In this document: positions 1 to 64,000 of the stretch, piece by piece
Numbering within the stretch: the stretch's first letter is position 1
Layout: the number at the start of each line of letters is the position of its first letter
Assembly (NCBI GenBank): GCA_963718735.1
Contig: OY970372.1
Coordinates: forward strand, 1,796,366-1,860,365
Reading direction: 5' to 3'
DNA from: an uncultured Solirubrobacterales bacterium
GTDB taxonomy: Bacteria; Actinomycetota; Thermoleophilia; Solirubrobacterales; Solirubrobacteraceae
DNA: 64,000 nucleotides
The notes under the pieces: generated by a model
The model's database searches: none
What the model saw: the letters and a program-made list of their open reading frames with translations, nothing else
What the model was told of the DNA's origin: nothing
Position numbers and translations under genes: made by a program

Positions 1-286
1 TGGGCATGCAGCTCGCGGATACGCTGCCAAGCGGGTGCTTGTTTCGAACTTCGTCCCGTCAAGCCCGTTTTTCGCCAGGCGCGTGAGCGTAGTTCGGGGC
101 TTTGCCGACGATGCCGATAAATGGATTCTCACTTGGCGTCGGCCGGGCGTCACCTATGGTTTGGTCGTATCGGCACGAGAACACGACTCTGGCGCACATG
201 GCTAGGCCAGCGGACTTTGGCGGTTCGGTGGCGCACATCCGGGCATGGGCAATCCACCTGAGGCTGCTGGCCCGGCCCGCGTCATC

Positions 287-1474
287 ATGTCGCGCGAGCA
301 GCTCGAGGCGCGCCGTGAGCAGCGGCGCAGAGTTGAGGCCAGGCGCAGGCGACGACGACTCCTGTTGATTGGGGCTCCTCTGGTTGGCCTGCTCGCCTGG
401 GCGATCAGCTCCTACGGGATCTGGATGCTGAGACCGACGAGCATGTCGTTCGGGGCCCGAAGCGTCGAGTGGGTAAGAGCTGAGGTGCCCTTCGGGAACA
501 CGATCGTCGACGACGTCGAGCACATCTATTACACCGCAAACGCACCGAAGAAGGGCGGATCGGCGCCAAAGCGGGTGCCGGCGGTCGGGTTGACCCTGCG
601 GCGCGGCAGGCAGACCGCGACTTGGCCGCCGCCGATCAAGCCGGTGTTCGCGCATCGGCTGCCCGGGGAAGGGATCTGGAAACCGACAGGGCCGCCCGTC
701 GACGGCGGGCCGCCGGTGCTGGTGACAAGCTTCCGCCCCGAAGCTGAATATCCAGAGCTGCTCGCCTATGTGGCCTGGTTCGACCACACGCGCACCGCGA
801 TCGGCTATTACCCGGGACGCTACGAGCCGCCCAGCGCGACCGTGCGCGGGCCAATGATGGTGCCCTACGGTCAACGCTGGCGGCTGCTCGCGACCTTCAA
901 CGGCGGCTTCACCTACGAAGATGGGGAAAACGGCTCGACCGTCAACGGTCAGATCAACGAGCCGCTGAAGGACGGCAAGGCCACGCTCGTCGGCTATCGC
1001 GACGGTCGCGTCGAAATCCTCAAGTGGGGCAGCGGCCCGAACGCGGGGCCAGACGTCGCTTGGGCGCGGCAGAGCCTCGCGCCGATCGTATGGAACGAGC
1101 GCCTGAATCCCGCCCTGAACGAAAACCCCAACAGTCCAGAATGGGGGTTCACGCTCGGCGGCGTCACGCGCGTGTGGCGCACAGGCGTCGGCATCGATCA
1201 CCGCGGCAATCTGATCTTCGTCGCTGCCGAAGGCCAGACGGTGATTTCGATCGCGAAGCTCCTCCAGCACATCGGCGCGGTGCGTGCGATGGAGTTCGAC
1301 ATCAACCCCGACTGGCACACGCTGATCACCTACACCCACGACCAGGGGCTCGTTTCGAAGATGGTTGAGCCCCAACCCCACCAGTCCTCCGATCGTTACC
1401 TCGTCCCCGACGACCGCGACTTCTTCGCCGTCTATCGTCGTCTGCCCGATCCGATCACGGTTCCCTTGAGGTAG
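287..1474 (+). CDS. Phosphodiester glycosidase (NAGPA/DUF2233-like) family membrane-anchored protein
   Basis: ORF 245..1474, likely ATG at 287. Arg-rich N-terminus plus one TM (LLLIGAPLVGLLAWAI). Motifs ATFNGGF, WRTGVGID, AMEFDINP resemble the family's RTAxG and AxNLDGG motifs. Confidence 0.6.
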   Translation: MSREQLEARREQRRRVEARRRRRRLLLIGAPLVGLLAWAISSYGIWMLRPTSMSFGARSVEWVRAEVPFGNTIVDDVEHIYYTANAPKKGGSAPKRVPAVGLTLRRGRQTATWPPPIKPVFAHRLPGEGIWKPTGPPVDGGPPVLVTSFRPEAEYPELLAYVAWFDHTRTAIGYYPGRYEPPSATVRGPMMVPYGQRWRLLATFNGGFTYEDGENGSTVNGQINEPLKDGKATLVGYRDGRVEILKWGSGPNAGPDVAWARQSLAPIVWNERLNPALNENPNSPEWGFTLGGVTRVWRTGVGIDHRGNLIFVAAEGQTVISIAKLLQHIGAVRAMEFDINPDWHTLITYTHDQGLVSKMVEPQPHQSSDRYLVPDDRDFFAVYRRLPDPITVPLR

Positions 1475-1867
1475 CTCAGGCTCAGCCAAAGCGCTCGGTA
1501 CGAGTATCTGCGGCTGCAAGCGTGAGTCTGTGCGGCTCGATCCGGAGTTTGCGGAAGGCCCTGATTAGGGCGGAGCGTGATCACAAAACAGCTTCGTCGC
1601 TGATCCGCAAGGTCTTGACGCAGTATCTCAATGTCACCTGATTGCCTCGGCCGCCCGCTGGCGCGCTTGCCGCCCATCCGGCTCCATTAGCTGCTCAAGC
1701 AGCCGGTCCAGAAGGGCGCTGGGGTTCGCGCTTTGTCCCGGTCTCCCCGCCTCCTTGGTGTGTCCCGGTCTCAGTCGCTCAGGGCAGATTGAGTACCAGC
1801 AGGATGGCGCGGAGCGCCCCAACGACCAGGAAGTCCGGATCGCTGTCGCGAACGCATGCCGCCTTGA

Positions 1868-3295
1868 TCAACCGTGATAGGCGGGGCTCACCACTTCGAG
1901 CTGGCTCCATGGGATCGCGTCGAGAACGTCATAGGGATTGCCCAGAAGCGCATCGTATGGGTTTGGCGCCCCCGCCTGGATAAGCGGAGTGGTGTCCTGC
2001 GCCTGGAGTGCCACCGCTCCAGCGGTATCGCCCACGATCATCCCATAGCGCTTGATGGCCGTTGCGATCTCGAGCGCTGGCGGGCTGAGGTGCAGCGCGC
2101 TCAGGTCGAGCTTCGGATTCAACCGGAAGCGGGTGCCCTCGGGTATCGCGTCGGCGCTCGAAGAAGCCCCGTCGGTTCGGTCGGCCGGCCAAACGAACCC
2201 GCTGCGTGCGGTTTCGGGAACAGAGACTTCCAGCGCATGGTCGATGACGCCATGTTCGAGATCTTCCAAGTGAATCTGACCGCCGAAGAGCGAGAGGCCG
2301 GAAGCACCTGCACCGAACGGAGCCGGGAAGATGCCGTTACTGGTGTAGGCGTCGACGATCTCGCCCCCCCAGCAGGCCGTCCATCGCCCTGATTCCTCGA
2401 GCACGCGCCACAGCTCCCACAGGTGTCCCGTTGAGGGCTGCCAGACGATCACCTCTTTGTCGGCGCCTGCAGCCGGCATGGCATCTGTCGGCAACGGCAC
2501 GGCTTCTATCTGGCCTTGAAAGCCAGAGAAGACCCCTCCCGGGCGCGGGCAGATCGAGCTCTCGCCGACCAGGGCGATCGTCGGCGCATTCCGCGCCACG
2601 ACATAGACGGGCGCGCTCCATTCGGTCGTATTGATAACCACATGCCCGTAGTACCTTTTGATCTGATTGGTGAGGGCACTCACGAGCGCGGCGGAGTTGC
2701 TCGCAATCGGAGACGTCGCCCCCAGCGGCTGGTTGAAAACGCTCCCGGAGGCGAACAGGCGGAGGGATTCGGGGGAGCCTTCGACCGACGCGCTCCCGGA
2801 TGTGCCGTTTCCGGGGAGTTGACCGACCGTCGTGGTCGACGGGCCGCGACTCGACGAGATAGTGGACGCGGAAGCACCGCTGCCGGAAACATGCGAGCCG
2901 GTCATCGAGACTGGAATGCGCTTGCTATTCGCACGGCAGCGCTTGGCGCGCCGACAGGCAGTCGCACCGTGATGGCGACGACGGCGGGGGCGACGGGCAT
3001 GGCGCCTTGCCCTCGCGCCGGCCTTGGCGGTGGTCCTGTGCCGCGTTAGATGAGCTGCCCTAGATTGCGCTGCCCCAGCGCTGGCGGTCGCGCCACCGAA
3101 AGACGGCATTGCGCAGAGCAGGAAGGCAGACAGTGCCACCGTGGCGAGCAGATGACGGAACAAAGCTAGCCTCGCGGTGAGCGATGGGGCCTCGTGGTAA
3201 GCGCAGGGGCCTTGGGGCTGGGAATGCTCGACAGCATGCCACAGAGATCGGACTCGACGGACCAACGGTGTAGCCACCGCTGGCCAGATAGACAA
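1868..3295 (-). CDS. Secreted hypothetical protein (hydrophobic signal, Arg-rich and Ser/Gly-rich linker, conserved-looking C-terminal domain)
   Basis: 475-aa ORF with a signal-like segment LLATVALSAFLLCAMP and a globular C-terminus (WQPSTGHLWELW, GASGLSLFGG, IDHAL, IPEGTRFRL, RYGMIVGD). True start uncertain. Confidence 0.6.
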   Translation of the reverse strand: MSIWPAVATPLVRRVRSLWHAVEHSQPQGPCAYHEAPSLTARLALFRHLLATVALSAFLLCAMPSFGGATASAGAAQSRAAHLTRHRTTAKAGARARRHARRPRRRRHHGATACRRAKRCRANSKRIPVSMTGSHVSGSGASASTISSSRGPSTTTVGQLPGNGTSGSASVEGSPESLRLFASGSVFNQPLGATSPIASNSAALVSALTNQIKRYYGHVVINTTEWSAPVYVVARNAPTIALVGESSICPRPGGVFSGFQGQIEAVPLPTDAMPAAGADKEVIVWQPSTGHLWELWRVLEESGRWTACWGGEIVDAYTSNGIFPAPFGAGASGLSLFGGQIHLEDLEHGVIDHALEVSVPETARSGFVWPADRTDGASSSADAIPEGTRFRLNPKLDLSALHLSPPALEIATAIKRYGMIVGDTAGAVALQAQDTTPLIQAGAPNPYDALLGNPYDVLDAIPWSQLEVVSPAYHG

Positions 3296-3417
3296 ATGAG
3301 CGGAGTCTTGCAGGCCGGGTTGGTAGCTCGGCGAGCCCGTTGGTGCGGGGTGCGATTGGGCTCGCGAAGGTCCTGGAGCGCAAGAAATGAGCCTCCGTTT
3401 CAGTTTTCTCTACGCCT

Positions 3418-5938
3418 ATGGATGGTTTGTTGAGGTCTGGATGCCTTGGTCGTTGCTTGATCATCTCTCTAGCACTGGTTGCCTCGAGTCAGCCTGCCTT
3501 CGCAAGCTGGTCACCACTGGTCGGGGGTCGTGAAAGCCGGTCGCTCCCGCGGAGCACAAAGACGGCAACGGCCGTGGCGCGCGGGGGCAATCTCGTCCTC
3601 CATCCGACCGCCAGGCGCTCGCAGAGCGATCTGGCCAGCTGCTATGCGATCGCTGCGCTCACCGGAGGCGCGGCGCGCTTCACCGGCTCGCCGCGCAGTT
3701 CAAATGGTTCAGCTTTTCTGAACATAGGTCGTTACCGCCATCCCCTCATGCTGACTCAGTCGGCCACCTGCGCGCCAAGGGTGGTGGTGGGTCATGCGTA
3801 CACCGCCTCTCTTCGCTATCGCGGCACGGCCCGCGCGAGCTTCGAGGTGCTTGCCCACTCACAAACCGGCTGGCACGCCTGGTACGTCGCCGCCACGAGA
3901 CTGAAGGCGAGCAAGTCACTCACGAAGATCTCTGTGCTGCTGCGACCAATCCAGGGGGGAGTGGACCGAGTGGCCTTTGGCGTGCTCCTGCGCTCGCGTG
4001 GGTCGTTGCAAAGCACCAACTTCTCGTTGACCGACAGCTCGGCGGCCCCGGGCGTGTCCTCGCCGCCACTCAACGGATCCCACGGCTTCCCGACCCCCCT
4101 GTCCTGGCCGAGCTCGAGCACTCCGATGACCGAAGTGATTCCGTCAGGCGAAAAAGGACTGCCAGCCGAAGAAGCCCCGCCCAACGAAGAGACGCCACCC
4201 GCGGTGGGCGGCAAGTGGAAGGTCGTCACGGGCGTCGATAAAGCCCGCTCGGTTCACGCGATACTGCTCCAGAACGGCAAGCTCCTGATCATGGCCGGCT
4301 CTGGCAACGACCGGATGGAGTTCGAAGAAGGCAAGTTCAAGTCCTACCTGTACGACCCGGCGGCCGAAACGTGGAGGGAACTGACCACTCCCAAGGACGT
4401 CTTCTGCTCAGGCCACGTGCAGCTCGCCGACGGCAACGTGCTGATCCTTGGCGGCACGAGCGCCTACCCGGAAGCGCCCAAGCCCGGGGAATACCCGAGC
4501 ACCATTTACAAGGGCGAGAACATGAGCTGGATCTTCAACATCCGCTCTGAAAGATATGAACAAGTTCCTTATGACGAAGCCAAACCGAATAACCAGAGCG
4601 AACCTGGGCCCCTGCTCAGCGGCACGTGGTACCCGAGCGCCACCGAGCTCGGCAACGGCGACGTCATCTCCTTCGGCGGCCTGAACGAGCAAGGCGCAGG
4701 CACCACAAACACCAACTACTTCACCGATCCCGCCAACGAAGGCACGAACGGCGATCCGGCGGGCCAATGGGTCGGGTGGGGCTGCGACCAAGCTCCAGCA
4801 AACGTACTCGTGGTTCTGGGGCCTGTACCCCTCGATCATCCTGACCGCCGACGGCCGGCTCTTCTACGACGGCAGCCACGTGTTCGGAAACGGGCTGGAG
4901 GGCGATCCGCAGGCTCCCAGCGGCTCCTCGCTCTACGACTTCTACTGCACGTCTGGCAAGACGCTCGCGCAGGAAGAAGAAGAACGAAACAAAACCAATC
5001 CCGACGCCGAAGTCGAAGGTCCCAAGGGTGTTGTGTTCAAACGCGTGACAGACACCCCGGGTCTACGCGAACCGAACATGCGCGACCAGTCGGCGTCGCT
5101 GCTGCTCCCACCCGCGCAGAGCCAGAAGGTGATGATTATGGGTGGAGGCAACACCTACGAACCGAACAAGAACGCGATCGGACTCACCGACGAGATCGAC
5201 CTCCAGGAAGCGAACCCGCACTGGACCGCAGGGCCCAACCTGCCGCGTGGCTCGATGGAAGACAGCTCGATGGAGCCCCCGGGCGCCGGCAAGATGTACG
5301 TCTCGGCCGTCGCGCTGCCAGACGGCAGCGTGCTCGAGACGGGCGGCTCGCTGCACCCGCGCGCTGAAAACGTCCACGAGGCGTCGATCTTCGACCCCTC
5401 CACCAACTCCTTCAACCCGGTTCTCGCCGATCCCGTCGGCCGCAACTACCACTCCGAGGCGCTGCTGCTGCCCGACGGTCGCGTCATCGCGCTCGGCTCC
5501 AATCCCGCCGATCCCGCCACCGGCGCGGAAAGCTTCGAGGCACGCATCTCCGTCTACGAACCCCCGTACCTGTTCAAGGGCTCACGCCCTGTGCTCCAGC
5601 TCATCGACGGAGAAGCCAACCGCCTCGAAGGTGGGGTCAACCAGACCAAGCAGTGGGAATACGGGACCGAGCACACCCTCGGCTACACATCTTCCTCGCC
5701 AGTCACCAAGGCAGTGCTGATCCGCCCGGCGGCGGTGACCCATTCCTCCGACCCCAACCAGCGAGAGGTCGCGCTCCCGATCTCGAGCGACGAAAAAGGC
5801 GAGCTCACCGTGAGCCTCACCTCCAACGAGGACATCGCCCCACCGGGCTACTACATGGTGTTCCTCGTCAACTCGAGCGGCGTCCCGTCGGTGGCTCAGT
5901 GGGTCCACGTCGGAGCGCAGGGTGCGCCCACTCTCTAG
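3418..5938 (+). CDS. Copper radical oxidase, AA5/galactose-oxidase (GlxA-like), with N-terminal CBM-like domain, kelch propeller and C-terminal DUF1929; one +1 frameshift near 4778-4781
   Basis: FCSGH (cofactor Cys), WYPS (cross-link Tyr), RNYHSEALLLPDGRV (Tyr/His ligands), VTHSSDPNQR (His) and APPGYYMVF. Removing one G from GGGG at 4778-4781 joins ORFs 3418.. and 4880..5938 through WFWGLYPSIIL. Confidence 0.85.
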
Positions 5939-7541
5939 CCGCTATGACAAAGACCACCTTCATATATCCACGCGACCGCTTGGACCGGCCGTGAGCGTCG
6001 CGGTAGGCGTCCCGCGACATTCGTTCGCCGGCCATGGTCGGACGCTGGCGGGGGACCGACAAAGTGCCCTTGCTGGTGTGCTCGCCGTGATCCCCTGGGT
6101 TCTACTCGGCCTGTTCCTAGCCGCCGAGCTGGTCGTCGCCTCGATGCAGTTCGGCGGACCGTTCCTCGACGAGGGGATCTACGTGGCGGCCGGCCTGCGC
6201 ACGCTGCAGGGCCACGGGCTCGGCGACGACTACCTGTCGTGGTTCTCGGGCTCGCTCATGTGGCCTGTGCTGGCCGCGCTCGGATGGAAGCTCTTGGGAC
6301 TCGCGGGGGCCAGGGCGGCGGCAGCGATCTGCGTCACCATCGGCCTGGCCGGCGTGCTGAAGGCCAGCGGCAATCTGTTCGGCGCGCGGGTGCGCGCGGC
6401 GACGGCGCTGGGCGCGCTCACCAGCGGGCCGATCGTCGCGCTCGGGCATCTCGCCGTGTACGACACGCTCGCCGTAGGGGCGGCGGGCGGCGCCTTCTGG
6501 GCGATGACCGAGTTCTTGCGACAAGACAACCGTGCGTGGCTATGCGCCTCGGCGCTCCTCTACGCGCTCGCGGGGCTTGCAAAGTACCCGGTGCTGCTTT
6601 TCATCGGACCGCCGTTGATGCTGCTGGTGCTGGCCATCCGCGGTAGGCGCGCGGGGATGGATCTCGGGCTGTTCCTGTTTCTGGCCGGTGCTGTACTGCT
6701 CATCTACTTCCTCGCCGATCGCACCCAGCTGACGGCCTTCGAGGCGTTTCGCCTGCAGAACAACCCCAACTTCCAGGTAGCCCGAAATCAGATCGCCTAT
6801 TCGCAGCTATATCTCACGATCGTGCCGCTGATCCTCGCGGTGACCGGGGTAATCCTTGTAAGGGGCAGGCGGCTGATCGCACTCGCGCTGCTCACCGGGG
6901 CGATCGGCGCTCCGATCTATCACCTCGCCGGCGGCAATCCGTCGGGAGATCAGAAGCATGTGGTGTTCGCTCTGCTTTTCATGCTCCCGCTTATCGGGGT
7001 GACACTCAGCCACGCCATGCGGCGCTGGAGGCTCGTGCTTGCAATACCGGCGCTGGCGGGCCTCGCGGCGTTCGGGCTCGTCCAGATGGTGCGCATCGAC
7101 GAGGGTTGGCCGGATCTGCGCGCCGTCTCCTCGGTGCTTCTCCACGACGTGCGCCCAGGGGAACGGCTGCTGGCCAACTCCGCATGGGTGGAGGCCGCAT
7201 ACCTCTATGACCACGGCAGGATCGAAAGCCCATATGACCTCTATGACGCCTCCCGCGTTGCGCGCCTGGCCAGTCCGGTGGACGTTTGCGCCTTCCAATG
7301 GCTCATCGAAGTGCCAGGCGAGGAACCCTGGCCGACGTCGATCCGCCTGGCGATGCGCCGCTGCCGAACTTTTCACAAGGTCTACTCCTCCACCGCGACG
7401 GTGACGGGTCTCGGAAACAACTTGCGATTCGTCACCTACCGGGCGCCCATCGAAGTGTGGAGGAACGAGCAGGTCGATCTGAGACCTGGATATGGACCAT
7501 CAACCGCGAGATCGAGATCAAGGACGGTCAGAGCGCGATGA
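5922..7541 (+). CDS. GT-C fold membrane glycosyltransferase (ArnT/PMT_2/GT39-like)
   Basis: FLDEGIY acidic motif after the first TM, about 11-12 hydrophobic helices, AKYP motif and an extracellular C-terminus. Real start probably later (about 5992-6077). Confidence 0.75.
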   Translation: MRPLSSRYDKDHLHISTRPLGPAVSVAVGVPRHSFAGHGRTLAGDRQSALAGVLAVIPWVLLGLFLAAELVVASMQFGGPFLDEGIYVAAGLRTLQGHGLGDDYLSWFSGSLMWPVLAALGWKLLGLAGARAAAAICVTIGLAGVLKASGNLFGARVRAATALGALTSGPIVALGHLAVYDTLAVGAAGGAFWAMTEFLRQDNRAWLCASALLYALAGLAKYPVLLFIGPPLMLLVLAIRGRRAGMDLGLFLFLAGAVLLIYFLADRTQLTAFEAFRLQNNPNFQVARNQIAYSQLYLTIVPLILAVTGVILVRGRRLIALALLTGAIGAPIYHLAGGNPSGDQKHVVFALLFMLPLIGVTLSHAMRRWRLVLAIPALAGLAAFGLVQMVRIDEGWPDLRAVSSVLLHDVRPGERLLANSAWVEAAYLYDHGRIESPYDLYDASRVARLASPVDVCAFQWLIEVPGEEPWPTSIRLAMRRCRTFHKVYSSTATVTGLGNNLRFVTYRAPIEVWRNEQVDLRPGYGPSTARSRSRTVRAR

Positions 7542-9217
7542 ACAACGACACAGTTGATCGAGACCAATTCGCCCGCGCTGCGGGAGTGGCGCTGTTGCTC
7601 TCAACAGCATGGTTCGTTCCCTGGCTGATCGGCCACGCCGACATGTCGAAGGCGTGGCTCAGCATCCCCTTCGTGCTCGCCACCCTGATCGTGGCCGCGG
7701 CCTCGCTCGTATCGGTTGTCAACCGCTGGCAGCGGGCGGAGCCCGAACGGACGCCCCTGCCAGCTGGGGCCGAGCCCACAGTCGCCGTGATCATCCCGAC
7801 GCTCGGTGAGCCACTCGAGCTGCTGGAGGCGACTGTGCGCTCGGTATTCGATCAAGACTGGCCGCTCGAGCGCCTGTGGGTGCTCGTCAGCGACGACGCC
7901 CGCGATGCGCGCGTGCGCGGACTGGTCAAGCGCCTCGCCCGAATATATCCAGAGGCGAGCCTGCGCTATCACAGGCCGCCAAGACCGGGGAACCCGCGTC
8001 GTAATGGCGAAGCCAAGGCCGGCAATCTCAATTCCGCGCTCACGCTGTTGCCGGCACATGTCGACTTCGTGGAGACACGCGACGCCGACGATCTCGTGGG
8101 CGACCGATGCTTCCTGCGGGAGACGGTGGGCCAGCTGTTGCACCGAGAGAAGCTTGCCTTCGTGCAAACCGAAAAGGCTGGCGAGGTCGCCCCAGGCGAC
8201 CCGTTCGACAATCAGCAGCCCCATTTCTTCCGGTGCGCGATGCGCTCGCGATATGCGGCCAACGCGGTATTTCCCTGTGGGTCGGGCGTAGTGTGGCGGC
8301 GCAGCGCGCTGCGCGAGATCGGCGACTTCCCGACCTGGAACTTGGTGGAGGATCTGCAATCGGGCATGGAGGCTCTTCGGTTGGGGTGGGATGGCTGCTA
8401 CCTACCGATCCTTGGCGCCTATGCGCAGCATTCGCCGGAGGATCTCCCGAACTTCATCAAGCAGCGCGGCACCTGGGCGCTCGACACGATCAGGCTCACC
8501 CTGTGGGCCCCCAAGCGCGGTTTGAATCTGCGCCAGCGCCTGCAGTTCTACGAGCTCGGGCTCTTCTACATGCAGGGCCCAGCCACGCTCGTGTTCCTGC
8601 TCTCCCCGATCCTCGGCTTTACGTTGCACTGGTATCCCGTGATCACGAGCACCAGTGGCTTTGTGCTGCACTTCTGGCCGTTCGCAGTGGCGCTCGAGCT
8701 CCACCTAGCGCTCGTGCACAGGCCGATGTCCTTCGAGCAGCTGTGGCGCGCGCGGCTGGTGTGGGCAGGCCTCTGCTTCGCGTATGCGCGCGCGCTCGTG
8801 CTGGCCGTGACCGGCGGTCGCAACGGCAAGCCGCGCTATGTGGTTACGCGCAAGGAGAACCGATACGCCTTGCACTGGCGAGAGATAGCGCCCCACATCG
8901 TGCTCCTCACTCTGCTGGCAGGCTCGATGGCGTGGTCGCTCGCTCATCACGACGTCTTGAGAAGCTTCGACGTCGGCTCGGCTTACTGGGCGGTCCTCTA
9001 CAGCCTGTTCCTGCTCGGCTTCGTTCGGCTCGGCTGGCATGGCGTGCGCAAGCCATCCACCGGCATCGCTCCCCCGGTCCTCTACGCCGCTAGGGGACCG
9101 CTCGGCACAGTGAGGGCGGCCACGAGCGCCCCTGTCATGGCGGGCGTCAGACATTCGACCACCAGCCCCTCCCCGATCTCGCTACCGATGTCGGCCACCT
9201 TGCCGATTCGTGAGTGA
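7538..9217 (+). CDS. Cellulose-synthase-like processive GT2 (CslA-like), no PilZ domain
   Basis: ATGA overlap with the upstream stop. VSDD, KAGNLN, DADD, VQT, FPCGSG, VEDL and KQRGTW motifs, with N- and C-terminal TM helices. Confidence 0.85.
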   Translation: MNNDTVDRDQFARAAGVALLLSTAWFVPWLIGHADMSKAWLSIPFVLATLIVAAASLVSVVNRWQRAEPERTPLPAGAEPTVAVIIPTLGEPLELLEATVRSVFDQDWPLERLWVLVSDDARDARVRGLVKRLARIYPEASLRYHRPPRPGNPRRNGEAKAGNLNSALTLLPAHVDFVETRDADDLVGDRCFLRETVGQLLHREKLAFVQTEKAGEVAPGDPFDNQQPHFFRCAMRSRYAANAVFPCGSGVVWRRSALREIGDFPTWNLVEDLQSGMEALRLGWDGCYLPILGAYAQHSPEDLPNFIKQRGTWALDTIRLTLWAPKRGLNLRQRLQFYELGLFYMQGPATLVFLLSPILGFTLHWYPVITSTSGFVLHFWPFAVALELHLALVHRPMSFEQLWRARLVWAGLCFAYARALVLAVTGGRNGKPRYVVTRKENRYALHWREIAPHIVLLTLLAGSMAWSLAHHDVLRSFDVGSAYWAVLYSLFLLGFVRLGWHGVRKPSTGIAPPVLYAARGPLGTVRAATSAPVMAGVRHSTTSPSPISLPMSATLPIRE

Positions 9218-9679
9218 GTCGTCGTCTCGGCGAGCGCTCAAAGCCAGCAAAGCCAGCAGGACGGCGAGGGCAACGCCAACCGTGAGGATCGGGGCGTCGC
9301 TTCCGAGGAAACGTTCGACGAGATCGCGCGGAGCCGCCTGTGGCGCCCGCGGGCGGGGGCGGGGGCGCAGCGAGGCCGCCACCGCTCTCATCCTGGCGAG
9401 GGTAGCGACGCTCGGATAGCCGGTGATCGGCAGCCTGTACTTGCGTTGAAAGTAGGAGAGGGCGCCTCGGGTGCGCACACCCAGGCGACCTGTCCGTTCT
9501 TTGCCAAGCGGATAGCCGAGCTCATGGAGGAGACGCTGCGCCTCGACGACCTTCGCGCGGGACGGCGCACGATGGGCGGCGAGGGCCAGGCCGCTCGGCA
9601 CCATCGCCAACAGCGCGATCAGTGCGATCCTTGGGGCAGCCCGGCGGCAAGCAGGTGCAAGGTGACGCAAACGAACCAT
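9182..9679 (-). CDS. Peptidoglycan-binding domain (PG_binding_1) protein with signal peptide and C-terminal TM
   Basis: VVEAQRLLHELGY...GRLGVRTRGALSYFQRKYRLPITGY is a typical PG-binding repeat. Confidence 0.75.
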   Translation of the reverse strand: MVRLRHLAPACRRAAPRIALIALLAMVPSGLALAAHRAPSRAKVVEAQRLLHELGYPLGKERTGRLGVRTRGALSYFQRKYRLPITGYPSVATLARMRAVAASLRPRPRPRAPQAAPRDLVERFLGSDAPILTVGVALAVLLALLALSARRDDDSLTNRQGGRHR

Positions 9680-9795
9680 CAACTTGCCAGTTTTCCACGT
9701 CTCGGCTCGGCTTCCTCTCCAAAGGCAGGCCTCCCAGGCACGAAGGCGTCAGCACCCCACCCACATAGCCGATCAAGGACCTATGGTTTGAAAAC

Positions 9796-10737
9796 ATGTC
9801 CCGATCTCCCCGCCCGATGCCTGCGCTCGAGACCCTCGCCTACGAGACAGGCAACGACCGGATCGCCCGGATCACGCTCGACCGGCCCGAGCGCGGCAAC
9901 GGCATAACGCGACGTCTGGTCACCGAGCTCGAGCGGTGCGTCGAGCAGGCCGACCTCGACCCCGCGGTGCACGCGATCGTGCTGGCCGGCGCTGGGAAGG
10001 GCTTCTGCGGCGGGTATGACCTCGTCGAGAGCGCCGAGGGCCAGGGCCGCCTCGGCGAGGAAGAGCTCGCGTCGCCGCCGGGCTCGCCGCTCGACCCCGC
10101 CGCGATGGCGGCCAACCACGACCCCTCCGGCACGTGGGATCCGATGGTCGACTACGCGATGATGAGCCGCAACGTGCGCGCGTTCATGTCGCTGTTTCAC
10201 TGCGGCAAGCCGGTGGTGTGCAAGGTGCACGGCTTCTGCGTCGCCGGAGGCACCGACATGGCGCTGTGCTCAGACCTGCTCGTGATCGCGGCGGACGCGA
10301 AGATCGGCTATCCCCCAGCGCGCGTGTGGGGCTCGCCGACGACCTCGATGTGGATGCACAGGCTCGGGCCTCAGCGCGCGAAGCGGCTGCTGTTCACCGG
10401 CGATTCGCTGTCTGGGAGCGAGGCGTTGGAGTGGGGCCTTGCGATCGAGGCGCCCGCGCCGGATGCTCTCGACGAGCGTACGGAGATCCTGCTCCAGCGG
10501 ATTGCGCGGCTGCCGCTCAATCAGCTACGGATGATGAAGCTGCTGGTCAACCAATCTCTCTACGCACAGGGACTGCATACGACGCAGGCGCTTGGGACTT
10601 TGCTGGATGGAGTCGCACGCCATACGCCCGAGGGCTATGGCTTCCAGCGGCGCGCGATGCGGGGTGGCTTCCGCGAGGCTGTGCGCGAGCGCGACGAGCC
10701 GTTCGGCGATTACGGCGCCTCGACGTTCAAGGGGTAG
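9796..10737 (+). CDS. Crotonase/enoyl-CoA hydratase family protein
   Basis: RITLDRPERGN, GAGKGFCGGYDL, KPVVCKVHGFCVAGG and KRLLFTGD. Confidence 0.9.
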   Translation: MSRSPRPMPALETLAYETGNDRIARITLDRPERGNGITRRLVTELERCVEQADLDPAVHAIVLAGAGKGFCGGYDLVESAEGQGRLGEEELASPPGSPLDPAAMAANHDPSGTWDPMVDYAMMSRNVRAFMSLFHCGKPVVCKVHGFCVAGGTDMALCSDLLVIAADAKIGYPPARVWGSPTTSMWMHRLGPQRAKRLLFTGDSLSGSEALEWGLAIEAPAPDALDERTEILLQRIARLPLNQLRMMKLLVNQSLYAQGLHTTQALGTLLDGVARHTPEGYGFQRRAMRGGFREAVRERDEPFGDYGASTFKG

Positions 10738-11003
10738 GCAAAGCGGCGAACGCGGGTCGGGAACGTTAGCGCCCAGCGTCTTGAAACGCGACGCGCAACG
10801 CCGACCATCTTCCCGCGGAGAGCAGGGATGCAAACCAGCTCGTCGAGCAGCTCTGGTCAAACCTTTTTGACTGTTCGAGTCAATCGTACAAATGAATTGC
10901 CAAAATTTGCTCGCATTGTGCGGTAAGCTACTTGCCCAACGCAGTGAGGTTGGTCAAGGGGTCCCAGAGACATAGGGATGTGGGCAGTGGCCGGTTGCAG
11001 GAC

Positions 11004-12788
11004 ATGGCGCAGGCTGCCAGACAGCGCTTTCGAGAGCGAGTCGCAGCGCTCTTCACCATTCCTGCGGGCGCGCTGATGGACCGCACAGCACGGGGAGTCC
11101 TCGACATCGCCCGGAGCGTGCTGGCCGAGCTCGACTTGGAGGTCGTCCTCAACCGCGTGCTCGAATCCGCACGCGAGCTCACCGACGCCCGTTACGCCGC
11201 GCTCGGTGTGCTGGGCGGCTCGCACACCGAACTCGAGCGCTTCCTCACGATCGGCATCGACGACTCCGAACGCGAGGCGATCGGCAATCTGCCTCGCGGG
11301 CGCGGCGTGCTGGGCGAGTTGATCCAGAATCCGCGGGCGCTGCGCCTCACCGATATCAGCGAACACCCGCGCTCCTATGGCTTCCCGCACGGTCATCCGC
11401 CGATGCGGAGCTTCCTCGGCGTGCCAATCCTGATCGAGGGAGCACCTTTCGGCAATCTCTACCTGACCGAGAAGGAGAACGGCGAGCAGTTCAGCGAGGC
11501 CGACGAGGAGGCCGTCACGATGCTCTCGGAGCTTGCGGGCTTCGCGATCGACCACGCGCGCCGCTACACGGGGACAAGAGAGCATCGCGATGAGCTGCAG
11601 CGAACCGTCGCGGCGCTGAACGCGACGACCCAGATCGCGCGCGCGGTTGGAGCTGAGACCGACATCGACGTGATCCTCGGGCTCGTAGCCAAGCGCGGGC
11701 GCGCGCTCGTCGACGCGCGCCTGCTTGTGATCGAGCTCGTGCAGCGCGGCCGGCTGCTTGTGTCGGCTGGCGCCGGCGAGCTGCCCCCGGGCCTGCTTGG
11801 CAGGCAGGCGCCGCTGGGCGACTCGGCCGCGAGCGCAGCGCTGCGCACGCGCCACGCCCAGCGCCTGCAGGAACCGCTCACCCGCGCACGCTTCCACGAG
11901 CACGGCCTCGGGACGCTCGGAGTCGAGGCGCACGGCGGGTTGATCGTGCCACTGGTCTTCCAGAACCGCTCCTACGGGGTGCTCGTGGCGATCGACCGTC
12001 TCCATAACGGGCCCGAGTTCACAAATGACGACGAGCGCCTGCTGGAGGCGTTCGCGGCCTCGGCGGCGACGGCCGTCGCCACAGCCCAGTCGGTCGCCTC
12101 AGAGCGTCAGCGTCAGCGCCTCGCCGCTGCCGAGGCCGAACGCCAGCGCTGGGCACGAGAGCTTCACGACGACACCCTCCAGAGTCTCAGCGCGCTGCGC
12201 GTCGGGCTCTCGACCGCCAAGCGCTCGGGCAAGCCCGAGGTGCTCGGGCGGGCCGTCAGCAATGCGATCGACCATCTCGAGGAAGGCATCACCAACCTGC
12301 GCGCGCTCATCACAGACCTGCGTCCCGCCTCGCTCGACGAACTCGGAGCCGCCGCAGCGATTCAGGCGCTGTGCGAACGCGCCGAGCGCCAGGGCGTCGA
12401 CGTCGACGTCAGCATCGACTTGGCCTACGAGCAGGGCCGCGAGCGGGAGCGTCACCTACCGGAGGTCGAGACGGCGATGTACCGGATCGTTCAGGAGGCG
12501 CTCACCAACGCCGCCAAGCATGGCAACGCGAAAAGGGCCGTCGTCGAGGTCCACGAGGACGAGACGAATGTGAGCGTGAGCGTGCGCGACGACGGCGGCG
12601 GCTTCGACCCTTCCGAGCACAACGACGGCTTCGGTCTGCTCGGTATGTACGAGCGAGTGCAGCTGTTGGACGGCAGCTTGGAGGTCCACTCCTCACCCGG
12701 CGGCGGGACCACAGTCGAGGCGAGCCTTCCGGTCAAGCGCATGTCCGAAGCGAGCGCGGGACGCCGGTCGACAGCCCAGCCGCAGTAA
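11004..12788 (+). CDS. Double-GAF sensor histidine kinase (DosS/DosT-like, HisKA_3)
   Basis: HPRSYGFPHGHPPMRSFLGVPI in GAF-A, RELHDDTLQ H-box, EALTNAAKH, DDGGGF and GLLGM. Start could be 11004 or 11076. Confidence 0.88.
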   Translation: MAQAARQRFRERVAALFTIPAGALMDRTARGVLDIARSVLAELDLEVVLNRVLESARELTDARYAALGVLGGSHTELERFLTIGIDDSEREAIGNLPRGRGVLGELIQNPRALRLTDISEHPRSYGFPHGHPPMRSFLGVPILIEGAPFGNLYLTEKENGEQFSEADEEAVTMLSELAGFAIDHARRYTGTREHRDELQRTVAALNATTQIARAVGAETDIDVILGLVAKRGRALVDARLLVIELVQRGRLLVSAGAGELPPGLLGRQAPLGDSAASAALRTRHAQRLQEPLTRARFHEHGLGTLGVEAHGGLIVPLVFQNRSYGVLVAIDRLHNGPEFTNDDERLLEAFAASAATAVATAQSVASERQRQRLAAAEAERQRWARELHDDTLQSLSALRVGLSTAKRSGKPEVLGRAVSNAIDHLEEGITNLRALITDLRPASLDELGAAAAIQALCERAERQGVDVDVSIDLAYEQGRERERHLPEVETAMYRIVQEALTNAAKHGNAKRAVVEVHEDETNVSVSVRDDGGGFDPSEHNDGFGLLGMYERVQLLDGSLEVHSSPGGGTTVEASLPVKRMSEASAGRRSTAQPQ

Positions 12789-12828
12789 GCCACTGCATCT
12801 GTCATTCGCGAGGTGTCGCCGACGCCGC

Positions 12829-13866
12829 TCAGCCGAAGAAGACTTCCGCAGTCTCGAACAGACGCGGGTCGAGCAGCTTCGGCTCGGCCAGCGCCTCAGC
12901 CAGGCCCACCTCGACGATGTCCGCACCCTGCAACGCGACCATACGACCGAAGCGTCCGGCGGCCGCTGCGTCCATCGCGGCTACGCCGAAGCGCGTGGCC
13001 AGCACCCGATCGTAGGCGGTGGGCGTCCCCCCGCGCTGCACGTGCCCAAGGATCGTCGCGCGCGTCTCATATCCGGTGAGCGCCTCCAACTCTTGCGCCA
13101 GCTCGACGCCGATCCCTCCAAGGCGCACGTGGCCGAACTCGTCGGTGGCGTGCGCATCGGCGAGCGTCATCGCGCCGCCCACTCGTGGTGTGGCGCCCTC
13201 GGACACGACCACGATCGAGAATGTGATCCCGGCGGCGTGGCGCCGACGCAGACGGCCGCAGAGCTCCTCGATGTCGAACGGGCGCTCCGGCACGAGGATC
13301 GCGTCGGCCCCGCCCGCGATCCCTCCACATGTCGCGATCCAACCGGCGTGACGGCCCATCACCTCGACCACCATCACGCGATTGTGCGACTCGGCGGTCG
13401 TGTGCAGACGGTCGATCGCCTCGGTCGCGATCTGCACAGCAGTGTGGAAGCCGAAGGTCACATCCGTGCCGCCGATGTCGTTGTCGATCGTCTTGGGCAC
13501 GCCGACGATCGGCAGCCCGTGATCGGAGAGACGCAAAGCCACCCCAAGCGTGTCCTCGCCGCCGATCGGTATCAGAGCATCGATGCGCTCCCGCTCGAAT
13601 GTGCCTTCGATCCTCTTCATCCCCCCCGCTCGTCCGTCGAGCGGGTTCGTGCGCGAAGTGCCGAGGATCGTGCCACCGCGCGGCAGGATCCCGGCTGTGC
13701 TCTCGCGCGTCAGCTCGACCACGTTGCGCTCGAGCACACCGGCCCAGCCATGGCGGAAGCCGACGAAGCTGTTCTGTCCCTCGCTCAGGCCGCGACGCAC
13801 GATCGCGCGAATCACGGCGTTTAGGCCTGGGCAGTCGCCGCCACCCGTGAGGATTCCTACGCGCAT
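12829..13866 (-). CDS. pfkA: 6-phosphofructokinase (PfkA family)
   Basis: MRVGILTGGGDCPGLN, GGTILGTSR, GGEDT, PKTIDND, EVMGRHAGW and LGHVQRGG. Confidence 0.95.
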   Translation of the reverse strand: MRVGILTGGGDCPGLNAVIRAIVRRGLSEGQNSFVGFRHGWAGVLERNVVELTRESTAGILPRGGTILGTSRTNPLDGRAGGMKRIEGTFERERIDALIPIGGEDTLGVALRLSDHGLPIVGVPKTIDNDIGGTDVTFGFHTAVQIATEAIDRLHTTAESHNRVMVVEVMGRHAGWIATCGGIAGGADAILVPERPFDIEELCGRLRRRHAAGITFSIVVVSEGATPRVGGAMTLADAHATDEFGHVRLGGIGVELAQELEALTGYETRATILGHVQRGGTPTAYDRVLATRFGVAAMDAAAAGRFGRMVALQGADIVEVGLAEALAEPKLLDPRLFETAEVFFG

Positions 13867-13968
13867 TGGAGCTCGAGCCACTCCCACTTTGGGGTTCAGT
13901 GCTTTACCACCGACGATAGGGGAATTTGTCCGCTGGCCCTCGCTCGCGCAGACCACTAGCGTCGACGG

Positions 13969-14643
13969 ATGCTCCTGTTCCTCCGTCTTGCCTCTGTGCC
14001 CAACACCGAGCCAACGAGCCCGATCAAGATCGTCCTGGCCGACGACCACGCGGCGATGCGTGAGAGCCTGCGTCAGCTGCTCGACGGCGAAGCCGACATC
14101 GACGTGATCGCCGAAACAGACAGCCTGGGGTCGGTGTTGGGCCATGTGCGCGCCCGTCGGCCAGACGTGCTCGTGCTCGATTTCGGCATGCCCAGCCGCG
14201 GCTCTGGGATCGAGGCGCTCAGCCGGCTCAATCGCGAGGCGCGCGACACGAGCATCGTGGTGCTCACCATGAACGACGATCCGGCGTTTGCCAAGCGCGC
14301 GCTCGACAACGGCGCTGTCGGAATCGTGCTGAAGGAGATGGCCGACTCCGACCTGCCGGCGGCTGTGCGCGACGCCTCGCGCCGCAAGCGCTACGTGAGC
14401 CCGTTGATCGCGACCAAGCTGGGCGCCGGCAAGCGCCAGGACGCAGACAAGCTGACGCCGCGTGAGCGCGAGGTGCTGCGACTGATCGCGCTCGGGCACA
14501 CGAGCGTCGAGATCGCGCAGAGACTCGAGCTCTCGCCGCGCACCATCGAGACGCACCGTGCGCGCATCCATCGCAAGCTCGGGCTGGAAACGCGTGCCGA
14601 GCTCGTGCACTACGCCCTGCGACACGAACTGCTGCAGCTGTGA
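13969..14643 (+). CDS. NarL/LuxR-family response regulator
   Basis: IVLADDH, PDVLVLD, LTM and LKE receiver residues. C-terminal LTPREREVLRLIALGHT HTH. Confidence 0.92.
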   Translation: MLLFLRLASVPNTEPTSPIKIVLADDHAAMRESLRQLLDGEADIDVIAETDSLGSVLGHVRARRPDVLVLDFGMPSRGSGIEALSRLNREARDTSIVVLTMNDDPAFAKRALDNGAVGIVLKEMADSDLPAAVRDASRRKRYVSPLIATKLGAGKRQDADKLTPREREVLRLIALGHTSVEIAQRLELSPRTIETHRARIHRKLGLETRAELVHYALRHELLQL

Positions 14644-14724
14644 GCGAAACGATGCCCTGCATCCCGCTCAACATAGAGCGTCTGCGGGGGTCGTCGATCG
14701 CCATGGCCGGCCGATCGAGCGTCC

Positions 14725-15594
14725 TCACTCCCCCGAGATCAGCTTCGCTGCGCGTTTCAGGCGCCCTCCCAGCTGCTTGACGAGCCGATCGACCGTGTAG
14801 GCGCCAGCCGGCACGGTGATGTCGATGGCGAGCGGATGCTCGCTGCGCGGACGCGGCACGAGCACGGCGATCGAGCGCGCGCCGCGGACGAGCTCCTCAT
14901 CGCTTGTGACCACCCCTCGCACGCTGATACGGTCGAGCTCCGCCGCCAGCTTCTTCTTATCGACGATCGAGTTAGGGCCATGCCGTGCGAGCTCCACGCT
15001 CCCCAGCAGCTCGCGCCGCTCCGCGTCGGAGACGCTCGCCAACAGGACCTTGCCGAGCGCCGTGCAGTGGGCCGGCACGCTGGCGCCCACACCCAGGTCC
15101 AGGTCGACCGCATACTGGCCGGCGCGGTGGCCGAGAGCGCGATGCACATAGATGACGCGCAGCCCGTCGAGCACTCCCATGCTGACGGTGTGTCCAACTT
15201 CGTCGCGCAGCTCCTCCAACACCGCCCTGGCACCGACCTGCCGGCGGATCGCGCCGATCGCCGCGGCGCCGACGTCTGTGGCGTGGCGCGCAAGGCGGTA
15301 CTTGCGTCTGGAGTCCTGCTCGAGATGCCCGAGCACGACGAGCGTCGTCGCGTAGCGATGGGTCGTGGAGCGGCTGATTTTCAGGATCTCCGCGAGGTCG
15401 GCGATGCCGAGCGCCTGGACATCGCCCGAGAACGCCTCGAGGATCGCGATGCCATATTCCAACGAGCGTGACATCCTCGGATCGGGATCCGCCCTGATCC
15501 GCGCCGGGCGCGGGCGGGCGGGCACGGCGTCCGCGGGCTCGCGTCCGCCACGGCCCTTCGTAGTCTCCGGGGTCTCGTCCTCGTCCTTGTACAT
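14725..15594 (-). CDS. IclR-family transcriptional regulator
   Basis: SRSLEYGIAILEAF, HTH ISRSTTHRY, HCTALGKVLLA and IAVLV. ATG at 15594 preceded by GAGGT. Confidence 0.9.
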   Translation of the reverse strand: MYKDEDETPETTKGRGGREPADAVPARPRPARIRADPDPRMSRSLEYGIAILEAFSGDVQALGIADLAEILKISRSTTHRYATTLVVLGHLEQDSRRKYRLARHATDVGAAAIGAIRRQVGARAVLEELRDEVGHTVSMGVLDGLRVIYVHRALGHRAGQYAVDLDLGVGASVPAHCTALGKVLLASVSDAERRELLGSVELARHGPNSIVDKKKLAAELDRISVRGVVTSDEELVRGARSIAVLVPRPRSEHPLAIDITVPAGAYTVDRLVKQLGGRLKRAAKLISGE

Positions 15595-15774
15595 TGCGAT
15601 CCCACCTCGTATGTCGCGCGCGTGGCCACGTGTTCCTCGTCTACCCAGCGCAGGCGCGCTCAGACAGCCGACCCGGCCCGGGATTCGAGAATACAATCGT
15701 CTGTTGGTAAAAACGCTACAGCATCGAGCGGTTGGAACTTCGCGCCAGCTCGACGGCTCTCGCGCGCGCAAGCC

Positions 15775-16734
15775 TCAGGAGGCCGCTGTCACACGCTCGA
15801 CGATCGCCTCGACCAGCTCGGTGAACGTCATGCCGGCGGCCTCGGCGGCGGCTGTGGTGATGCCCGTCTCGGTTAGGCCCGGGATCGTGTTGATCTCGAG
15901 CACCTGCGGAATCTCACGCTCGTCGAGGATCAGGTCGACGCGGGCGAAGTCGCGGCAGCCCATCAGCGCATAGCTGTCGAGCGCCGCTCGCTCGACGCGT
16001 GCGCGCACCTCGTCGGACAGCTCGGCCGGCACCTCCATGCGCAGCTGGCCGATCGTGTAGTGGGCTTCGTAGCTGTAGAAGCTCTCCGGCGTGAACAGCT
16101 CCACGATCGGCAGGGCGCGCGGGCCGGCGTCGAGCGAGTCGAGCACCGTGACCGCGAGCTCGCGCCCGACGATGCGCTCCTCGACGAGCACGCGGTCGCC
16201 GTAGCCGAAGGCGCCGAGGATCGCGCTTGGCAGCTGTTCAGCGCTCGCCACGAACTTGATCCCGATCGCGGAGCCCTGCGCGACGGGCTTGACAACGGCC
16301 GGAAGCTTCAGCTCTTCGAGCAGCTTCGGGAACGTGCGCGCGCCACCCAGCTCGCGAAAAGCCGTCTCGTTGAAGCTGTGAAACGCGGGTGTCGGGATCC
16401 CGTGCAAGCGCAGCATGCGCTTGAACAGCATCTTGTCCATGCACAGCGCGCTTGCGAGCGGGTCAGATCCCGTGTAGCGCACCCCAAGCGTCTCCAGCAG
16501 ATCCTGCAGGGTGCCGTCCTCGCCGCCGCGACCGTGCATCGCGACGAACACGAAGCGCGGGCGCTCGGCCAGAACGCGGTCGATGAAGTCGCCGTCCACA
16601 TCTAGCGCGTGGACCGTGTAGCCAAGCGCGCGCAGGGCTCGCTCGACGCGGTGGCCGGAGCGCAGGCTGATCTCGCGCTCCAATGAGCGCCCGCCCATCG
16701 CGACTACCGCCGAGCGGGCGGGAGCCACAGTCAC
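15775..16734 (-). CDS. ddl: D-alanine--D-alanine ligase (short DdlB-type)
   Basis: GGRSLEREISLRSG, MHGRGGEDG, MDK, VKPVAQGSAIG, RVDLI and EINTIPG. GTG overlaps the upstream TGA. Confidence 0.9.
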   Translation of the reverse strand: MTVAPARSAVVAMGGRSLEREISLRSGHRVERALRALGYTVHALDVDGDFIDRVLAERPRFVFVAMHGRGGEDGTLQDLLETLGVRYTGSDPLASALCMDKMLFKRMLRLHGIPTPAFHSFNETAFRELGGARTFPKLLEELKLPAVVKPVAQGSAIGIKFVASAEQLPSAILGAFGYGDRVLVEERIVGRELAVTVLDSLDAGPRALPIVELFTPESFYSYEAHYTIGQLRMEVPAELSDEVRARVERAALDSYALMGCRDFARVDLILDEREIPQVLEINTIPGLTETGITTAAAEAAGMTFTELVEAIVERVTAAS

Positions 16735-17933
16735 GCCTTGTCTCCCGCCTTGGCGCCCGAGGCGCGCTCGGCGAGCAGGTTGGTGTCGAACACCGTGGTC
16801 GTGCGCAGCTTCTCGCGATGGTCCGCGAGGGCGAGGTCGATCAACTCGTCCATCAGCTCGGCGAACGGAAGGCCGGCGGGCTCCCACAGGTAGAAGGAGA
16901 ACGAGCCGGGGATCGTGTTGAGCTCATTGACGTACACACGTTGCTCGGCGTCGATCAGGAAGTCGACGCGCGTGACTCCCGCGCAGCCGAAAGCGACGAA
17001 GGCGCGCTTGGCAAGGTCTTGCACCTGGGCGGTGAGCGCGTCTGCGAGCGGCGCGGGGATCAGGCGCTGGGCGCCCTTCATGCCCTCGCTCTTGCCGCCG
17101 CTCAGATACTTGTCCTCGAAGGACAGAAAGGCCTCCGCCGCCACAGGCTGCTCGCAGACCGAGGCGCGCGGCTCGACGCCGGGGCGGCCGATCACGGAGC
17201 AGTTGACCTCGACGCCGCCCTCCACGGCCGGTTCGACCAGACATACCCGGTCCAGCTCGAAGCAGAGCTCGAGCGCCTCCTCCAGCTCGGCTTCCTCGCT
17301 GCAGCGCCGCACGCCGACGCTCGACCCCAGCGAAGCGGGCTTTGCGTACATCGGAAAGTCGAAGGCCCCGCGCGCGCGAGAGAGCACAACCCTTTTGTCG
17401 ATACCCCATTCCTCACGACGCAGCGCGACACAGCCGAGCGCAGGCAGGCCCGCCTGCGCGAGCATCGCCTTGGTCGCGACCTTGTCCATCGCGACGGCGG
17501 CGGCGCCCACGGGCGGGCCCACATAGGGCAGCCGCGCAAGCTCGAGCGCGCCCTGCAGGCAACCATCCTCCCCCTGGGTCCCGTGGGTCGCCAAGACCAC
17601 GACATCCAGCTCGATTGATTGATTGGCCCGCCCACCCGCGCGACGCGCGCGCAGCAGCGATCCCCCCGAGACGGCGGGTCGCAGCAGGCGACCGTTGTGC
17701 AGATCGAAGTGGATCTCCTCGGCGTCCGGGTCGCCGCCCTCCCTCTGATAGACGGACAGCTCGCGCAGGGCATCGCCGGTGTACCAGCGTCCGCTGCGCG
17801 ATATGTAGATCGGGGCTGGCACATGGCGCTCCTCGAGCACGCTCAGGGCCTGCAGCCCCGTGATGATCGAGACGTCGTGCTCCACAGAACGCCCGCCGAA
17901 GGCGACGCCCACCCTCAGTCCGCTGGATGGCAT
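16731..17933 (-). CDS. ddl: Second D-alanine--D-alanine ligase (long type)
   Basis: FGGRSVEHDVS, HGTQGEDG, MDK, KPASLGSSVGV, FLSFEDKY, RVDFL and NELNTIPGS. Confidence 0.9.
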   Translation of the reverse strand: MPSSGLRVGVAFGGRSVEHDVSIITGLQALSVLEERHVPAPIYISRSGRWYTGDALRELSVYQREGGDPDAEEIHFDLHNGRLLRPAVSGGSLLRARRAGGRANQSIELDVVVLATHGTQGEDGCLQGALELARLPYVGPPVGAAAVAMDKVATKAMLAQAGLPALGCVALRREEWGIDKRVVLSRARGAFDFPMYAKPASLGSSVGVRRCSEEAELEEALELCFELDRVCLVEPAVEGGVEVNCSVIGRPGVEPRASVCEQPVAAEAFLSFEDKYLSGGKSEGMKGAQRLIPAPLADALTAQVQDLAKRAFVAFGCAGVTRVDFLIDAEQRVYVNELNTIPGSFSFYLWEPAGLPFAELMDELIDLALADHREKLRTTTVFDTNLLAERASGAKAGDKA

Positions 17934-17944
17934 ACGGGGGTAGC

Positions 17945-19654
17945 TTATGCGGCGTAGGTGTCGGGCAGGTCGTTCTCGAACAGGACGACGTCGCCTGCGC
18001 GCGTCAGCCGCCCGAGCAGGGCCGTAGCCTCGGCGATGTCGAGCACCACGTGGACGCTCGCGGGGTCCATGCCGGCTGTCGCTAGCCCTTCGCGGATCGG
18101 GGCGGCGCGGGCAGGGCCGACGAGGATCGCCAGGTCGCACACCGCACCGGCCTGCTCGCCGAAGCGGCGGTTGAGCTCGGTCTCGAGCGCGCCGAGCTCG
18201 ACCATCCCCGGGGTCACGAGCAGACGGCGCGACGCTGGATGCTCGCGCAGCACCTCCAGGGCGGCGGCGGCGCCGTCGGGGTTGGAGTTGTAGGCGTCGT
18301 CGATCACGACGATCCCCGCGCGGCGATTGTGGATCGGCTGCAGGCGGTGCGCCGGCGCCTCAACGCGTGCGAGCCCCTCGGCGATGCGCGCCGAGTCGAT
18401 GCCCAGCACGCGCCCAACCGCCGCGGCGGCGAGCAGGTTCGAGACGTTATGAGCCCCGAGCAGACCGGCCGAGACGGAGATCGGCGCGCTGTCGGGCCCA
18501 TCGAGATGAAGGTCGAACCTGGTGCGACCCTCGGCGAGTCGCACGTTACGGGCGAGGATCGCCACGTAGGGCATGCTTTTTTGGGATGGATGGGTCGTGC
18601 TCTGCGCCGCCACGACGCTGGGTGACGCAGTTGCGTCCACGGTGGGGGATGGATCGTCGATCCCGAACAGCGTGACCGGGACAGTCGCGCGGGCAGCCAG
18701 ATCGAGACAGCGCGGATCGTCCGCGTTGGTGACGAAGTGGCCCTCAGGCGCAAGCGCGTCGAGCAGCTCTCCCTTCGCTTCCGCGATCGCCTCAATCGAC
18801 CCGAGCCGCTCCAGGTGCATCGGGCCGATCGCGGTGATTACCCCGACGGTCGGATGCACGAGCTCGCACAGCTCGGCGATGTCCCCGCGCCGGAACATTC
18901 CCATCTCCACCACGAACGCTCGATGGGATGCGCGCAGGCGCTCGTTGATCGTGCGGATCACTCCGAGGAAGCTGTTGTAGCTCTCGGGAGTCACGAGCGT
19001 GGGCCGGTCGGCCTCGAGCACGGCGCCCACGCAGAACTTGGTAGTGGTCTTGCCGTAGCTGCCTGTGATCCCTACCACCAACGGGTCCCAATCGCGCAGC
19101 GAGCGTCGTGCGCGCCGCACGTAGCGACGGTTGATCGCGCTTTGCACAGGTCGCAGCGCGAAGTTGGCGGCAAGCAGCGTCCACGGAGCCGCGACGAGCG
19201 ACAGCAGGCCAAGCGCCAGCAGGATCGCCAGGGAGGTCGTGGTCACACCTGCCGTGGCTACTGCGATCGCCGCGATCGCAAGCAGCGCAGACGGCGCGAG
19301 CGCAGCCGCGAGGAGCCTCTTCGCGCGGCCCGTTAGCACGAGCGGCTTGACCGCCTCGCGGCGCCAATCGGCGACGCCGAGCGCGGCGAGTGGGCCGACC
19401 AGCAGCAGCAACGCCCCACACAGCCAGCCCATGCTTGAGGAGCGCGCCGCGAGCGCCGCACCGAAGAGCAGCGCCACGGCGATGAGCTCGCGTGCCGCAA
19501 GGAGCTCGCCGCGCCGGCGCAGCCATAGCATCAGGCGCGCCGGCTCATAGTGCTCGAGCTGGAACAGGTGCAGCAAGCGATGCTGGCGGCCCGCCAGGCG
19601 GACGCCCAGGGCAAGCAACGCGATGACCGCGGCGACGCCCTCGAATGCGCTCAC
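17945..19654 (-). CDS. murF: UDP-MurNAc-tripeptide--D-Ala-D-Ala ligase with N-terminal transmembrane domain
   Basis: GITGSYGKTTTK, ESYN, VVEMG, HLERLGS, GAHNVSN, HRL, DDAYNSNP, TPGMVELG and LFENDLPD. About 5 TM helices N-terminal. GTG overlaps the hydrolase stop. Confidence 0.9.
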   Translation of the reverse strand: MSAFEGVAAVIALLALGVRLAGRQHRLLHLFQLEHYEPARLMLWLRRRGELLAARELIAVALLFGAALAARSSSMGWLCGALLLLVGPLAALGVADWRREAVKPLVLTGRAKRLLAAALAPSALLAIAAIAVATAGVTTTSLAILLALGLLSLVAAPWTLLAANFALRPVQSAINRRYVRRARRSLRDWDPLVVGITGSYGKTTTKFCVGAVLEADRPTLVTPESYNSFLGVIRTINERLRASHRAFVVEMGMFRRGDIAELCELVHPTVGVITAIGPMHLERLGSIEAIAEAKGELLDALAPEGHFVTNADDPRCLDLAARATVPVTLFGIDDPSPTVDATASPSVVAAQSTTHPSQKSMPYVAILARNVRLAEGRTRFDLHLDGPDSAPISVSAGLLGAHNVSNLLAAAAVGRVLGIDSARIAEGLARVEAPAHRLQPIHNRRAGIVVIDDAYNSNPDGAAAALEVLREHPASRRLLVTPGMVELGALETELNRRFGEQAGAVCDLAILVGPARAAPIREGLATAGMDPASVHVVLDIAEATALLGRLTRAGDVVLFENDLPDTYAA

Positions 19655-20526
19655 GGCTTTGGCCCATCTGACTCGTGGGGCGTGGCGCCCCGCGAGAGGG
19701 ATCCCCCACGCGCCGGAGAAGAGCCCGAAGAATGCCCCTCGCTCGCGGCGGGAGGAGCGAGAAAGTGCGAGACGATCCGCGCAAACCTGGCGGGCTGGTC
19801 GAGGTAGCTGTAGTGGCCGGCGCCGTCGAGCACCACCAGACCGGCGTCGGGAATCAGACGCTCCATCTCTCGCGCGGCCGACAGGGGGGTGTCGGCGTCC
19901 TGCGAGCCCCATACGAGCAGCGTGGGGACCGCGATCCCGGGCATGAACGAGCGCAGGTCGGCGTTGACGAGCTTGACGAGCGTGGGCCGCAGGGGACCGG
20001 CGGCGGCATAGTCGGCCGAAGCGGCTCGGCCCACGAGCAGCGAGCGCAGGCGCTCGCCCGGAGCTCCCAGGAAGCGTGCCGCATACTTGCCGACCTTCGC
20101 CATCCCCACGCGGCGATACCAGCGCAGGGTGCGCTTCGGCCTGATCCCGGCTGAGTCGACGAGCACGAGTCGCGACACACGCTGCGGCTCGGTCGAGGCC
20201 ATCCGGATCGCGATGCGCCCGCCGTTGGAGTGACCGACGATCGCAGCGCGCTCGATCGCGAGCGAGTCCATGAACGCCGCGACGAACGCTTGATAGTCCT
20301 CCACCCCCCACGGCGTCGGCGGCAACTCGGTCTCGCCGAAGCCGGGCAAGTCGAGCGCATAGACCGTGGCCACCGACGACAGACCCGTCACGATCGGATA
20401 GACCGCCTCGATGTTGGCTCCCCAGCCATGAAGCACGAGCACGGGCGGGCCGGAGCCGAGCACCAGCCAGCGCGTGCGCAGACCGAGGACCGAGGCGAGT
20501 TGGGTGGAGAGACCGGACGATGGCAT
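19651..20526 (-). CDS. Alpha/beta-fold hydrolase
   Basis: LHGWG oxyanion motif, DLPGFG, nucleophile GHSNGG, WGSQDADTP and GAGHY. Confidence 0.9.
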   Translation of the reverse strand: MPSSGLSTQLASVLGLRTRWLVLGSGPPVLVLHGWGANIEAVYPIVTGLSSVATVYALDLPGFGETELPPTPWGVEDYQAFVAAFMDSLAIERAAIVGHSNGGRIAIRMASTEPQRVSRLVLVDSAGIRPKRTLRWYRRVGMAKVGKYAARFLGAPGERLRSLLVGRAASADYAAAGPLRPTLVKLVNADLRSFMPGIAVPTLLVWGSQDADTPLSAAREMERLIPDAGLVVLDGAGHYSYLDQPARFARIVSHFLAPPAASEGHSSGSSPARGGSLSRGATPHESDGPKP

Positions 20527-20670
20527 ACGAGACGGCGCCGCGGGAGACGCGAACGGTCGCGGGGGCGCCGCCTAACGGTATTCGCTACGACCTACGGACC
20601 GATCTGTCCCGATCTTGCCTGCTGGCCGGGAATCGCGGAGCGGCAGCCACCTCCGCTCGCTCGATCTGCT

Positions 20671-20695
20671 AATCTTCATAAACTTGATCGAGAAT
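20671..20695. promoter_or_regulatory. AT-rich imperfect 25-bp palindrome, candidate operator of the amidohydrolase-CDO operon
   Basis: AATCTTCATAAACTTGATCGAGAAT matches its reverse complement at 16 of 24 paired positions and ends 14 nt before the ATG at 20710. Confidence 0.4.
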
Positions 20696-20709
20696 CTGGA
20701 GATTATCCC

Positions 20710-21678
20710 ATGAAGACCGACATTCACCAACATCTGTGGAGCGAGCCGCTGGTGGAGGCGCTCTCGCGGCGGCACGAGCTGCCATTCGTGCGCCGCGAGC
20801 AGGGCCTCACCGTGCTGTTCGGAGCCGGAGAGCGACCATACGTGGTGGACCTCGACGGCGAAGCCGCGGCGAGCCGAGCCGACCTCGTCGAGCGCGATGG
20901 CCTCGATCGCGCGCTCGTGTGCCTGTCCAGCCCGATCGGCGTCGAGCCGCTGCCCCGACCGCATGCGATCGAGTTGATCGACGCCTACCTCGAGGGAGCG
21001 CTGGCGCTGGGCGAGCCGTTCGGCGTGTGGGGAGCGCTCGCGCTCGACGGCCTGGACCCTGACGACGTCGATCGGACGCTCGAGCGCGGCTGTGTCGGCA
21101 TATCGCTACCAGCGGGAGCGCTCGCGAGCGTCGAGGAGCTCGCAGGGGTCTCGCCGGCGCTCGCGCGCCTGCAGAGCCGTGGAGCACCGCTGTTCATCCA
21201 CCCTGGACCAGGCGCGCGACGACCGATCGTGACCGAGAGCTCGTTCGGCGACCCTCTGTGGTGGCCGGCGCTGACGCGCTACGTCGCCGAGATGCAAGCG
21301 GCGTGGCTGGTTTGGATGACTTCGGCGCGCCGGCTGTTCCCGCAGCTGCGCGTGATCTTCGCGATGCTCGCCGGGCTCGCCCCGCTGCAAGCGGAGCGAC
21401 TGCTCTCACGAGGCGGCCCCGCCATCCGCAAGGCCGACCCGCTGATCTTCTACGAGACCTCCTCCTACGGGCCGCGCGCCGTGAGCGTGATGGAGCGTCT
21501 CGTGGGAGTCGACCAGCTCGTCTATGGCTCGGACAGGCCGGTCGTGGACCCGCATGGCCAGGGCGTGCAGGGAGCGCTCTCGAGCGTTCGCGGCGTGCGC
21601 GGAGTGCTCAACTGGGAGCAGCTCACCGGCAGCGTCGAGCGGGCCGTCGGGCGCGTGATCGACGGGGCGAGCCTATGA
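20710..21678 (+). CDS. Amidohydrolase_2 family protein
   Basis: DIHQH (HxH), FIHPGP and YGSDRP metal-site motifs. Confidence 0.75.
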   Translation: MKTDIHQHLWSEPLVEALSRRHELPFVRREQGLTVLFGAGERPYVVDLDGEAAASRADLVERDGLDRALVCLSSPIGVEPLPRPHAIELIDAYLEGALALGEPFGVWGALALDGLDPDDVDRTLERGCVGISLPAGALASVEELAGVSPALARLQSRGAPLFIHPGPGARRPIVTESSFGDPLWWPALTRYVAEMQAAWLVWMTSARRLFPQLRVIFAMLAGLAPLQAERLLSRGGPAIRKADPLIFYETSSYGPRAVSVMERLVGVDQLVYGSDRPVVDPHGQGVQGALSSVRGVRGVLNWEQLTGSVERAVGRVIDGASL

Positions 21679-22256
21679 CATCGAGCTTCCTCGACATACC
21701 ACGTCCCCGCGCTCGCAATCTGTGCGGCGAGGAGCTCCAAGCGTACGTCTGCGAGTTGGCCGAGAGCTCGGAGCTGTGGATCGGGCTGGTCAAGCACGAT
21801 CACACCCAGCGCGTGTACGAGGAGCTGTTCAGCGACGACTACCTCACGGCGTGGTTGATCTGCTGGATGGAGGATCACGACACCGGCTTTCACGACCACG
21901 ACATCTCGTGCGGAGCCGTCGCGGTGGTCAGCGGATGCGTGCGTGAGGAGCGCCTGACGCTCGACGGGCCTCGCACGCACAGGTTGGTGAGGGCAGGCCA
22001 GAGCTTCAACTTCTCCGCGGCGGACATCCACCGCGTACGCCATACGGGCAGTGCCCCGGCGGTCACGCTGCACGTCTACTCGCCGCCGTTGCTGAGCATG
22101 GGCGCGTACGTCGTCGACGAAGATGGCCGCCTCGAGCGCCAGACGATCCCCTCCAGCGAGGAGCTGAAGCCGCTGGAGGTCCCACCCGAGGTCCGCGCCC
22201 GGTCGCGCGAGATCGTCGCGCCGCGGCAGCTCAGCCAAGCTCGCCACACCGTGTAG
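21675..22256 (+). CDS. Cysteine dioxygenase (thiol dioxygenase) family cupin
   Basis: TGFHDH, DIHRV and TLHVYSPPL. ATGA overlap with the amidohydrolase. Confidence 0.88.
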   Translation: MTSSFLDIPRPRARNLCGEELQAYVCELAESSELWIGLVKHDHTQRVYEELFSDDYLTAWLICWMEDHDTGFHDHDISCGAVAVVSGCVREERLTLDGPRTHRLVRAGQSFNFSAADIHRVRHTGSAPAVTLHVYSPPLLSMGAYVVDEDGRLERQTIPSSEELKPLEVPPEVRARSREIVAPRQLSQARHTV

Positions 22257-22268
22257 CCTCTAGAGGGT

Positions 22269-23054
22269 ATGCGCAAGCTGCTCTTGATGGCGATGCTGGC
22301 CTGCCTGGCGCTCGTCGCTCTCGATCTCCCGGCGGCGGCGTCCGCACAGCCGGCGGTCACGGTGAAAGCGAAGATCGTGCCGATCCCGATCGACCCCAGC
22401 TCGCCGAACAGCCCCACATATCCGGGCACGGGCAACATCCTCGGCGCCGGGGCGGCGCTCGAAGCGACGCTCAGCATCAGCGGAACGGAATACGGCGGCT
22501 TTCCCTCCCCGGTGACCAGGGTCGTCGTGGAGCTGCCCGCCGGCGTAAAGCTGCACCCGCAGGCCTTCACCACCTGCCCTGTCGCGATCCTCGAAAGCCA
22601 CGAAGTGCAGAAGTGCCCTAAGCGCTCGAGAGCCGGCCCCACAGGCGAAGTGCTGGGAGTTGTCAGCTTCGGCGGGACACGCGTGCAGGAGAAAGCCACC
22701 ATCCAGGCATTCTTCGCGCCGGGCGGAGGACTGGCCTTCTACACCGAAGGCACCTCCCCCGCGGAGCTGGAAGTGCTGGCCACCGGCAGCTTCTCCACCG
22801 CCCCGCCGCCATTCGGCCCAAAGCTCACGGTGCCCGTACCGCTCGTGGAAACGGTCCCCGGCGCCCCCTACGCGTCGGTGCTTACGATCAAGGGCAAGGT
22901 GGGCGCCGCCGTCAAGCGCGGCAAAAAATTGATCTCCTACGGCACCGTCCCCAAGAAGTGCCCGAAGGGCGGCTTCAAAGGCCGCGTCGAAATCACATTC
23001 CTCAGCGGCGAAACGGTCACGATCGAGCCGACCGTGCCCTGCCCGAAGCGCTGA
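22269..23054 (+). CDS. Secreted beta-rich hypothetical protein with 4 Cys
   Basis: Sec signal MRKLLLMAMLACLALVALDLPAAASA. Mature domain carries TTCP...KCP and KKCPKGG...PCPKR. Confidence 0.75.
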   Translation: MRKLLLMAMLACLALVALDLPAAASAQPAVTVKAKIVPIPIDPSSPNSPTYPGTGNILGAGAALEATLSISGTEYGGFPSPVTRVVVELPAGVKLHPQAFTTCPVAILESHEVQKCPKRSRAGPTGEVLGVVSFGGTRVQEKATIQAFFAPGGGLAFYTEGTSPAELEVLATGSFSTAPPPFGPKLTVPVPLVETVPGAPYASVLTIKGKVGAAVKRGKKLISYGTVPKKCPKGGFKGRVEITFLSGETVTIEPTVPCPKR

Positions 23055-23129
23055 GTCTTTTGGAGGACACTCGATCCTCCATCCACTACGACGGCCTTAC
23101 TCATAGCTCTCGCATATCTTTCGCGCTGC

Positions 23130-23150
23130 TCCGTCAACGGTCCGTCAACG
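23130..23150. repeat. Direct repeat TCCGTCAACG x2 (11-bp period), possible integrase arm-type sites at an island edge
   Basis: Exact copies at 23130-23139 and 23141-23150. Function is inferred. Confidence 0.5.
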
Positions 23151-23730
23151 CTGGCGAGACTCAATTCCGTCACTGTCGACGAGACTCGCTGATAGCCTGG
23201 TGCGGTTTGTGAATTCCATGCTGCGGTCGACCAGCTCCTGACGTAATTCAAGCTCCTCTTCGGCGAGGCTCTCATTCAAAATGACGATCGTCAGGACGTC
23301 GACCGACCTGTCGGGCACTAATTCACCCAACGACACGATGCGACCGCCTTGGTAGTCGGACAAGACGCCTGCCGCGTCGAGCGAGACTATTTCCCGCTCC
23401 TCGAGAGAGCGAGACGCGTAGATTTTTCTGCACCCTGTGCTTGAAGCCGGAGGCGAACCAGCCAGTGAAGTTACCGCCGGGCCATGTCTCAACCGATCGG
23501 ATCAACTGGAGGTTGGCCTCGGCCCTTGCTTCCTCGCGATCGAGCCCAGCGAAGAACGGCGCGGCGATCGTCCTGCCGATGTAATGCTGTCTGAGCCGCC
23601 AGGCGCTCGCAGCAACGTGGGCATCCGCATCCAGCGAGCGCGTTCGCGCGCGCCGTTCGTGCCTGTGGCGGGACCGGGACCCGGCATACGACCGTTCGCC
23701 GATCCGCTCGCCTACGCTGCTCGGCGGCGA
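23145..23730 (-). pseudogene. Degenerate sigma-70-like gene fragment
   Basis: LDREEARAEANLQLIRSVETWPGGNFTGWF resembles region 2. After a frameshift at the A5 run near 23424-23428 comes EIVSLD...SLGELVPDRSVD, resembling the region 3-4 linker. No clear start and no region-4 HTH. Confidence 0.35.
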
Positions 23731-23989
23731 AGCCAGCGATCACGCGCCGCGCGTCTCCGCCGGCAATCGAGAGACGTCGACTGGCCAGCGCCTGCGTGCA
23801 GTCGACTGCGAAGACCGAGGCCCACTGGCCTTCAGGAGGGGCGTGAACGGACAGGGCCGCGTGTCCGGCGACGACGTCGCAGCAGTCCGTGTTTGCCGGC
23901 CCAACTCTCCGCGTCTGCCACGCTATCATTCCACGTTTGCCACATTCTTATTCCGTATCTGACCACGCCCGGTTGTAGGATCACTGGAA

Positions 23990-25216
23990 GTGATTGAACG
24001 CCGGATACGCCCTCTGATCGGCGAGTCGCTCAGCGACACGCGGGTCGTGATGGTCATGGGCGCGCGGCAGGTCGGCAAGAGCACGCTCTGCGAGGCGATC
24101 GCCGCCCAGGAACAGCGTCCCACGGTCAGCATGGACGATCAGGGCGCGCGAGCTGGCGCGGTCGCGGACCCTGCCGGCTTCCTCGCAGGCTTCGACGGCC
24201 CGGTCTTCATAGACGAGGTCCAGCGCGTCCCCGAGCTAATCCTCCCGATCAAGCAGATCGTGGATCGCGAACAGCAGCCGGGAAGGTTCCTGCTCAGCGG
24301 GTCCGCGAACATCCTGAGCTCGCGCAAGGTGCAGGAGGCACTCACCGGACGGATCGAGCTGCTGCGGCTCTCGCCGCTCGCGCAGGCCGAGATCGAGAGC
24401 GCCGAGGGCAACCTCGTCGACGCGCTGTTCGCTGCCTCCCCGCCGCGCATCCAGCGCGCCCCGATCGGCAGAGCCGCCTTCGCGGACAGGATCGCCGCAG
24501 GCGGCTACCCGGAGGCGCGCGATCGCACCGGCCGGCGGCGCGACCACTGGTACGCCAACTACCTGACGACGACCTTCGAGCGAGACTTGCAGGCGATCGC
24601 CGACCTGCACAAGGAGCACGAAATGCTGCGGCTGCTCTCGCTGCTGGCGACACGCTCAGGCAACCTGTTGCGCTACGCCAACGTTGCCGACGCGCTCGAC
24701 CTGGACGGGAAGACCGTCAAGAGCTACATAGGGCTGCTGGAAGCCATCTTTCTCGTGCGTCGGATTCCCGCGTGGCGGCCAGGGTTCCTGCAGCGTGTGC
24801 TTCAGGCCCCGAAGGTCTATGTCACCGACAGCGGCCTGCTGGCGCACCTGCTGGGCGCGGACGAGCGCAGGATCGCCGAGGACGACCGTGTCACCGGCAT
24901 CGCGCTGGAGACGTTCGCCGCGATGGAGATTCTCAAGCTCGTCAGCTGGAGTGAGGTAGAGCCGCGGGTCTATCACTTCCGTGATCGCCGCGGCACGGAG
25001 GTAGACCTCGTGCTGGAGGACCGCGCAGGACGGATCGTGGCGATCGAGATCAAGGCGAAGGTGTCGCTCTCAGGCGATGACACCAAGGGTCTCGTCAAGC
25101 TCAGGGATGCGCTCGCCGACCAATTCCTCGCCGGCGTGGTCCTGCACGCGGGCGAGCAGACACTGCCACTCGGCGACCGCCTGTGGGCCATACCCGTCAG
25201 CGGGCTATGGGCTTGA
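23990..25216 (+). CDS. AAA_14 ATPase with C-terminal DUF4143 (PD-(D/E)xK-like) domain
   Basis: GARQVGKS, FIDEVQ, LSGS, GGYPE, PKVYVTDSGL and EVDLVLE...AIEIKA. Confidence 0.9.
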   Translation: MIERRIRPLIGESLSDTRVVMVMGARQVGKSTLCEAIAAQEQRPTVSMDDQGARAGAVADPAGFLAGFDGPVFIDEVQRVPELILPIKQIVDREQQPGRFLLSGSANILSSRKVQEALTGRIELLRLSPLAQAEIESAEGNLVDALFAASPPRIQRAPIGRAAFADRIAAGGYPEARDRTGRRRDHWYANYLTTTFERDLQAIADLHKEHEMLRLLSLLATRSGNLLRYANVADALDLDGKTVKSYIGLLEAIFLVRRIPAWRPGFLQRVLQAPKVYVTDSGLLAHLLGADERRIAEDDRVTGIALETFAAMEILKLVSWSEVEPRVYHFRDRRGTEVDLVLEDRAGRIVAIEIKAKVSLSGDDTKGLVKLRDALADQFLAGVVLHAGEQTLPLGDRLWAIPVSGLWA

Positions 25217-25396
25217 GGAACCCAAGCGCGCGAAGAAACTCCACAGTGCGAGGCACTGAGCCTAGCCGGGGCAGAATGACAGCGGCTCCGGCAGTACGAC
25301 GCTGTAGCCCAATGCCGAACTTCGCCGCCCCTGCACCGTGGCAGTTGCTTCTCTCTACGGACTCTGTTGTGCCTCGGTACGATGCTGGAGCTGTAT

Positions 25397-25470
25397 GCCG
25401 ACGTAGCTCAGATGGCCAGAGCACCGCTCTCGTAAAGCGGGGGTCGCCGGTTCGACTCCGGCCGTCGGCT
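25397..25470 (+). tRNA. tRNA-Thr(CGT), intact, CCA not encoded
   Basis: Full cloverleaf: GCCGACG/CGTCGGC acceptor, GCTC/GAGC D-stem, CCGCT-CTCGTAA-AGCGG anticodon arm, GCCGG-TTCGACT-CCGGC T-arm. TACGAT -10-like hexamer at 25378-25383. Confidence 0.95.
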
Positions 25471-25622
25471 CTCGATTTTTCTGCCGCTGTGGTACCGGAC
25501 GGACCGTGTATTCTTTGTCCGTAGCTGTCCTTATCTGACCGCACACGGAAGGGGTGCCTTTCGAGCTATCAAGCCAAAAAACGGCTCTAGCTTGCGGTTT
25601 CCCTCCCCCTCCCAGCGAGCGC

Positions 25623-25660
25623 TTACGAGTGAAGTGCTCTACCAGCTGAGCTACGTCGGC
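25623..25660 (-). pseudogene. 5' half of a different tRNA-Thr(CGT), ending exactly at the anticodon loop (att-like scar)
   Basis: Minus strand reads GCCGACGTAGCTCAGCTGGTAGAGCACTTCACTCGTAA then non-tRNA sequence, with no TGAAG stem partner. TAGCAT -10-like hexamer at 25676-25671. Confidence 0.85.
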
Positions 25661-25741
25661 GCGGCCATGGATGCTAGCGGGGGGTCGGGCGGGGTCGGCG
25701 CTCTCGAGCACATGTGACGGTGGGTTAGCTGAGGCGCTTGC

Positions 25742-27643
25742 TCACAGCTCCGCAAGCGCTTGCAGCAGCGACTCGCCGTGGCGCTCGCAGAAGGTCGGGC
25801 CGATGCCCTTGACCTCGATCAGCTCTTGGAGGTTCGCGGGTCTGGCGCGCAGCACGCCTTCGAGCGCGGTGTTGGCCGCCACCGTGTAGGCGGGCTTGCC
25901 TTCGCTGCGACCCATTCGCCATGCCTTGAGCTTCTCGAAGTGGCTTTCCTCGACAGGGTCGAGCACGATCTCCTCGGCGTTCCAGGGCCGATTGGTCGTG
26001 TGCGCGCCCTCGTCGCCTGGCGTGCCGGCGATCCCGTAGCCGCCCGCTTCCGGGACGATCCGGTCGCCGGCGCCCCACGCGGAGCGCGCGCCGCGCGTCC
26101 TGCGCGCCACCGGCATCGCGCGGCGCGAGGCCTCCACCAGCTCGGAGTCCGGCTCGCATACGTCACAGCAGCGAACGTCGGGCGCACAGGGCTCGTCGTC
26201 GCCAAAATGGTCGAGGATCTGGCGACGGCGGCATGTCTGGCCGCTGGAGATGAAGCGCTCGATCGAGCGGTATGAATCCCAGCCACGATCCCTGGCGGCC
26301 TTGATCGCCTCGTAGGCCTTGCGCGGGCTGCCGGCGCCGGTGAGGCGGGCCAGCAGCCCTTCGGGGCCGCCCGGCTGGAGCTGCACGGCGCCGGCTCGCT
26401 CGGCGATCGACAACAGCACGCGTTCGCGCTCGTCGAGCTCTCCGTGCCCGATCGCGGCGACCCCTTCCTCGGCGCGGACCCGTAGCCGCGCCACGTAGCG
26501 CTTCACGTCATCGACGCTCGTCTCGCGCTCCTTGATGAACCTGATCAGACGGCCCAGGTCCATCCGCGACGCGAGCAGCAGCGCCCGTCCAGGCCGGCCG
26601 TCGCGCCCGCCACGACCAGCCTCCTGGTAGTAGGCCTCGAGGCTGGTGGGCACCGCCCAATGCACGACGGTTCGGACGTCCGCCTTATCGACCCCCATCC
26701 CAAACGCGTTGGTCGCCACGACCACCTCGGCCTGCCCGCCCATGAACGCATCCTGGCTCGCGCGACGCGCCTCGGGCGCCATCCCGGCGTGGTAGCCGAC
26801 CACGCGCAGCCCTCGCTCGGCGAGCAGCTCCGCGACCTCGGCGGTCTGCTTGCGGGTGCCGCAATAGACGATCGCGGGGCGCGCATCCTCGCGCGCGAGC
26901 GCATGCAGCAACGTCGCGCGCTTGCGCGCGACGGCCCCCTTGCCCTCCAGGCCGACGACGTCGAAGGTGAGGTTGGGACGGTCGAACCCAGAGCGAACCG
27001 CCAGCCAGTCGCGCAAGCCGAGCCGAGCGGCGATCTCCTCGGCGACGCGCGGGGTGGCGGTCGCGGTCGCCGCCATCACCGCCGGGCGGGGCGGGCGGGC
27101 GGCAAGTGATTCGATCGCATCGTGCAGGCGCAGATAGTCGGGACGGAAGTCGTGGCCCCACTCGGCCACGCAGTGGGCCTCGTCCACCACGAAGAGTCCC
27201 ACCTTGCGCGTGGCGAGCGTCTCGCGGAACGCGCGCGAGGCGAAGCGCTCGGGGGCGGCCAGCACGAGTGAGGCCTCGCCGGAGGAGATCGAGCGCAGCG
27301 CCTGCGCGTTGTGCCCCTCCTCCATCCCCGAAGCGAGCATCGCCGCGCTCACCCCCGCCCGCTCCAGGCGCCTGCGCTGGTCGGCCATCAGCGCGATCAA
27401 AGGGCTGACGACCACGACCAGCTCCTCGCCCGCGAGCGCCGGCAACTGGTAGCACAGCGACTTGCCCCCGCCCGTAGGCATCACGACGAGGCTGTCGCGC
27501 CCTTCAAGCGCCGCTTGCACGGCCTCCCGCTGGCCCGGTCTGAACGCCTGCAGGCCAAAGCGCTCGAGCAGCTGCTCGGGGGTCGCGCGCGTGGGAGCCT
27601 CGCGCTCACACGTCTGGGTCTGCTGCCGATGCACCACTGGCAA
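25742..27643 (-). CDS. recQ: RecQ-family ATP-dependent DNA helicase with Zn module and HRDC
   Basis: MPTGGGKSLCYQ, VDEAH, WGHDFRP, ATNAFGMGVD, QEAGRGGR, CRR...CCDVC and a C-terminal HRDC (VKGIGP). Confidence 0.93.
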   Translation of the reverse strand: MPVVHRQQTQTCEREAPTRATPEQLLERFGLQAFRPGQREAVQAALEGRDSLVVMPTGGGKSLCYQLPALAGEELVVVVSPLIALMADQRRRLERAGVSAAMLASGMEEGHNAQALRSISSGEASLVLAAPERFASRAFRETLATRKVGLFVVDEAHCVAEWGHDFRPDYLRLHDAIESLAARPPRPAVMAATATATPRVAEEIAARLGLRDWLAVRSGFDRPNLTFDVVGLEGKGAVARKRATLLHALAREDARPAIVYCGTRKQTAEVAELLAERGLRVVGYHAGMAPEARRASQDAFMGGQAEVVVATNAFGMGVDKADVRTVVHWAVPTSLEAYYQEAGRGGRDGRPGRALLLASRMDLGRLIRFIKERETSVDDVKRYVARLRVRAEEGVAAIGHGELDERERVLLSIAERAGAVQLQPGGPEGLLARLTGAGSPRKAYEAIKAARDRGWDSYRSIERFISSGQTCRRRQILDHFGDDEPCAPDVRCCDVCEPDSELVEASRRAMPVARRTRGARSAWGAGDRIVPEAGGYGIAGTPGDEGAHTTNRPWNAEEIVLDPVEESHFEKLKAWRMGRSEGKPAYTVAANTALEGVLRARPANLQELIEVKGIGPTFCERHGESLLQALAEL

Positions 27644-27729
27644 GCTACCCCCCGCTCCGGGCGGTACTCGGCGCGTTCCGAAAAACGCACACCCCCCGCG
27701 GGGGGACCTCCTCGGAAGCTATCGCCAGC

Positions 27730-29103
27730 TCAGCGCCTGCGCCAAACCAAGCGTGCCCCCGCCGAGGGCACAAGCGTGATCGCGCGGCGGCGGTTCCACT
27801 CTCCCTTGCGCGACAGCCTCCCGCCGCGCGGAGCCACGCTCGGGGCGAGCTCGCTGAGCACGGTCTGCAGGATCAGCTTCATCTCGAGCGTCGCGAACGA
27901 AGCCCCGATGCAGCGTCTGATGCCCCCGCCGAAGGGGATCCACGAAAACGTCTCGGGCGCTTTGTCGAGGAAGCGCTCGGGCATGAACTCGGTCGGCGAC
28001 TCATACACCCGCGGGTTGCGGTTCGTGAGGTAGATCGACGGCACGACGCGCGTGCCCTTGGGCAGCAGCCGCCCACCGACGTCGAGCGGCTCCTGCAGCA
28101 CCCGCACTACCAGCGGCACCACCGGCCTCACGCGCAGGGTCTCGGAGATCACGGCCTGCATGTAAGCGTCGCCCTCCTCAGCGTCGATCTCGGCGACGAG
28201 GCGCGCGAGCTTGCCGGGGTGGCGCGCGAGCCGCTCCATCGCCCACGCCACCGCCGTCGCGGTGGTCTCATGTCCTGCCAGCAGCAACGTCACGAGCTCG
28301 TCGCGCAGCTCCTGATCTGTCATCGCCTGCCCGTCCTCGTCGCGCGCGAGCAACAGCAGCGAGAGGATGTCGGCGCGCTCGGCCAGGTCCTCCTGCGCGC
28401 GGCGGCGGGCGATCTCGGCATAGGTCACCTCGTCGAGGTGGTCGAGCGCGCGGCCGATCGCCCCGGTGGGACGCGCTTCGACGGGGCGGCGCAGCGCGCC
28501 CAGCAGCAGCGCCGGCGTCTGACCAGGCGTGAGCAGCCCCCCGATCGCCTCGCGCAGCGCACCCATCCGCTCAGCCTCCACGCCGAACACGGCGCGCAGG
28601 ATCACCTCGAGCGTGATCGCGCGCGTGCGCACGCTCAGCTTCATCGGCTCGCCGAGAGGCCACTCGGCCATGCTCCGACGCGTGGCCTGCACGATCACGT
28701 CCTCGTACTCGCGCATCCGCTCCCCATGAAACGGCGGAAGCAGGAGCTTGCGCTGACGCATGTGCTCCGGGCCGGTGAGCGTGATCACCGAGCTCGGCCC
28801 CATCACCGGGGCGATCGGCGAGGCGCCCGCCGCCGAGGGGGCCACGTCGGGCGGCGCTGTGAACACGGCCTTGACCGCGTCCGGATCGCTCACCAGCACG
28901 AGTTTGCGCCCGCTGGGCCAGAACGTGAGCGTGAACGGGTCGCCGTAGCGGCGCGCGCACCGATCCATCACCCAGGTCGGCGCGAACGCCCACACGATCG
29001 TTTGCAAGAGCGGGTGGACGCGCGGCCCACGCGGGAGCGCCCCGGCCGGAGGCTCTGCGAGCGCAGCGGGTCTTACAAGCGGCTGCGCGACGGCGGTGGC
29101 CAC
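27730..29103 (-). CDS. Cytochrome P450
   Basis: AGHETTA I-helix, ETLR, PERF and FGGGIRRCIG heme motif. Confidence 0.95.
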   Translation of the reverse strand: MATAVAQPLVRPAALAEPPAGALPRGPRVHPLLQTIVWAFAPTWVMDRCARRYGDPFTLTFWPSGRKLVLVSDPDAVKAVFTAPPDVAPSAAGASPIAPVMGPSSVITLTGPEHMRQRKLLLPPFHGERMREYEDVIVQATRRSMAEWPLGEPMKLSVRTRAITLEVILRAVFGVEAERMGALREAIGGLLTPGQTPALLLGALRRPVEARPTGAIGRALDHLDEVTYAEIARRRAQEDLAERADILSLLLLARDEDGQAMTDQELRDELVTLLLAGHETTATAVAWAMERLARHPGKLARLVAEIDAEEGDAYMQAVISETLRVRPVVPLVVRVLQEPLDVGGRLLPKGTRVVPSIYLTNRNPRVYESPTEFMPERFLDKAPETFSWIPFGGGIRRCIGASFATLEMKLILQTVLSELAPSVAPRGGRLSRKGEWNRRRAITLVPSAGARLVWRRR

Positions 29104-29792
29104 CCGATAAGCCTATCGGGCTGCGGCTCGCTCTCGGCGATCGCGGCCAGAACGCGCTCGTGGGCGCGCTCGACCTGCTCGCTTGAGAGCGTCCGATCGT
29201 GGCGCTTCAAATAGGCCAGCAGCATCCGTGCCGGGAGCACGCGCACGCCGCGGCGACGGGCGAGCGGCTTGTCGACCCACGCACGGCTGAACACCACGAG
29301 CGGCTCGGCGCGCTCGCCCGTTATCCGTTCGAGCGTCTCGCGCTGCTCCTGGGCCTGGCGCAGCACGGCTCCGTGGATGGTGCGCACGCGCACGGGATCC
29401 TGCCGGCTCTTCGTCTCGACGGTGAACACTCCCGCGCTCCCGAGCACGATGTGATCGACGTTGCCGTGGCCGAAGCTGGCGTCGTGGATGACACGCCAGC
29501 CTCCGCGCGAGAGCTCGTCGAGCAGCCCCCCGACGTGCTCCTCGCCGGCGGCGCCCCGATCGTGGCGGTCGACGAGCGGAAGCACGTAGCGCGAGACGGC
29601 GAACATCGTCACGAGCAGGGCAAGCTCGGCGCCGATGAACAGCGGGCTGTGCAAGCCGAAGGCGCGACCCAGCACGGTCGTGAGCACGGCCAGCACGCCG
29701 AGCGCCGCGAGCGTGCGCAGCCGCAAGCGCAGGAACGTCGCGCGCGCGTGCTGCCCCGGCATGCGGGCGGCGGGATCGCTGCGTTTGGGCAT
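29073..29792 (-). CDS. NERD (nuclease-related) domain membrane protein
   Basis: Two TM helices, then GAAGEE, WRVIHD, NVDHIV and FTVETKS. Start uncertain. Confidence 0.8.
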   Translation of the reverse strand: MPKRSDPAARMPGQHARATFLRLRLRTLAALGVLAVLTTVLGRAFGLHSPLFIGAELALLVTMFAVSRYVLPLVDRHDRGAAGEEHVGGLLDELSRGGWRVIHDASFGHGNVDHIVLGSAGVFTVETKSRQDPVRVRTIHGAVLRQAQEQRETLERITGERAEPLVVFSRAWVDKPLARRRGVRVLPARMLLAYLKRHDRTLSSEQVERAHERVLAAIAESEPQPDRLIGWPPPSRSRL

Positions 29793-30054
29793 GCGCACCG
29801 GGTGGCCGCAAACGGTCGGCATATACCCAGGCATCGGCCGCGCCCAGGACGCTTCTTTAGCTTTGACCCGCTTCCCCGCAGGGGGCGACTCGAGCCTTAC
29901 CCCTCGGGTCCAGCGCTGGCCGACTGTTCGAGCTGGATGCGCCTTCTGCATGAGACTTCCGAGAAAAGCGTGGAACGTGCGACCATCCTTCTAAAGCCGG
30001 CCGCGAGCCGGGTCGAAGGCATGAGCAGGCCGCCACTTACAACGGCCTTTTGTC

Positions 30055-30504
30055 ATGTCCGAATCATTTGACCACACAGACGCCCACGTGCTTCCATCAG
30101 ACATGCGGCTGCTGCTGCGCGCCGACGCCGAGCAGTGCTGGCTGCACCGCAAGGTGCTCCCGGTCTTGCGAGAGGTGGAGACGCCCGAGGAGCTTCCCGA
30201 GGAGGAGGTCGGCGCCGCGCTCGCCTACCTAGAGGCGATGTGGAGCGAGGCGACGGCGCGCGCGCGCGCGACCGACGCCGCCCACCTAACGCTGTGCTCG
30301 CACGACCGAGAGCACGAGACTCTGGCTGGCCCTGCGAGCCGCTATCACACCGCGGTGCGCGTGCTGCGCGAGATCGTCGCCGAGCGCGTCGCGCCATTCG
30401 TGGAGCCGGGGCTCGACTTCGAGAGGCAGGGGCCCAACGCGAGCGAGGGCGGCCTGCGCGTCAAGGACACGCGCTCGGACGGCTGCGCCCCGCGCGCTGC
30501 TTAG
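30055..30504 (+). CDS. Hypothetical protein
   Basis: 149-aa ORF with GC3-biased codons and helical composition. Confidence 0.55.
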   Translation: MSESFDHTDAHVLPSDMRLLLRADAEQCWLHRKVLPVLREVETPEELPEEEVGAALAYLEAMWSEATARARATDAAHLTLCSHDREHETLAGPASRYHTAVRVLREIVAERVAPFVEPGLDFERQGPNASEGGLRVKDTRSDGCAPRAA

Positions 30505-30542
30505 CGCGCCGTTACCTTCGCACAGCCTACTCCGCGCAGGAA

Positions 30543-30742
30543 CGGCCATCTCACGGTAGTACGCGGCCATCTCAGGGCGTGCAGCTATCGCACGTTGCGA
30601 ACAGGCCTCGCCACGACCGGCCTGCGCACACCTGTGACGAGCGGCGGACAGACAGACGCTGCAGCCACAGCCGTGCGACACGCAGGGAGGGCGCACGGCT
30701 CAGACACGCAGGGACGGCGCACGGACACGCAGGGACGGCGCA
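30543..30742. repeat. Two 21-bp-period repeat sets: CGGCCATCTCA x2 and GACACGCAGGGA(C/G)GGCGCA x3
   Basis: Copies at 30543 and 30564, and at about 30677, 30703 and 30724, in the intergenic region upstream of the PHP gene. Confidence 0.75.
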
Positions 30743-30809
30743 GACATCGCGTCGCGGTCACACGCGCGCGCACACGAGTGGCGCGCTCGGATCGCGTAGG
30801 CTTCGCCGC

Positions 30810-31727
30810 GTGTCCGAGTCGCCCGCCGCGGGAGCGCCCCGCTTTGACCTGCAGTCGCACTCGACGCGCTCCGACGGAGCGCTCGAGCCAGCGGAGGTTG
30901 TGGCAGCCGCCGCCAAGGCGGGCGTGGAGCTGCTGGCGCTCACCGACCACGACACGCTCGCGGGGGTGCCAGAGGCGCTGGAGGCGAGCACAGTGCATGG
31001 CATCGCCGTGGTTCCCGCAATCGAGATCTCCGCGATCGACGACGGCGGCGAGCACGGCACGGCCCGCGAACTGCACATACTCGGCTACCTCGTGGACCAC
31101 GCCGATCCGGCCTTCACGGCCACGCTCGACGGCTTCCTCGCCGACCGTGAGCAGCGCACCCTGCGGATGGCCGGCAATCTCCGCGAGCTCGGGATCGAGC
31201 TCGACGAAGCGGCGATAGCCGCCCGCGTGAGCGCCGGCGAGCCGATCGGCCGCCCGCACCTCGCCGAGGCCGCGCTCGCCCATCCAGCCAACGCAGAGCG
31301 GTTTCGCGAGGAGCGGATCGACGACGTCGGCTCGTTCATAAGGGCCTATCTGATCGAGGGCCACTCCGCCTTCTCGCTACGCGTGACGCCGACCGTCGCC
31401 GAGGCGATCGAGGCGATCCACGGCGCCGGCGGCGTGGCGATCTGGGCGCACCCCTTCTGGGACGTGTCAGACCCTGCGGAGGCAATCGCGACGGTCGACC
31501 GCTTCGCGGCGCTCGGCATCGACGGCGTCGAGGCGTTCTACGTGACCCACACGCGCGAGCAGACCGAGCTGCTCCACACGCGCTGCCTCGAGCTCGACAT
31601 GCTGAGCACGGGCTCGGCCGACTTCCACGGCCCCGAGAACCGCCTGTTCTCACGCTTCAGGGCATTCGAGACTCACGGCTTGCAGCCCAATCTCGGGCCA
31701 ATCGCCACGCTCGCCCAAACTCGATAG
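30810..31727 (+). CDS. PHP-domain metallophosphoesterase (YciV/TrpH-like)
   Basis: DLQSHS...SDG, TDHD, HILGY, GRPH, AHP and GSADFHG. GTG start at 30810. Confidence 0.88.
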   Translation: MSESPAAGAPRFDLQSHSTRSDGALEPAEVVAAAAKAGVELLALTDHDTLAGVPEALEASTVHGIAVVPAIEISAIDDGGEHGTARELHILGYLVDHADPAFTATLDGFLADREQRTLRMAGNLRELGIELDEAAIAARVSAGEPIGRPHLAEAALAHPANAERFREERIDDVGSFIRAYLIEGHSAFSLRVTPTVAEAIEAIHGAGGVAIWAHPFWDVSDPAEAIATVDRFAALGIDGVEAFYVTHTREQTELLHTRCLELDMLSTGSADFHGPENRLFSRFRAFETHGLQPNLGPIATLAQTR

Positions 31728-31818
31728 GAGTCCTCGCGCCGCAGGCGGCGCTGCACCGGGAAGCGGGCGCAGGACGGAGGCACGCCCGCCGGACCCGAAG
31801 GGTCCCATCCCAAAAAAG

Positions 31819-32997
31819 TCAATCTGCGGACGAGCCGAGCAGAGCCGCCAGCCTGTACGCGAGCGCTTCGAAGACCAGCTCCTCCGAGACGTTCAACGGC
31901 AGGCGCAGCCGCGCGTCGCGGGCGAGCTCGACGCCGTGCAGCAACGCGCCCGGCTCGCGGCCCTGCGCACCGGCTGCGAGCTCAGCCGAACGGTCGCTCG
32001 CAAACGCAAGCTCGGGGGCGCCGGCGGCTACGCACCAAATGTCGCGCAGCCACAGCTCCACCAAGCTCAGACCGAGGTCGAGCATTGCGGTGCGCGCGCG
32101 GCGCTCCGCGCGGCGCACGACGTCGACCCCTTCGCGCTCGTACTTGCGCCGCTCCTTGCCCGGCAGCAGCTCCGCCTGCTCGCGCAGGCGCTCGCTCGCC
32201 GCGGCGCCCGCCTCCGCGCCGGCGACCTTTGCCATCTCGAGCAAGCTCGTCCAGCGCCGCTCGTGCACATGCGCGCCGAGCGCCGAGCTCACGAACCGCT
32301 CGGCCCACTCGCGCAGAGCGACGCCCCGCTCTCCGGCAAGCAGCCTCGCTAGTCGCGCGTCGCCGGCCGCCAGGCGCGCGCACGCGCCGGCCCGGCTCTC
32401 GTCGATCGCCTCGCCGTCCTCGCCGTCGATCAGGCGCCTCTGCACGAGCTCGCTCGAGAGCGGGTCGAAGCGCACCCCTTGGCAGCGCGAGGCGATCGTG
32501 GGGAGCACGTCCTCGCGGTGTTCGGCGAGCAGGATCAGGTGGGCGAACGACGGGGGCTCCTCGAGCGTCTTGAGCAGGCGGTTGGCGGCCTGGTCGTTCA
32601 TAGTGCCGGCCGCTTCGATCACGAACACCCTGCGACTCGACTCGAAGGGTGTGCGCGTGACCGCCGCCACGACCGGCTCGTCGATGTCGCTCACGAGCAC
32701 TTCGCTAGCCCCGCTGGGAGTCACCCAGGTCAGGTCGGGATGCGCATCGCGCGCCACGCGCTCGGCCACGGTGTCGGGTTGGCGCGCCCCGTCTGCGAGC
32801 AGCGCCGCCGCGAACGAGCGGGCTACCGTGCGCTTGCCGGCGCCTTCGGGGCCGTAGAACAGGTATGCGTGCGATGGAGCTCCGCCGGGCGCCAGCGCCG
32901 GCAGCAGCACCGCGCGTGCGTGCGGGTGCGGCTCGATGCCCGGCAAGATCGCCTCCGGGGCGTCCAAGGGAGTTACGCCGGCAGACACTCCGGTCAT
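31819..32997 (-). CDS. holB: DNA polymerase III subunit delta-prime
   Basis: HAYLFYGPEGAGKR, HPD, AANRLLKTLEEPP and LPTIASRCQ. Confidence 0.85.
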   Translation of the reverse strand: MTGVSAGVTPLDAPEAILPGIEPHPHARAVLLPALAPGGAPSHAYLFYGPEGAGKRTVARSFAAALLADGARQPDTVAERVARDAHPDLTWVTPSGASEVLVSDIDEPVVAAVTRTPFESSRRVFVIEAAGTMNDQAANRLLKTLEEPPSFAHLILLAEHREDVLPTIASRCQGVRFDPLSSELVQRRLIDGEDGEAIDESRAGACARLAAGDARLARLLAGERGVALREWAERFVSSALGAHVHERRWTSLLEMAKVAGAEAGAAASERLREQAELLPGKERRKYEREGVDVVRRAERRARTAMLDLGLSLVELWLRDIWCVAAGAPELAFASDRSAELAAGAQGREPGALLHGVELARDARLRLPLNVSEELVFEALAYRLAALLGSSAD

Positions 32998-33022
32998 CCT
33001 AGATGGGCGCTACCGTGCGCTC

Positions 33023-33658
33023 GTGCCGCGCGGCAGGCTCATCACGATCGAGGGCCTGGACGGCGCCGGCAAGTCGACGCTCGCCGCCGCGCTCGCCCAG
33101 AGCCTGAGGGACCGCGGCGTGCGCGTCGAGCTGCTGCACGAGCCGGGCGGGGTGGCCCTCTCCGAGCGGATCGCCAAGCTCGTCAAGGACCCCTCCTCGG
33201 CGATCGGAGGGCGCGCCGAGGCGCTGCTGTACGCCGCCGCGCGCGCGCAGCTCGTGCAAGAGCGCGTAGCTCCGCTGCTCGAGGAGGGCGCATGGGTGCT
33301 GCTCGACCGCTTCGTGGACTCCTCGCTCGCCTACCAGGGCGCGGGCCGCGGGCTCGGGGTCGAGCAGGTGCGCGCCGTCAATGCGCTCGCGACCGGCGAG
33401 TTGACGGCAGACCGCACGCTGCTGCTGCGCGTGGCGCCCGCGATCGGACGTGCCCGCCTGCGCGCGCGGGGCGCCGCCCCCGACCGTCTCGAGCTCGAGG
33501 GGGAGCCCTTCTTCCAGACGGTCGCAGCCGCCTACGAGCGGCTCGCACTCGCCGAGCCGGGCAGGATCAGACCTATCGACGCCCAGCAATCGCCCGCGCG
33601 TGTGTTGGAGCTGGCGCTCGCCGAGATCGAGGATCTGCTCACCTCGCGCACACGATGA
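33023..33658 (+). CDS. tmk: Thymidylate kinase
   Basis: ITIEGLDGAGKST, HEPGG, LLYAAAR, LDRFVDSSLAYQG and IDA. Confidence 0.93.
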   Translation: MPRGRLITIEGLDGAGKSTLAAALAQSLRDRGVRVELLHEPGGVALSERIAKLVKDPSSAIGGRAEALLYAAARAQLVQERVAPLLEEGAWVLLDRFVDSSLAYQGAGRGLGVEQVRAVNALATGELTADRTLLLRVAPAIGRARLRARGAAPDRLELEGEPFFQTVAAAYERLALAEPGRIRPIDAQQSPARVLELALAEIEDLLTSRTR

Positions 33659-33774
33659 CCGTCGGATCCGCGGCGTGCCCGGCCGTGGAAGATCAGGGAT
33701 GGCGCGCTTGCGCGCGCGTGGCGTGCTGGGGCGGGGAAGCCCGCCTGCCCCTGCGTCTGCAGGCGCCCGTTAGC

Positions 33775-34452
33775 ATGACCACAGCGATGACCCTCCGAGC
33801 CGATCGCATAATCTGCCGTGCGCGTGGCCGCTCATGCGCTGCGGTCGCCTGCGCCCTCGCGGCGCTCGCCTTGACCTCACCCCCATGGGCTGGAGCCGCT
33901 GGCGCGACGGGGCAGACGACGACCGACAAGAAGCTTGGGATCCCGATACCGGCGTCGGCCCGCGTGAAAGGCACGAGCGCCTCGCCGACGGCCTCGGCCC
34001 CGGCGAGCACCACGCCCACGACGAGCATCCCGACGGCCACGACACCCGCTACGCCCGCGACCACCCCCACGACGACCCTCCCCGCCGGCGGCGCCCAGCC
34101 GGGCACCGTGGCTCCGGCCCCCCCGGCTCCCACTACTCCGGCGACGACGGCGCCGCCCGGGGCGAGCGTGCCGAGGACGACGACCCCCGCCACCCCACTG
34201 GCGGGGTCGACCACCGCGGTGGGGATCGCCCGCAAGACGACGCCAAGCCATACGCGCCTGTCCGCAGGGGCGCTCGCGCTGGCGGCACTCGGCGCGCTGC
34301 TCGCGCTCGGCTGCCTGGTGTGGGCGCTTGGCCGCTGGCTAGCGCTGGAACCGCGCTGGACGACGTCCTTCGTGCACTCGCTGCGCGAGGCCACCTACCG
34401 CGCGTCGGCCACGTGGGCTGAGTTCAGCGACTGGGCGCGCTTGGGTCACTGA
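33775..34452 (+). CDS. Pro/Thr/Ala-rich surface protein with signal peptide and C-terminal TM
   Basis: Hydrophobic N-terminus, long PTT/PATT linker, TM LALAALGALLALGCLVWAL and a short tail. Confidence 0.65.
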   Translation: MTTAMTLRADRIICRARGRSCAAVACALAALALTSPPWAGAAGATGQTTTDKKLGIPIPASARVKGTSASPTASAPASTTPTTSIPTATTPATPATTPTTTLPAGGAQPGTVAPAPPAPTTPATTAPPGASVPRTTTPATPLAGSTTAVGIARKTTPSHTRLSAGALALAALGALLALGCLVWALGRWLALEPRWTTSFVHSLREATYRASATWAEFSDWARLGH

Positions 34453-34573
34453 GAAAACCCCTCTAAAATAGATGTTTCATGCGGTCTGTCCGCGGCGCGC
34501 GCAACGATGCTCGGCCCCAGGTGAACAGAGTCGAGTGGGCGTCGCAAGCGCCGGCGCTCAGGAGGTAAGGCCG

Positions 34574-37423
34574 ATGGATTCAACCCCGCACCCCACGATC
34601 CCGCAGGAGGCGGCGGCAGGCGTCGCGCTGGCCGTAGAGCGGCTGTTCACCTCCGCCGAGACGCACCCGTTCGATCTGGTCGAGTGGGAGTTGCGCGATG
34701 CGCGTATCGGTCACGGCGACCGGGTCGCCTTCGAGCAGAGCGGTGTCGAGTTTCCCAAGGGCTGGAGCCAGAACGCGACGAACATTGTCGCCCAGAAGTA
34801 CTTCCGCGGGCAGATCGGCCACCCGGCTCGCGAGCGCTCTGTCAAGCAGATGATCGGCCGTGTCGCCGGCACGATCGCCGGCTGGGGACGCGAGCGCGCC
34901 TACTTCGCGACCGAGGATGACGCCGACGCGTTCGAGGCAGAGCTCACACACATCCTGTTGCATCAGATGGCGGCCTTCAACTCGCCCGTGTGGTTCAACG
35001 TCGGCTTCGAGGAGAGCCCGCAGTGCTCGGCCTGCTTCATCCTCTCGGTCAGCGACACGATGGAGTCGATCCTCGAGTGGAACACCAAGGAGGGCAACAT
35101 CTTCCGCGGCGGCTCGGGCTCGGGCATCAACCTGTCCAACATCCGCGGCTCGATGGAGCCGCTCGCCAAGGGCGGCACAGCCTCCGGGCCCGTGTCGTTC
35201 ATGCGCGGCGCCGACTCGTGGGCTGGCACGATCAAGTCAGGCGGCAAGACGCGCCGCGCGGCAAAGATGGTGGTGCTCGACGTCGACCACCCCGACATCC
35301 GCGAGTTCATCTGGTGCAAGGCCAAGGAGGAGGACAAGGCCGAGGCGTTGCGCGACGCCGGCTTTGACATGTCGATCGACGGCGACGGCTTCAAGTCGAT
35401 CCAGTACCAGAACGCCAACAACTCGGTGCGGATCACCGACGAGTTCATGCGCGCCGTCGAGGAGGACGAGGAGTGGCGGTTGACGGCTCGCTCCACGGGC
35501 AAGCCGGTCGGTGAGCCGCTGCGCGCACGCGAGTTGATGCGCGAGATCGCAGAAGCCGCCTGGCGCTGCGCCGATCCGGGAGTGCAGTACGACACGACCA
35601 TCAACCAGTGGCACACCTCCCCCAACAGCGGTCGCATCAACGCTTCCAACCCGTGCAGCGAGTACATGCACGTGGATGACTCGGCCTGCAACCTGGCCTC
35701 GCTGAACCTGATGAAGTTCCGTCGCCCAGACGGCACGCTCGACGTGAAGTCCTTCGAGCACACCGTCGACATCATGCTGCTCGCGCAGGAGATAGTGGTC
35801 GGGCCCTCGAGCTACCCCACCGAGGAGATCGGCGTGAACGCGCGCGCGTTCCGCCAGCTCGGCCTCGGCTACGCGAACCTCGGCGCCTATCTGATGAGCA
35901 ACGGCATGCCCTACGACTCCGAGGAGGGCAGAGGCGCCGCCGCGGCGATCACCGCGCTGATGACCGGGCGCGCCTACCGCGAGTCCGCCCGCATCGCCGC
36001 CGCGCTCGGCCCGTACGAGCGTTATGAGGAGAACCGTGAGGAGCACAACAACGTGATGAGGATGCACGGCGACGCGTCCCACGCGATTCCCGAGTCGGCC
36101 TGCGTGGACACGGAGCTGCTCGACGCCGCACGGCGCTCCTGGGAGGAGGCTGTCGAGCTCGGCGAGCGCCACGGCTACCGAAACGCGCAGGCGACCGTGC
36201 TCGCTCCGACCGGCACGATCTCATTCTTGATGGACTGCGACACGACCGGAGTGGAGCCAGACTTCTCGCTCGTCAAGTTCAAGGAGCTCGTCGGCGGCGG
36301 GCAGATGACGATCGTCAACCGCACCGTGCCGCTCGCGCTTCAGACGCTCGGCTACACAGAGCAACAGGTCGAGCAGATCGAGGCTCACCTAGCCGAGCAC
36401 GGCACGCTCGTTGGAGCTCCCGAGCTCGCCGAGGAGCATATGCCCGTGTTCGACGTCGCCGTCGGCGAGCGCGCGATCTCGCACATGGGCCACCTGAAGA
36501 TGATGGGCGCCGTACAGCCGTTCATCTCAGGGGCCATCTCCAAGACCGTCAACCTGCCTGAGAGCGCCACCGTCGAGGACATCGCCGACGCCTACACGCA
36601 GGCATGGCACCTCGGCATCAAGGCGCTCGCCATCTACCGCGACGGCTCGAAGACCGCGCAGGCCTTGCGCACCGACGCCCAGAAGACCAAGGCCGGGGTG
36701 GGTGGGACTGCCGATGAAATCGACGCGATCGTCGATCGAGCCGTCGCCAAGGCGCTCGCCGAGGCCGGCCCACGACGCAAGCGCATGCCGCGCGAGCGCC
36801 AGTCGATCACACACAAGTTCTCGATCGGCGGCCACGAGGGCTACATCACCGCCGGGATGTACGAGGACGGCAGCGTCGGAGAGATCTTCCTCACAGACAT
36901 CGGCAAGGAGGGCTCGACGCTCAGGGGCATGATGAACTCGTTTGCCACCGCCATCTCGATCGCCCTGCAGTACGGGGTGCCGCTCGAAACGCTGGTGCAG
37001 AAGTTCAGCTACATGCGCTTCGAGCCAGAGGGGATCACCAACAACCCCGAGATCCCCTTCGCCAAGTCGATGCCCGACTACATCATGCGCTGGCTGGGCT
37101 CGCGCTGGCTCGACGTCGATACCCAGGAAGAGCTCGGCATCCTCACCCCCGAGGTACGCGCCCGCAAGGCCGCCCAGGAGGCCGCCCAGTCGGTGAGCTC
37201 CTCCGACACGGCCGGGCCCAAGGCGACGGACGGCCCTCACGCGACAGCAGGCGGCGGCTCTAGCGCACCGACCGCCGCCCTCACCGATTCTCCACCCGTC
37301 GTCCCCGCCCGCTTGCAAGGCCTCGACCTCGGACCGGCCTGCAGCCAGTGTGGAGGCATGATGCAACGCACCGGCTCGTGCTACACCTGTTCAAGCTGCG
37401 GCAATAACACAGGTTGCGGTTGA
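34574..37423 (+). CDS. nrdJ: Class II (B12-dependent) ribonucleotide reductase with TSCPD domain and C-terminal Zn ribbon
   Basis: GGAGG RBS. AFNSP, SACF, NPCSEY, LAPTGT, GAISKT, YRDGSK and CSQCGG...CYTCSSCG. Confidence 0.95.
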   Translation: MDSTPHPTIPQEAAAGVALAVERLFTSAETHPFDLVEWELRDARIGHGDRVAFEQSGVEFPKGWSQNATNIVAQKYFRGQIGHPARERSVKQMIGRVAGTIAGWGRERAYFATEDDADAFEAELTHILLHQMAAFNSPVWFNVGFEESPQCSACFILSVSDTMESILEWNTKEGNIFRGGSGSGINLSNIRGSMEPLAKGGTASGPVSFMRGADSWAGTIKSGGKTRRAAKMVVLDVDHPDIREFIWCKAKEEDKAEALRDAGFDMSIDGDGFKSIQYQNANNSVRITDEFMRAVEEDEEWRLTARSTGKPVGEPLRARELMREIAEAAWRCADPGVQYDTTINQWHTSPNSGRINASNPCSEYMHVDDSACNLASLNLMKFRRPDGTLDVKSFEHTVDIMLLAQEIVVGPSSYPTEEIGVNARAFRQLGLGYANLGAYLMSNGMPYDSEEGRGAAAAITALMTGRAYRESARIAAALGPYERYEENREEHNNVMRMHGDASHAIPESACVDTELLDAARRSWEEAVELGERHGYRNAQATVLAPTGTISFLMDCDTTGVEPDFSLVKFKELVGGGQMTIVNRTVPLALQTLGYTEQQVEQIEAHLAEHGTLVGAPELAEEHMPVFDVAVGERAISHMGHLKMMGAVQPFISGAISKTVNLPESATVEDIADAYTQAWHLGIKALAIYRDGSKTAQALRTDAQKTKAGVGGTADEIDAIVDRAVAKALAEAGPRRKRMPRERQSITHKFSIGGHEGYITAGMYEDGSVGEIFLTDIGKEGSTLRGMMNSFATAISIALQYGVPLETLVQKFSYMRFEPEGITNNPEIPFAKSMPDYIMRWLGSRWLDVDTQEELGILTPEVRARKAAQEAAQSVSSSDTAGPKATDGPHATAGGGSSAPTAALTDSPPVVPARLQGLDLGPACSQCGGMMQRTGSCYTCSSCGNNTGCG

Positions 37424-37430
37424 GATCGGG

Positions 37431-38267
37431 CTAACGCCCGGCGGCGTGCTCGGCTAGTGCTACGCGGGACTCGTCGCGGCCGAGCATGCTGATGAAGACG
37501 GCGGCGAAGGCGATGCCGAAGACGAGGAACTCGATGAAGCACATGGACGCGCCCGCGAGCTGCTGATCGCCGATCGCCGAGATGCCGAAGCCGCGCGGCG
37601 CGCTTGCGTAGAGCGGGTACTGTGTGGCCGTCATCCAAGTGAGCGGCACGCAGATCGCCGCGGAGGCGAGGCGGGTGAAGCCGAGCAGGGCGAGCCGCTC
37701 GCCGTTCGGGCGCAGACGCGCACGCGGGAGCGGATCCACGATCAGCCACCATAGGGCGAGGCCTGTGTAGAAAAGGGTGGCGTGCTCGAGCGCATGCACG
37801 ACGGCGTGTTGCGCGGCGAAGTCGAACATCGCCGGGATCGCCCACACCCAGGTGGCGGTCGCCCACAGCGGGATCGCCACCCACGGGGAAGTGATCAGCG
37901 AGAGAGCGCGGCCGGCACGGCCGCGCGGCGCGAGCACTCGCAGCGCGGCTGGCGCGAGACCGAGGGGCAGCACCGGTGAGCGCAGCCCGAGCACGATCAG
38001 CGCGGGGGCTACATCGGACAGCAGCACGTGCTGGAGCATGTGCGCTGAGAGCAGCCAGTGGTCGCCGATCGAGTCGAGCGGCGAGAGCAGCGCGATCGCA
38101 AGCGCGAGGATCCCGCCGGCGTAAGGAACCCAGTGCCCGAGGCCTGCAGCCGACGAGCGCGCGCCGGCGCGCCGGTACATACGCGCATAGACGACCGAAG
38201 CCGCGAGCAGCGCGAGGATCGCGACGGGGTCGAGGCTCCAGGAGCCCCATCCGGGCACGGAATTCAT
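37431..38267 (-). CDS. ctaG: Cytochrome c oxidase assembly protein (Caa3_CtaG family)
   Basis: SPLD...LLSAHMLQHVLL, HALEH...GLALWW, DQQLAG and multiple TMs. Confidence 0.8.
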   Translation of the reverse strand: MNSVPGWGSWSLDPVAILALLAASVVYARMYRRAGARSSAAGLGHWVPYAGGILALAIALLSPLDSIGDHWLLSAHMLQHVLLSDVAPALIVLGLRSPVLPLGLAPAALRVLAPRGRAGRALSLITSPWVAIPLWATATWVWAIPAMFDFAAQHAVVHALEHATLFYTGLALWWLIVDPLPRARLRPNGERLALLGFTRLASAAICVPLTWMTATQYPLYASAPRGFGISAIGDQQLAGASMCFIEFLVFGIAFAAVFISMLGRDESRVALAEHAAGR

Positions 38268-38277
38268 CGGCGCAATC

Positions 38278-39294
38278 CTATCCATAGGAGGCCGGCGGCG
38301 GCGCGTCGGAGCGGATCGCTGCGATCTCGGCAAGCAGGGCCTGCGGGCTCGTGCCACCGAGCACGCGCAGGCGCGGCAGCCGGTAGGGATCCTGCGAGGG
38401 CCTCGCCCAGCCGGGCACGACGGTCGTCGAGCCGACATAGCCCGCGGCCTTGACCTCGGCGATCACCGTTGCGTCGTAGTGGCCGGATGGGTAGCAGAAC
38501 CAGTTGACCGGCACGCGGTAGAGGCGCTGCACCCGTGCTCGCGCAGAGGCCACCTGTTCGCGCAATGCGACGGGGCCAAGCGTGATCAGGTCTGCGTGGC
38601 TGATGCCCTGCGTGTCCAGCTCCCATCCGGCGCTCACCAGTTCTGTGACCTGCTTCTCGCTGAGCCCGCCCTGGGACGGCGGCAGTCCCGTCAGCTGGAT
38701 GTTCTCGACCCCAACCCATCCGAGCCCCCGCAGCACGGGCAGCGCCTGCGTGAGCTGGGACTGGTAGCCATTGTCGAAGCTCACCACGATCGGCCTGCCT
38801 TTTGGCAGGGGCGTTCCTCGGGTCCAGTTGGCGCGCATCTGATCCATCGTCACGGCGTGAAAGCCCGCTCTGGCGAGCGCGCGCATCTGCGCGGCAAACT
38901 CCTGCGGCGACACATACAGGCCTGGGAATTTCGCACCCGCCGGCGGTGGGTTGATGACGTGGTACATCAGGATCGGCGTCGGCTCGCTACCAGGCCTACC
39001 GGTCGAGGTCCCCGCCGTGCCAGCGCGCGAGCCGCTGCTGGCAGCCGCGCCGGAGCCAGCTTCCTCCGAATGTTTGGTGGCGCCTCCCCCGGCGCGGGAG
39101 CCGGCACTGCCGGCAGGCGAGCGAGGGGAAACATTGGGCGAGCTCGATTTGGACGAGCGCCCGAAGCCGAGCAGAATGGCTACGAGCAAGGCGGCTATAG
39201 CCAGGCCCACCACAACGGCGAGCCCTCGTGTCCGTCGGCGCGCACGCTCGCGCCGACGCGCCTCACGACGGGCTCGCCGCTCCTCGACGTCCAT
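38278..39294 (-). CDS. Polysaccharide deacetylase family (NodB/IcaB-like), membrane-anchored
   Basis: PILMYH, SFDNGY, FCYPSG and LPRLRV. N-terminal TM plus Ser/Gly linker. Confidence 0.85.
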   Translation of the reverse strand: MDVEERRARREARRRERARRRTRGLAVVVGLAIAALLVAILLGFGRSSKSSSPNVSPRSPAGSAGSRAGGGATKHSEEAGSGAAASSGSRAGTAGTSTGRPGSEPTPILMYHVINPPPAGAKFPGLYVSPQEFAAQMRALARAGFHAVTMDQMRANWTRGTPLPKGRPIVVSFDNGYQSQLTQALPVLRGLGWVGVENIQLTGLPPSQGGLSEKQVTELVSAGWELDTQGISHADLITLGPVALREQVASARARVQRLYRVPVNWFCYPSGHYDATVIAEVKAAGYVGSTTVVPGWARPSQDPYRLPRLRVLGGTSPQALLAEIAAIRSDAPPPASYG

Positions 39295-39320
39295 CTGCTC
39301 CCGTGAAGGTGGGTGGCGTG

Positions 39321-39593
39321 TTAATTCAGACGCTTCTTGAGAGCGCTCGCCGGCGAGAATTTAGCCGCCTTGCTGGCGGCGATTGTGATCGTCTCCCCCG
39401 TCGAGGGGTTGCGACCCTGCCTGGCTGCGCGGTTGCTGACGCTGAACTTGCCGAAACCGGCAAGAGCCACCTCGCCACCGGCCGCCAGCTCGTCAGAGAT
39501 CAATACGATCGCCGTCTCCAGCACTTGGCGAGCCTGCGTTCCCGCCAGCCCCGTGCGTTGCGCGACCCCATCAGCCAGCTCGTTCTTTGTCAT
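39321..39593 (-). CDS. hup: HU family DNA-binding protein
   Basis: MTKNEL...GFGKFSV...ARQGRNPSTGETITI. Confidence 0.95.
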   Translation of the reverse strand: MTKNELADGVAQRTGLAGTQARQVLETAIVLISDELAAGGEVALAGFGKFSVSNRAARQGRNPSTGETITIAASKAAKFSPASALKKRLN

Positions 39594-39721
39594 GGCAGTC
39601 CCTTCTCGAGTGTCGTTGCTGTCGCCAGGCTAACGGGTGGCAAGGACGTCCATGCGCCCAACTGCGGGGCTTTCCCGCATTTCAGGCCCTTATTTCAGGA
39701 GAAGAAGCCGGAAATGAGCCC

Positions 39722-39746
39722 TTTTGCGCCCCTCTGGGCCGCAAAA
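39722..39746. other. Stem-loop TTTTGCGCCC-CTCT-GGGCCGCAAAA between ctaA and hup (possible terminator or processing site)
   Basis: Near-perfect inverted repeat, but no U-tract outside the stem. Confidence 0.35.
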
Positions 39747-39789
39747 TCGGGCTTTCGCAAGCATTTGCCCCACCCACGGCGTTGCCTTC

Positions 39790-40794
39790 TCAGGCGCTGA
39801 GAGCGGACACCCTGCGCGGCTCCTGCGCCGGCGCCGAGCGCGGCTGCAGGCGACCGGCCGCGCACGCGGTCCACAGCACCGACACCCAGGTGAGCGAGGC
39901 CAAGCCCACATGCACCCACACGAGCTCTGTAGGAAGGTGCGTCTTGTACTGATCGAGGCCCACGATGCCCTGCAGGGCGATCAGCACGCATGTCGCGCTC
40001 GCCGCGCGGCGCACGAGCGGGTCGGCGGGACGGATGGGACTGGATCTGCGCGATAGCCACCATACGCCGAGCGCTGCGAGCCCGAAGGCAAGCGCGATCT
40101 CGCCGTGGCGGTGGATCATGAAATCCATGGTGCCCTTCCCGTCGAAGCTCAGGCGGTTGATCCGCTGGCCGGGCGAGCCGCCGGCGTGGGGTCCGGCGGC
40201 GGTGGCGGCGGTGCCAGCGAAGATCGCAAGGCCGCCGAGGACCACGGTCGCGCGCGCCGCGAGCACGAGCGCCCGGTCGGATGCGCTGGGGGGCGCGCTG
40301 GGCTCGAGAGCGATCGGAGATCGGCTTGCGCGCCATGCAAGCGAGACGGCCGCCGCGAGCACGAGCATCGAGAGCGCGAAGTGGCCCATCACCCAGCCGT
40401 AGTCGAGTGCGCCGCGCACCGTGAGGCCGCCGAGCACCGCCTGGGCGAGCACTCCGAGCGGCAACAGCGCGCTCGTCCACATCAGGTCGCGGCGGTAGGG
40501 CCGGCGTCGGAAGGCAAGCGCGAATGCGGCGAACGCGGCGATCGTCACCGGGATCGTGACCATGCGGTTGGAGAACTCGATCAGCGCGTGCGTGTTGAGC
40601 GGCGGGTAGACCTTGCCATAGCAACGCGGCCAGCGCGGGCATCCAAGCCCGGAGCCGGTGAGCCGCACGGCGGCGCCGCTGAGCACGATCAACGTGAACG
40701 CCGCCACAGCCGCGTAGGCCGCGATCGCGTATTGCGCCGGGGTCACGGTGAATCCGGCCGCTCGACGGCACAGTCGCTGGAGTCGCTCGACCAT
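39790..40794 (-). CDS. ctaA: Heme A synthase (COX15/CtaA)
   Basis: GAAVRLTGSGLGCPRWPRC, IEFSNR, LGGLTV, GHF, GPHAG, HRH and LVWVHV. Confidence 0.88.
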   Translation of the reverse strand: MVERLQRLCRRAAGFTVTPAQYAIAAYAAVAAFTLIVLSGAAVRLTGSGLGCPRWPRCYGKVYPPLNTHALIEFSNRMVTIPVTIAAFAAFALAFRRRPYRRDLMWTSALLPLGVLAQAVLGGLTVRGALDYGWVMGHFALSMLVLAAAVSLAWRASRSPIALEPSAPPSASDRALVLAARATVVLGGLAIFAGTAATAAGPHAGGSPGQRINRLSFDGKGTMDFMIHRHGEIALAFGLAALGVWWLSRRSSPIRPADPLVRRAASATCVLIALQGIVGLDQYKTHLPTELVWVHVGLASLTWVSVLWTACAAGRLQPRSAPAQEPRRVSALSA

Positions 40795-41145
40795 GATGCC
40801 TAAGCATTGCATTGCCCGGCAGATGAGGCTCCATGCCAGCGCTCGAGGCCGATCTCCGGCCGGGAGTCGCCGGTGCGGCGGATATCCGGTCGGTGCGAGC
40901 GGCGCTCGGATCGGATCCCGGCCCATCTGTGCGCAGCGCCGGCGCGCGCGGCCCAAGCGCAGACGGCGGGCTTCGACTGGCGCTGACGAGCGCTCCTGTC
41001 GACTTTCAAGTAAATACTGACGATTTTCGCGCGTGTCGATCTATCCTGCCAGCAGGCGCAACGCGACCCGCGAACACGACAAAACGTTCACCGAACGGTG
41101 ACGGCAGGAGATCCGCCCAAGCCGCGGAAACGCTCAATAACTCAA

Positions 41146-41916
41146 ATGAGCATCACGGACGAATTCAAGGTTAGCTCCTATGATCAGGTCGGGCGCGGGT
41201 ACACGGCCACGCGGCGCCCCGACCCGCGCATCGCCGCCCAGATCTCCCAAGCGCTCGGGGACGCTCGCACCGTCGTCAACGTAGGCGCCGGCGCCGGCGC
41301 CTACGAGCCTCACGACCGCGAGGTACTGGCCATCGAGCCCTCACAGGAGATGATCGCCCAGCGCGCTCCCAACAGCGCGCCCGCGATCAGGGGCCACGCC
41401 GAGAGCCTGCCGCTCGAGCCCGACAGCGTTGACGCCGCCATGGCGTGCATGACGCTCCACCACTGGTCAGACTGGCGGATCGGGGTGCAGGAGCTGCGCA
41501 GGGTGGCGCGCAAGCGGGTGGTGATCTTCACCTACGATCATTCCTATTCCGGGCGCTTCTGGCTGCTGCGAGACTATCTGCCCAAGCTGGCGCGCCTGGA
41601 TTGCGCGCGCTTTCCGGGAATCGACGAACAGCGGGTGGCCACCGGCGACATCGTCAGGCTGGAACCCGTGCCGATCCCCCACGACTGCGAGGACGGCTTC
41701 CTGGCGGCCTACTGGCGACGGCCGAGGGCCTACCTCGACGAGCAGATCCGCGCCGGCATATCGACCTTTCACCTGCCTGGCGCCGAGCGGCTGCTCGACG
41801 GTCTCGAGCTGCTCACGGACGACCTGCAGACGGGACGCTGGGAAGAGCGCGACCACGACATCCTGGAGCACGAGGAGCTCGACCTCGGCTACCGCCTGCT
41901 GGTCACGGAGTTGTAG
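41146..41916 (+). CDS. Class I SAM-dependent methyltransferase
   Basis: YDQVGRGY, VVNVGAGAG, AIEPS, AESLPL and LHHW. Confidence 0.9.
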   Translation: MSITDEFKVSSYDQVGRGYTATRRPDPRIAAQISQALGDARTVVNVGAGAGAYEPHDREVLAIEPSQEMIAQRAPNSAPAIRGHAESLPLEPDSVDAAMACMTLHHWSDWRIGVQELRRVARKRVVIFTYDHSYSGRFWLLRDYLPKLARLDCARFPGIDEQRVATGDIVRLEPVPIPHDCEDGFLAAYWRRPRAYLDEQIRAGISTFHLPGAERLLDGLELLTDDLQTGRWEERDHDILEHEELDLGYRLLVTEL

Positions 41917-42487
41917 GCCCAGCGGAATACTCGAACGGCAGCTCGGGCGCAAGCTCGCGCAGCGAGGGCGCAGCGCTGTCGCGGGCGGAGACGACCAGCT
42001 CGTTCTTGGACAGTGGCCAGCGCACGCCAATATCCGGGTCGTTCCACGCGATCCCCCGCTCGATCGCTGGGTCGTAATAGGCGGTCTGCTTGTAGATAAC
42101 GTCGGCCACATCGCTGAGCACGCAGAAGCCGTGCGCGAACCCGACGGGCACATAGAGAACGCGCATCGAGTCGTCGCCGAGCTCGAACCCCTCCCATTCT
42201 CCGTAGCTGGGAGAGCCACGGCGCAGGTCGACGAGCACGTCGAGGATGCGCCCGCGCGCGCAGCGCACGAGCTTGGCGACGCCGGCGCCGACATGGAAGT
42301 GCATGCCGCGCACGACTCCTCTGCTGGAGTGGGAGTGGTTGTCCTGGATGAACTCGGCCTCCTCGGGGATCCCAGCGCTTGCATGCCACTCGCGCCGGTA
42401 GGTCTCCGCGAAGAAGCCCCGCTCGTCAGCGAACACGGAAGGCTGAATCAGCGCGGGGCCTGATATGCGGGTGGGAAGTCGCTCCAT
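41903..42487 (-). CDS. rmlC: dTDP-4-dehydrorhamnose 3,5-epimerase
   Basis: DERGFFAE, QDNHS, RGMHF, KLVRC, GFAHGF and WNDP. Confidence 0.95.
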   Translation of the reverse strand: MERLPTRISGPALIQPSVFADERGFFAETYRREWHASAGIPEEAEFIQDNHSHSSRGVVRGMHFHVGAGVAKLVRCARGRILDVLVDLRRGSPSYGEWEGFELGDDSMRVLYVPVGFAHGFCVLSDVADVIYKQTAYYDPAIERGIAWNDPDIGVRWPLSKNELVVSARDSAAPSLRELAPELPFEYSAGPTTP

Positions 42488-42682
42488 CTGCGCGAACGTC
42501 GAGGCGAAGAGCTCGACAGCCGGCAGACTAGCGCGCAGACTCCAACGCCGGGCCCGCCCGCAAACGCGAAGGCCTCTGTGCGTCTGCGGGCGGGCCGGCT
42601 GCCCCCCGAAGGGGCGGGACCGAATGGGCATTCGGGCTCGTGACACACGCATAGTCGCTCGCCGCCCACATCATGAATAGAG

Positions 42683-42704
42683 GAAAGTCAGGTACTTGAC
42701 TTTC
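42683..42704. promoter_or_regulatory. Perfect palindrome GAAAGTCA-N6-TGACTTTC, candidate operator
   Basis: Read directly from the sequence. Half-site copies at 41001-41007 and 49986-49995. Confidence 0.5.
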
Positions 42705-43854
42705 AAGATGCCGCAGCGCGGTCGCCCGCTGCCAGGACGCGGCCGGACTCTGAGGGCGTCTTCGACACGCGTCGCAACGAGCGGCGCGCGCCAAGGATCG
42801 CCATCGTCGGCGCCGCGAGTCCCCCGATCGCCTCGAGCACCGACGGCGCCACCAACCGCGCGTGCGGTGAGACCGAGCGGTGAATCTCACATATATAGAA
42901 GCTCGCCATCGCAGCCACGATCAGCGCATGACGCCGTCCGCAGGGCAGCGCCACGGCGCGACGCAGGGCCTCGCTTGCGATCGTCCGCATGCGCGTGGCG
43001 GCGTCGAGCGGCGAGGCGTAATAGCCCATCAGAGCACGCCCTTCGATGGCGAGGTCCTCGTCGTGATCCACGAGGCTGTCCAGCAGCGAGTGAAGCGAGC
43101 CGATCCAGGGAAAGTAGGCGTTCTCTATCTCACGCGCCTCGAACATCCCGATTTGGGGATCGGCGGCGCTGGCGATCAAAGCCAAGACTGTGAGAGTCGA
43201 TCCCGCGCCGGCGGCGGTCTCCCACGGGCGCATCCCGGTCTGGGGCGCGGTGGCCTGCGCGGCCCATCGCTCGAACGGCTCGTAGGAGCCCCTGGCGTCA
43301 CCGTGGTTGAAGCTCTGGTAGCGGGCTATTCGCTCGGCTGCCCGAGCTATCGGCTCGCCGATCGAGGGCAGCGACGGCAACGCCGAGAGAGAAGCACGAG
43401 CGACGTCGACCAGCATCCTGAGATAGCCGCCGTCCTCGCCGCACGGGTGATGGATGTAGTAGTCGCGATGCGGCTCCCCGCGCGTGGTGGCGACGATCAG
43501 GGCCTCGTGCAGCCGATATCCGTTGGCCACAGGGTCTCCGCTGGGCTGCTCGGAGAGCAGATCGAGATAGTCGCAGATCGCCTGGCAGGCGACGAGGGCC
43601 CTGACGACGAACGGGCGACTGGACGACGGCACGAGCGCCGCGAAGGCCGCGGCGCCCTCGAGATTGCCGCGCTTGCCGTCGAGCGCCTCCAGCGCGAAGC
43701 TGCGCAGCACAGGATCGGGAATGCCAGCCGCGCGCCTGCGCCTGAGGCACACCTCGCGCGCAACGCGCGGGAAGACCGCTAGCCAATAGCGGCGAGCCGT
43801 GCACGCAAAGTCTGCCGCGAGCCAAAGTCCGTCCTTACGTATTACCCGAACCAC
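42703..43854 (-). CDS. DUF2600 / tetraprenyl-beta-curcumene-synthase-like (class IB terpene synthase family)
   Basis: RYWLAVFP, ICDYLDLLSE, DGGYLRMLV, YQSFNH, WETAAGAGSTL, YFPWIGSLHSLLDSLVDHDED. These resemble the class IB motifs DYLDNLxD and DY(F/L/W)IDxxED. Confidence 0.75.
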   Translation of the reverse strand: MVRVIRKDGLWLAADFACTARRYWLAVFPRVAREVCLRRRRAAGIPDPVLRSFALEALDGKRGNLEGAAAFAALVPSSSRPFVVRALVACQAICDYLDLLSEQPSGDPVANGYRLHEALIVATTRGEPHRDYYIHHPCGEDGGYLRMLVDVARASLSALPSLPSIGEPIARAAERIARYQSFNHGDARGSYEPFERWAAQATAPQTGMRPWETAAGAGSTLTVLALIASAADPQIGMFEAREIENAYFPWIGSLHSLLDSLVDHDEDLAIEGRALMGYYASPLDAATRMRTIASEALRRAVALPCGRRHALIVAAMASFYICEIHRSVSPHARLVAPSVLEAIGGLAAPTMAILGARRSLRRVSKTPSESGRVLAAGDRAAAS

Positions 43855-43895
43855 AGGGATAGCATTGCGTACCCGTCACGAGCCCGCCAACAACA

Positions 43896-46460
43896 TCAAT
43901 CCTGCAGACTGACACCTGGGCGCACGCGCGCCGCCGCAAAGCCAGGCAGGGCGATGACGGCAAGGGCGATCATGATAAGGAGTCCAAAGGTTAGGAATAC
44001 CTGAACTATTCCAATCGAGAATGGCGCTGGAAAGCCCGTCGTGATGGTCAGCCAACGACTGGCAAGCGCGTGACCGTAGACGCCGACCAGCGCTCCGATG
44101 GTCGATCCAACCCCGAGCATGACACCGCTCTCGAGCAGCAGTCCACGCCACAGCTGGTTCGGGTGGTAGCCCTGGATCTTCAGCGAAGCAAGCCTCGAGC
44201 GACGCTGCCACACCGTGGCGCTGAGAGCCGCCGCGACGGCCAACGCCGCCGCGATCAGCAGCAGTGTCGAGATCTGCTGGAGCGTGTGCAGCCCCTGCCG
44301 AGCGCTCGCCTCCGCTTCCGCCGCACGCGCTCCGGCACTGCGCACAGATAGGCCGGGATAGGATCCGAGCGCCGCCCGCACCGACCGGATACCAGCCGCA
44401 ACGGCGACTCCCGGCTGGAGATTGACCTCGAGCGCCGACGCTCCGCCTGTTTGCCAGGCACGACTGTAATCAGCGCTTCCCATCGTGATCGTGCCGCCAG
44501 GCCACCCCGAGTTGGTGGTGATCGCAGCGACGCGCAGAGGGATCGTTCCCGAAGGCGTGGGCAGCTGAAACGAGCTTCCAACCCTGAGGTGGTGGTGTTC
44601 GTCGGCAAAGCCATTGGACACAGCGGCCCAGCCACCCGCGCGGATGAGCGCGTCGGCGCGTGAGAAGCTGCCGCTGAGCAATTGGCTCGATTCGAGCATC
44701 GCAGAATCGCCGGGCGGTCTTGCGCGGACCCACAGGCGACGTCCGCCAACATCTGCGAGCGTCCCCTGATAGACCCTTACAGACCTCACGCCCGGCGTCC
44801 GCGCGAGCCGCGCTGGGGCGGACGGGAGGTTGAAGCTGTCCGTGTTGAACACATTGTCCGGGTTGGCGACCCAAATATCGGCCGTGGCATGGTATTCGGA
44901 GATCGCCCGGTCGATCCCCCGCAGCAGATCGTCGCGAGTCCCGCCGATCGCGACGCTCCCATAGACCGCAAGGCCCACGATCGCCGTGAGCGCGACCGAG
45001 CGGGTTGTAGTCGCGCGCAACTCAGAGACGGCGACGATCACGGCGCCGCTGCGGCTGTGCTCTGCCAGACGCGGCAGCCACCCCACCACCGCCGAGAGCA
45101 AAGCCGGTATCAGGCAGAGCGTCGCCACGGCCAGCGCGACGCCGCCGAATATCGTGAGCCCCGGCGCGAGCGCGACGAGCACGCCGACCAGCACGAGCAG
45201 CGTCATGCCGCCGATCGCCGCCCGCCGCGATGTGCTCGCCCGAAGCAGTTCCCCTCCGCTGTCGGCCTCGCGGAAGATGGCGTCGGCGGGACGCCCCGGG
45301 CGCAGATCGAACACCGGCGGGAGCGAAGCCAGCAGCGTAGCGAGCACTCCGAAGGCGACGGCGATCAGGACCAGGCTCACCCCCAGCGTGTGTTCTGGGC
45401 TGACCGGAAAGGCCACGCTGAGATATGTGGGCACGTGGTGATAAAGGGTTTGCGAGAGGAAGTCGCCGACCGCGACGCCCACGAGCGACGCAACCAAGCC
45501 GAGCATGACCGCTTGGAAGCTGAGCAGCATGAGAATCTGGCGCGGGTCATAGCCCTGCATGCGCAGCTCGGCGACGAAGCGGCGGCGCTCGGGGACGGTC
45601 AACAGCATCGCGTTGAGCGCCAGCAGGAATCCGACCATCACGCTGATCGCCGAGAACAGGCTCGTCGACTGCCGGTTGGGCTTCGTAGCCTGCGTCAGAA
45701 GGCGTATTTCGTTGTCGGCCGGCTCCACGTCCAGGCGCCCGCGGGCTAGGCGACGCAGCTCGCCGGCGACAAGCGCCTCCTGGCCCGAGCGTGGCTTTAT
45801 CAGCAGCTCGGTGACACGCCCCGGGCGAACGGCGAGGTGCTGCGCGACGGGCAGCAGCGCCACCACGACCGGGCAGCCAGCGAGCGCTTTGATCGCTTCG
45901 CTGGAGATCACCGCTCCGACGCGCTCGACGTAAGCATGGCCGTTGCCGACGAGCCTCACAGCATCGCCTCTGTGCGCTCCGATCGCCGCGGCGACGCCGG
46001 CGGGCAGCCCGAGTCCGCCGGAGAGCAGCAACGCGCCGTTGCCGAGCTGTTGCTGGGCGATGCCGCCGAGCGAGGCAAGGCTTGGCGAGACCCCGATCAG
46101 CTGGATCGCGCGGGGACCCCGCGCTCCTGAGATCGCCATGTTCTGGCGCAGCACAGGCGTGGCGATCTGCACGCCGGGGAGCGCCCTGGCCGTTTGCGTC
46201 AGTCGTTCGGGAAAGCCGGCCGGCGAGCGCGCCACGAGCGCAAAGCGCGCCGAGCCGGAGAGGCCGTGGACGAGCTGCTGGACAGAGCTCGTCAGGCTGG
46301 CATTGGCAAGCAGCACTCCGAACACGAGCGCGACGCCCACTGCGATGCCAGCGCCGGCAAGCAGCTCCTGGACGGGGTGGGCGCGCAGGCGGCGGCGATA
46401 GAGGAACAGCAGCATCGTAAGGCGCACCCCAAGGATCCTGGGGTTGACGGGATTGCTCAC
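43896..46460 (-). CDS. Fused double FtsX/MacB-type (type VII) ABC permease
   Basis: 854 aa with two repeats of TM, large extracellular domain and 3 TMs. Coupling motifs ERRRFVAELRMQG and QRRSRLASLKIQG. GTG overlaps the upstream TGA. Confidence 0.88.
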   Translation of the reverse strand: MSNPVNPRILGVRLTMLLFLYRRRLRAHPVQELLAGAGIAVGVALVFGVLLANASLTSSVQQLVHGLSGSARFALVARSPAGFPERLTQTARALPGVQIATPVLRQNMAISGARGPRAIQLIGVSPSLASLGGIAQQQLGNGALLLSGGLGLPAGVAAAIGAHRGDAVRLVGNGHAYVERVGAVISSEAIKALAGCPVVVALLPVAQHLAVRPGRVTELLIKPRSGQEALVAGELRRLARGRLDVEPADNEIRLLTQATKPNRQSTSLFSAISVMVGFLLALNAMLLTVPERRRFVAELRMQGYDPRQILMLLSFQAVMLGLVASLVGVAVGDFLSQTLYHHVPTYLSVAFPVSPEHTLGVSLVLIAVAFGVLATLLASLPPVFDLRPGRPADAIFREADSGGELLRASTSRRAAIGGMTLLVLVGVLVALAPGLTIFGGVALAVATLCLIPALLSAVVGWLPRLAEHSRSGAVIVAVSELRATTTRSVALTAIVGLAVYGSVAIGGTRDDLLRGIDRAISEYHATADIWVANPDNVFNTDSFNLPSAPARLARTPGVRSVRVYQGTLADVGGRRLWVRARPPGDSAMLESSQLLSGSFSRADALIRAGGWAAVSNGFADEHHHLRVGSSFQLPTPSGTIPLRVAAITTNSGWPGGTITMGSADYSRAWQTGGASALEVNLQPGVAVAAGIRSVRAALGSYPGLSVRSAGARAAEAEASARQGLHTLQQISTLLLIAAALAVAAALSATVWQRRSRLASLKIQGYHPNQLWRGLLLESGVMLGVGSTIGALVGVYGHALASRWLTITTGFPAPFSIGIVQVFLTFGLLIMIALAVIALPGFAAARVRPGVSLQD

Positions 46461-47161
46461 GAGGAGACTGGAGCGAGCTCCGCGTCGAGCCCGTCGACCG
46501 CGCGACCGTCGCGGAGCGTGAGCATCCGATCGACGAACGAGGTGGCCTCGGAGTCATGCGTGACGAGCACTCCCGGGATACAGCACTCGTGGCATACGTC
46601 GCGCAGCAGCGCGAGAATCTCGCGGGTGCGCGCCGAGTCGAGGTTGCCGGTGGGCTCGTCCGCAAGCAGCAAACGCGGCTCTCCCACGAGAGCGCGCGCG
46701 ATCGCGACGCGTTGGCGCTCGCCCATCGAGAGCTGCTCGGGCCTGTGGTCGAGCCGATCACCGAGGCCGACGCGCTCGAGCCACGGAGTCGTCTTCTCGC
46801 GCGCTTCGCGCACCGTGTAGCCACTGACGGGCAGCTTGATGAGCGCATTGTCGAGCGCCGATGCGCCCGGCATCAGATGGAACGACTGAAATATGAAGCC
46901 GACGTCGCGCAAGCGGTAGCGAGCGCTCTCGCGCGATGACATGGCGCCAACGTCGTTGCCCCCGAACAGCACGCTGCCGCTGTCGGGCGCCATCAGCCCA
47001 GCGGCGAGCAGCAGCAGCGTGGTCTTGCCGGAGCCACTCGGGCCGTAGATGGCCACGAGCTCGCCGGCTCCGATCTCCAGCGTCACGCCGTCGACCGCGT
47101 GCACGGTCTCGCCGCCACTCGGATAGTGCTTTACGACGTTGCGCAGAGCAAGCGCGCTCAT
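46457..47161 (-). CDS. ABC ATP-binding protein (LolD/MacB-like)
   Basis: GPSGSGKT, GFIFQ, LSMGERQR, LLLADEPTGNLD and VTHD. Confidence 0.93.
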   Translation of the reverse strand: MSALALRNVVKHYPSGGETVHAVDGVTLEIGAGELVAIYGPSGSGKTTLLLLAAGLMAPDSGSVLFGGNDVGAMSSRESARYRLRDVGFIFQSFHLMPGASALDNALIKLPVSGYTVREAREKTTPWLERVGLGDRLDHRPEQLSMGERQRVAIARALVGEPRLLLADEPTGNLDSARTREILALLRDVCHECCIPGVLVTHDSEATSFVDRMLTLRDGRAVDGLDAELAPVSS

Positions 47162-47910
47162 GAGCCGGTGTCTCGAATCGTGTCCAACCGCGGCGTCGTG
47201 GGGAACGGGACGATCGTGGCGCTGACCTCGCTCGAGCACAGTTCGCGCGCGGAGATCGACATCAGCACGTCGAAGCCTTGCAAAGCGGGGAGATCGTCGG
47301 AGGCGACGAGCAATGCGGCGCCGCGTTCGCGGGCGATGGTGCGCAGCAGCCTGTAGAGGTTGTCGCGCTCGATGGTGCTTGGCGTTATGACCGGATCGTC
47401 GAGCACGATCAGGATCGGCTCGCGGGCAAGCGCCCTGGCGAGCATCACGCGAGTGCGGTCGACCATCGAGAGCTGTGTGGCGAGCGAGTGTGCCTCGACG
47501 GCGCTGACGCCGACGAGGTCGAGTTCGCGCAACGCCCTGCGTTCGGCCTCGCGCACCGTGCGCCCGTCGCCGCCGAGCGAGAGAGCCAGGTGCTGGATGA
47601 CACTTTCACCCGGATTGGGACGCCAGTCGCAGATGGCCACATACGCCAGGCGCGAGCGCAGCAGGCGGGCGTGCTCGCCGCTGGAGATGCGAGTGAGATC
47701 GTGCCCGTCGAAGAGCACGCTGCCCGTATCGGGGCGGTCGATGCCGGAGGCGATCCGCAGCAGGGTTGACTTCCCCGAGCGCCGTCTGCCATAGACGCCG
47801 ATGTGGGCGCCGGCGGTCAGCTCCAACGAAGCATTGTCAAAAACGGCTATCTCGCCGCTTCCGTCGGGGTATGCCTTGCTGACGTCGCGAATGCGCAGCA
47901 GGGACGTCAT
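47158..47910 (-). CDS. Degenerate ABC ATP-binding protein
   Basis: GRRRSGKS Walker A, but signature LSMVD, Walker B IVLDDP and H-loop VASDD. Confidence 0.85.
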   Translation of the reverse strand: MTSLLRIRDVSKAYPDGSGEIAVFDNASLELTAGAHIGVYGRRRSGKSTLLRIASGIDRPDTGSVLFDGHDLTRISSGEHARLLRSRLAYVAICDWRPNPGESVIQHLALSLGGDGRTVREAERRALRELDLVGVSAVEAHSLATQLSMVDRTRVMLARALAREPILIVLDDPVITPSTIERDNLYRLLRTIARERGAALLVASDDLPALQGFDVLMSISARELCSSEVSATIVPFPTTPRLDTIRDTGS

Positions 47911-48503
47911 CGCAACGGCTGACGCCTCGCGTGCTCGGCGATGCGGTCGCGCGCGGCCGCCGCCCAGTCGATCTCGGCGCGCAGCTGCGTGTAGACGGCT
48001 TCCCGAGTGCAATCCATGTAAAGCGCCGCCCAAGAGCGCTGCGCGCCTCCGTTGGGGGTGACGAGCTGAGCCAGCGCAAGGCACTTCTGCTCGTAGTCGC
48101 GCAACGCGACCATCAAACGAGGGGCGTCCTCGGGACGGGCGACGGCGAGCTTCGCGTGCAAGCCGAAACGCACGGGCTCGCGCGGGAGCAGGGTCTCCAT
48201 CCAGAGCGTCAGGGCGTGGGGCGTCTTCTGGGTGGGGTGGTAGACGATCATCGTGCGCCGCCCGTTGTTCTTGCGTTCCTCGCGCGAGACAAGCAGCTCC
48301 TCGCGCTCGAGCTGCTCGAGCAGCCGGTAAGCGTCGTTCGTGTCCAGCCGCCAGGTCTCCCCGAGTCGCACGAGCATGCGATTGGCAAGGTCCCCGCCGT
48401 GACCGGGACGCTCGAGCACCAACCCGAGCAGGACCCCGCGCATCGAGGCCGAGCCGCCACGCAGCCACTCCCGCTTCTGGAGCTTCCCCCGAGGATTAGC
48501 CAT
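47907..48503 (-). CDS. PadR-family transcriptional regulator
   Basis: VLLGLVLERPGHG, YRLLEQLEREEL and RMIVYHPT-like wing. ATGA overlap with the NBD gene. Confidence 0.8.
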   Translation of the reverse strand: MANPRGKLQKREWLRGGSASMRGVLLGLVLERPGHGGDLANRMLVRLGETWRLDTNDAYRLLEQLEREELLVSREERKNNGRRTMIVYHPTQKTPHALTLWMETLLPREPVRFGLHAKLAVARPEDAPRLMVALRDYEQKCLALAQLVTPNGGAQRSWAALYMDCTREAVYTQLRAEIDWAAAARDRIAEHARRQPLR

Positions 48504-48983
48504 CGCTCAACTCACTCTCCCGATCCGGTGACTCAGGATCCCGTCCATGTCCCGTCCATGCCATGTGTGCCTTCTTCACAACCAGTCGATCTGACAGAAT
48601 ACTACAGGAAGCCCCAGATCTATGCCATTGAATGAGATTCATCGGATCAGTTGTGAGGTTTAGATCGGGTGATTGAAGACGATTCGTTACAAAATTTAGG
48701 CTCAATTCCGTGAAATGGAATACGCGAAGCCTCAACGGCCAGCCGCTCGACCGGGCCGCGAGCGAGTGTGCCAGCGATCGCGCGTAGCGCAAAACTGACC
48801 GTATAACGTGACTTTTTGGTTGCCCTCAGGCTGGGCGCGACCCGCTTTCCGTGACGAGAATCGCTCTCTAGGGAGCCAAGTTCACAGCAGTGCGAAAGCC
48901 CCATCCATAGTCAGAGACAATCGGTGAAGACTCGTTTGCGTGTTTTCGACTTGATCCCTCATAGGCAGCTGTAGGCACAACGC

Positions 48984-49949
48984 TCAGGGCAGCTTGAGCG
49001 AGCGCACGATCTCCTCGCCGTGGGGTGAGAGCGTCCACGCGTTGGGGCGACCGGCGCCTCCCGCCCGCTTGGTGAGCACTTCCAGTCGCTCCAAGCGCGA
49101 GAGCAGGGTCGAGGCCTGCCCGAGGTGCTTGATGCCGATTCCATTCGCGATCTTCTTGTTGCTGGCGCCTGGATTCTCGGCTATGTAGAGCACGCAGGCC
49201 CGCGCCCTGCTCGCCCTTGCGTGATGCAGTTGCTTGGGAACCGGCACGCGCGGGCGCAGTGGCTTCGCGGAGCGCTCTTCTGCGAGCACCTTGGAGCGCT
49301 CCTCTCCGAGCCTGGCGGCCTCGATCGCTTCATCGGGCCCCAGGAAGGGCGTGACGACGAGCGCCGCAAGCTCGCCGAGCAGGCTTATGAACGGCGGAGC
49401 CTGGCGGGAGACCATGCGCGCGTGCAGGATCCCGGCGACCGACACGACGGCGGCCTCGGCGGTCACGGCCGGCGGTTGACGATTCGCCGGCAGCGTATCC
49501 CTCACGCCGTCGACCAAGGTCACAAGCGGCTCGAGCAGCTTGGCGCGATGCTCGAGCGCCGCCGGAGGGCCGGCAAGCGCGTCGACCAGGCAGACGCGTG
49601 CCAGCTCCGGCTCGGAGTCGAGCAGGACCAGCAGAGCCTCGAGGCCCGCGAGCACGCTCGATCTCCACAGCTTCTCGCGCTCGAACGCGTCGCGGATCAG
49701 GTTGACCGGCCACGAGGTGACCTGCTGGACGAGCTCGACGAAAGCCTGTTCGACGCTACCGAAGATGCCGGTGAAGGTCACCCGCGAGACGCGTGCCTGC
49801 GCGGCCACAGCCCCGATCGTCGTGCCGTACAGCCCGCGATCGGCGACTATCTCGGTCATCGCCGCGAGCATGCGCCTACGCTGGACCTCGACGATCTGCT
49901 TCTGCGAGCGCCGACGGGGACGTGCGGAGGGAGGTCTCCTGGATGGCAT
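48984..49949 (-). CDS. TetR/AcrR-family regulator with an additional C-terminal winged-HTH
   Basis: QRRRMLAAMTEIVADRGLYGTTIGAVAAQARVSRVTF. C-terminal PGASNKKIA...GQASTLLSRLERLEVL...NAWTLSPHG. Confidence 0.8.
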   Translation of the reverse strand: MPSRRPPSARPRRRSQKQIVEVQRRRMLAAMTEIVADRGLYGTTIGAVAAQARVSRVTFTGIFGSVEQAFVELVQQVTSWPVNLIRDAFEREKLWRSSVLAGLEALLVLLDSEPELARVCLVDALAGPPAALEHRAKLLEPLVTLVDGVRDTLPANRQPPAVTAEAAVVSVAGILHARMVSRQAPPFISLLGELAALVVTPFLGPDEAIEAARLGEERSKVLAEERSAKPLRPRVPVPKQLHHARASRARACVLYIAENPGASNKKIANGIGIKHLGQASTLLSRLERLEVLTKRAGGAGRPNAWTLSPHGEEIVRSLKLP

Positions 49950-50476
49950 CGCTCAGCTTCTCCGGAGGGCTCCGGCCAGAGCCGGGAAAGTCAGGGTCGC
50001 GGTAACTATCAATCCGACGGGAACATCTGAGATGGGCGCCATTGTGCGGTAGTCAACAAGCCGCGGTCTCGCTCGTCAATGTTTGTCGCCAGTAGATTGG
50101 ATGTCTGGTTATTCTCGATGCCCTTATTCTCGCGCCATCGCTAGCCAGAGTTCCCGCGCACGAGGACCAATATGTCTCGGCGGTTTGCGAGATCATGCCC
50201 AGTAGCCGTCTGGTTTACGATCCGCTCAACTGCCTGGCTCAGTCTCAGTGAGTGCCTCAAAGTCGCCAACGGCTCAGCACATGAGGCTTCTTACTCAGTT
50301 CGCCTGGATATGCAGTCAGGTCCTGTCAAGGCAGCACCTGCTGTGCTGGCTCACTCGCCCTTCTGGATCCGTGGAATTTAGCCGCCATCATGATCCGACC
50401 ATCGCATCGAGTGCCAAGAAACGCGTAGCCACGGTCGACGAGGCGCAGGGCTCCGGTGGCGCATCTCACCCGCTTA

Positions 50477-51363
50477 GAGGCTGTTTCACGGAAGGGTTGG
50501 TGGTCGGGTTGGCGAATCTTGGTTGGAGACATAACCCAGCGTGAGGAGGTCGGCATGGCGAGTGTGTTGGATGTCGGCGATGAGTTGTGGGGCTGGCTGA
50601 GCCACTGATCCCGCCGGTCAAGACGCCGGCTCACCAAGGGCAGCGGCCGGTCCCGGATCGGGTGGCGTTCAACGCGATCATGTTCGTGTTGGTGACGGGG
50701 ATCGCATGGCGCCATCTGCCTCGAGAGATCGGTTGCTCGGGGGTTACGGCATGGCGAGGACTGCGTGACTGGCAAGCCGCGGGAGTCTGGGAGCAGCTAC
50801 ACGCGCTGCTGGTCGAGCGGCTGAACGCTGCTGGGGCGATCGACTGGTCGGGATCGGTGGTGGACGGCAGCCATATACGTGCTCTTCAAGGGGGCCTTGA
50901 CCGGGCCCTCGCCCGTTGACCATGGCCGAACCGGGTCAAAGAGCACCATCTGATCGTCGACCCGTCGGGCATCCCGCTTGCGATCACGCTCACGGGCGGC
51001 AACCGCCACGACGTCACCCAACTGTTGCCGCTCGTGGACGGCGTCGGCCCGGTGCGCGGCAAAGTCGGCCGCCCCCGTCAGCGTGCCGATAGCGTGATCG
51101 CCGATCGCGGCTATGACTACGACAAATATCGCCGTGAACTGCGGGCACGTGGGATCAAGCCAATCATCGCCTGCCGTGGCACCGAGCATGGCTCCGGCCT
51201 TGGAAAGCTGCGCTGGGTCGTTGAGCGAACTTTCGCCTGGCTGCACTTCTTCCGCCGACTACGCATCCGATGGGAGCGCCGGCCCGAGCTACACCAAGCG
51301 TTCCTGCACCTCGGCTGCGCCATCATCTGCCAACGCTACCTCCACACTCTGTGAAACAGCCTC
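50477..51363 (+). mobile_element. IS5-family insertion sequence (two-ORF, frameshift type)
   Basis: 13-bp perfect TIRs GAGGCTGTTTCAC (50477-50489) and GTGAAACAGCCTC (51351-51363), flanked by TA...TA. Confidence 0.92.
50555..51354 (+). pseudogene. IS5 transposase orfA/orfB with a native AAGGGGG shift site plus two extra frameshifts
   Basis: GIAWRHLP, WRGLRDWQAAGVW, VVDGSHIRA, NRHDV, IADRGYD and RWVVERTFAWL. Breaks near 50611 and 50941. Confidence 0.85.
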
Positions 51364-51598
51364 TAAGAAGCCGGATCCAAGAGGACGCTATAGACGATCC
51401 ACGGTACAGATCGGTGCATGGTAGGTCAATTCAGCTTTCGTAGTTGGGGCCGCAGAGTCAGCTTGTTTCTAGCATGCGCTAGGAGCCCTCAGGCTCATAA
51501 CTGGAGTATCGCAATAGGTATCGCTGCTGCCTCCTTATCTGCGAATCGCCCTAAAAAGGAACTAGTGGTCATACACTCGACCTGCCGAGCAAGACAAG

Positions 51599-52576
51599 CT
51601 AGACGGTTTGATCGCCTACTGTTCTCGCCACCGGATCTGTGGTTTGAGTAGCCGAACTACCAAGGAGGTCACCGACTTTTGCCAGTTGGCGCGCAAAGGC
51701 CTGACCCTTGACTCGCTCACATTCGTATGCATTCAAGCCAGCGCGCGTCAGAGCATAATCATACACGATCGCATCGGCGGCGCTGCGCTCTGCAAGCAGG
51801 TCGAGAGCATCGGCTGTGAGGACTTCATCTCCAGTGCATATAGCGATTGGACTGAGTCCTTCTCCAGTTACATTTAGTTCGATCGGCTCAAGGATTGTAT
51901 CGAACAAATGAGCCATACCCGCCCAAGCACTGTCTCGGAGCTCGAGGACGCCGACGAAACCAAATCCAGCGAGCCGCCTAATCGCGTCGAAAGCTATATC
52001 TTTAATGTCGGACCTCGCAACAAAATCCGCGCTTGGGAGACGAGGATCACCGTATAGAAGCATACGGCACACCTGGTTGTCGATGGCGGGAGCCACGCGT
52101 GGCTCGGACAGGAACTCGAAAAGTGGTAGTAGGGCATATTCGTCAGCGCGATAGGGGGCCCAATCCTTGCCGATGTCTGGGATGCGCCAATAGAGGAACA
52201 GCGACAAAAGTCGCGCTCGAGGCTCTCTCAATACCGTAGCAATGGACGAGATGTCTGCGATCTGCAGCAGAGTGGCCAATGCGAAATGACCGCTGACAGC
52301 ACGGTATTGGCCTAGCGACTGGATCTCCTCGCGAGTTGCAGCAACCCGCTCGCGTACATTCGAGCTCAGGAGATCAAAGTCGTCGAAGTCGCAAAAAGTC
52401 GATCTATCAAAACGACGAGGAGCCACTGATCCTGGCGGGAGTGAGTTCTCGAGCGCAGAATGTATGCTCACACCCCCACTCTTTGGAATGTGCATAAAAC
52501 ACTTAGGAGGGCCTCCACCATGGAAGGTGTCGTCGACAGCCCCAGTCACGTCCGGCTTGGATCTTCTAACCCGCAC
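51599..52576 (-). CDS. Sulfotransferase family 2 protein
   Basis: FMHIPKSGGVSI (5'-PSB), SGHF, TVLREPRARLLS (3'-PB) and FVGVLE. AT-richer codon usage. Confidence 0.82.
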   Translation of the reverse strand: MRVRRSKPDVTGAVDDTFHGGGPPKCFMHIPKSGGVSIHSALENSLPPGSVAPRRFDRSTFCDFDDFDLLSSNVRERVAATREEIQSLGQYRAVSGHFALATLLQIADISSIATVLREPRARLLSLFLYWRIPDIGKDWAPYRADEYALLPLFEFLSEPRVAPAIDNQVCRMLLYGDPRLPSADFVARSDIKDIAFDAIRRLAGFGFVGVLELRDSAWAGMAHLFDTILEPIELNVTGEGLSPIAICTGDEVLTADALDLLAERSAADAIVYDYALTRAGLNAYECERVKGQAFARQLAKVGDLLGSSATQTTDPVARTVGDQTV

Positions 52577-53005
52577 TATACAGGGTGCCTATGAATCTCG
52601 GCATCGAGGTCATCGCGGCTAGTCCCAACTCGCAACAAGAGGATAACATCGGTTTATCATGACGGTGGATGCGGACATCTCCATCTGGGCCGATGCTCTA
52701 TACGGATTCCTAGCCTTGCCTCGATAGCGTTTCATAACCGAAGGGACCCAAGGTATACGAAGTCGCTGTGTCAATTGTGCCTGATGACACTGACCACCGC
52801 CTATGCATCCAAGATCCATCGCGCCGCACGCCGGAACTCTTAGCTTTCGAGACTCTATGCAAGATACAATCAATAGGACCCTTTCGGCGACCCCACGACT
52901 TGACCCGCAACTCAACGGATCCATCCCCGCGCCGTTTCTCGGTCAACAAGCCGCAGAATCGACCGGCGCGCCACTCTTGCGCAATCAAGGCTAGACTGGC
53001 CCGCC

Positions 53006-56000
53006 GTGAACCCCGGTCAGCATCCCCCCCCAAATGGACTTCCGCAATACTCCGAGAAGCTAACGGAGTATATTGCTGAGGCGCCACTTGAGCGCAAGCC
53101 AATCGCCGAATTTGTTGCCGCGGCGGCAGCGTGCCTGCCTGCAGCGAGCAGCGTCGTCGATGTCGGCGCTGGCCACGCCCCATTTCGCGAGCTCTTTAGC
53201 CATGTCACGTATCTGACCGTAGATCGCGCTGAGTCGCCGCACGGCGACGAATACGACTTCGACATCGTTGCCTCAGCCGAGAGGATCCCGCTCCAGGACG
53301 CTAGCCTCGACGCGATTCTCTGCACGCAAGTGCTCGAGCACCTCCCAGAGCCGGCGGACGCCCTGGCGGAGTTCTTCCGGCTGCTGAAGCCCGGAGGAAA
53401 GCTGTTCCTGACCGCTCCCCTTGTATGGGAGGAGCACGAGAAGCCTCATGACTATTTTCGCTACACCAGGTCAGGACTTTCCCATCTCCTCAACCACGCC
53501 GGCTTTCGATCCATCGAGATCACAGGACGAACTGACTGTTTCAGCACGCTAGCTCAGCTTCTGCGCAACGCAAGATGGTCTCTCGGCGAGATAGGCGAGG
53601 ATCCAGAGGCTGCCCGCCGGGCAGCATTTCTCCGTCTGGACGAGATGGCCGAGGAGCTCCTCAAGCTCGACTCACTGGACGCACGTCATGCTTTTCCCCT
53701 CGGGTACCAGGCCGTAGCAACGCGACCGCTTGAAGAGACGATCCAGGCTTCCGTCGGTACCATCAAACATGTCACGCGGACCCATCCGTGTCTACGCCGC
53801 AGAACTCCGATATTGTATCTAGCGCCGTGGGTGGATCTAGGCGGTTCGGACAAGGGGACAATCGATTGGTTCAAGCACATCGATCGCACCCGCTGGGCAC
53901 CATCAATCATTACCACGCAGCCATCATCCAATCGCTGGCTCCCGTCCCTTGAGCCCTATGCCGACGAGATTTGGTCGTTGCCCGACCTTATGCGAGGCTC
54001 TGAGTTTCCCTCGTTTGTTTTGGGATTTATCGAATCTCGTCACGTCGAGGTCGCGCATATCATGAACTCCCGCTTGGGCTTCGACCTGATGCCCGATATG
54101 AGGTGTCTGCCCGAACCTCCTGTTGTGGTCATCCAGCATCATGCTGAGGAGCACGATAAGTCTGGCTACGTGCGCTATGTCGCTTCGCGCTATGGCAATC
54201 TTGTCGATGCGTTTTCGGTGACAAGCCAGCAGCTCGCCGATGCGATGACGGGCTATGATGTACCTCGGTCTCGCATCCATGTGATATCTACAGGAGTAGA
54301 CGGTCTCGGAGAATTCAATCCCGATCGCGTCGCCCCTATCGAACTCCCTACACAACCAGGCTCACGAATACTATGGCCGGGTCGTCTCGTAGCTCAGAAG
54401 GACCCGATGCTCACCCTAGAGGTAATCAAGTTGCTTGCAGAGCGCGGAGTCTCGTTCTCGCTGCAAGTAGTCGGAGATGGAGATATGAAGGAAGAGGTCA
54501 TAAACCGTGCCCTAGAGCTGGGTGTTGACCATCTGATCAGTTGGCATCCGCCTTCATTCGAGATGCCACGCTGGTACCGCGCTTCCGATCTCCTGTTGAT
54601 GACAAGCACCTTTGAGGGTGTACCTTATGTGATTTACGAGGCACTGGCGATGGGCGTTCCCGTAGTAGCACCGGCGCTGCCTGGAAACATCGAGCTGATG
54701 GGCGCGGAAGGGGGAGCGCTAATTTGTCCTCGCGACGACGCCTCAGCCTACGCCGACGCTATCCAAGCGCTGTTGCAAGACGATCGTCGTCGACACGAGA
54801 TTGCAGTTGCAGCGCGCGCGAAGATGCTCAAGGAGCACTCCCTCGAGGAGATGGCGAATCGTCACGACGCTCTTTATCGGCACCTTCTCACTCACAGACC
54901 CAAAAGCTCGCGACAGGGCGCTGAGATAGCCGAAACAATAGATCCAGGTGTATCAAGCCCTTCTCCTATCTGCTTTTCACGCAATCCTCCACCGGATCGT
55001 ACTATCGCCGTGATCGTGCCCTGCTTTCAGCACGGAAGATTTTTGCCAGATGCAATCGAGTCGCTACGTAAGCAAACTTTGATGCCGCAAAGAATTGTGG
55101 TTGTAGACGATGCATCTGCCGACCCTGAGACCACGGAGGCGCTCGACAAGCTGGAGCAAGACCCGCTTGTTACAGTCATTCGCTTGGCAGAGAACTCAGG
55201 TCCAAGCGTGGCGCGCAACCGGGCACTCGCCGAAGTGACAGAGAACTATGTGCTACCGCTGGATGCAGACGATATGCTGTTGAGAACAACCTTGGAGGAG
55301 ATGGTCGAACAGCTCGAGCGCGCCCCTGAGTCTGTAGGCTTTATCTATCCAAACGTCCAACATTTCGGCAATCGCCACGATTCCTACCGGCCTCCTGCTT
55401 ATAACCTCAATGCGCTATTGAACAACAATTATTGCGCTGCTGCATCTCTATTCGATCGCCGAGTCTTTCTTGCAGGCGTACGCTATCCAGAAGACATTGC
55501 ATTTGGACACGAGGACTGGGATTTGGTATTGCAGATGGCCGAACGAGGCATCGAGGGCGAAGCCGCCGAGAGCGGCACTCTTCTTTACCGAAAGCGCGGA
55601 TTCAGCCGAGTCAACTCTGTAGAGTACGGTCCTAGGTCCTTTCACGAGCGTATCTCGAGGCGTCATCCTGTTCTATATGGGCAGCGTAGAAACAAGATCA
55701 AGGCAGAATGGGCCCCAGCCTTGTCCGTTATCCTCTTGGACGGATGTGACGGCGTGGCAAAGATGTGGCCGAATAAAGATGAGCTAGCAAGACGCCTTGA
55801 CGTACAGAGCTATGAAGATTTCGAGACCATCTGTGCAGGCGTCTCATTGAATAACCCAAGTGGGTTGTACGTCCGGGATGTCTCCCATGCAGGAGATGAA
55901 CAGATGCAAGCAGCAATACAGGCAGCTCGGGGCAGATTTGTCCTAGTTGCAGGCGTCGGAGCTGCCGATGCTATGAAGGGTGGTGGGTTCCTGGAGCAGG

Positions 56001-56248
56001 TGATCCGTCTGCTCTGGGGTAATGGAGAGTCACCACGACTCGTGTTCGCCACCGTCCCTGATCAACGGGGTCCTAGGCTCCGTCTCTTGGACAAGCGTGA
56101 AGCGGCCACAGCCGTCCCGTGCGGTGTCGCCTGGCGACGAGAGGAGAGCGAGTCACACCAGGTCGACATTGGTGCCGCGATGACACCAATCGAAGATGTA
56201 ATTATGTGTTGGCAAATTGATGGTCCCATCGAGTGGCGTTCGATATGA
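53006..56248 (+). CDS. Multidomain SAM methyltransferase + GT4 + GT2 glycosyltransferase
   Basis: VVDVGAGHAP...TQVLEHLPEP (MTase), GGSDK...GRL...KDP...EGVPYVIYEALAMG (GT4), and VIVPCFQHGRFL...VVDDAS...PLDADD...HEDWD (GT2). Confidence 0.9.
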   Translation: MNPGQHPPPNGLPQYSEKLTEYIAEAPLERKPIAEFVAAAAACLPAASSVVDVGAGHAPFRELFSHVTYLTVDRAESPHGDEYDFDIVASAERIPLQDASLDAILCTQVLEHLPEPADALAEFFRLLKPGGKLFLTAPLVWEEHEKPHDYFRYTRSGLSHLLNHAGFRSIEITGRTDCFSTLAQLLRNARWSLGEIGEDPEAARRAAFLRLDEMAEELLKLDSLDARHAFPLGYQAVATRPLEETIQASVGTIKHVTRTHPCLRRRTPILYLAPWVDLGGSDKGTIDWFKHIDRTRWAPSIITTQPSSNRWLPSLEPYADEIWSLPDLMRGSEFPSFVLGFIESRHVEVAHIMNSRLGFDLMPDMRCLPEPPVVVIQHHAEEHDKSGYVRYVASRYGNLVDAFSVTSQQLADAMTGYDVPRSRIHVISTGVDGLGEFNPDRVAPIELPTQPGSRILWPGRLVAQKDPMLTLEVIKLLAERGVSFSLQVVGDGDMKEEVINRALELGVDHLISWHPPSFEMPRWYRASDLLLMTSTFEGVPYVIYEALAMGVPVVAPALPGNIELMGAEGGALICPRDDASAYADAIQALLQDDRRRHEIAVAARAKMLKEHSLEEMANRHDALYRHLLTHRPKSSRQGAEIAETIDPGVSSPSPICFSRNPPPDRTIAVIVPCFQHGRFLPDAIESLRKQTLMPQRIVVVDDASADPETTEALDKLEQDPLVTVIRLAENSGPSVARNRALAEVTENYVLPLDADDMLLRTTLEEMVEQLERAPESVGFIYPNVQHFGNRHDSYRPPAYNLNALLNNNYCAAASLFDRRVFLAGVRYPEDIAFGHEDWDLVLQMAERGIEGEAAESGTLLYRKRGFSRVNSVEYGPRSFHERISRRHPVLYGQRRNKIKAEWAPALSVILLDGCDGVAKMWPNKDELARRLDVQSYEDFETICAGVSLNNPSGLYVRDVSHAGDEQMQAAIQAARGRFVLVAGVGAADAMKGGGFLEQVIRLLWGNGESPRLVFATVPDQRGPRLRLLDKREAATAVPCGVAWRREESESHQVDIGAAMTPIEDVIMCWQIDGPIEWRSI

Positions 56249-57411
56249 GCGTCGAGTTCGGATATGCGCGAGCCGCAACGGCGGGCGAGCACGTCATCCA
56301 GTGCCTAAATGCATGGGAGGCGCCACGTCTTCCGGGCCTCGACCATACGAGTATGCGCCGCTGGGCAACGAGTGCCACATGGATACCGCCAGACACTCAG
56401 TTGCTGGTACGCCATCGCTCGCTGGATGGAAAACGACGTTTGGTGACAAATAGTCGATATCCACCTCAAGGCTTCGAGATCGAGTACGACTTGGGCCTCG
56501 TGCACAGCTTTGCGCAACCAGGCACGAGGAGACTTATTACAACCAGGAGTCGATATTTTTGTACTCCTTTTGAGGGTGTCCTTGAAGATGGCTTCGAGGG
56601 ACTAGGCTATTTTGAGGAGTCTCCCCTTCCAATGCTCGATGCACTCGAGCTACGCCGAGACCCGGCGAACGGGGAAGAGGTTTTGGTCGCTGGCGTCGAT
56701 GACCCGTTGTACAGTACGGCGCTCCCAATCGATGTCCTTGGATTTATTGAGAGCTATCCCATCAATCCTCGTCATCCTCCACAAGGCAAGGTCCAGGACT
56801 GGAATGTGGAGACTCTGTTTCGACTCACAGATACTGTCCGCTGGCGACATCTCTACAGCGCTGGCAAAAATCACACGCCTGGATCCGTCGCACTCGGGGG
56901 TCTGTGGGCACGTCCTGGTAGAGGCCTCACGGCACTCCATCGCAGTGCCAATGGTCGCATGACCTCAGACCTTCTGTCTAGAGAGTCGACGGCTGAGCGC
57001 AGATTGCGGACAAAGCTCCGCTGGGCGGCAGCACCATTGAGCTGGCCTGAAGGGAGACCGAGGAGCTGGGCGGCGCGGGCCGCCCTTAGTCGTGTGCGAA
57101 TCCTGGCTGACCGTGGCGCATCGGACGACCTTGCTTATACTTCGAGTCCGGCTAGTCTGCTTGGCTATGTGCGACAAGGCCCATCGGCCGGGTGGAGTCC
57201 TCTTTTCTCCGCGACACATCCAGCCCTACCCGACCAGTACGTGACGAGATCGGAGTTGGAGGCTACCGATATGGGCTATGAAGTTGACGGGGTGCTCGGA
57301 TATGTCCTTGATCGATGGGCGGATCGCTCTCGCGATAGACTTCCCGCAGAGATCAAGTGGGCCTCGCGCTTTGGTCAACCGAGACGTTACGTTGAGGGTT
57401 TCCGCCCATAG
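56245..57411 (+). CDS. Hypothetical protein with DUF5648-like repeats
   Basis: ATGA-coupled to the fusion gene. C-terminal PLFSATHP...DQYVT...EATDMGYEVDGVLGY and several LGY/LGF repeats. Confidence 0.6.
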   Translation: MSVEFGYARAATAGEHVIQCLNAWEAPRLPGLDHTSMRRWATSATWIPPDTQLLVRHRSLDGKRRLVTNSRYPPQGFEIEYDLGLVHSFAQPGTRRLITTRSRYFCTPFEGVLEDGFEGLGYFEESPLPMLDALELRRDPANGEEVLVAGVDDPLYSTALPIDVLGFIESYPINPRHPPQGKVQDWNVETLFRLTDTVRWRHLYSAGKNHTPGSVALGGLWARPGRGLTALHRSANGRMTSDLLSRESTAERRLRTKLRWAAAPLSWPEGRPRSWAARAALSRVRILADRGASDDLAYTSSPASLLGYVRQGPSAGWSPLFSATHPALPDQYVTRSELEATDMGYEVDGVLGYVLDRWADRSRDRLPAEIKWASRFGQPRRYVEGFRP

Positions 57412-57418
57412 CCCAAAG

Positions 57419-58432
57419 ATGAGCAGGCTTAGACATCACTGGTTGGCCAATACATTGGGGCGTCTATCGACGATAACGACCCTAGGCCGGCCGAGAGCGA
57501 CTTCAGACAGCCAGCCGGAGCAGGACGAAATAGACAGGGCTATCAATATCTTGGTCAAGGTCTCGCCAAGAGATATCCAAAAGCGCGGTTTTCATTTTCA
57601 GCCGCGCGACTACTATAGCCCCCTCAACGATCTTGACTTTTTGGCGGCAAACCGCGACCTTTGGAATGATCGTCCTTTGCCAGCTGGTATTGATTGGGAT
57701 TTAGACAAACAGCTAGCGTTGCTAGGAGGCATAGCCCACTACGCATACGAGTTGCGGGATGTCCCGTTTAATGCGTCGACGGAGACTCCGATTTCTTATT
57801 ACTGGAACAATAACTTCTGGCGTGGCCTTGACGCCTTTGTTCACTATGCATTGCTACGCCACTTGAAGCCGAGGAGGGTCGTAGAGATCGGATGCGGTTG
57901 GTCAAGTCTTCTTCTAAAGCGTGCTGTTTGCTCAACTGAGTTACGGGATGGTATCAGGGCCTCCGTACACCAGATAGAGCCGTATCCACGGCCTGAGATT
58001 ATGTCCGTCCTTCCGACTCATTGGACTCGAGAGGAAACCACACTTCAGCGAGCCACCCTCGCAAACGTAGAGATGTTGAAGGAAGGGGACGTTCTCTTTT
58101 ATGACGGATCTCATGTAGCCAGGGTAGCCAGTGATGTAAATTGGTTCTTTTTCGAGGTTCTTCCGCGCACTGCGCCAGGTGTGGTGATCCATGTACATGA
58201 TATTTTTTGGCCAGCCGACTACCCCGAGACTTGGATATTTGAACGTGGGCAGACCTGGAATGAGCAGTATGTGCTTCAGGCATTTCTAATGTATAATCGG
58301 GATTTCGAGCTTATTCTTGCTAATGCTGCGATTGTCAATCAGCATCGGTCGGAGCTGAGCGGGATGTTTGGTGTACTCGCTGACAATCTCGGTGGTGGTG
58401 GCAGCGTCTGGTTCAAGCGAATTCGCCGTTAG
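57419..58432 (+). CDS. Class I SAM methyltransferase (Methyltransf_24-like)
   Basis: RVVEIGCGWSS, IEPYP, LFYDGSHV, HVHDIF, WNEQY and SVWF. Confidence 0.85.
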   Translation: MSRLRHHWLANTLGRLSTITTLGRPRATSDSQPEQDEIDRAINILVKVSPRDIQKRGFHFQPRDYYSPLNDLDFLAANRDLWNDRPLPAGIDWDLDKQLALLGGIAHYAYELRDVPFNASTETPISYYWNNNFWRGLDAFVHYALLRHLKPRRVVEIGCGWSSLLLKRAVCSTELRDGIRASVHQIEPYPRPEIMSVLPTHWTREETTLQRATLANVEMLKEGDVLFYDGSHVARVASDVNWFFFEVLPRTAPGVVIHVHDIFWPADYPETWIFERGQTWNEQYVLQAFLMYNRDFELILANAAIVNQHRSELSGMFGVLADNLGGGGSVWFKRIRR

Positions 58433-58546
58433 CGTCGAAGTGTCCGCTGCTCGGATGGAGGACGTTCGTCCGGTGGTTGGTGTGGCCCAAACGTCTCTGT
58501 CCAGATAAGCGGGCGTCGTTCCTATGCGCCTGCTAGCTTCCCGCCC

Positions 58547-59645
58547 GTGCCGACTCTGCGCCAGCGCCCGCGAGTTCGCCGCGCAATTGAGCGGATGGCG
58601 CGGCGTACCTTGAGAGCAGTCGGTTCCTCCCACGAGTTGACCCTGCCAGCGCCTCCTCCCCCTCCACCGCCTGAGCCGCCGAAACCTGAGGCCAGCGACC
58701 TTGCACGCGAACTGGATTCCGACGGACTCGCGGGCGACCGAGATCGCGTCTCGGAGTTGCTTGCCGCGCGCTTGAGCGATGAGGACTTGGCCGAGTTGGA
58801 GCGTCATCTAGTGGATGCCCCTGAGCTTCAGACGATCTACTTTGCCTCCTGTAACCCAACGCCGCCAGGTGACCTCGTACTGGCATATGGCGCTTGGCTC
58901 AAGGTCGCACCTGTGATCGAGAAAGCCGGCCTGACCGCAGACCAACCTCCAGAAGATGTGCACGCGATGGCCCGCGGGCCGCTCTCCGCGGCCGGAGGCC
59001 TATACGAGGCCGACATGGTCGCCGACGCTCTCGGCGGCGTCGGCGTGGATATAGCCAACATAGGCAGCGCCCTTGACTTCGGCTGCTCCTCCGGCCGCGT
59101 AGTGCGAGTCTTGGCGTCCGCTTACCCGGACATTCACTGGCACGGCTGCGACCCCAACGGCCCAGCGATCGCCTGGGCCGCCGAGAATCTCCCCGGTATC
59201 GAGTTCTTCGTCAACGAGGACGCCCCGCCGCTGCCGTTGGCCGATGCCTCTCTGGACCTCGCCTACGCGATCTCGATCTGGTCGCACTTCGCGCCCGAGC
59301 TCGGCCTGCGCTGGTTCGAGGAGATGCGCCGCCTGATTCGCCCCGGCGGCCACCTCGTCTGCACGACGCACGGACTGACCTCCATAGCCCATTACGCCCT
59401 CTCGGAGCTGCGCACGCCCGAGCAGTCTCTCGAGATCCGCGAAGCCCTCTACCGCGACGGCGCCTGGTACGCCCCCGAGTTCGGCGAGCAGGGCGACTGG
59501 GGCGTCGTGAACCCCGACTGGGGCACCGCTTTCCTCAGCCCAGAGTGGATGCTCACGAAGCTCTGCTCCCCGCTGGCGCGTGCTGGAGTTCGCGCCGGGA
59601 CGCAACCAGGAGAACCAGGACGTATACGTGCTCCAACGGGTTTGA
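58547..59645 (+). CDS. Class I SAM methyltransferase; frameshift near 59565-59570
   Basis: LDFGCSSGR, GCDPN, AISIWSH and CTTHG. The shifted frame gives the plausible end RWRVLEFAPGRNQENQDVYVLQRV*. Confidence 0.82.
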
Positions 59646-59695
59646 CGCGCCATCGCGCGGAGACCTGCGGCTTGACCTCCCGCCGAACGTTCAAC

Positions 59696-61159
59696 ATGGC
59701 TGAGACGCCTGCGAAGCCAGCGCCAGAGCAGTTCGCAGCAGGCGACCTACTTCCCGAACGGCGAGTTGCGCCGCAGCCACTCGGCCAAGAGGGGTCGCGA
59801 CCCCGCCGCGCCCAGCGCCCTGGCTTGCGCGCATCTGGCCGATCGGCAAGCCGACGGCCGGGCGCCGTGGAAGCGATTGCTAGCGTTCACATACCCTTGT
59901 CGACCACCGCACCCACCGTCGAGCCGGCGCTCGCCGTACCGGCAGAGACCCAGTCGGCGAACCCAATCGCGATCTCGATCGACGACGTCAGCAAGACGTT
60001 CCGGCTGCCCCACCAGCAGTACTCGACGCTCAAGGAGCGGGTCGCTGCACCCGTTCCGCTCGACCGACTACGACGAGCTGCACGCGGTCAAGGACGTCAG
60101 CCTCGAGATCGCCCAGGGCGAGTTCTTCGGCATCGTCGGGACGCAACGGCAGCGGCAAGAGCACGCTGCTGAAGTGCATCGCCGGGCATCTACGGCGTCG
60201 ACCGGGGCCGGCATCTCGATCGCCGGGCGGCTCTCGCCGTTCATCGAGCTCGGCGTCGGCTTCAACATGGACCTGACCGCCCGCGACAACGTGATCATCA
60301 ACGCGATCATGCTCGGGCTCGAGCCGGCGCCAGGCGCGCGAGCGCTTCGACGAAGTGATCGCGTTCGCCGAGCTCGAGGAGTTCATCGACCTGAAGCTGA
60401 AGAACTACTCCTCGGGGATGCTCGTGCGGCTCGCGTTCGCGACCGCGATCCAGGTCGACGCGGAGATCCTGCTGATCGACGAGGTGCTCGCCGTCGGCGA
60501 CGCCGCCTTCCAGCAGAAGTGCTTCGACGAGTTCTTCCGGCTCAAGCGCGAAGGCAAGACGATCGTGTTCGTCTCCCACGACATGTACTCGGTCGAGCGC
60601 TTCTGCGACCGCGCGATGCTGATGGAGCGCGGCGACATGCGTGCAGATCGGCGACCCGCGCGAGATCGGCCGCGCCTACCACAAGCTGAACTTCGGCCAG
60701 CTGCCACACGAGGCGCCCGGCCGAGGCGCCGGCGCGACCGGCACGGCGATCGCCGACGCCTGGTTCGAGAACGCCGCCGGCGAGCGCGTCACGAGCGCCA
60801 GCCAGGAGGACGCCGCTGAGCATGTGCTTCGAGGTCCGCTTCGGCGAGGAGCCTCGAGGACCCGGTCTTCGCGGCGACGCTGCGCACCGAGCTCGGCCAC
60901 ACGATCGTCGTCGCGCGCATCGACCAGCACGGCGGCGCGAGCGGCTCCTTCAAGGCCGGCGAGACCGCGATCGCGACGCTTCGCGCTGCCGAACTGGCTG
61001 ACGCCGAGCCGCTACACGCTGACGCCGTCGCTCGCCCGCGAGGGCACCGGCGAGAACGCGCTCGCACTGGTCGAGGACATGACCTCGATCCTCGTCCACG
61101 GCACGACCAGCGGCGGGATCCTCGAGCTGCCGGTCGACGTGAGGATCGAGCGCGCATGA
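59696..61159 (+). CDS. wzt: Polysaccharide ABC exporter ATP-binding subunit with C-terminal Wzt_C domain (multiple frameshifts)
   Basis: Fragments: DDVSKTF, AVKDVSLEI, GKSTLLKCI, ELGVGFN, YSSGMLVRLAF, IDEVLAVGD, VSHD and a Wzt_C-like beta domain. Confidence 0.85.
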
Positions 61160-62051
61160 GCGCCAGCGAGGGAGCCCTCCCAGTCGCACAGCGTGCGCCA
61201 GCGCGCCACCGCGTCCACGGCCCATCGGCGCTCGGCGACGACCTCCGCCGCTTCTGGGCCTGACGTTCACGCTCGCGCGCACCGAATTCAAGCTGCGCTT
61301 CTTCGGCTCGGTGCTCGGCTACGTCTGGACGCTCGTGCGCCCGCTGCTGTTCTTCGGCGTGCTGTACGTCTTCTTCACGAAGGTCGGCCACGTCAACGAC
61401 TGGAACCAAGCCCGGCGAACAGTTCTACGGCGCGCAGCTGCTCGGCTCGATCGTGCTGTTCACGTTCTTCGCCGAAGCGACCGCCGGCGCGGTGCGCAGC
61501 GTCGTCGACCGCGAGAACCTGCTGCGCAAGATCCACTTCCCGCGCCTGGTGATCCCGCTCTCGGTCGTGCTGCTCGCGCTGTTCAACCTCGGGCTGAACC
61601 TGATCGTGGTGGCGATCTTCGCGCTCGGCGCGGGCGTGCAGCCGATGCTCAGCTGGCTCGAGCTGCCGCTGATCATCGGCGCGCTGGTCGTGTTCGCGGC
61701 CGGCATGGCGATGCTGCTCTCGGCGCTGTTCGTGCGCTTCCGCGACATCCAGCCGATCTGGGAAGTGATCTCCCAGATCCTCTTCTACGCCTCGCCGGTG
61801 ATCATCTCGATCCAGACGGTGATCGCAAAGCTCAGCTCCACGCTGGCTGCACGTCTACATGCTCAACCCGCTCGCGGTGATCCTCCAGCAGTTCCGCCAC
61901 GCGCTGGTCACCCACGCCACCCCGAGCGCCGGCGAGGTGCTCGGCAGCTGGACGGCCCTGCTCGGTGCCGCTCGCGATCGTCGTCGCGATCTTCGTCGTC
62001 GGCTTTGCGGTCTTCAACCGCGCGGCGCCGCGGATCGCGGAGAACCTCTGA
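61156..62051 (+). CDS. wzm: Polysaccharide ABC exporter permease (frameshifted)
   Basis: RFFGSVLGYVWTL, NLLRKIHFP, FRDIQPIW, FYASPV and LNPL. Confidence 0.85.
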
Positions 62052-62052
62052 G

Positions 62053-62346
62053 ATGGACGCAATCGACGTGGAGAGCCGACAACGGGAGCTCGAGGCCGAG
62101 ATCGAGCGTCTGCGCGCGCGCGTCGCCGCGCTCGAGGCAGAGCTCGTCGAGGTCCAGGCGCGCGCCAACGCCGCCGTCGCCGCAGTGGCAGGAGCGCGCC
62201 TACTGGCTCGACCGCTGGCACATCGACCTCAACGCGCTGATGCGACGCCCGGGCGCCAACGAGTTGCGCGCTGGCGCTGCGCGCGGTCCGCGCCGTCGTT
62301 CTGGCGGCATCAGGCGAGCTCAAGCGTCGCTCTGCTGGGATCGTGA
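62053..62346 (+). CDS. Small coiled-coil protein (frameshifted)
   Basis: RQRELEAEIERLRARVAALEAEL heptads followed by ERAYWLDRWHIDLNALM in a second frame. Confidence 0.55.
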   Translation: MDAIDVESRQRELEAEIERLRARVAALEAELVEVQARANAAVAAVAGARLLARPLAHRPQRADATPGRQRVARWRCARSAPSFWRHQASSSVALLGS

Positions 62347-64000
62347 GCGCCGTCTCCGTCGTGATCCCCGTCAAGGACGGGGAGCGCTACCTGGAGGAGC
62401 TGCTCGACGCGCTCGCCCGCGAGGGCGCCGACGAGATCGCTCGTGATCGACTCCGGCTCGCGCGACCGCTCGCGCGAGATCGCCCGCGCGGCCGGCGTCG
62501 AGCTGCTCGAGATCGACCCGCACGAGTTCGGCCACGGGCGCACGCGCAACCTCGGCGCCGAGCGCACCTCCGGCGAGCTGATCTGCTTCCTGACCCAGGA
62601 CGCGACGCCCTGCCCGGGCTGGCTCGCCGCCTACCGCGAGGCGTTCACGCTCGACGAGCGCGTCGGCGCCGCCTACGGCCCGCACCTGCCGCGCCCCGAC
62701 ACGAGCCCGATGATCGCGCGCGAGCTGACCGAGTTCTTCGCCGGCTTCTCGCCCGACGGCGCGCCGGTCGTCCAGCGCGCCGGCGACCCGACCTTCCTCT
62801 CGAACGTCAACGCCTGCTACGCGCGCGCCTGCTGGGAGGAGATCCGCTTCCGCGACGTCGCCTACTCCGAGGACCAGGCCTTCGGCGCCGACCTGCTCGC
62901 CGCCGGCTGGGCGAAGGTCTACCACCCCGGCGCCGCCGTCCTGCACGCCCACGACTACGGCACCGCTCGAGTTCATGCGCCGCTACTTCGACGAGTACCG
63001 CGGCCTGCGCGAGAGCGACCGGCCACGTCGAGCCGTTCGGCCGGCTCGCGGCGACCGCGTCACGTCGCGCGGCGAGGTCGCGGCCGACCGGCGCTGGATG
63101 GCCGAGCACGGCGTCGGCCGGCCGCGAGCGCGCGCGCGCTGGACGGCGCGCGCGCTCGTCGCACCACGGCGGCCGCCGCGTGTTCTCGGCGCTCGGCTCG
63201 CGCGCCGAGCGCGCTGCCCGCGCCGCTGCAGCGGCGCGCTCTCGCTCGAGGGCCGCGGCGACGCGGCGCGCGGCCGCCGACGCGCGCGGCCACGGCGAGC
63301 GGCGCGAGCGGCGCGCCGGCGCCGTCGCCGCCTGCCGCCGGCGAGCACGTCGACCAGATGCTCGCAGCGCGACGACTACGACGTCGGTCGCGCGCGTCTG
63401 GCGCGAGGGCCCGGCGCCGCTGCTCGACCCGCGTGCCCGGCATGGCCGAGCGCGAGCGCCTGCGGCTCGCGATGGTGATCCCGCCGTTCACGCCGCGGCA
63501 GCGGCGGCCACAACACGCTCTTTCAGATCTTCTCGCGCCTGGAGCGGCGCGGGCACGCCTGCAGCGTCTGGCTGGCCGACTACCACGGCGCATGCACGCG
63601 ACCGTCTGGCCGGCGGTGCTGCGCCACGACATCCACGAGTTCTTCGCGCCCGTTCGCAGGGCCCGTCTACAAGGGCTTCGACGACTGGCAGGGCGCCGAC
63701 GTCGCGATCGCGACCGGCTGGCAGACGGTCCACGCGACGCTCGCTGCTCGACAGCTGCCGCGCGCGCGCCTACGTCGTCAACGACCACGAGCCCGAGTTC
63801 TACGCCGCCTCGACCGAGCGCGCGCTGGCCGAGGACACCTACCGCCACGGCCTGCACTGCATCGCCGCGAGCCCGTGGCTGCGCGACCTGCTGATCGAGC
63901 GCTACGGCGCGAGCGCCGACGCGTTCCAGCTCGGCGTCGAGCACGACATCTACCAGCCGCGGCCGGTCGCGCGCCGCGCGCGACACGGTCATCTACTACG
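62343..64000 (+). CDS. GT2 rhamnosyltransferase fused to a WsaF-like GT4 domain; many frameshifts, runs off the window
   Basis: VSVVIPVKDG, IDSGSRD, FGHGRTRN, FLTQDA, FLSNVN, SEDQ, HAHDY, then MVIPPF...SGGHNT, ADVAIATGWQT and NDHEPEFY. Confidence 0.78.
   Translation, partial: MSAVSVVIPVKDGERYLEELLDALAREGADEIARDRLRLARPLARDRPRGRRRAARDRPARVRPRAHAQPRRRAHLRRADLLPDPGRDALPGLARRLPRGVHARRARRRRLRPAPAAPRHEPDDRARADRVLRRLLARRRAGRPARRRPDLPLERQRLLRARLLGGDPLPRRRLLRGPGLRRRPARRRLGEGLPPRRRRPARPRLRHRSSSCAATSTSTAACARATGHVEPFGRLAATASRRAARSRPTGAGWPSTASAGRERARAGRRARSSHHGGRRVFSALGSRAERAARAAAAARSRSRAAATRRAAADARGHGERRERRAGAVAACRRRARRPDARSATTTTSVARVWREGPAPLLDPRARHGRARAPAARDGDPAVHAAAAAATTRSFRSSRAWSGAGTPAASGWPTTTAHARDRLAGGAAPRHPRVLRARSQGPSTRASTTGRAPTSRSRPAGRRSTRRSLLDSCRARAYVVNDHEPEFYAASTERALAEDTYRHGLHCIAASPWLRDLLIERYGASADAFQLGVEHDIYQPRPVARRARHGHLL

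Follow-up and report, generated by a model that had tools for sequence, protein, structure and literature searches.

Does the cassette found in this uncultured soil actinobacterium of the Solirubrobacterales represent a cslA-glxA-type glycan machine to which a further transferase was added, or a system of its own? Within the window, that is, the whole stretch of 64,000 nucleotides analysed, families of a GlxA-like oxidase, a GT-C, a GT2 and a PG-binding protein were located at 3418-9682, in agreement with the original prediction, through open reading frames, Pfam and NCBIfam, and the ATGA overlap between GT-C and GT2 can be read directly in the sequence at 7538-7541. The conserved unit possesses a fifth, divergent gene at 1868-3295 on the minus strand, outside the region first described, giving a cassette of five genes at window positions 1868-9682. 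Its assignment to the production of a synthase-dependent cell-surface glycan, by a mechanism that we infer, is somewhat favoured over doubt, and the cassette most likely makes, modifies and anchors to the wall a surface sugar polymer. The features are as follows:

1868..3295, minus strand: X475, a secreted or membrane-anchored protein of an uncharacterised family
3418..4783, plus strand: GlxA-like oxidase, 5' part, frame 1 (Pfam, NCBIfam, 4UNM alignment)
4405-4407, plus strand: Cys opposite GlxA Cys121 (4UNM alignment)
4627-4632, plus strand: Trp-Tyr opposite GlxA Trp288-Tyr289 (4UNM alignment)
4784..4784, plus strand: single extra G after which the oxidase continues in frame 2 instead of frame 1 (blastn, nearest relative)
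4785..5938, plus strand: GlxA-like oxidase, 3' part, frame 2 (Pfam, NCBIfam, 4UNM alignment)
5447-5452, plus strand: Tyr-His opposite GlxA Tyr501-His502 (4UNM alignment)
5741-5743, plus strand: His opposite GlxA His589 (4UNM alignment)
5991..7541, plus strand: GT-C, PMT_2 / GT39-like (Pfam, family alignment)
7538..9217, plus strand: BcsA-like processive GT2 (Pfam, NCBIfam, BcsA alignment, motifs)
7889, 8078, 8342, 8459 and 8837, plus strand: GT2 motifs DDA, DADD, VED, QRGTW and the YVVTRKE gating loop, respectively
9182..9682, minus strand: membrane protein, TM - PG_binding_1 - TM (Pfam)

Conservation and mobility of the cassette

The gene order, X475 on the minus strand followed by oxidase, GT-C and GT2 on the plus strand, is kept in 25 Solirubrobacterales loci, so that the neighbourhood conservation proposed as a check was observed. 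Among the 53 loci that a search with the GT-C retrieved, this gene is directly followed by the GT2 in 49, Chloroflexota included; two loci, L027 and L028, have a version of the cassette without the oxidase. The GT-C had been regarded as an extra component joined to a cslA-glxA pair; the distribution reverses this view, as GT-C and GT2 form the widespread pair and the oxidase is a lineage-specific addition.

Regarding mobility, the alignment to a 92%-identical relative spans positions 1831 to 9718 only, and in a sister clade the five genes lie between two divergent GT4 genes, which in this genome are adjacent, 72 bp apart and 770 kb away. Because the alignment stops at 1831 and 9718 and the GT4 pair is uninterrupted here, the cassette edges coincide with synteny breaks. 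The genes are co-conserved and move as a unit, with dN/dS values of 0.10-0.28 throughout.

The GT2 of Anaerolineae loci is followed by a PQQ glucose/sorbosone-dehydrogenase propeller and a GH26-like protein, which in Chloroflexota replace the oxidase and X475; this suggests that an oxidoreductase and a glycanase belong integrally to the cassette. The linked hydrolases vary by lineage, being X475, GH26-like or GH10, with a GH114 adjoining a paralogue.

The copper oxidase, X475 and the PG-binding protein

The oxidase matches GO-like_E_set (82.6 bits) and Kelch in Pfam, and among characterised proteins it is nearest to Streptomyces GlxA (4UNM, E 2e-70), as had been proposed, fungal AA5 enzymes reaching E 1e-25 or weaker. 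The alignment to 4UNM likewise bears out that all cofactor residues are kept. The 5' part encodes a signal peptide, a family-specific N-terminal domain (approximately 3589-4062) with two invariant Cys, a Ser/Pro-rich linker and the first propeller blades, bearing the Cys and Trp-Tyr; the 3' part encodes the rest of the blades, with the Tyr-His and His, followed by the GO-like E-set domain. Unlike GlxA, however, it lacks domain 2 (aa 143-260), carries its own N-terminal domain, for which no sequence match was found in Pfam or the PDB, and reaches 119+226 bits (about 345) with its best NCBIfam, GlxA NF052501, against a cut-off of 800.

The gene is split over two frames, 3418 to about 4783 in frame 1 and about 4784 to 5938 in frame 2, and a frame HMM run on the whole genome places the junction at 4773/4774. 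Compared to the nearest relative by blastn, an extra base is present at 4784 (GGGGCT[G]CGACC versus GGGGCT-CAACC), at a site where the orthologues, all intact in the relatives, read G-S-T/N-K; without it, the residues are exactly those of the nearest relative, G-S-T-K. In the same assembly, carB and an EAL gene are also split by frameshifts, pointing to consensus errors, and frame breaks are numerous in sister MAGs built on data of this kind (L044, L063, L070). Since this assembly also splits carB, an assembly error, leaving the cassette fully functional, is judged likelier than decay and would be the probable origin of the extra base.

Decay of the locus in this strain, the outcome that the original prediction had set against itself, would imply a real mutation, an oxidase pseudogene and a cassette that either works without its oxidase or is being lost. 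This is unlikely, if still to be taken seriously: the assembly does contain the frameshift, at a site outside any homopolymer, the oxidase-less cassettes mentioned above indicate that such a loss is tolerated in nature, and dN/dS rises from 0.10 for the propeller part before the frameshift to 0.28 after it. However, 0.28 is still strong purifying selection, to which both halves are subject, and the rest of the 7.9 kb compared with the nearest relative is intact, position 4784 being its sole non-triplet coding indel; the recovered residues and the carB and EAL frameshifts argue in the same direction.

X475 is divergent from the oxidase, a position kept in 27 Solirubrobacterales loci, and consists of an N-terminal hydrophobic anchor, a basic, Ser/Thr-rich linker and a conserved C-terminal domain of 300 aa (1871-2788), with a dN/dS of 0.13. 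No Pfam or NCBIfam match was obtained, and the family comprises 7314 representatives at E<=1e-3, with relatives fused to malectin, ricin-B, F5/8-C, CBM6/35, dockerin and Ig-like domains. Its AF2 model (pLDDT 95) found no fold match in the PDB and resembles actinophage tail proteins in BFVD (TM 0.70-0.72). From the domains of its relatives and this fold likeness to phage tail proteins, the C-terminal domain family is probably carbohydrate-active.

The PG-binding protein (PG_binding_1, 45 bits; dN/dS 0.25) is encoded convergently to the GT2, with an overlap of 36 nt. In 10 of 11 sister Solirubrobacterales loci (those of the 'plus' type), the module and the GT2 form one open reading frame, and the gene seen here is a split-off, inverted version of that C-terminal extension.

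The synthase and its GT-C partner

The GT2 matches Glyco_tranf_2_3 (65 bits) and CelA TIGR03030 (143 bits), has 2+4 TM helices and, as expected from the initial description, is of the processive synthase type with no PilZ match. Its alignment with proteobacterial BcsA covers both catalytic domain and C-terminal channel helices (E 1.5e-26, residues 17-496, 96 bits), and the two share the D, DxD, (T)ED, FFCGS-like and FxVTxK gating-loop motifs. Meanwhile, the cassette differs from BcsA-BcsB in lacking PilZ and BcsB, in having only two N-terminal TM helices in the GT2 and in pairing the synthase with a GT-C enzyme; moreover, QxxRW is QRGTW, with the Arg replaced by Thr, throughout the subfamily, whose motifs hold without change in about 50 loci. 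The supposed likeness to CslA did not hold, as identity to a genuine CslA adjoining a genuine GlxA is 23% over 301 aa (34 bits), and the GT2 belongs to a separate subfamily, marked by its invariant QRGTW, and is no CslA orthologue. The reading as a cslA-glxA-type machine is supported in part: the relation of the oxidase to GlxA and the conserved order stand, the CslA identity of the GT2 does not.

With about 9-11 TM helices, the GT-C carries an invariant Asp-Glu in its first outer loop (6168-6173) and ends in an extracytoplasmic domain of 150 aa with two invariant Cys; its dN/dS is 0.12. PMT_2 is matched by 14 of 14 family members, although the window protein scores 24 bits, below the cut-off of 26.1. 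Its start is most likely GTG 5991; GTG 5922 is unlikely, as the reading frame before 5991 is broken by indels when compared with the nearest relative. In the Anaerolineae, the operon opens with a GT2 of 250 aa whose best NCBIfam matches are PpgS, dolichyl-P-hexose transferase and ArnC, and in the homologue P0102 a GT2 of the polyprenyl-phosphate-sugar-synthase type is fused to the GT-C. From these adjacent and fused synthases of other lineages, we infer that the GT-C may take a lipid-linked donor; such a synthase is absent from this cassette, and a short, 49%-identical GT2 is located elsewhere in the genome.

It is improbable that the GT-C acts instead as a Pmt-like protein O-glycosyltransferase on the linkers of the oxidase and X475 rather than on the GT2 polymer. 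Actinobacterial Pmt/Ppm1 systems glycosylate Ser/Thr/Pro-rich linkers, long examples of which are present in both proteins, and PMT_2 and PMT are the sole Pfam matches of the family. However, the GT-C is tied to the GT2 in those 49 loci, including phyla without the oxidase and X475, and overlaps it by ATGA, and its profile finds no solved PMT, ArnT or other GT-C by sequence, indicating a distant, separate family. Highly improbable is a mainly structural partner, stabilising or guiding the channel with no essential transferase chemistry on the polymer: BcsA needs BcsB and CslA the membrane helix and outer domains of GlxA (PMC11022532), translational coupling suggests a 1:1 assembly and no donor-synthase gene lies in the cassette, but the Asp-Glu, like many further residues, does not vary over 31-95% identity, other lineages have polyprenyl-phosphate sugar synthase genes next to the GT-C or fused with it, and QRGTW-type synthases occur without this GT-C. 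The last were seen in two genomes of the same genus (GT2 45-47% identical), showing that the GT-C is not obligatory for that synthase type.

Proposed mechanism and related systems

In the favoured reading of a lipid-donor transferase acting on the polymer, the BcsA-like GT2 would build up a beta-linked glycan in the cytoplasm, with a nucleotide sugar as substrate, and thread the chain through the membrane, and the translationally coupled GT-C, at the outer face, would branch or decorate the chain as it emerges, with a polyprenyl-phosphate sugar as donor. The secreted oxidase may then oxidise the glycan once exported, or the surroundings of the glycan, an action proposed for GlxA on the Streptomyces apical glucan. 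X475 may trim or release the polymer, the part that CslZ or BcsZ plays in systems already described, and the PG_binding_1 protein would tether the machine to peptidoglycan.

A combination of synthase, lipid-sugar GT-C and GlxA-like oxidase was not found in the literature, and the known systems resemble the cassette in part. Streptomyces CslA-GlxA-CslZ (with LpmP) is also a wall-glycan system of monoderm actinobacteria, where one transcript covers a membrane GT2 and a secreted radical copper oxidase, next to the gene of a glycan-cleaving enzyme, and GlxA is the closest solved structure of the cassette oxidase, with the cofactor residues kept. The CslA-GlxA complex makes cellulose in vitro (PMC11022532); cellulose should not be assumed as the product here. 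Unlike that system, the cassette has no CslA orthologue, its gene order is reversed with the GT-C in between, its putative hydrolase is a new-fold protein and not a GH6, it has a PG_binding_1 tether and its host is non-mycelial.

Polyprenyl-phosphate-sugar/GT-C systems include GtrABC (O-antigen glucosylation), CsbB-GtcA-YfhO (teichoic-acid glycosylation), ArnC-ArnT and Ppm1-Pmt. Shared with them are the loop-1 Asp-Glu motif and PMT_2 signature, the short donor-synthase-type GT2 adjoining or fused in related operons, and an already exported polymer as the proposed target; in contrast, the polymer of the cassette would come from a synthase-dependent BcsA-like pathway, neither flippase nor donor synthase is encoded, and no solved GT-C is detectable by sequence.

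By the description given for Stigmatella aurantiaca (PMC3543389), FbfA/FbfB, a chitin-synthase-like GT2 and a galactose-oxidase-like protein, likewise pair a bacterial processive-type GT2 with a member of the galactose oxidase family. They come from a different phylum than the cassette. Neither a GT-C nor a PG tether is known for them.

The Anaerolineae operons (L040, L043, L055 and others) have a PQQ sugar dehydrogenase for the copper oxidase and a GH26-like protein for X475, together with a polyprenyl-phosphate sugar synthase and a second PMT_2 gene, and lack the PG_binding_1 module; their GT-C and GT2, however, are orthologous to those of the cassette at 39-51% identity, with the same gene order and the same invariant motifs.

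The synthase pair and its distribution

The window (C1:1796366-1860365) belongs to a single-contig genome of 3.42 Mb (contig C1) with about 65% G+C, and five neighbouring genes between 1868 and 9682 form the cassette considered here, as read from open reading frames (ORFs) and profile matches:

1868-3295, minus strand: divergent gene encoding the protein called X475 (ORF reading)
3418 to about 4783, then about 4784 to 5938, plus strand: oxidase, in two frames (ORF reading)
5922/5991-7541, plus strand: GT-C glycosyltransferase (ORF reading), PMT_2 in Pfam
7538-9217, plus strand: GT2 synthase, Glyco_tranf_2_3 in Pfam and cellulose-synthase model TIGR03030 in NCBIfam, lacking PilZ
9182-9682, minus strand: 166-aa protein with PG_binding_1 (Pfam)

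The ATGA overlap described between the GT-C and GT2 genes is present in the sequence at 7538-7541, and GTG 5991 is the probable start of the GT-C, as indels of 1 nt and 3 nt compared to the nearest relative disrupt the frame between 5922 and 5991.

A GT-C search of species-representative genomes gave 53 loci, to which the window proteins were compared by tblastn. Most come from uncultured Solirubrobacterales or Solirubrobacteraceae MAGs, many of them named MFD..., and the others from Thermoleophilaceae, Acidimicrobiales, an 'Actinomycetes' MAG, many Anaerolineae and other Chloroflexota, and Ktedonobacteria bacterium brp13, in addition to two distant matches in Gemmatimonadaceae. The GT-C is followed directly by the GT2 in 49 of them, the exceptions being two contig ends and the two Gemmatimonadaceae, whereas the oxidase, X475 and the PG-binding module are limited to Solirubrobacterales among these loci. 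Within that order the neighbourhood is conserved, the oxidase being found by tblastn in 25 of the 27 loci; at the loci L027 and L028, X475 lies directly upstream of the GT-C and the oxidase is absent. These counts, taken from loci found through the GT-C, indicate a widespread GT-C and GT2 pair with a lineage-specific oxidase, which reverses the original prediction of a GT-C added to a synthase-oxidase pair: it is the oxidase that is the addition, specific to Solirubrobacterales. The system is rare and patchy, since among 400 genomes sampled across the Actinomycetota none but the window's own had this GT-C family. The operon in Anaerolineae comprises, in this order, a short GT2, the GT-C, the BcsA-like GT2, a GSDH-type PQQ dehydrogenase (700-1520 aa), a GH26-like protein and a second PMT_2 protein. 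At the locus of a Thermoleophilaceae MAG (L039, 4879-11071), a 305-aa GT2 and a UDP-GlcNAc 2-epimerase precede the pair, an indication that the donor or the product may contain ManNAc there.

Regarding the GT2, it aligns to residues 17-496 of Rhodobacter sphaeroides BcsA (E 1.5e-26, 96 bits), scores 143 bits against TIGR03030, and possesses the D, DxD, TED and QxxRW-type motifs, the FxVTxK gating loop and the C-terminal channel of BcsA-type synthases. The motifs aligned to BcsA read DDA, KAGN, DADD, FPCGSG, VED, QRGTW (QRGRW in BcsA) and YVVTRKE (FAVTAKD in BcsA), and they are identical letter for letter in about 50 loci from different phyla. This extends to the threonine that replaces the arginine of QxxRW, which is therefore a signature of the subfamily and not a mark of decay. 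In BcsA this arginine presumably contacts the UDP diphosphate, in which case donor handling may differ in the QRGTW subfamily. Hydropathy gives a topology of 2+4 transmembrane (TM) helices, and the protein stops about 55 aa past the last one, with no PilZ match in Pfam at E<=0.01, as had been noticed from the sequence; the cassette has no BcsB-like gene. The description of the synthase as CslA-like is wrong in the sense of orthology, as it shares 23% identity over 301 aa and 34 bits with the CslA adjoining a genuine GlxA in a Streptomyces-like genome (reference locus L084), so that an orthologue of the SCO2836 type is ruled out by 34 bits to CslA against 96 to BcsA and 143 to TIGR03030.

The GT-C has the features of a PMT_2/GT39-like enzyme: a PMT_2 signature, a multi-span topology of about 9-11 TM helices with a 150-aa soluble tail (hydropathy), and an acidic motif in the first outer loop, Asp60-Glu61, which is invariant together with some 55 other positions down to 31% identity. 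The PMT_2 score of the window protein is 24 bits, just below the cut-off of 26.1, and all 14 members of a diverse GT-C alignment match the model (best E 1.6e-9), while five match PMT. Its relatives are labelled 'glycosyltransferase family 39', with Solirubrobacteraceae in the source names, and a search of PDB sequences with the GT-C profile found no solved GT-C. The short GT2 (250 aa) of the Anaerolineae operons has PpgS, dolichyl-phosphate hexose transferase and ArnC as best NCBIfam matches; one GT-C homologue (P0102) is a fusion of a GT2 of the polyprenyl-phosphate sugar synthase type to the GT-C, and a short GT2 with 49% identity lies 670 kb away in this genome. Because a short GT2 of this kind is adjacent in Anaerolineae, a similar one is fused to the GT-C in P0102 and a homologue is present in this genome, it is proposed that the GT-C would use a polyprenyl-phosphate sugar donor and work on the outer face of the membrane.

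Two genomes of the same genus (G018 and G001) carry QRGTW-type paralogues with 45-47% identity and the same motifs, and no GT-C of the cassette family was found anywhere in either genome, ruling out that the GT-C is obligatory for synthases of this type. As the GT-C always accompanies the QRGTW type and not vice versa, the pattern of occurrence fits a modifying role better than an obligatory one. In G018 (locus L087, 4781-7722), the gene immediately upstream of the QRGTW-type GT2 (45% identity) encodes a GH114 hydrolase (E 1.5e-78), and a two-component system lies beside it; this neighbour and the missing GT-C suggest that the subfamily may produce different polymers in different lineages and contexts.

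The oxidase and its interrupted frame

The oxidase belongs to the AA5/galactose oxidase superfamily, having a Kelch propeller, a C-terminal galactose oxidase-like E-set domain and the five active-site residues, with Pfam matches to PF09118 (82.6 bits), Kelch and Glyoxal_oxid_N. Its top match among solved structures is the GlxA of S. lividans (4UNM, E 2.3e-70), and fungal AA5 enzymes (galactose and alcohol oxidases) follow at E 1e-25 to 1e-15 in the same PDB sequence search. The set of copper and cofactor residues reported from the sequence proved complete in the alignment with 4UNM, where FCSGH, WYPS, NYHSE and THSSD stand opposite C121, W288-Y289, Y501-H502 and H589 of GlxA, so that the Cys-Tyr cofactor residues, the axial Tyr, the two His ligands and the stacking Trp are all present.

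The best NCBIfam model is also that of GlxA, NF052501, an equivalog model of the Streptomyces SCO2837 type with a curated whole-protein cut-off of 800 bits; the two halves of the oxidase score 118.7 and 225.9 bits, below that cut-off, compared to 1029-1148 bits for genuine GlxA from large Streptomyces-like genomes (1148 for that of the reference glxA-cslA locus). Genuine GlxA occurs in 8 of the 401 sampled Actinomycetota genomes, and GlxA-like proteins under the cut-off in 48. When the intact oxidase of the nearest relative was compared to genuine GlxA by BLASTP, two blocks were obtained, with 47% identity over 91 residues (query 207-295, GlxA 51-141) and 34% over 478 (query 309-776, GlxA 261-644). 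Between them, 13 residues face 119 of GlxA (142-260), meaning that domain 2, which is inserted in the propeller with limits at aa 143-260 (PMC11022532), is absent. Meanwhile, the N-terminus holds a domain of its own of 135-150 aa, in which two cysteines are invariant, and then a linker rich in Ser and Pro; a word-based homologue search confined this domain to orthologous oxidases, and, as to the CBM-like nature proposed from the sequence, a profile of 22 sequences matched nothing in Pfam or among PDB sequences. In GlxA a membrane helix at the N-terminus anchors the oxidase and contacts the synthase; here, ahead of the N-terminal domain, hydropathy indicates a single hydrophobic stretch followed by A-F-A, compatible with a membrane anchor as well as with a signal peptide that is cleaved off. 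Consequently, the likeness to GlxA holds for the closest solved structure and the cofactor residues but not for the NF052501 cut-off, domain 2 or an operon with a CslA-type synthase, and the protein is best described, from its sequence, as a GlxA-like radical copper oxidase of different architecture and not as a GlxA equivalog.

The oxidase gene is interrupted: the first frame ends in ...GQWVGWG and the second carries on ...KLQQTYSWFWGLYPS, while orthologues run unbroken across the site as GFGSNKLQQTY or GWGSTKLQQTY. Compared to the nearest relative (CAVXTI010000001, 91.7% identity over 1831-9718), there is a single extra G at 4784, and its deletion restores the exact residues of that relative. 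It is the sole non-triplet coding indel in the aligned cassette genes, apart from a difference of 17 nt within the N-terminal part of X475, where conservation is poor. Towards the same relative, dN/dS is 0.10 ahead of the frameshift and 0.28 beyond it, and 0.12-0.25 in the other cassette genes.

A frame-tracking HMM trained on this genome places the junction at 4773/4774 and lists about 80 similar ones genome-wide, a number that overstates the frameshifts, as several are normal gene boundaries (rpsB/tsf, nuoM/nuoN, the end of uvrA), and verified cases alone were counted as evidence. Two genes outside the window are truly split: carB (carbamoyl-phosphate synthase large chain) at C1 ~196673, where CPSase_L_D2 ends in one frame and another frame takes over with D3 (oligomerisation) and the second pre-ATP-grasp domain, and a GGDEF-EAL gene at C1 ~2919006, with EAL profile positions 3-74 followed by 82-236 in the next frame. 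For a carB frameshift in a free-living bacterium, a consensus error is far more likely than biology, and this split is probably a sign of indel errors in the consensus of the assembly; loci of sister MAGs (L044, L063 and L070) are likewise full of frame breaks. The interruption of the oxidase is thus probably an assembly error. A recent and real inactivation, by which the extra G would be genuine, keeps an appreciable but smaller share of our belief, and any other origin is very improbable. Programmed frameshifting is ruled out by the continuous frame in relatives and by the lack of a slippery motif around 4784.

X475 and the PG-binding module

The C-terminal 300 residues of X475 are conserved beside the oxidase with 64-92% identity, and hydropathy indicates an N-terminal anchor followed by a basic, Ser/Thr-rich linker. 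No Pfam or NCBIfam model matches the protein and a sequence-profile search of the PDB was empty; the family of the C-terminal domain counts 7314 representatives at E<=1e-3. Proteins of this family also contain malectin, ricin-B, F5/8-C, CBM6/35, dockerin and Ig-like domains, which are typical partners of secreted carbohydrate-active catalytic domains. In the numbering of the 306-aa domain, His184, Asp206 and Arg222 are invariant, and Asp110, Glu125 and Asp254 nearly so. An AlphaFold2 model built from an alignment of 65 sequences reached a pLDDT of 95 and a pTM of 0.92, compared to a pLDDT of 44.6 for an unusable model from 14 close orthologues. Foldseek found no PDB counterpart of the model (best E-value 1.2), and against BFVD it returned confident matches to a minor tail protein of Gordonia phage Guillaume (E 7e-20, TM 0.70), an unnamed 985-aa protein (E 2e-20, TM 0.72) and a phage 'parallel beta-helix repeat' protein. 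X475 is therefore taken as a putative glycanase or glycan-binding component of the cassette, and it points to a very large unannotated family (>7000 representatives), probably carbohydrate-active, with a fold absent from the PDB. The genome has two paralogues of its C-terminal domain (37-39% identity) some 175 kb upstream of the cassette, at C1:1622261-1623172 and 1629394-1630278.

The fifth protein matches PG_binding_1 (PF01471) with 45.4 bits against a cut-off of 23, and its domain lies between two TM helices, placing it outside the cytoplasm. The module is encoded on the strand of the GT2 in 12 loci, and in 10 of the 11 such loci readable throughout the GT2 ORF includes it as a C-terminal part, in the order GT2, TM helix, spacer repeats, PG_binding_1 and TM helix, with a total of 650-710 aa. 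This fusion into one ORF ties the module functionally to the synthase and shows how such a synthase can be tethered to the wall. In 14 loci, including those of the window and the nearest relative, a gene of its own on the other strand encodes it, an arrangement due to evolutionary fission by inversion. An inversion artefact of the assembly is ruled out by the same orientation in the nearest relative and 13 further loci and by purifying selection.

In the clade with the fused ORF, the five genes sit between two divergent GT4 genes; here those GT4 genes are neighbours, 72 bp apart (C1:2572051-2574428), and the cassette is elsewhere. As synteny with the 92%-identical relative also stops at 1831 and 9718, the five genes travel as a unit. 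No terminal repeats or mobile-element signatures were found at the cassette edges. In the nearest relative (locus L018, 11851-16927), about 5 kb more than in the window lie between the PG-binding and enoyl-CoA hydratase genes, encoding a GGDEF-EAL protein, a PIN-domain protein and an ECF sigma factor, which places a c-di-GMP enzyme near a synthase without PilZ.

Relation to known systems and surrounding genes

With its synthase, radical copper oxidase and putative glycanase, the cassette resembles the CslA-GlxA-CslZ machinery, but its own proteins fall outside both GlxA and CslA. GlxA orthologues were thought in 2013 to be nearly confined to Streptomyces (PMC3543389). The mechanism of GlxA in the glucan deposition of Streptomyces is still unclear, and in the cassette a synthase of another lineage, from a non-mycelial actinobacterium, has recruited a GlxA-like oxidase; the corresponding place beside the same synthase pair is taken in Chloroflexota by a PQQ sugar dehydrogenase. 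The recruitment of two unrelated oxidoreductases to one synthase pair argues that oxidation of the exported glycan is the selected function, for whose study the cassette family offers simpler systems. Full-text literature searches found no description of a BcsA-like synthase paired with a GT-C, and it points to a way in which polymers from synthase-dependent pathways could be branched or decorated.

Taken jointly, these features may, tentatively and with some doubt, be read as one form of a so far undescribed class of synthase-dependent wall-glycan systems, a general post-export oxidation and, in X475, the founding of a carbohydrate-active enzyme family. According to this reading, the pair of PMT_2-type GT-C and translationally coupled QRGTW-type BcsA-like synthase, retained in every locus found through the GT-C, would have recruited non-homologous extracytoplasmic sugar oxidoreductases in different phyla, a radical copper oxidase in Solirubrobacterales and a PQQ dehydrogenase in Anaerolineae, together with non-homologous putative glycanases, the X475 family with its new fold and the GH26-like protein. 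If true, post-export oxidation would be general to glycan deposition in monoderm and Chloroflexota-type envelopes and no peculiarity of Streptomyces, and the carbohydrate-active enzyme family founded by X475 would be a new one, also represented among actinophage tail proteins.

As for the surrounding genes, the one directly beside the cassette (245-1474) has a phosphodiester glycosidase (NAGPA) domain and is not kept beside the cassette in relatives. At 12829-14643 (minus strand), a 598-aa ORF with a phosphofructokinase domain probably extends too far; the frame model has minus-strand coding to about 13990 only, followed by a plus-strand gene at 13991-14639 (ORF 13969-14643). Finally, 58547-64000 holds overlapping plus-strand ORFs with changing frames, whose products are a methyltransferase, an ABC-2 transporter membrane protein (from profile position 59), a WsaF-like protein and a GT2 (from profile position 33). 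This region resembles a surface polysaccharide cluster of the ABC-transporter type, with several apparent frame breaks, or an atypical codon usage that misleads the frame model.

Follow-up and report, generated by a model that had tools for sequence, protein, structure and literature searches.

The locus analysed here, which lies within a stretch of 64,000 nucleotides of DNA from an uncultured Solirubrobacterales bacterium (the window), is with high probability the attL end that remains of a small integrative element, which cut the single tRNA-Thr(CGU) gene of its host and brought its own copy of this tRNA. We reconstruct this event from relatives; the parts that can be read directly are the anatomy of the locus, its ancestral state, the matching tRNA halves and the recombinase fold in relatives. 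The reconstruction includes the following steps: (i) a tyrosine recombinase, the presumed catalyst, would have exchanged strands within the 7-nt loop CTCGTAA of the single host tRNA-Thr(CGU) gene downstream of recQ; (ii) the host 5' half and its promoter would have remained beside recQ, while the host 3' half would have been displaced to the far end of the element; (iii) the element would compensate with a complete tRNA-Thr(CGU) gene of its own, which is equipped with a separate promoter, points towards the crossover from a distance of ~150 bp, and is presumably both expressed and needed; (iv) the replacement tRNA retains the loop and would therefore itself be a landing site, in which later elements would have nested; and (v) in the genome of the window, the element would later have lost its integrase end along with the displaced 3' half, so that the foreign allele would be the only ACG decoder. 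The circular form of the element is expected to run from the tRNA through the 150-nt arm, the core and a second arm to int, and the predicted junction of the excised circle is arm-TTACGAG-GGCCCCCC arm.

Orphan half, replacement tRNA and ancestral locus

The orphan half on the minus strand (Table 1) is a 38-mer, GCCGACGTAGCTCAGCTGGTAGAGCACTTCACTCGTAA, that comprises the acceptor strand, the D arm, the 5' strand of the anticodon stem and the loop CTCGTAA, and is followed by the non-tRNA sequence GCGCTCG... It occurs once in the window, with zero copies expected even when three mismatches are allowed (100 shuffles). An initial annotation of this DNA, made from the sequence alone, described the half as ending exactly after the loop, and the comparison with intact host genes agrees: the next bases are TGAAG in the genomes G008 and G004, versus GCGCT in the window. 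The same annotation was accurate in placing a nearby intact isoacceptor with other arms (CCGCT/AGCGG versus CTTCA; D-loop AGATGGCCA versus AGCTGGTA) in convergent orientation about 150 bp away, the measured gap being 151 nt. This intact tRNA-Thr(cgt) is the only tRNA that ARAGORN calls within the window; none is called at the attL junction. The claim that each of the two tRNAs has its own -10-like hexamer held in part: the hexamers lie below the sigma-70 consensus scan, but they are conserved upstream of the corresponding tRNAs in relatives. No promoter or terminator was found around the module by consensus scan. The sequence GCTAGCATC..., upstream of the orphan half, is also found upstream of the intact host genes of G008 and G004 and of most host-type halves.

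Forty relatives were searched with the 561-nt region, and two kinds of match were obtained. In the same-genus genomes G008 and G004, which are insert-free, an intact tRNA-Thr(CGT) gene of the minus-strand type follows immediately downstream of recQ, in the same orientation; the 38 nt of the orphan form its start, after which it goes on with TGAAGGGGTCCGGGGTTCGAGTCCCCGCGTCGGCT. The recQ-P450-NERD synteny of the window (25742-33600) is shared with G008 and G004, and also with G009, G017, G019 and G020. Because the insert-free genomes hold the intact gene after recQ, the recQ > tRNA-Thr(CGT) arrangement is the ancestral locus, and the orphan is its remnant.

The plus-strand gene is the sole tRNA-Thr(CGT) gene called by ARAGORN in the 3.42-Mb genome. 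Its allele is also present in the corresponding modules of G020 and G009, and it is identical to the host-type Thr(CGT) allele at 58 of 74 positions. ACG is the commonest Thr codon in the genome (48% of Thr codons, 24.7 per 1000 codons); on the strength of this codon usage, the foreign replacement tRNA would very probably be indispensable to the host. Compared with tRNA-Thr(TGT) of the same genome (G000:C1:2986707-2986780), the replacement tRNA is identical at 62 of 74 positions, and the two have in common the anticodon stem CCGCT/AGCGG and the TACGATGC promoter motif. The replacement Thr(CGT) may have been derived from a UGU isoacceptor by an anticodon change.

Table 1. Features of the locus in the window and displaced 3' halves in relatives (slashes delimit the shared block)
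Feature	Position	Strand	Insert	Basis or sequence
Element sequence upstream of the ATPase	23821-23989			limits of homology (tblastx, blastn); alignment with G426
DUF4143 / AAA_14 ATPase, element cargo	23990-25216	+		Pfam
-10-like hexamer TACGAT upstream of the replacement tRNA	25378-25383	+		conserved in modules of G020, G009 and G017; not a consensus sigma-70 match
Element-borne replacement tRNA-Thr(CGT)	25397-25471	+		ARAGORN; Rfam tRNA, 67.2 bits
Conserved ~150-nt attachment-site arm (P' arm), from the replacement tRNA to the crossover	25472-25622			79-89% identity in G020, G019, G009 and G017, 88-98% in four further genomes
Crossover core, anticodon loop CTCGTAA	25623-25629	-		sole block common to host tRNA, attL and attR (comparison of G019, G017, G009 and L049)
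Orphan 5' half, nt 1-38 of the host tRNA-Thr(CGT) of the ancestral locus	25623-25660	-		38/38 identity to intact genes of G008 and G004
Host tRNA promoter region kept upstream of the orphan half	25661-25680	-		TAGCAT at 25676-25671
recQ, conserved host flank of the ancestral recQ > tRNA-Thr(CGT) locus	25742-27643	-		Pfam DEAD / Helicase_C / RecQ_Zn_bind / HRDC
3' half, G019			~11.5 kb	...GGGGGCCAACA / CTCTCGTAA / TGAAGGGGTCC...
3' half, G020			~5.1 kb	...CAGAT / CTCTCGTAA / TGAAGGG...
3' half, inner element of G017			5.5 kb	CTCTCGTAA / AGCGGAGG...
3' half, L025	L025 354-398	-	~7 kb	
3' half, L049	L049 ~8206-8245	-		
3' half, G426	L054 ~15500-15555	+		

Displaced 3' halves, nesting and other readings of the junction

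Using an exact junction word, GAGCGCTTACGAG-N4-GTGCTCT, we scanned one genome per species, leaving out the window's own genome. The word was found in 19 species-level genomes, all of them Solirubrobacterales or Solirubrobacteraceae MAGs, and in 17 of the 19 an intact convergent Thr(CGT) gene called by ARAGORN lies ~145 nt from the junction (151 nt in the window). The whole unit, i.e., the intact tRNA, the ~150-nt spacer, GAGCGC/TTACGAG and the inverted 5' half, is contained in G020, G019, G009 and G017. In these four same-genus species, the module of tRNA, arm, junction and half has 79-89% identity to that of the window, and the host flank beyond it is not alignable; in four further genomes, the identity of the module is 88-98%. 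Where the half is of the host type, the next gene is recQ in most copies.

A displaced 3' half, which the initial annotation had sought in the window without success, is also absent across the whole 3.42-Mb genome (regex; nhmmer with a 3'-half profile). In five relatives, a matching 3' half is found where the insert ends on the opposite side, 2-12 kb from the orphan 5' half and in direct orientation to it. The block shared by the host gene, attL and attR is CTCGTAA (7 bp), CTCTCGTAA (9 bp, in the element-type tRNA) or CTTCACTCGTAA (12 bp, in the ATPase-type element of G426). When the two halves were joined in silico, those of G019, G020 and the inner element of G017 each yielded a tRNA-Thr(cgt) call (ARAGORN). 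At the attR of L049, ARAGORN makes one tRNA call, with an acceptor stem that is mismatched when read by eye. Neither junction is a credible tRNA, because the attachment site of the element shares only the loop (7-12 bp) with the gene.

The host-type 5' halves (L024-L042) are all identical over the 19 positions left free by the search pattern, whereas several displaced 3' halves have indels or loop changes, e.g., CCGGAA instead of CTCGTAA in L025. This difference could result from ascertainment bias, recent insertion, gene conversion or constraint.

Three genomes, G017, G009 and G426, have an orphan 5' half of the element type whose neighbour is not recQ but the DUF4143 ATPase, and the matching element-type 3' half, together with the first bases of its own spacer, is located at the far end of the inner element. 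Since the element-type halves sit at the two ends of the inner element, a second element has entered the replacement tRNA of the first one in these genomes, bringing a third allele. Both layers can be seen in G426, in which the host 3' half is still present past the ATPase.

The initial annotation itself named as fatal to its proposal the case in which the plus-strand tRNA is ancestral and the minus-strand half is just an att remnant that arose by duplication; the comparison with relatives gave the reverse. We consider this reading very improbable, as well as its variant in which the half is an inverted duplicate of the plus-strand tRNA that has decayed. The first 15 nt of both tRNAs are identical, and in G009 and G017 the half is indeed identical to the corresponding part of the intact tRNA type beside it; however, nesting accounts for the element-type halves of these two genomes and of G426, with matching 3' halves at the other end of the inner element. 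In the window, by contrast, the half is the host allele of the insert-free relatives and not that of the neighbouring gene. Furthermore, those relatives have the intact gene exactly here after recQ, the plus-strand gene is always accompanied by foreign DNA, and site-specific integration yields direct, not inverted, repeats. Conversely, the proposal that the host gene was cut without repair, with the copy of the element replacing the ACG decoder, gains support from the ancestral locus and from the displaced 3' halves that lie in relatives beside a tyrosine-recombinase gene.

It is extremely unlikely that the locus is an invertible switch, in which recombination between the inverted 5' halves flips the 3' half and the spacer, with either promoter and 5' half completing the tRNA. 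The A-B-spacer-A' architecture formally permits such flipping, and G009 has a perfect 39-bp inverted repeat; however, the flipped form of the window would pair CTTCA with AGCGG, a non-functional stem, and the GCGCTCG... that follows the loop is conserved element DNA with no tRNA mirror. The opposite orientation was not seen among the junction-bearing loci recovered, and the location of the 3' halves at distant ends fits integration. An assembly artefact, or a split or intron-containing tRNA with its 3' half elsewhere, is scarcely credible: the genome is a metagenome assembly and the 3' half had escaped the initial annotation, but the junction recurs in independent assemblies of 19 species, no 3' half is found anywhere in the genome, and an intact isoacceptor is adjacent. 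A group I intron or a split tRNA was rejected for the lack of Rfam support and of a 3' half in the genome.

Recombinase, cargo and present state of the element

In relatives, a ~510-aa ORF adjoins the 3'-half junction (attR) and reads into the element. This ORF is intact in L025 (559-2103, P0001), G009 (L017 10163-11695, P0002) and L049, and damaged elsewhere: an IS splits it in G019, a frameshift interrupts it in G426, and in G017 only a remnant of 40 codons is left. The protein has no Pfam match at E <= 0.01 (PF00589 included), no NCBIfam match and no PDB sequence match, even as a profile; no precomputed Pfam domain is present in the 120 homolog clusters listed of the 406 found. It matches the PHROG family phrog_1, 'integrase' (E 5.6e-13, residues 20-453). 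Its AlphaFold model (pLDDT 64) has a lambda-Int-like layout that consists of a beta-sheet N-domain, a helical core-binding domain and a catalytic domain, and the best PDB matches of this pLDDT 64 model in Foldseek are Tn1549 Int (E 1.8e-4, probability 1.0) and XerH (0.99-1.0), followed by topoisomerase IB. The residues R288, K321, R420, H450 and Y451 are invariant in 21 homologs, and Y417 is found at the expected position of the first His, the R-K-H-R-H/W-Y roles having been assigned by eye. The PHROG match, the modelled fold and the invariant residues point to a divergent tyrosine recombinase.

Just upstream of the element tRNA, L025 carries an excisionase-family gene (TIGR01764) and a PIN_3 gene. 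The second arm is conserved, as represented by GCACCCCACAA, ACAGGGAAAA and GGGGGGCCA. The ATPase-type element of G020, which is the nearest to the cargo of the window, has a different integrase pseudogene (~25% identical). The cargo of the inserts includes int, xis, IS elements, PIN, a DUF4062-TPR protein, GmrSD and the DUF4143 ATPase, and no phage genes (capsid, tail, terminase, lysis) or conjugation genes were found in the inserts scanned. On the JGI contig L050, the integrase P0112, a more distant family member (60% identical), is located between an AbiE pair and McrBC genes, and neither a tRNA nor any Thr fragment occurs within 10 kb of it; the recombinase family therefore has other targets, too.

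The ~150-nt arm likely carries integrase arm-type sites, to judge from its TTTGTCC / CTGTCC repeats. The 151-nt spacer shows no significant RNA fold (z -0.31) and has no match to an Rfam intron or other RNA family; used alone against 400 evenly drawn genomes of the order, it matched only the window's own genome.

In the window, homology to related elements is confined to ~23821-25622, i.e., to the ATPase, the tRNA and the arm, a stub of ~1.8 kb. In relatives, the sequence that matches the segment upstream of the ATPase leads on to an X arm and a displaced 3' half, whereas here the homology fades and no 3' half follows; in G426, rc(3' half)-TTACGAG is located ~110 nt past the point of fading. 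The genes to the left of ~23821 (an amidohydrolase/CDO pair) are located elsewhere in relatives. A tyrosine-recombinase (Phage_integrase) domain is absent from the window, the nearest one being ~62 kb upstream of it. The nearest relatives by module identity, G425 (98%) and G424 (96%), were examined over 17 kb on the element side, where they, too, have neither a 3' half nor an integrase. Deletion or rearrangement, presumably at a later stage, has thus removed both the integrase end and the 3' half from the genome of the window; therefore, excision cannot restore the host gene, and the swap is fixed. The expectation of the initial annotation that the island would be hard to lose thus stands in one respect, since the host has no other Thr(CGT) copy, but not in the other: the island is only the ~1.8-kb stub, and it lacks an integrase.

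A ~2-kb unit that contains nothing but the att arms, the tRNA and the DUF4143 ATPase, and has no integrase, recurs between the two tRNA halves (L019 7753-9876 in G017; L054 13966-15555 in G426; 23821-25622 in the window). The ATPase has 86-90% amino acid identity and is linked to the replacement tRNA in G020, G009, G017, G426, L040 and L042, whereas the RecQ of these genomes is only 50-75% identical. This difference suggests that the ATPase-tRNA unit spread horizontally, perhaps mobilised in trans.

A second locus of the same genome, that of tRNA-Thr(GGT) (G000:C1:1349746-1350334, minus strand; L043), lies ~446 kb upstream of the window and looks overwritten, too. Its parts are, in order, a promoter with no more than 12 nt of a tRNA, the first ones (1350334), an intact Thr(GGT) gene (1350007-1349934), a spacer with TTTGTCC/GTTGTCC/CTTGTCC repeats like those of the Thr(CGT) arm, and an orphan 3' half that starts from the loop ATGGTAA (1349790-1349746); the tRNA and the orphan are co-oriented. 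The module is also present in G014 (85%) and G009 (70%). Two homologs of the Pfam-invisible recombinase are found outside the window at G000:C1:1355074-1356371 and 1363175-1364905; one of them is broken, and the other is full-length and has 69% identity to P0001. This full-length homolog is preceded by an attR-like junction, TTTTGCAGGGAAAAC.../ATGGTAA/3' half ending GGTGGGCT, and a second copy of the segment from the T arm to the end lies 92 nt past this 3' half, which no intact tRNA in the genome matches. A search for a tRNA-Tyr att duplicate near a second integrase type at G000:1335542 found none.

Relation to known systems and significance

Williams is said to have distinguished, in Nucleic Acids Research in 2002, classes of integrative elements by their sublocation within tRNA genes, one class reportedly crossing over in the anticodon loop. 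In classical tRNA-targeting elements (P4-type islands, pSAM2-type elements of actinomycetes), attP carries the 3' part of the tRNA, so that the gene is rebuilt and a direct 3' fragment is left. The element described here resembles them in having a tyrosine integrase and a tRNA gene as attB, but nothing is rebuilt at the Thr(CGT) locus, and the orphan is a 5' half. Ordinary target-rebuilding islands also occur in this genome, which has many pairs of tRNA or tmRNA 3' fragments (tRNA-Arg 583206/585717; tRNA-Cys 3312529/3325684; 1731377/1734871; 983726/985647), some of them with Phage_integrase genes nearby (584416, 1733561). Scars of classical, tRNA-rebuilding integrations are seen at the same Thr(CGT) gene in G019 (L022 ~1490-1570), G008 (L011, downstream of the tRNA) and G009 (L017 1201-1221).

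ICEMh1 and ICEPmu1 of Pasteurellaceae use as core an 11-bp direct repeat, which is the anticodon loop of tRNA-Leu(UUG) (PMC6861422). The anticodon-loop core and the single disrupted tRNA copy that is left are shared with our case; however, the end of the ICE restores a full-length, functional tRNA at one junction, whereas here the functional copy is a separate gene of opposite orientation. Prophage Lj965 of Lactobacillus johnsonii, in the brief account cited in PMC10865867, fails to rebuild its tRNA and encodes a cognate one; as presented there, it is a Firmicutes phage, in contrast to the non-phage island in Actinomycetota studied here.

The closest parallel drawn here is tRNA-dependent lysogeny, for which genetic experiments with mycobacteriophage Fionnbharth and further phages provided the proof (Guerrero-Bustamante and Hatfull, mBio 2024, PMC10865867). 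The phages in question are Fionnbharth/K4, Cluster L, Cain/K6, Gaia/X and the Gordonia phages BrutonGaster, OneUp and Mollymur; they have a tyrosine integrase and a core of 8-17 bp in a single-copy tRNA gene that is not reconstructed, and the cognate tRNA of the phage is required for viable integration (PMC10865867). The two systems have the following in common: (i) a tyrosine integrase with attB inside a single-copy tRNA gene, which in our case is reconstructed from relatives; (ii) a short core (8-17 bp there, 7-12 bp here), with no tRNA rebuilt at either junction; (iii) an element-borne cognate tRNA with its own promoter, which here would make good the lost function; and (iv) a host of the phylum Actinomycetota. 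They differ in several respects. The islands analysed here are 2-12 kb long and without phage genes, and thus this is not a lysogeny; they target tRNA-Thr(CGU), with its anticodon loop itself as the core; their replacement tRNA is placed within an att arm, ~150 bp from the core, and not elsewhere in the genome; serial insertions are nested in the replacement tRNA; the integrase family is not recognised by Pfam; and the copy in the window is a fixed remnant without integrase or attR. By this comparison, the scheme is already known from phages, and its version in non-phage islands appears to be new.

These results would extend a break-and-replace tRNA strategy, proven only for temperate actinobacteriophages, to small non-phage islands of uncultured soil Thermoleophilia. 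They also bring to light recombinases of ~500 aa, in at least 406 clusters, that are missed by standard domain annotation, so that island finders that rely on integrases would fail to pick up such islands. A tool can be envisaged as well, in that an integrase with a 7-bp tRNA-loop core, combined with a self-contained tRNA marker, could serve integration in high-GC Actinomycetota. For the organism, the consequence would be the permanent substitution of a foreign allele for its only tRNA-Thr(CGU) gene, and this allele is itself open to further insertion. Tentatively, and with somewhat less than an even chance in our estimation, these observations may reflect a ratchet, in which elements repeatedly overwrite an essential tRNA, each insertion makes the next landing site, and decay of the integrase end fixes the foreign allele. 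In such a ratchet, the same family would also have acted at Thr(GGU) of this genome, the 2-kb ATPase-tRNA units would ride in trans, and insertion of this kind might be a regular route of tRNA turnover in the order.

Follow-up and report, generated by a model that had tools for sequence, protein, structure and literature searches.

Type VII ABC transporters extract their cargo from the membrane or the periplasmic side and do not pump it across the bilayer. LolCDE pulls lipid-anchored cargo from the outer leaflet. In Escherichia coli, YbbP, which works with a homodimeric YbbA and with the periplasmic hydrolase TesA as the enzyme that receives the cargo, extracts hydrophobic molecules from the membrane (PMC12646458). 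On the enzyme side, class IB terpene synthases use Mg to turn C25-C35 all-trans prenyl diphosphates into terpenes. Those of Bacillus, i.e. BalTS (PDB 5yo8, 6loo), BsuTS/YtpB and BclTS, carry two acidic motifs, motif A with the consensus DYLDNLxD and motif B with the consensus DY(F,L,W)IDxxED, each with three essential Asp residues (PMC5939612). In Bacillus subtilis, ytpB lies in the ytpAB operon together with a hydrolase gene, and the YtpB product reaches the spore surface layers in a study that names no exporter (PMC11708026). Here, we report that in a few genera of the Solirubrobacteraceae, homologues of these synthases are encoded beside a type VII ABC transporter, and that this pairing holds across gene copies, gene orders and genomes. 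We found no description of a DUF2600-ABC pairing in the literature on DUF2600, class IB synthases or PadR/FtsX in actinobacteria.

The locus lies in the window, the whole stretch of 64,000 nucleotides of an uncultured Solirubrobacterales bacterium that was analysed, and has the following features:

48570-48650, minus strand: conserved upstream block, candidate promoter/operator, from the orthologue alignment
47907-48503, minus strand: padR, 198-aa PadR-family winged-helix regulator
47158-47910, minus strand: NBD*, 250-aa degenerate ABC ATPase (ABC_tran 69 bits)
46457-47161, minus strand: NBD, 234-aa canonical LolD/MacB/FtsE-type ABC ATPase (ABC_tran 116 bits)
43896-46460, minus strand: permease, 854-aa single-chain type VII ABC permease (FtsX twice and MacB_PCD)
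43855-43895, minus strand: 41-nt spacer between the permease stop and the DUF2600 start
42703-43854, minus strand: DUF2600 gene, 383-aa homologue of class IB YtpB/BalTS-type large-terpene synthases (PF10776)

The five genes called in the first-pass annotation are all present, as confirmed by their coordinates and Pfam matches, and from their spacing we read them as one tightly packed operon. The 4-nt start/stop overlaps said to chain the first four genes are real (ATGA at 47907-47910, where the padR stop meets the NBD* start; ATGA at 47158-47161; and GTGA at 46457-46460), and all three are kept in orthologous loci. Likewise, the DUF2600 gene does start 41 nt after the permease on the same strand, the permease stop codon being 43896-43898 and the first in-frame start of the DUF2600 gene a GTG at 43854; in orthologous loci this spacing is ~45 nt. 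In the 41-nt spacer, a Shine-Dalgarno sequence is not evident, and a weak scan, which likewise missed the conserved upstream block, found no terminator-like or promoter-like site. A fusion of synthase and permease was ruled out, all 64 same-frame neighbours being separated by at least one stop codon; the long open frames that span neighbouring genes are high-GC artefacts and not fusions. PADLOC gave only generic ABC-ATPase similarity, and a known defence system was therefore rejected.

The DUF2600 protein belongs to the same Pfam family as the Bacillus enzymes (PF10776, 218 bits, cut-off 25, covering profile positions 1-312 of 328), and a phmmer search of the PDB matched its residues 26-323 to BalTS 5yo8 with an E of 5e-34. 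Its AlphaFold model (pLDDT 91.6, pTM 0.90) was matched by Foldseek to 5yo8_A and 6loo_A (E 1e-17, TM 0.81-0.90, rmsd 2.3-2.4 A) at 27% identity. Similarly to BalTS, YtpB and BclTS, it is a cytoplasmic protein of the all-alpha class I terpene-synthase fold that has neither a signal peptide nor a TM helix, and the positions of the two acidic motifs are shared. Motif A, DYLDLLSE, has the first two Asp residues; however, its third acidic position is Glu, where the Bacillus enzymes have Asp. This Glu is present in 133 of the 133 lineage members (D[YF]LDxxxE); the second and third acidic positions of the motif are invariant among them, while at the first 119 have D and 14 have N, and we regard the Glu as a probably conservative, lineage-wide variant. 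In motif B, DSLVDHDED, D259, D263 and D267 are present and Ser replaces the Tyr after the first Asp, a position that is Ser or Asn in this lineage and Tyr in Bacillus; across the 133 sequences, D263 and D267 do not vary, and D259 is kept in 127 and replaced by E in 6. Based on the model, the protein is predicted to have the class IB fold with all metal-binding motif positions acidic, in agreement with the original call of a class IB terpene-synthase-like gene.

The permease matches FtsX twice (77 bits) and MacB_PCD in Pfam. It has 10 TM helices predicted by hydropathy (4+2+4) and two beta-rich extracytoplasmic domains of ~210 aa each (residues 57-262 and 513-724), and shows the FtsX-type four-helix unit with a large extracytoplasmic domain between helices 1 and 2. 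The best and only full-length fold match of its AlphaFold model (pLDDT 83) is E. coli YbbP (9ge6_A, E 5.5e-19, TM 0.60/0.63), followed by LolE/LolC, BceB, HrtB and MacB, and supports that it is a type VII (MacB/FtsX-type) permease. The likeness to YbbP, at only 15% sequence identity, comes from the fold search alone; by sequence, LolC (best, E 4e-10) and MacB were found in the PDB and YbbP was not. In both YbbP and this permease, a single chain comprises two FtsX halves with 10 TM helices in all and a pair of extracytoplasmic domains, and both systems join a type VII extractor to an enzyme acting on hydrophobic molecules. However, the partner enzyme here is a cytoplasmic synthase upstream of the membrane step, whereas TesA is a periplasmic hydrolase downstream of it; the operon in the window has no secreted hydrolase gene, and it encodes NBD, NBD* and PadR in place of a homodimeric ATPase. 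At the sequence level, the permease has LolC and both ATPases have LolD as their best match, but every score falls far short of the NCBIfam equivalog cut-offs, the permease is fused into one chain, the ATPase pair is heteromeric, and genes of the LolA/LolB type were not recognised around the cassettes. Among the paralogs, permease conservation is highest in TM1 and TM7; the equivalent helices presumably line the lipid-binding cavity in LolCDE structures. The host belongs to a Gram-positive lineage, Solirubrobacter being Gram-stain positive (PMC10722151).

NBD has the signature LSMGERQ, and its best NCBIfam matches are LolD (212 bits), FtsE, MacB, DevA and YbbA, none of these matches reaching the equivalog cut-off. 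NBD* was correctly described as degenerate: aligned to LolD, it keeps Walker A (GRRRSGKST) and has lost the Q-loop Gln, the canonical signature (LSMVD), the catalytic Glu of Walker B (LDDP, Glu to Asp) and the H-loop His (Ser). The same features recur in 109 NBD* homologues, which have Walker A GxRRSGKST, H-loop S[ED][ED], no Q-loop Gln and the signature LSxx[DE], while their Walker B is DD in the clade of the window and the canonical DE in the others.

The host genome has five DUF2600 genes, each adjoining a paralogous NBD and double-FtsX cassette, as well as a sixth paralogous ABC cassette without DUF2600, indicating that this type of transporter can work without the synthase. In the comparative set of 142 DUF2600 copies at 140 loci in ~95 related genomes, in which the relatives carrying the cassette are Solirubrobacteraceae MAGs, in line with the Thermoleophilia lineage assumed in the first-pass annotation, 135 copies lie beside the permease: 118 directly downstream of it, nine directly upstream of an NBD-permease pair, and eight adjacent on the opposite strand. 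Two more face a divergent cassette ~1.6 kb off, one interrupted locus has a cassette within 8 kb, and only three of the 142 have no ABC within 9-10 kb. The adjacency in relatives, on which the first-pass annotation had made its proposal depend, is thus the rule, and the two families co-occur perfectly: the identical 32 of 301 family genomes carry DUF2600 and a close permease homologue, and three genera (G420, G311 and G410) include members that have neither. DUF2600 was found in none of 400 other Actinomycetota genomes, and elsewhere in the class there are only distant permeases (25-29% identity). Distances among synthases and among permeases are correlated (r = 0.88 overall; r = 0.66 for paralog pairs within a genome, permutation p = 0.001). 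The linkage of synthase and ABC transporter is far beyond chance, and the cassette in the window belongs to a family of cassettes that occurs in multiple copies, with one to at least seven DUF2600 copies per genome, that within the phylum is limited to a few Solirubrobacteraceae genera. These patterns support that the synthase and the transporter were passed on and lost together, and that they multiplied and diverged as a unit.

Could DUF2600 merely be the syntenic neighbour of an unrelated ABC transporter? The cassette in the window lies in a stable syntenic block with the housekeeping genes rmlC, ctaA and RNR, and its orthologues are intact in ~28 syntenic species, so that finding the two side by side in close orthologues would by itself be weak evidence. 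However, adjacency also holds for paralogs that are only ~33% identical, in unrelated chromosomal contexts and in three gene orders, and divergence is correlated and presence/absence identical in the 301 genomes. The comparative data effectively refute this reading, to which we give almost no weight.

The padR product matches PF03551 with 29 bits (cut-off 27) over residues 25-91 and PDB structures of PadR/AphA at E 0.006-0.008 over ~120 residues; these matches are weak but consistent, and we assign it to the PadR family on that basis. Its orthologues are 83-97% identical. In the aligned upstream regions of 14 orthologues, one block is conserved, ...CTGTAGTATTCTGTCAGaCCGACTGGTTG..., and the intergenic DNA has otherwise diverged. 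The block contains a -10-like TAGTAT at 48599-48604, ~95 nt before the padR start, and probably serves the operon as promoter and operator, although a consensus promoter scan did not call it. No conserved palindromic PadR operator was found in 48500-48700, the region having only an 11-nt tandem duplication specific to the window and weak repeats, none of them conserved. Small wHTH-like proteins encoded at the padR position in the paralogous cassettes c1 and c2 were not accepted as PadR either; they fall below the Pfam PadR cut-off and match the PadR of the window at E 0.014. With one exception, PadR-like genes were detected only in cassettes with NBD*. Conversely, ~33 cassettes have NBD* and no detectable PadR-like gene, and NBD* as an obligate PadR partner was rejected. 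Single-NBD cassettes also carry DUF2600. Thus, the NBD*-PadR pair is not essential to the link between synthase and transporter.

We propose that prenyl diphosphates of the general pool are turned by the synthase into a long-chain terpene, which the ABC transporter extracts from the membrane under the control of PadR, a model that we consider to have an even chance of being correct. The cytoplasmic synthase would draw on this pool for a long all-trans prenyl diphosphate, the likely source being the precursor of the long menaquinone side chain; the cassettes themselves lack a prenyltransferase. Loss of the diphosphate by ionisation would yield a very hydrophobic terpene, acyclic or monocyclic, that enters the membrane. 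The canonical NBD would hydrolyse ATP and, by mechanotransmission to the extracytoplasmic domains, drive the extraction of the terpene, or of an oxidised derivative in cassettes with a cytochrome P450, from the bilayer to the cell surface or medium. NBD* may be a non-catalytic structural or regulatory partner, and PadR would repress the operon until a hydrophobic ligand or membrane signal relieves repression. The linkage, the BalTS fold, the acidic motifs, the P450 gene (166 bits) that directly follows DUF2600 in paralog c2 and five other loci, the YbbP-type fold and the precedent of YtpB at the spore surface make this the most likely reading. Of the dedicated terpene make-and-export module under PadR that was proposed initially, the pairing, the synthase fold and the type VII ABC transporter were retained; export was not, since extraction fits a type VII ABC better, and the module is not a one-off but belongs to a multi-copy family. 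Several observations argue against the model. The third acidic residue of motif A is not the Asp of Bacillus. No dedicated prenyltransferase lies near any cassette, and the only two trans-prenyltransferases of the genome are both far from them; the cassettes also have no class II cyclase and, besides a P450 in one subfamily, no recognised tailoring enzymes, which is little for a natural-product cluster. With five to seven or more copies per genome, the cassettes look as much like a family of resistance modules as like biosynthetic clusters, no synthase-transporter fusion occurs among the same-frame neighbours, and the cassette in the window lacks an extracytoplasmic acceptor protein. More speculatively, and rather improbably in our view, the synthase could dock on the transporter, perhaps via NBD*, and feed its product directly to the YbbP-type extractor, with the diverged family (14-29 subfamilies) supplying a repertoire of long-chain terpenoids to the surface or surroundings.

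The main rival to the make-and-extract model is a module for envelope stress or antibiotic resistance, in which the type VII ABC transporter would shield a lipid-linked cell-wall or membrane target from an external antimicrobial in a BceAB-like manner, DUF2600 would drain long-chain prenyl diphosphates to which the cell owes sensitivity or add a terpenoid to the membrane, and PadR would be the stress switch; we regard this as fairly unlikely. Bce-type modules come as several paralogs in a genome, with a separate regulator for each, and the one to at least seven diverged copies of the cassette, with their dedicated regulators, 10-TM FtsX-type permeases, few tailoring genes and lack of a prenyltransferase, fit this picture, as does the presence of BceB among the fold matches. 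The physiology of B. subtilis also provides a link to long-chain prenyl diphosphates: ytpB is a member of the sigma-M envelope-stress regulon, responds to bacitracin by induction and adds to the resistance against it (bioRxiv 10.1101/2024.01.17.576085), and its loss causes heptaprenyl diphosphate to accumulate and bacitracin sensitivity (Kingston 2014, as summarized in PMC7038271 and PMC5939612). However, YbbP and LolCE outrank BceB as fold matches, this permease has two extracytoplasmic domains against the one large domain of BceB, and Bce modules lack a terpene synthase and signal via a histidine kinase and not PadR; among the genes identified beside the cassettes, a Bce-type histidine kinase or response regulator is absent, and the regulators found are PadR-like, IclR and TetR. 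Moreover, a comparison of paralogs shows no hypervariability of the extracytoplasmic domains against the membrane helices (conservation of 0.51-0.55 versus 0.56-0.72), a P450 beside DUF2600 in one subfamily fits biosynthesis better, and a general drain of prenyl diphosphates needs no near-obligate transporter of its own for each synthase copy.

It is doubtful, and in our estimation improbable, that the transporter, NBD* and PadR report on a membrane terpenoid or prenyl lipid, with the synthase adjusting its level and the product staying in place as a structural lipid. BceAB transporters are flux sensors for their own regulators, and NBD* is degenerate family-wide yet conserved, which is compatible with a role in signalling rather than energising; the near-restriction of PadR-like genes to NBD* cassettes also speaks for this reading. 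In Bacillus, YtpB products are membrane-localised C35 terpenoids (bioRxiv 10.1101/2024.01.17.576085). Against this reading stand the NBD* cassettes without a detectable PadR-like gene and the single-NBD cassettes with DUF2600; in addition, a structural membrane lipid does not obviously need five to seven separately regulated synthase-transporter pairs.

Altogether, a synthase and a permease that were gained, lost and multiplied together point to an undescribed way of making and removing a long terpene lipid. We know of no established route by which cells move C25-C35 hydrocarbon terpenes out of the membrane, and the cassette, in which synthase copies are paired with their own type VII ABC extractor, offers a genetic handle on this step. 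The findings also widen class IB terpene synthases from Bacillus to a deep actinobacterial lineage with a conserved motif variant, and suggest for type VII ABC transporters a possible new role and, with a canonical next to a degenerate ATPase, a new set of subunits. If the cassettes are instead resistance modules, their many paralogs would correspond to many antimicrobials. If they make and extract terpenes, the dozens of diverged synthase-transporter pairs may open the way to the discovery of large terpenoids by heterologous expression.

The five genes described in the first-pass annotation are all on the minus strand, and their identities are confirmed by ORF listing, translation, and Pfam matches, as follows:

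47907-48503, minus strand: padR, from the ORF listing and translation; Pfam PadR, 29 bits (cut-off, 27)
47158-47910, minus strand: first ABC ATPase (NBD*, degenerate); Pfam ABC_tran, 69 bits
46457-47161, minus strand: second ABC ATPase (NBD, canonical); Pfam ABC_tran, 116 bits
43896-46460, minus strand: permease of 854 aa; Pfam FtsX twice and MacB_PCD
42703-43854, minus strand: DUF2600 protein of 383 aa; Pfam DUF2600, 218 bits

The predicted 4-nt overlaps and 41-nt spacer were also recovered: the padR, NBD*, NBD, and permease genes are joined in series by start/stop overlaps (ATGA, ATGA, and GTGA), and DUF2600 starts with GTG 41 nt past the permease stop codon. A consensus scan, which provides only weak evidence, found no terminator-like site in this spacer. 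In the padR leader (48539-48560), we noticed a perfect 11-nt tandem duplication (TCCCGTCCATG twice on the plus strand) that is absent from orthologous loci. Immediately upstream of the cassette lies a 321-aa gene (48984-49949, minus strand) whose TetR_N match is weak (19 bits, under the cut-off); it is conserved at this position in most of ~28 orthologous syntenic loci. Approximately 3 kb downstream of the operon, between ctaA and a methyltransferase gene and on the opposite strand (40836-40935, plus strand), a short open stretch codes for 32 residues sharing 78% identity with residues 676-707 of the operon permease, at the end of its second outer domain; it resembles a relic fragment of a permease gene.

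The assignment of the DUF2600 protein as class IB terpene synthase-like holds at the levels of sequence and fold and, apart from a variant in motif A, of the acidic motifs. In a sequence search, it matched the crystal structure of BalTS, the large-terpene synthase of Bacillus alcalophilus, with an E value of 5e-34, and a structure model based on 50 diverse relatives (pLDDT 91.6) superposed on BalTS and its substrate-analogue complex (6loo) with TM scores of 0.81-0.90 and an rmsd of 2.3-2.4 Å. The two motifs read DYLDLLSE (A) and DSLVDHDED (B). Among 133 lineage members, the first acidic position of motif A is Asp in 119 and Asn in 14, the second is invariably Asp, and the third is invariably Glu; D259 is Asp in 127 and Glu in 6, while D263 and D267 are Asp in all 133. 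These counts argue that an acidic residue is under strong constraint at these positions, except in the 14 members with Asn at the first position of motif A. The Glu at the third position is the lineage's own variant; compared with the DUF2600/class IB family, to which it belongs, the protein has the family fold but a variant first motif. No signal peptide or membrane helix was detected in the protein.

The permease has a predicted 4+2+4 arrangement of helices and two beta-rich outer domains. In fold, only YbbP of E. coli matches it over the full length (9ge6_A, E value 5.5e-19, TM scores 0.60/0.63), followed by LolE/LolC, BceB, HrtB, and MacB. The distinction between a degenerate and an intact ATPase made in the first-pass annotation is upheld by motif alignment and by the match of NBD to normal ATPases of the LolD/FtsE/MacB type. 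In NBD*, Walker A is retained (GRRRSGKST), but the Gln of the Q-loop, the His of the H-loop, and the catalytic Glu (LDDP) are missing, and the signature motif is degenerate (LSMVD). Across 109 NBD* homologues, the same Gln and His are recurrently absent, the signature is again degenerate, and the unusual Walker A motif reappears; Walker B reads DD within the window clade and DE elsewhere. This recurrence argues that NBD* is a conserved non-catalytic subunit and not a decaying gene. The transporter resembles the type VII system of YbbP but has an unusual heteromeric ATPase complement.

The first-pass annotation had raised the possibility that DUF2600 is seldom located beside this ABC transporter in relatives. 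We surveyed 80 loci of species genomes and 60 further DUF2600 sites from 15 family genomes, and found that 118 of the 142 DUF2600 copies are directly downstream of the permease gene (median gap, 95 nt). Nine are directly upstream of NBD-permease, eight are adjacent to the cassette on the other strand, two have a divergent cassette 1.6 kb away, one is in an interrupted locus, one is at a contig end, and three have no ABC gene within 9-10 kb. In one locus (L090; G611:C1:3111222-3113305), one permease gene is followed by two tandem DUF2600 genes. Pairwise distances of synthases and permeases correlate over all cassettes (r = 0.88) and also when only paralogs of the same genome are paired (r = 0.66, permutation p = 0.001), a correlation for which species history cannot account. 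A search for synthase-permease fusions was negative. DUF2600 and a close permease homologue (E < 1e-60) occur in the identical 32 of 301 family genomes, and single members of three system-bearing genera (G420, G311, and G410) lack both. A survey of 400 other genomes from across the phylum yielded no DUF2600, and the rest of the class has only 25-29% identical double-FtsX permeases. Altogether, adjacency, co-divergence, and matching presence and absence indicate that synthase and permease have been gained, lost, duplicated, and diversified as one unit. The pairs fall into 14-29 subfamilies at 45-50% identity, and the window cassette is a single-copy member of one of these. It is part of a block that is stable in ~28 species and comprises the TetR-like gene, the cassette, rmlC, a methyltransferase gene, ctaA, a deacetylase-like gene, and ribonucleotide reductase; this suggests that rmlC, downstream of the cassette, is probably no more than a neighbor.

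The host, an uncultured member of the Solirubrobacteraceae with a genome of 3.4 Mb, has five DUF2600 genes, all of which adjoin a paralogous NBD and double-FtsX cassette. Three cassettes are ordered as in the window, with a second ATPase gene and a small wHTH gene; the remaining two are ordered NBD-permease-DUF2600 and DUF2600-NBD-permease. At G000:C1:2265855-2267237 in cassette c2 (partly locus L002), a cytochrome P450 gene (Pfam, 166 bits) starts 17 nt past the DUF2600 stop codon, and this arrangement recurs in five other loci (L069, L127, L131, L132, and L142). At G000:C1:1166618-1168865 in cassette c1 (partly locus L001), two copies of the degenerate ATPase gene with identical N-terminal sequence flank the small wHTH gene, apparently as the result of a recent local duplication. 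Third-position GC is lower in c1 and c2 than in the rest of the genome. On the same contig, ORF 2254599-2255801 appears integrase-like by its N-terminal sequence alone. A sixth paralogous ABC cassette, c6 (G000:C1:2104967-2115111), is without DUF2600; its flanks contain TetR-like, glycosyltransferase-like, and P450-like genes, named by sequence appearance only. A secreted protein of ~260 aa is common to c6 and cassette c4 (beside c4, G000:C1:2145652-2146449), and the c4 copy had no Pfam match; similar secreted proteins are encoded near seven other DUF2600 loci. Elsewhere (G000:C1:2889548-2890833), a PadR homologue 35% identical to that of the window precedes an NBD*-like ATPase, and no FtsX-type permease match was found nearby, suggesting that the regulator/dead-ATPase pair may exist apart from the transporter.

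The comparative data rule out pure synteny without a functional link. The cassettes could instead constitute an envelope-stress or resistance module, which we consider unlikely but a serious contender. FtsX-type Bce modules come as several regulated paralogs, and tailoring genes are scarce in the cassettes. In B. subtilis, cell-wall antibiotics induce ytpB via sigma-M, the gene affects bacitracin resistance (bioRxiv 10.1101/2024.01.17.576085), and a build-up of heptaprenyl-PP is reported to sensitize the cells (PMC7038271). However, YbbP and LolCE fit the permease fold better than BceB does, none of the genes identified next to the cassettes encodes a kinase, the permease outer domains are not hypervariable, and one subfamily includes a P450. 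A module for sensing or homeostasis strikes us as quite improbable: the conservation of the dead ATPase NBD* and its association with PadR-like genes would fit such a role; however, this association is not obligatory.

In full-text literature searches, we found no paper in which an ABC transporter is linked with DUF2600 or a class IB synthase, in agreement with the first-pass annotation, which knew of no description of the pairing, and none on terpenoids of this lineage; PADLOC gave no such system. We conclude that the synthase-transporter pairing and the operon architecture are undescribed, while the component families are known. We favor, with about even confidence, a system in which the synthase would make a terpene hydrocarbon and the type VII ABC transporter would extract it from the membrane. 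The gene layout, the coupling of the two families, and the conserved catalytic motifs are observed, and the chemistry and transport are inferred. In spores of B. subtilis, the YtpB product is located in the outer layers (PMC11708026). The P450 gene directly after DUF2600 in c2 and the five other loci would be compatible with biosynthesis. None of the cassettes contains a prenyltransferase gene, and the two in the host genome are far from the cassettes; thus, the synthases would have to draw on the general prenyl pool. Solirubrobacter species have MK-7-type menaquinones and would therefore be expected to supply a C35 diphosphate. From this, a class IB enzyme would strip the diphosphate group and free a hydrocarbon that would partition into the bilayer. 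Because type VII transporters perform mechanical work on the outer side and do not pump across the membrane, a plausible task for the transporter would be to pull this hydrocarbon out of the membrane.
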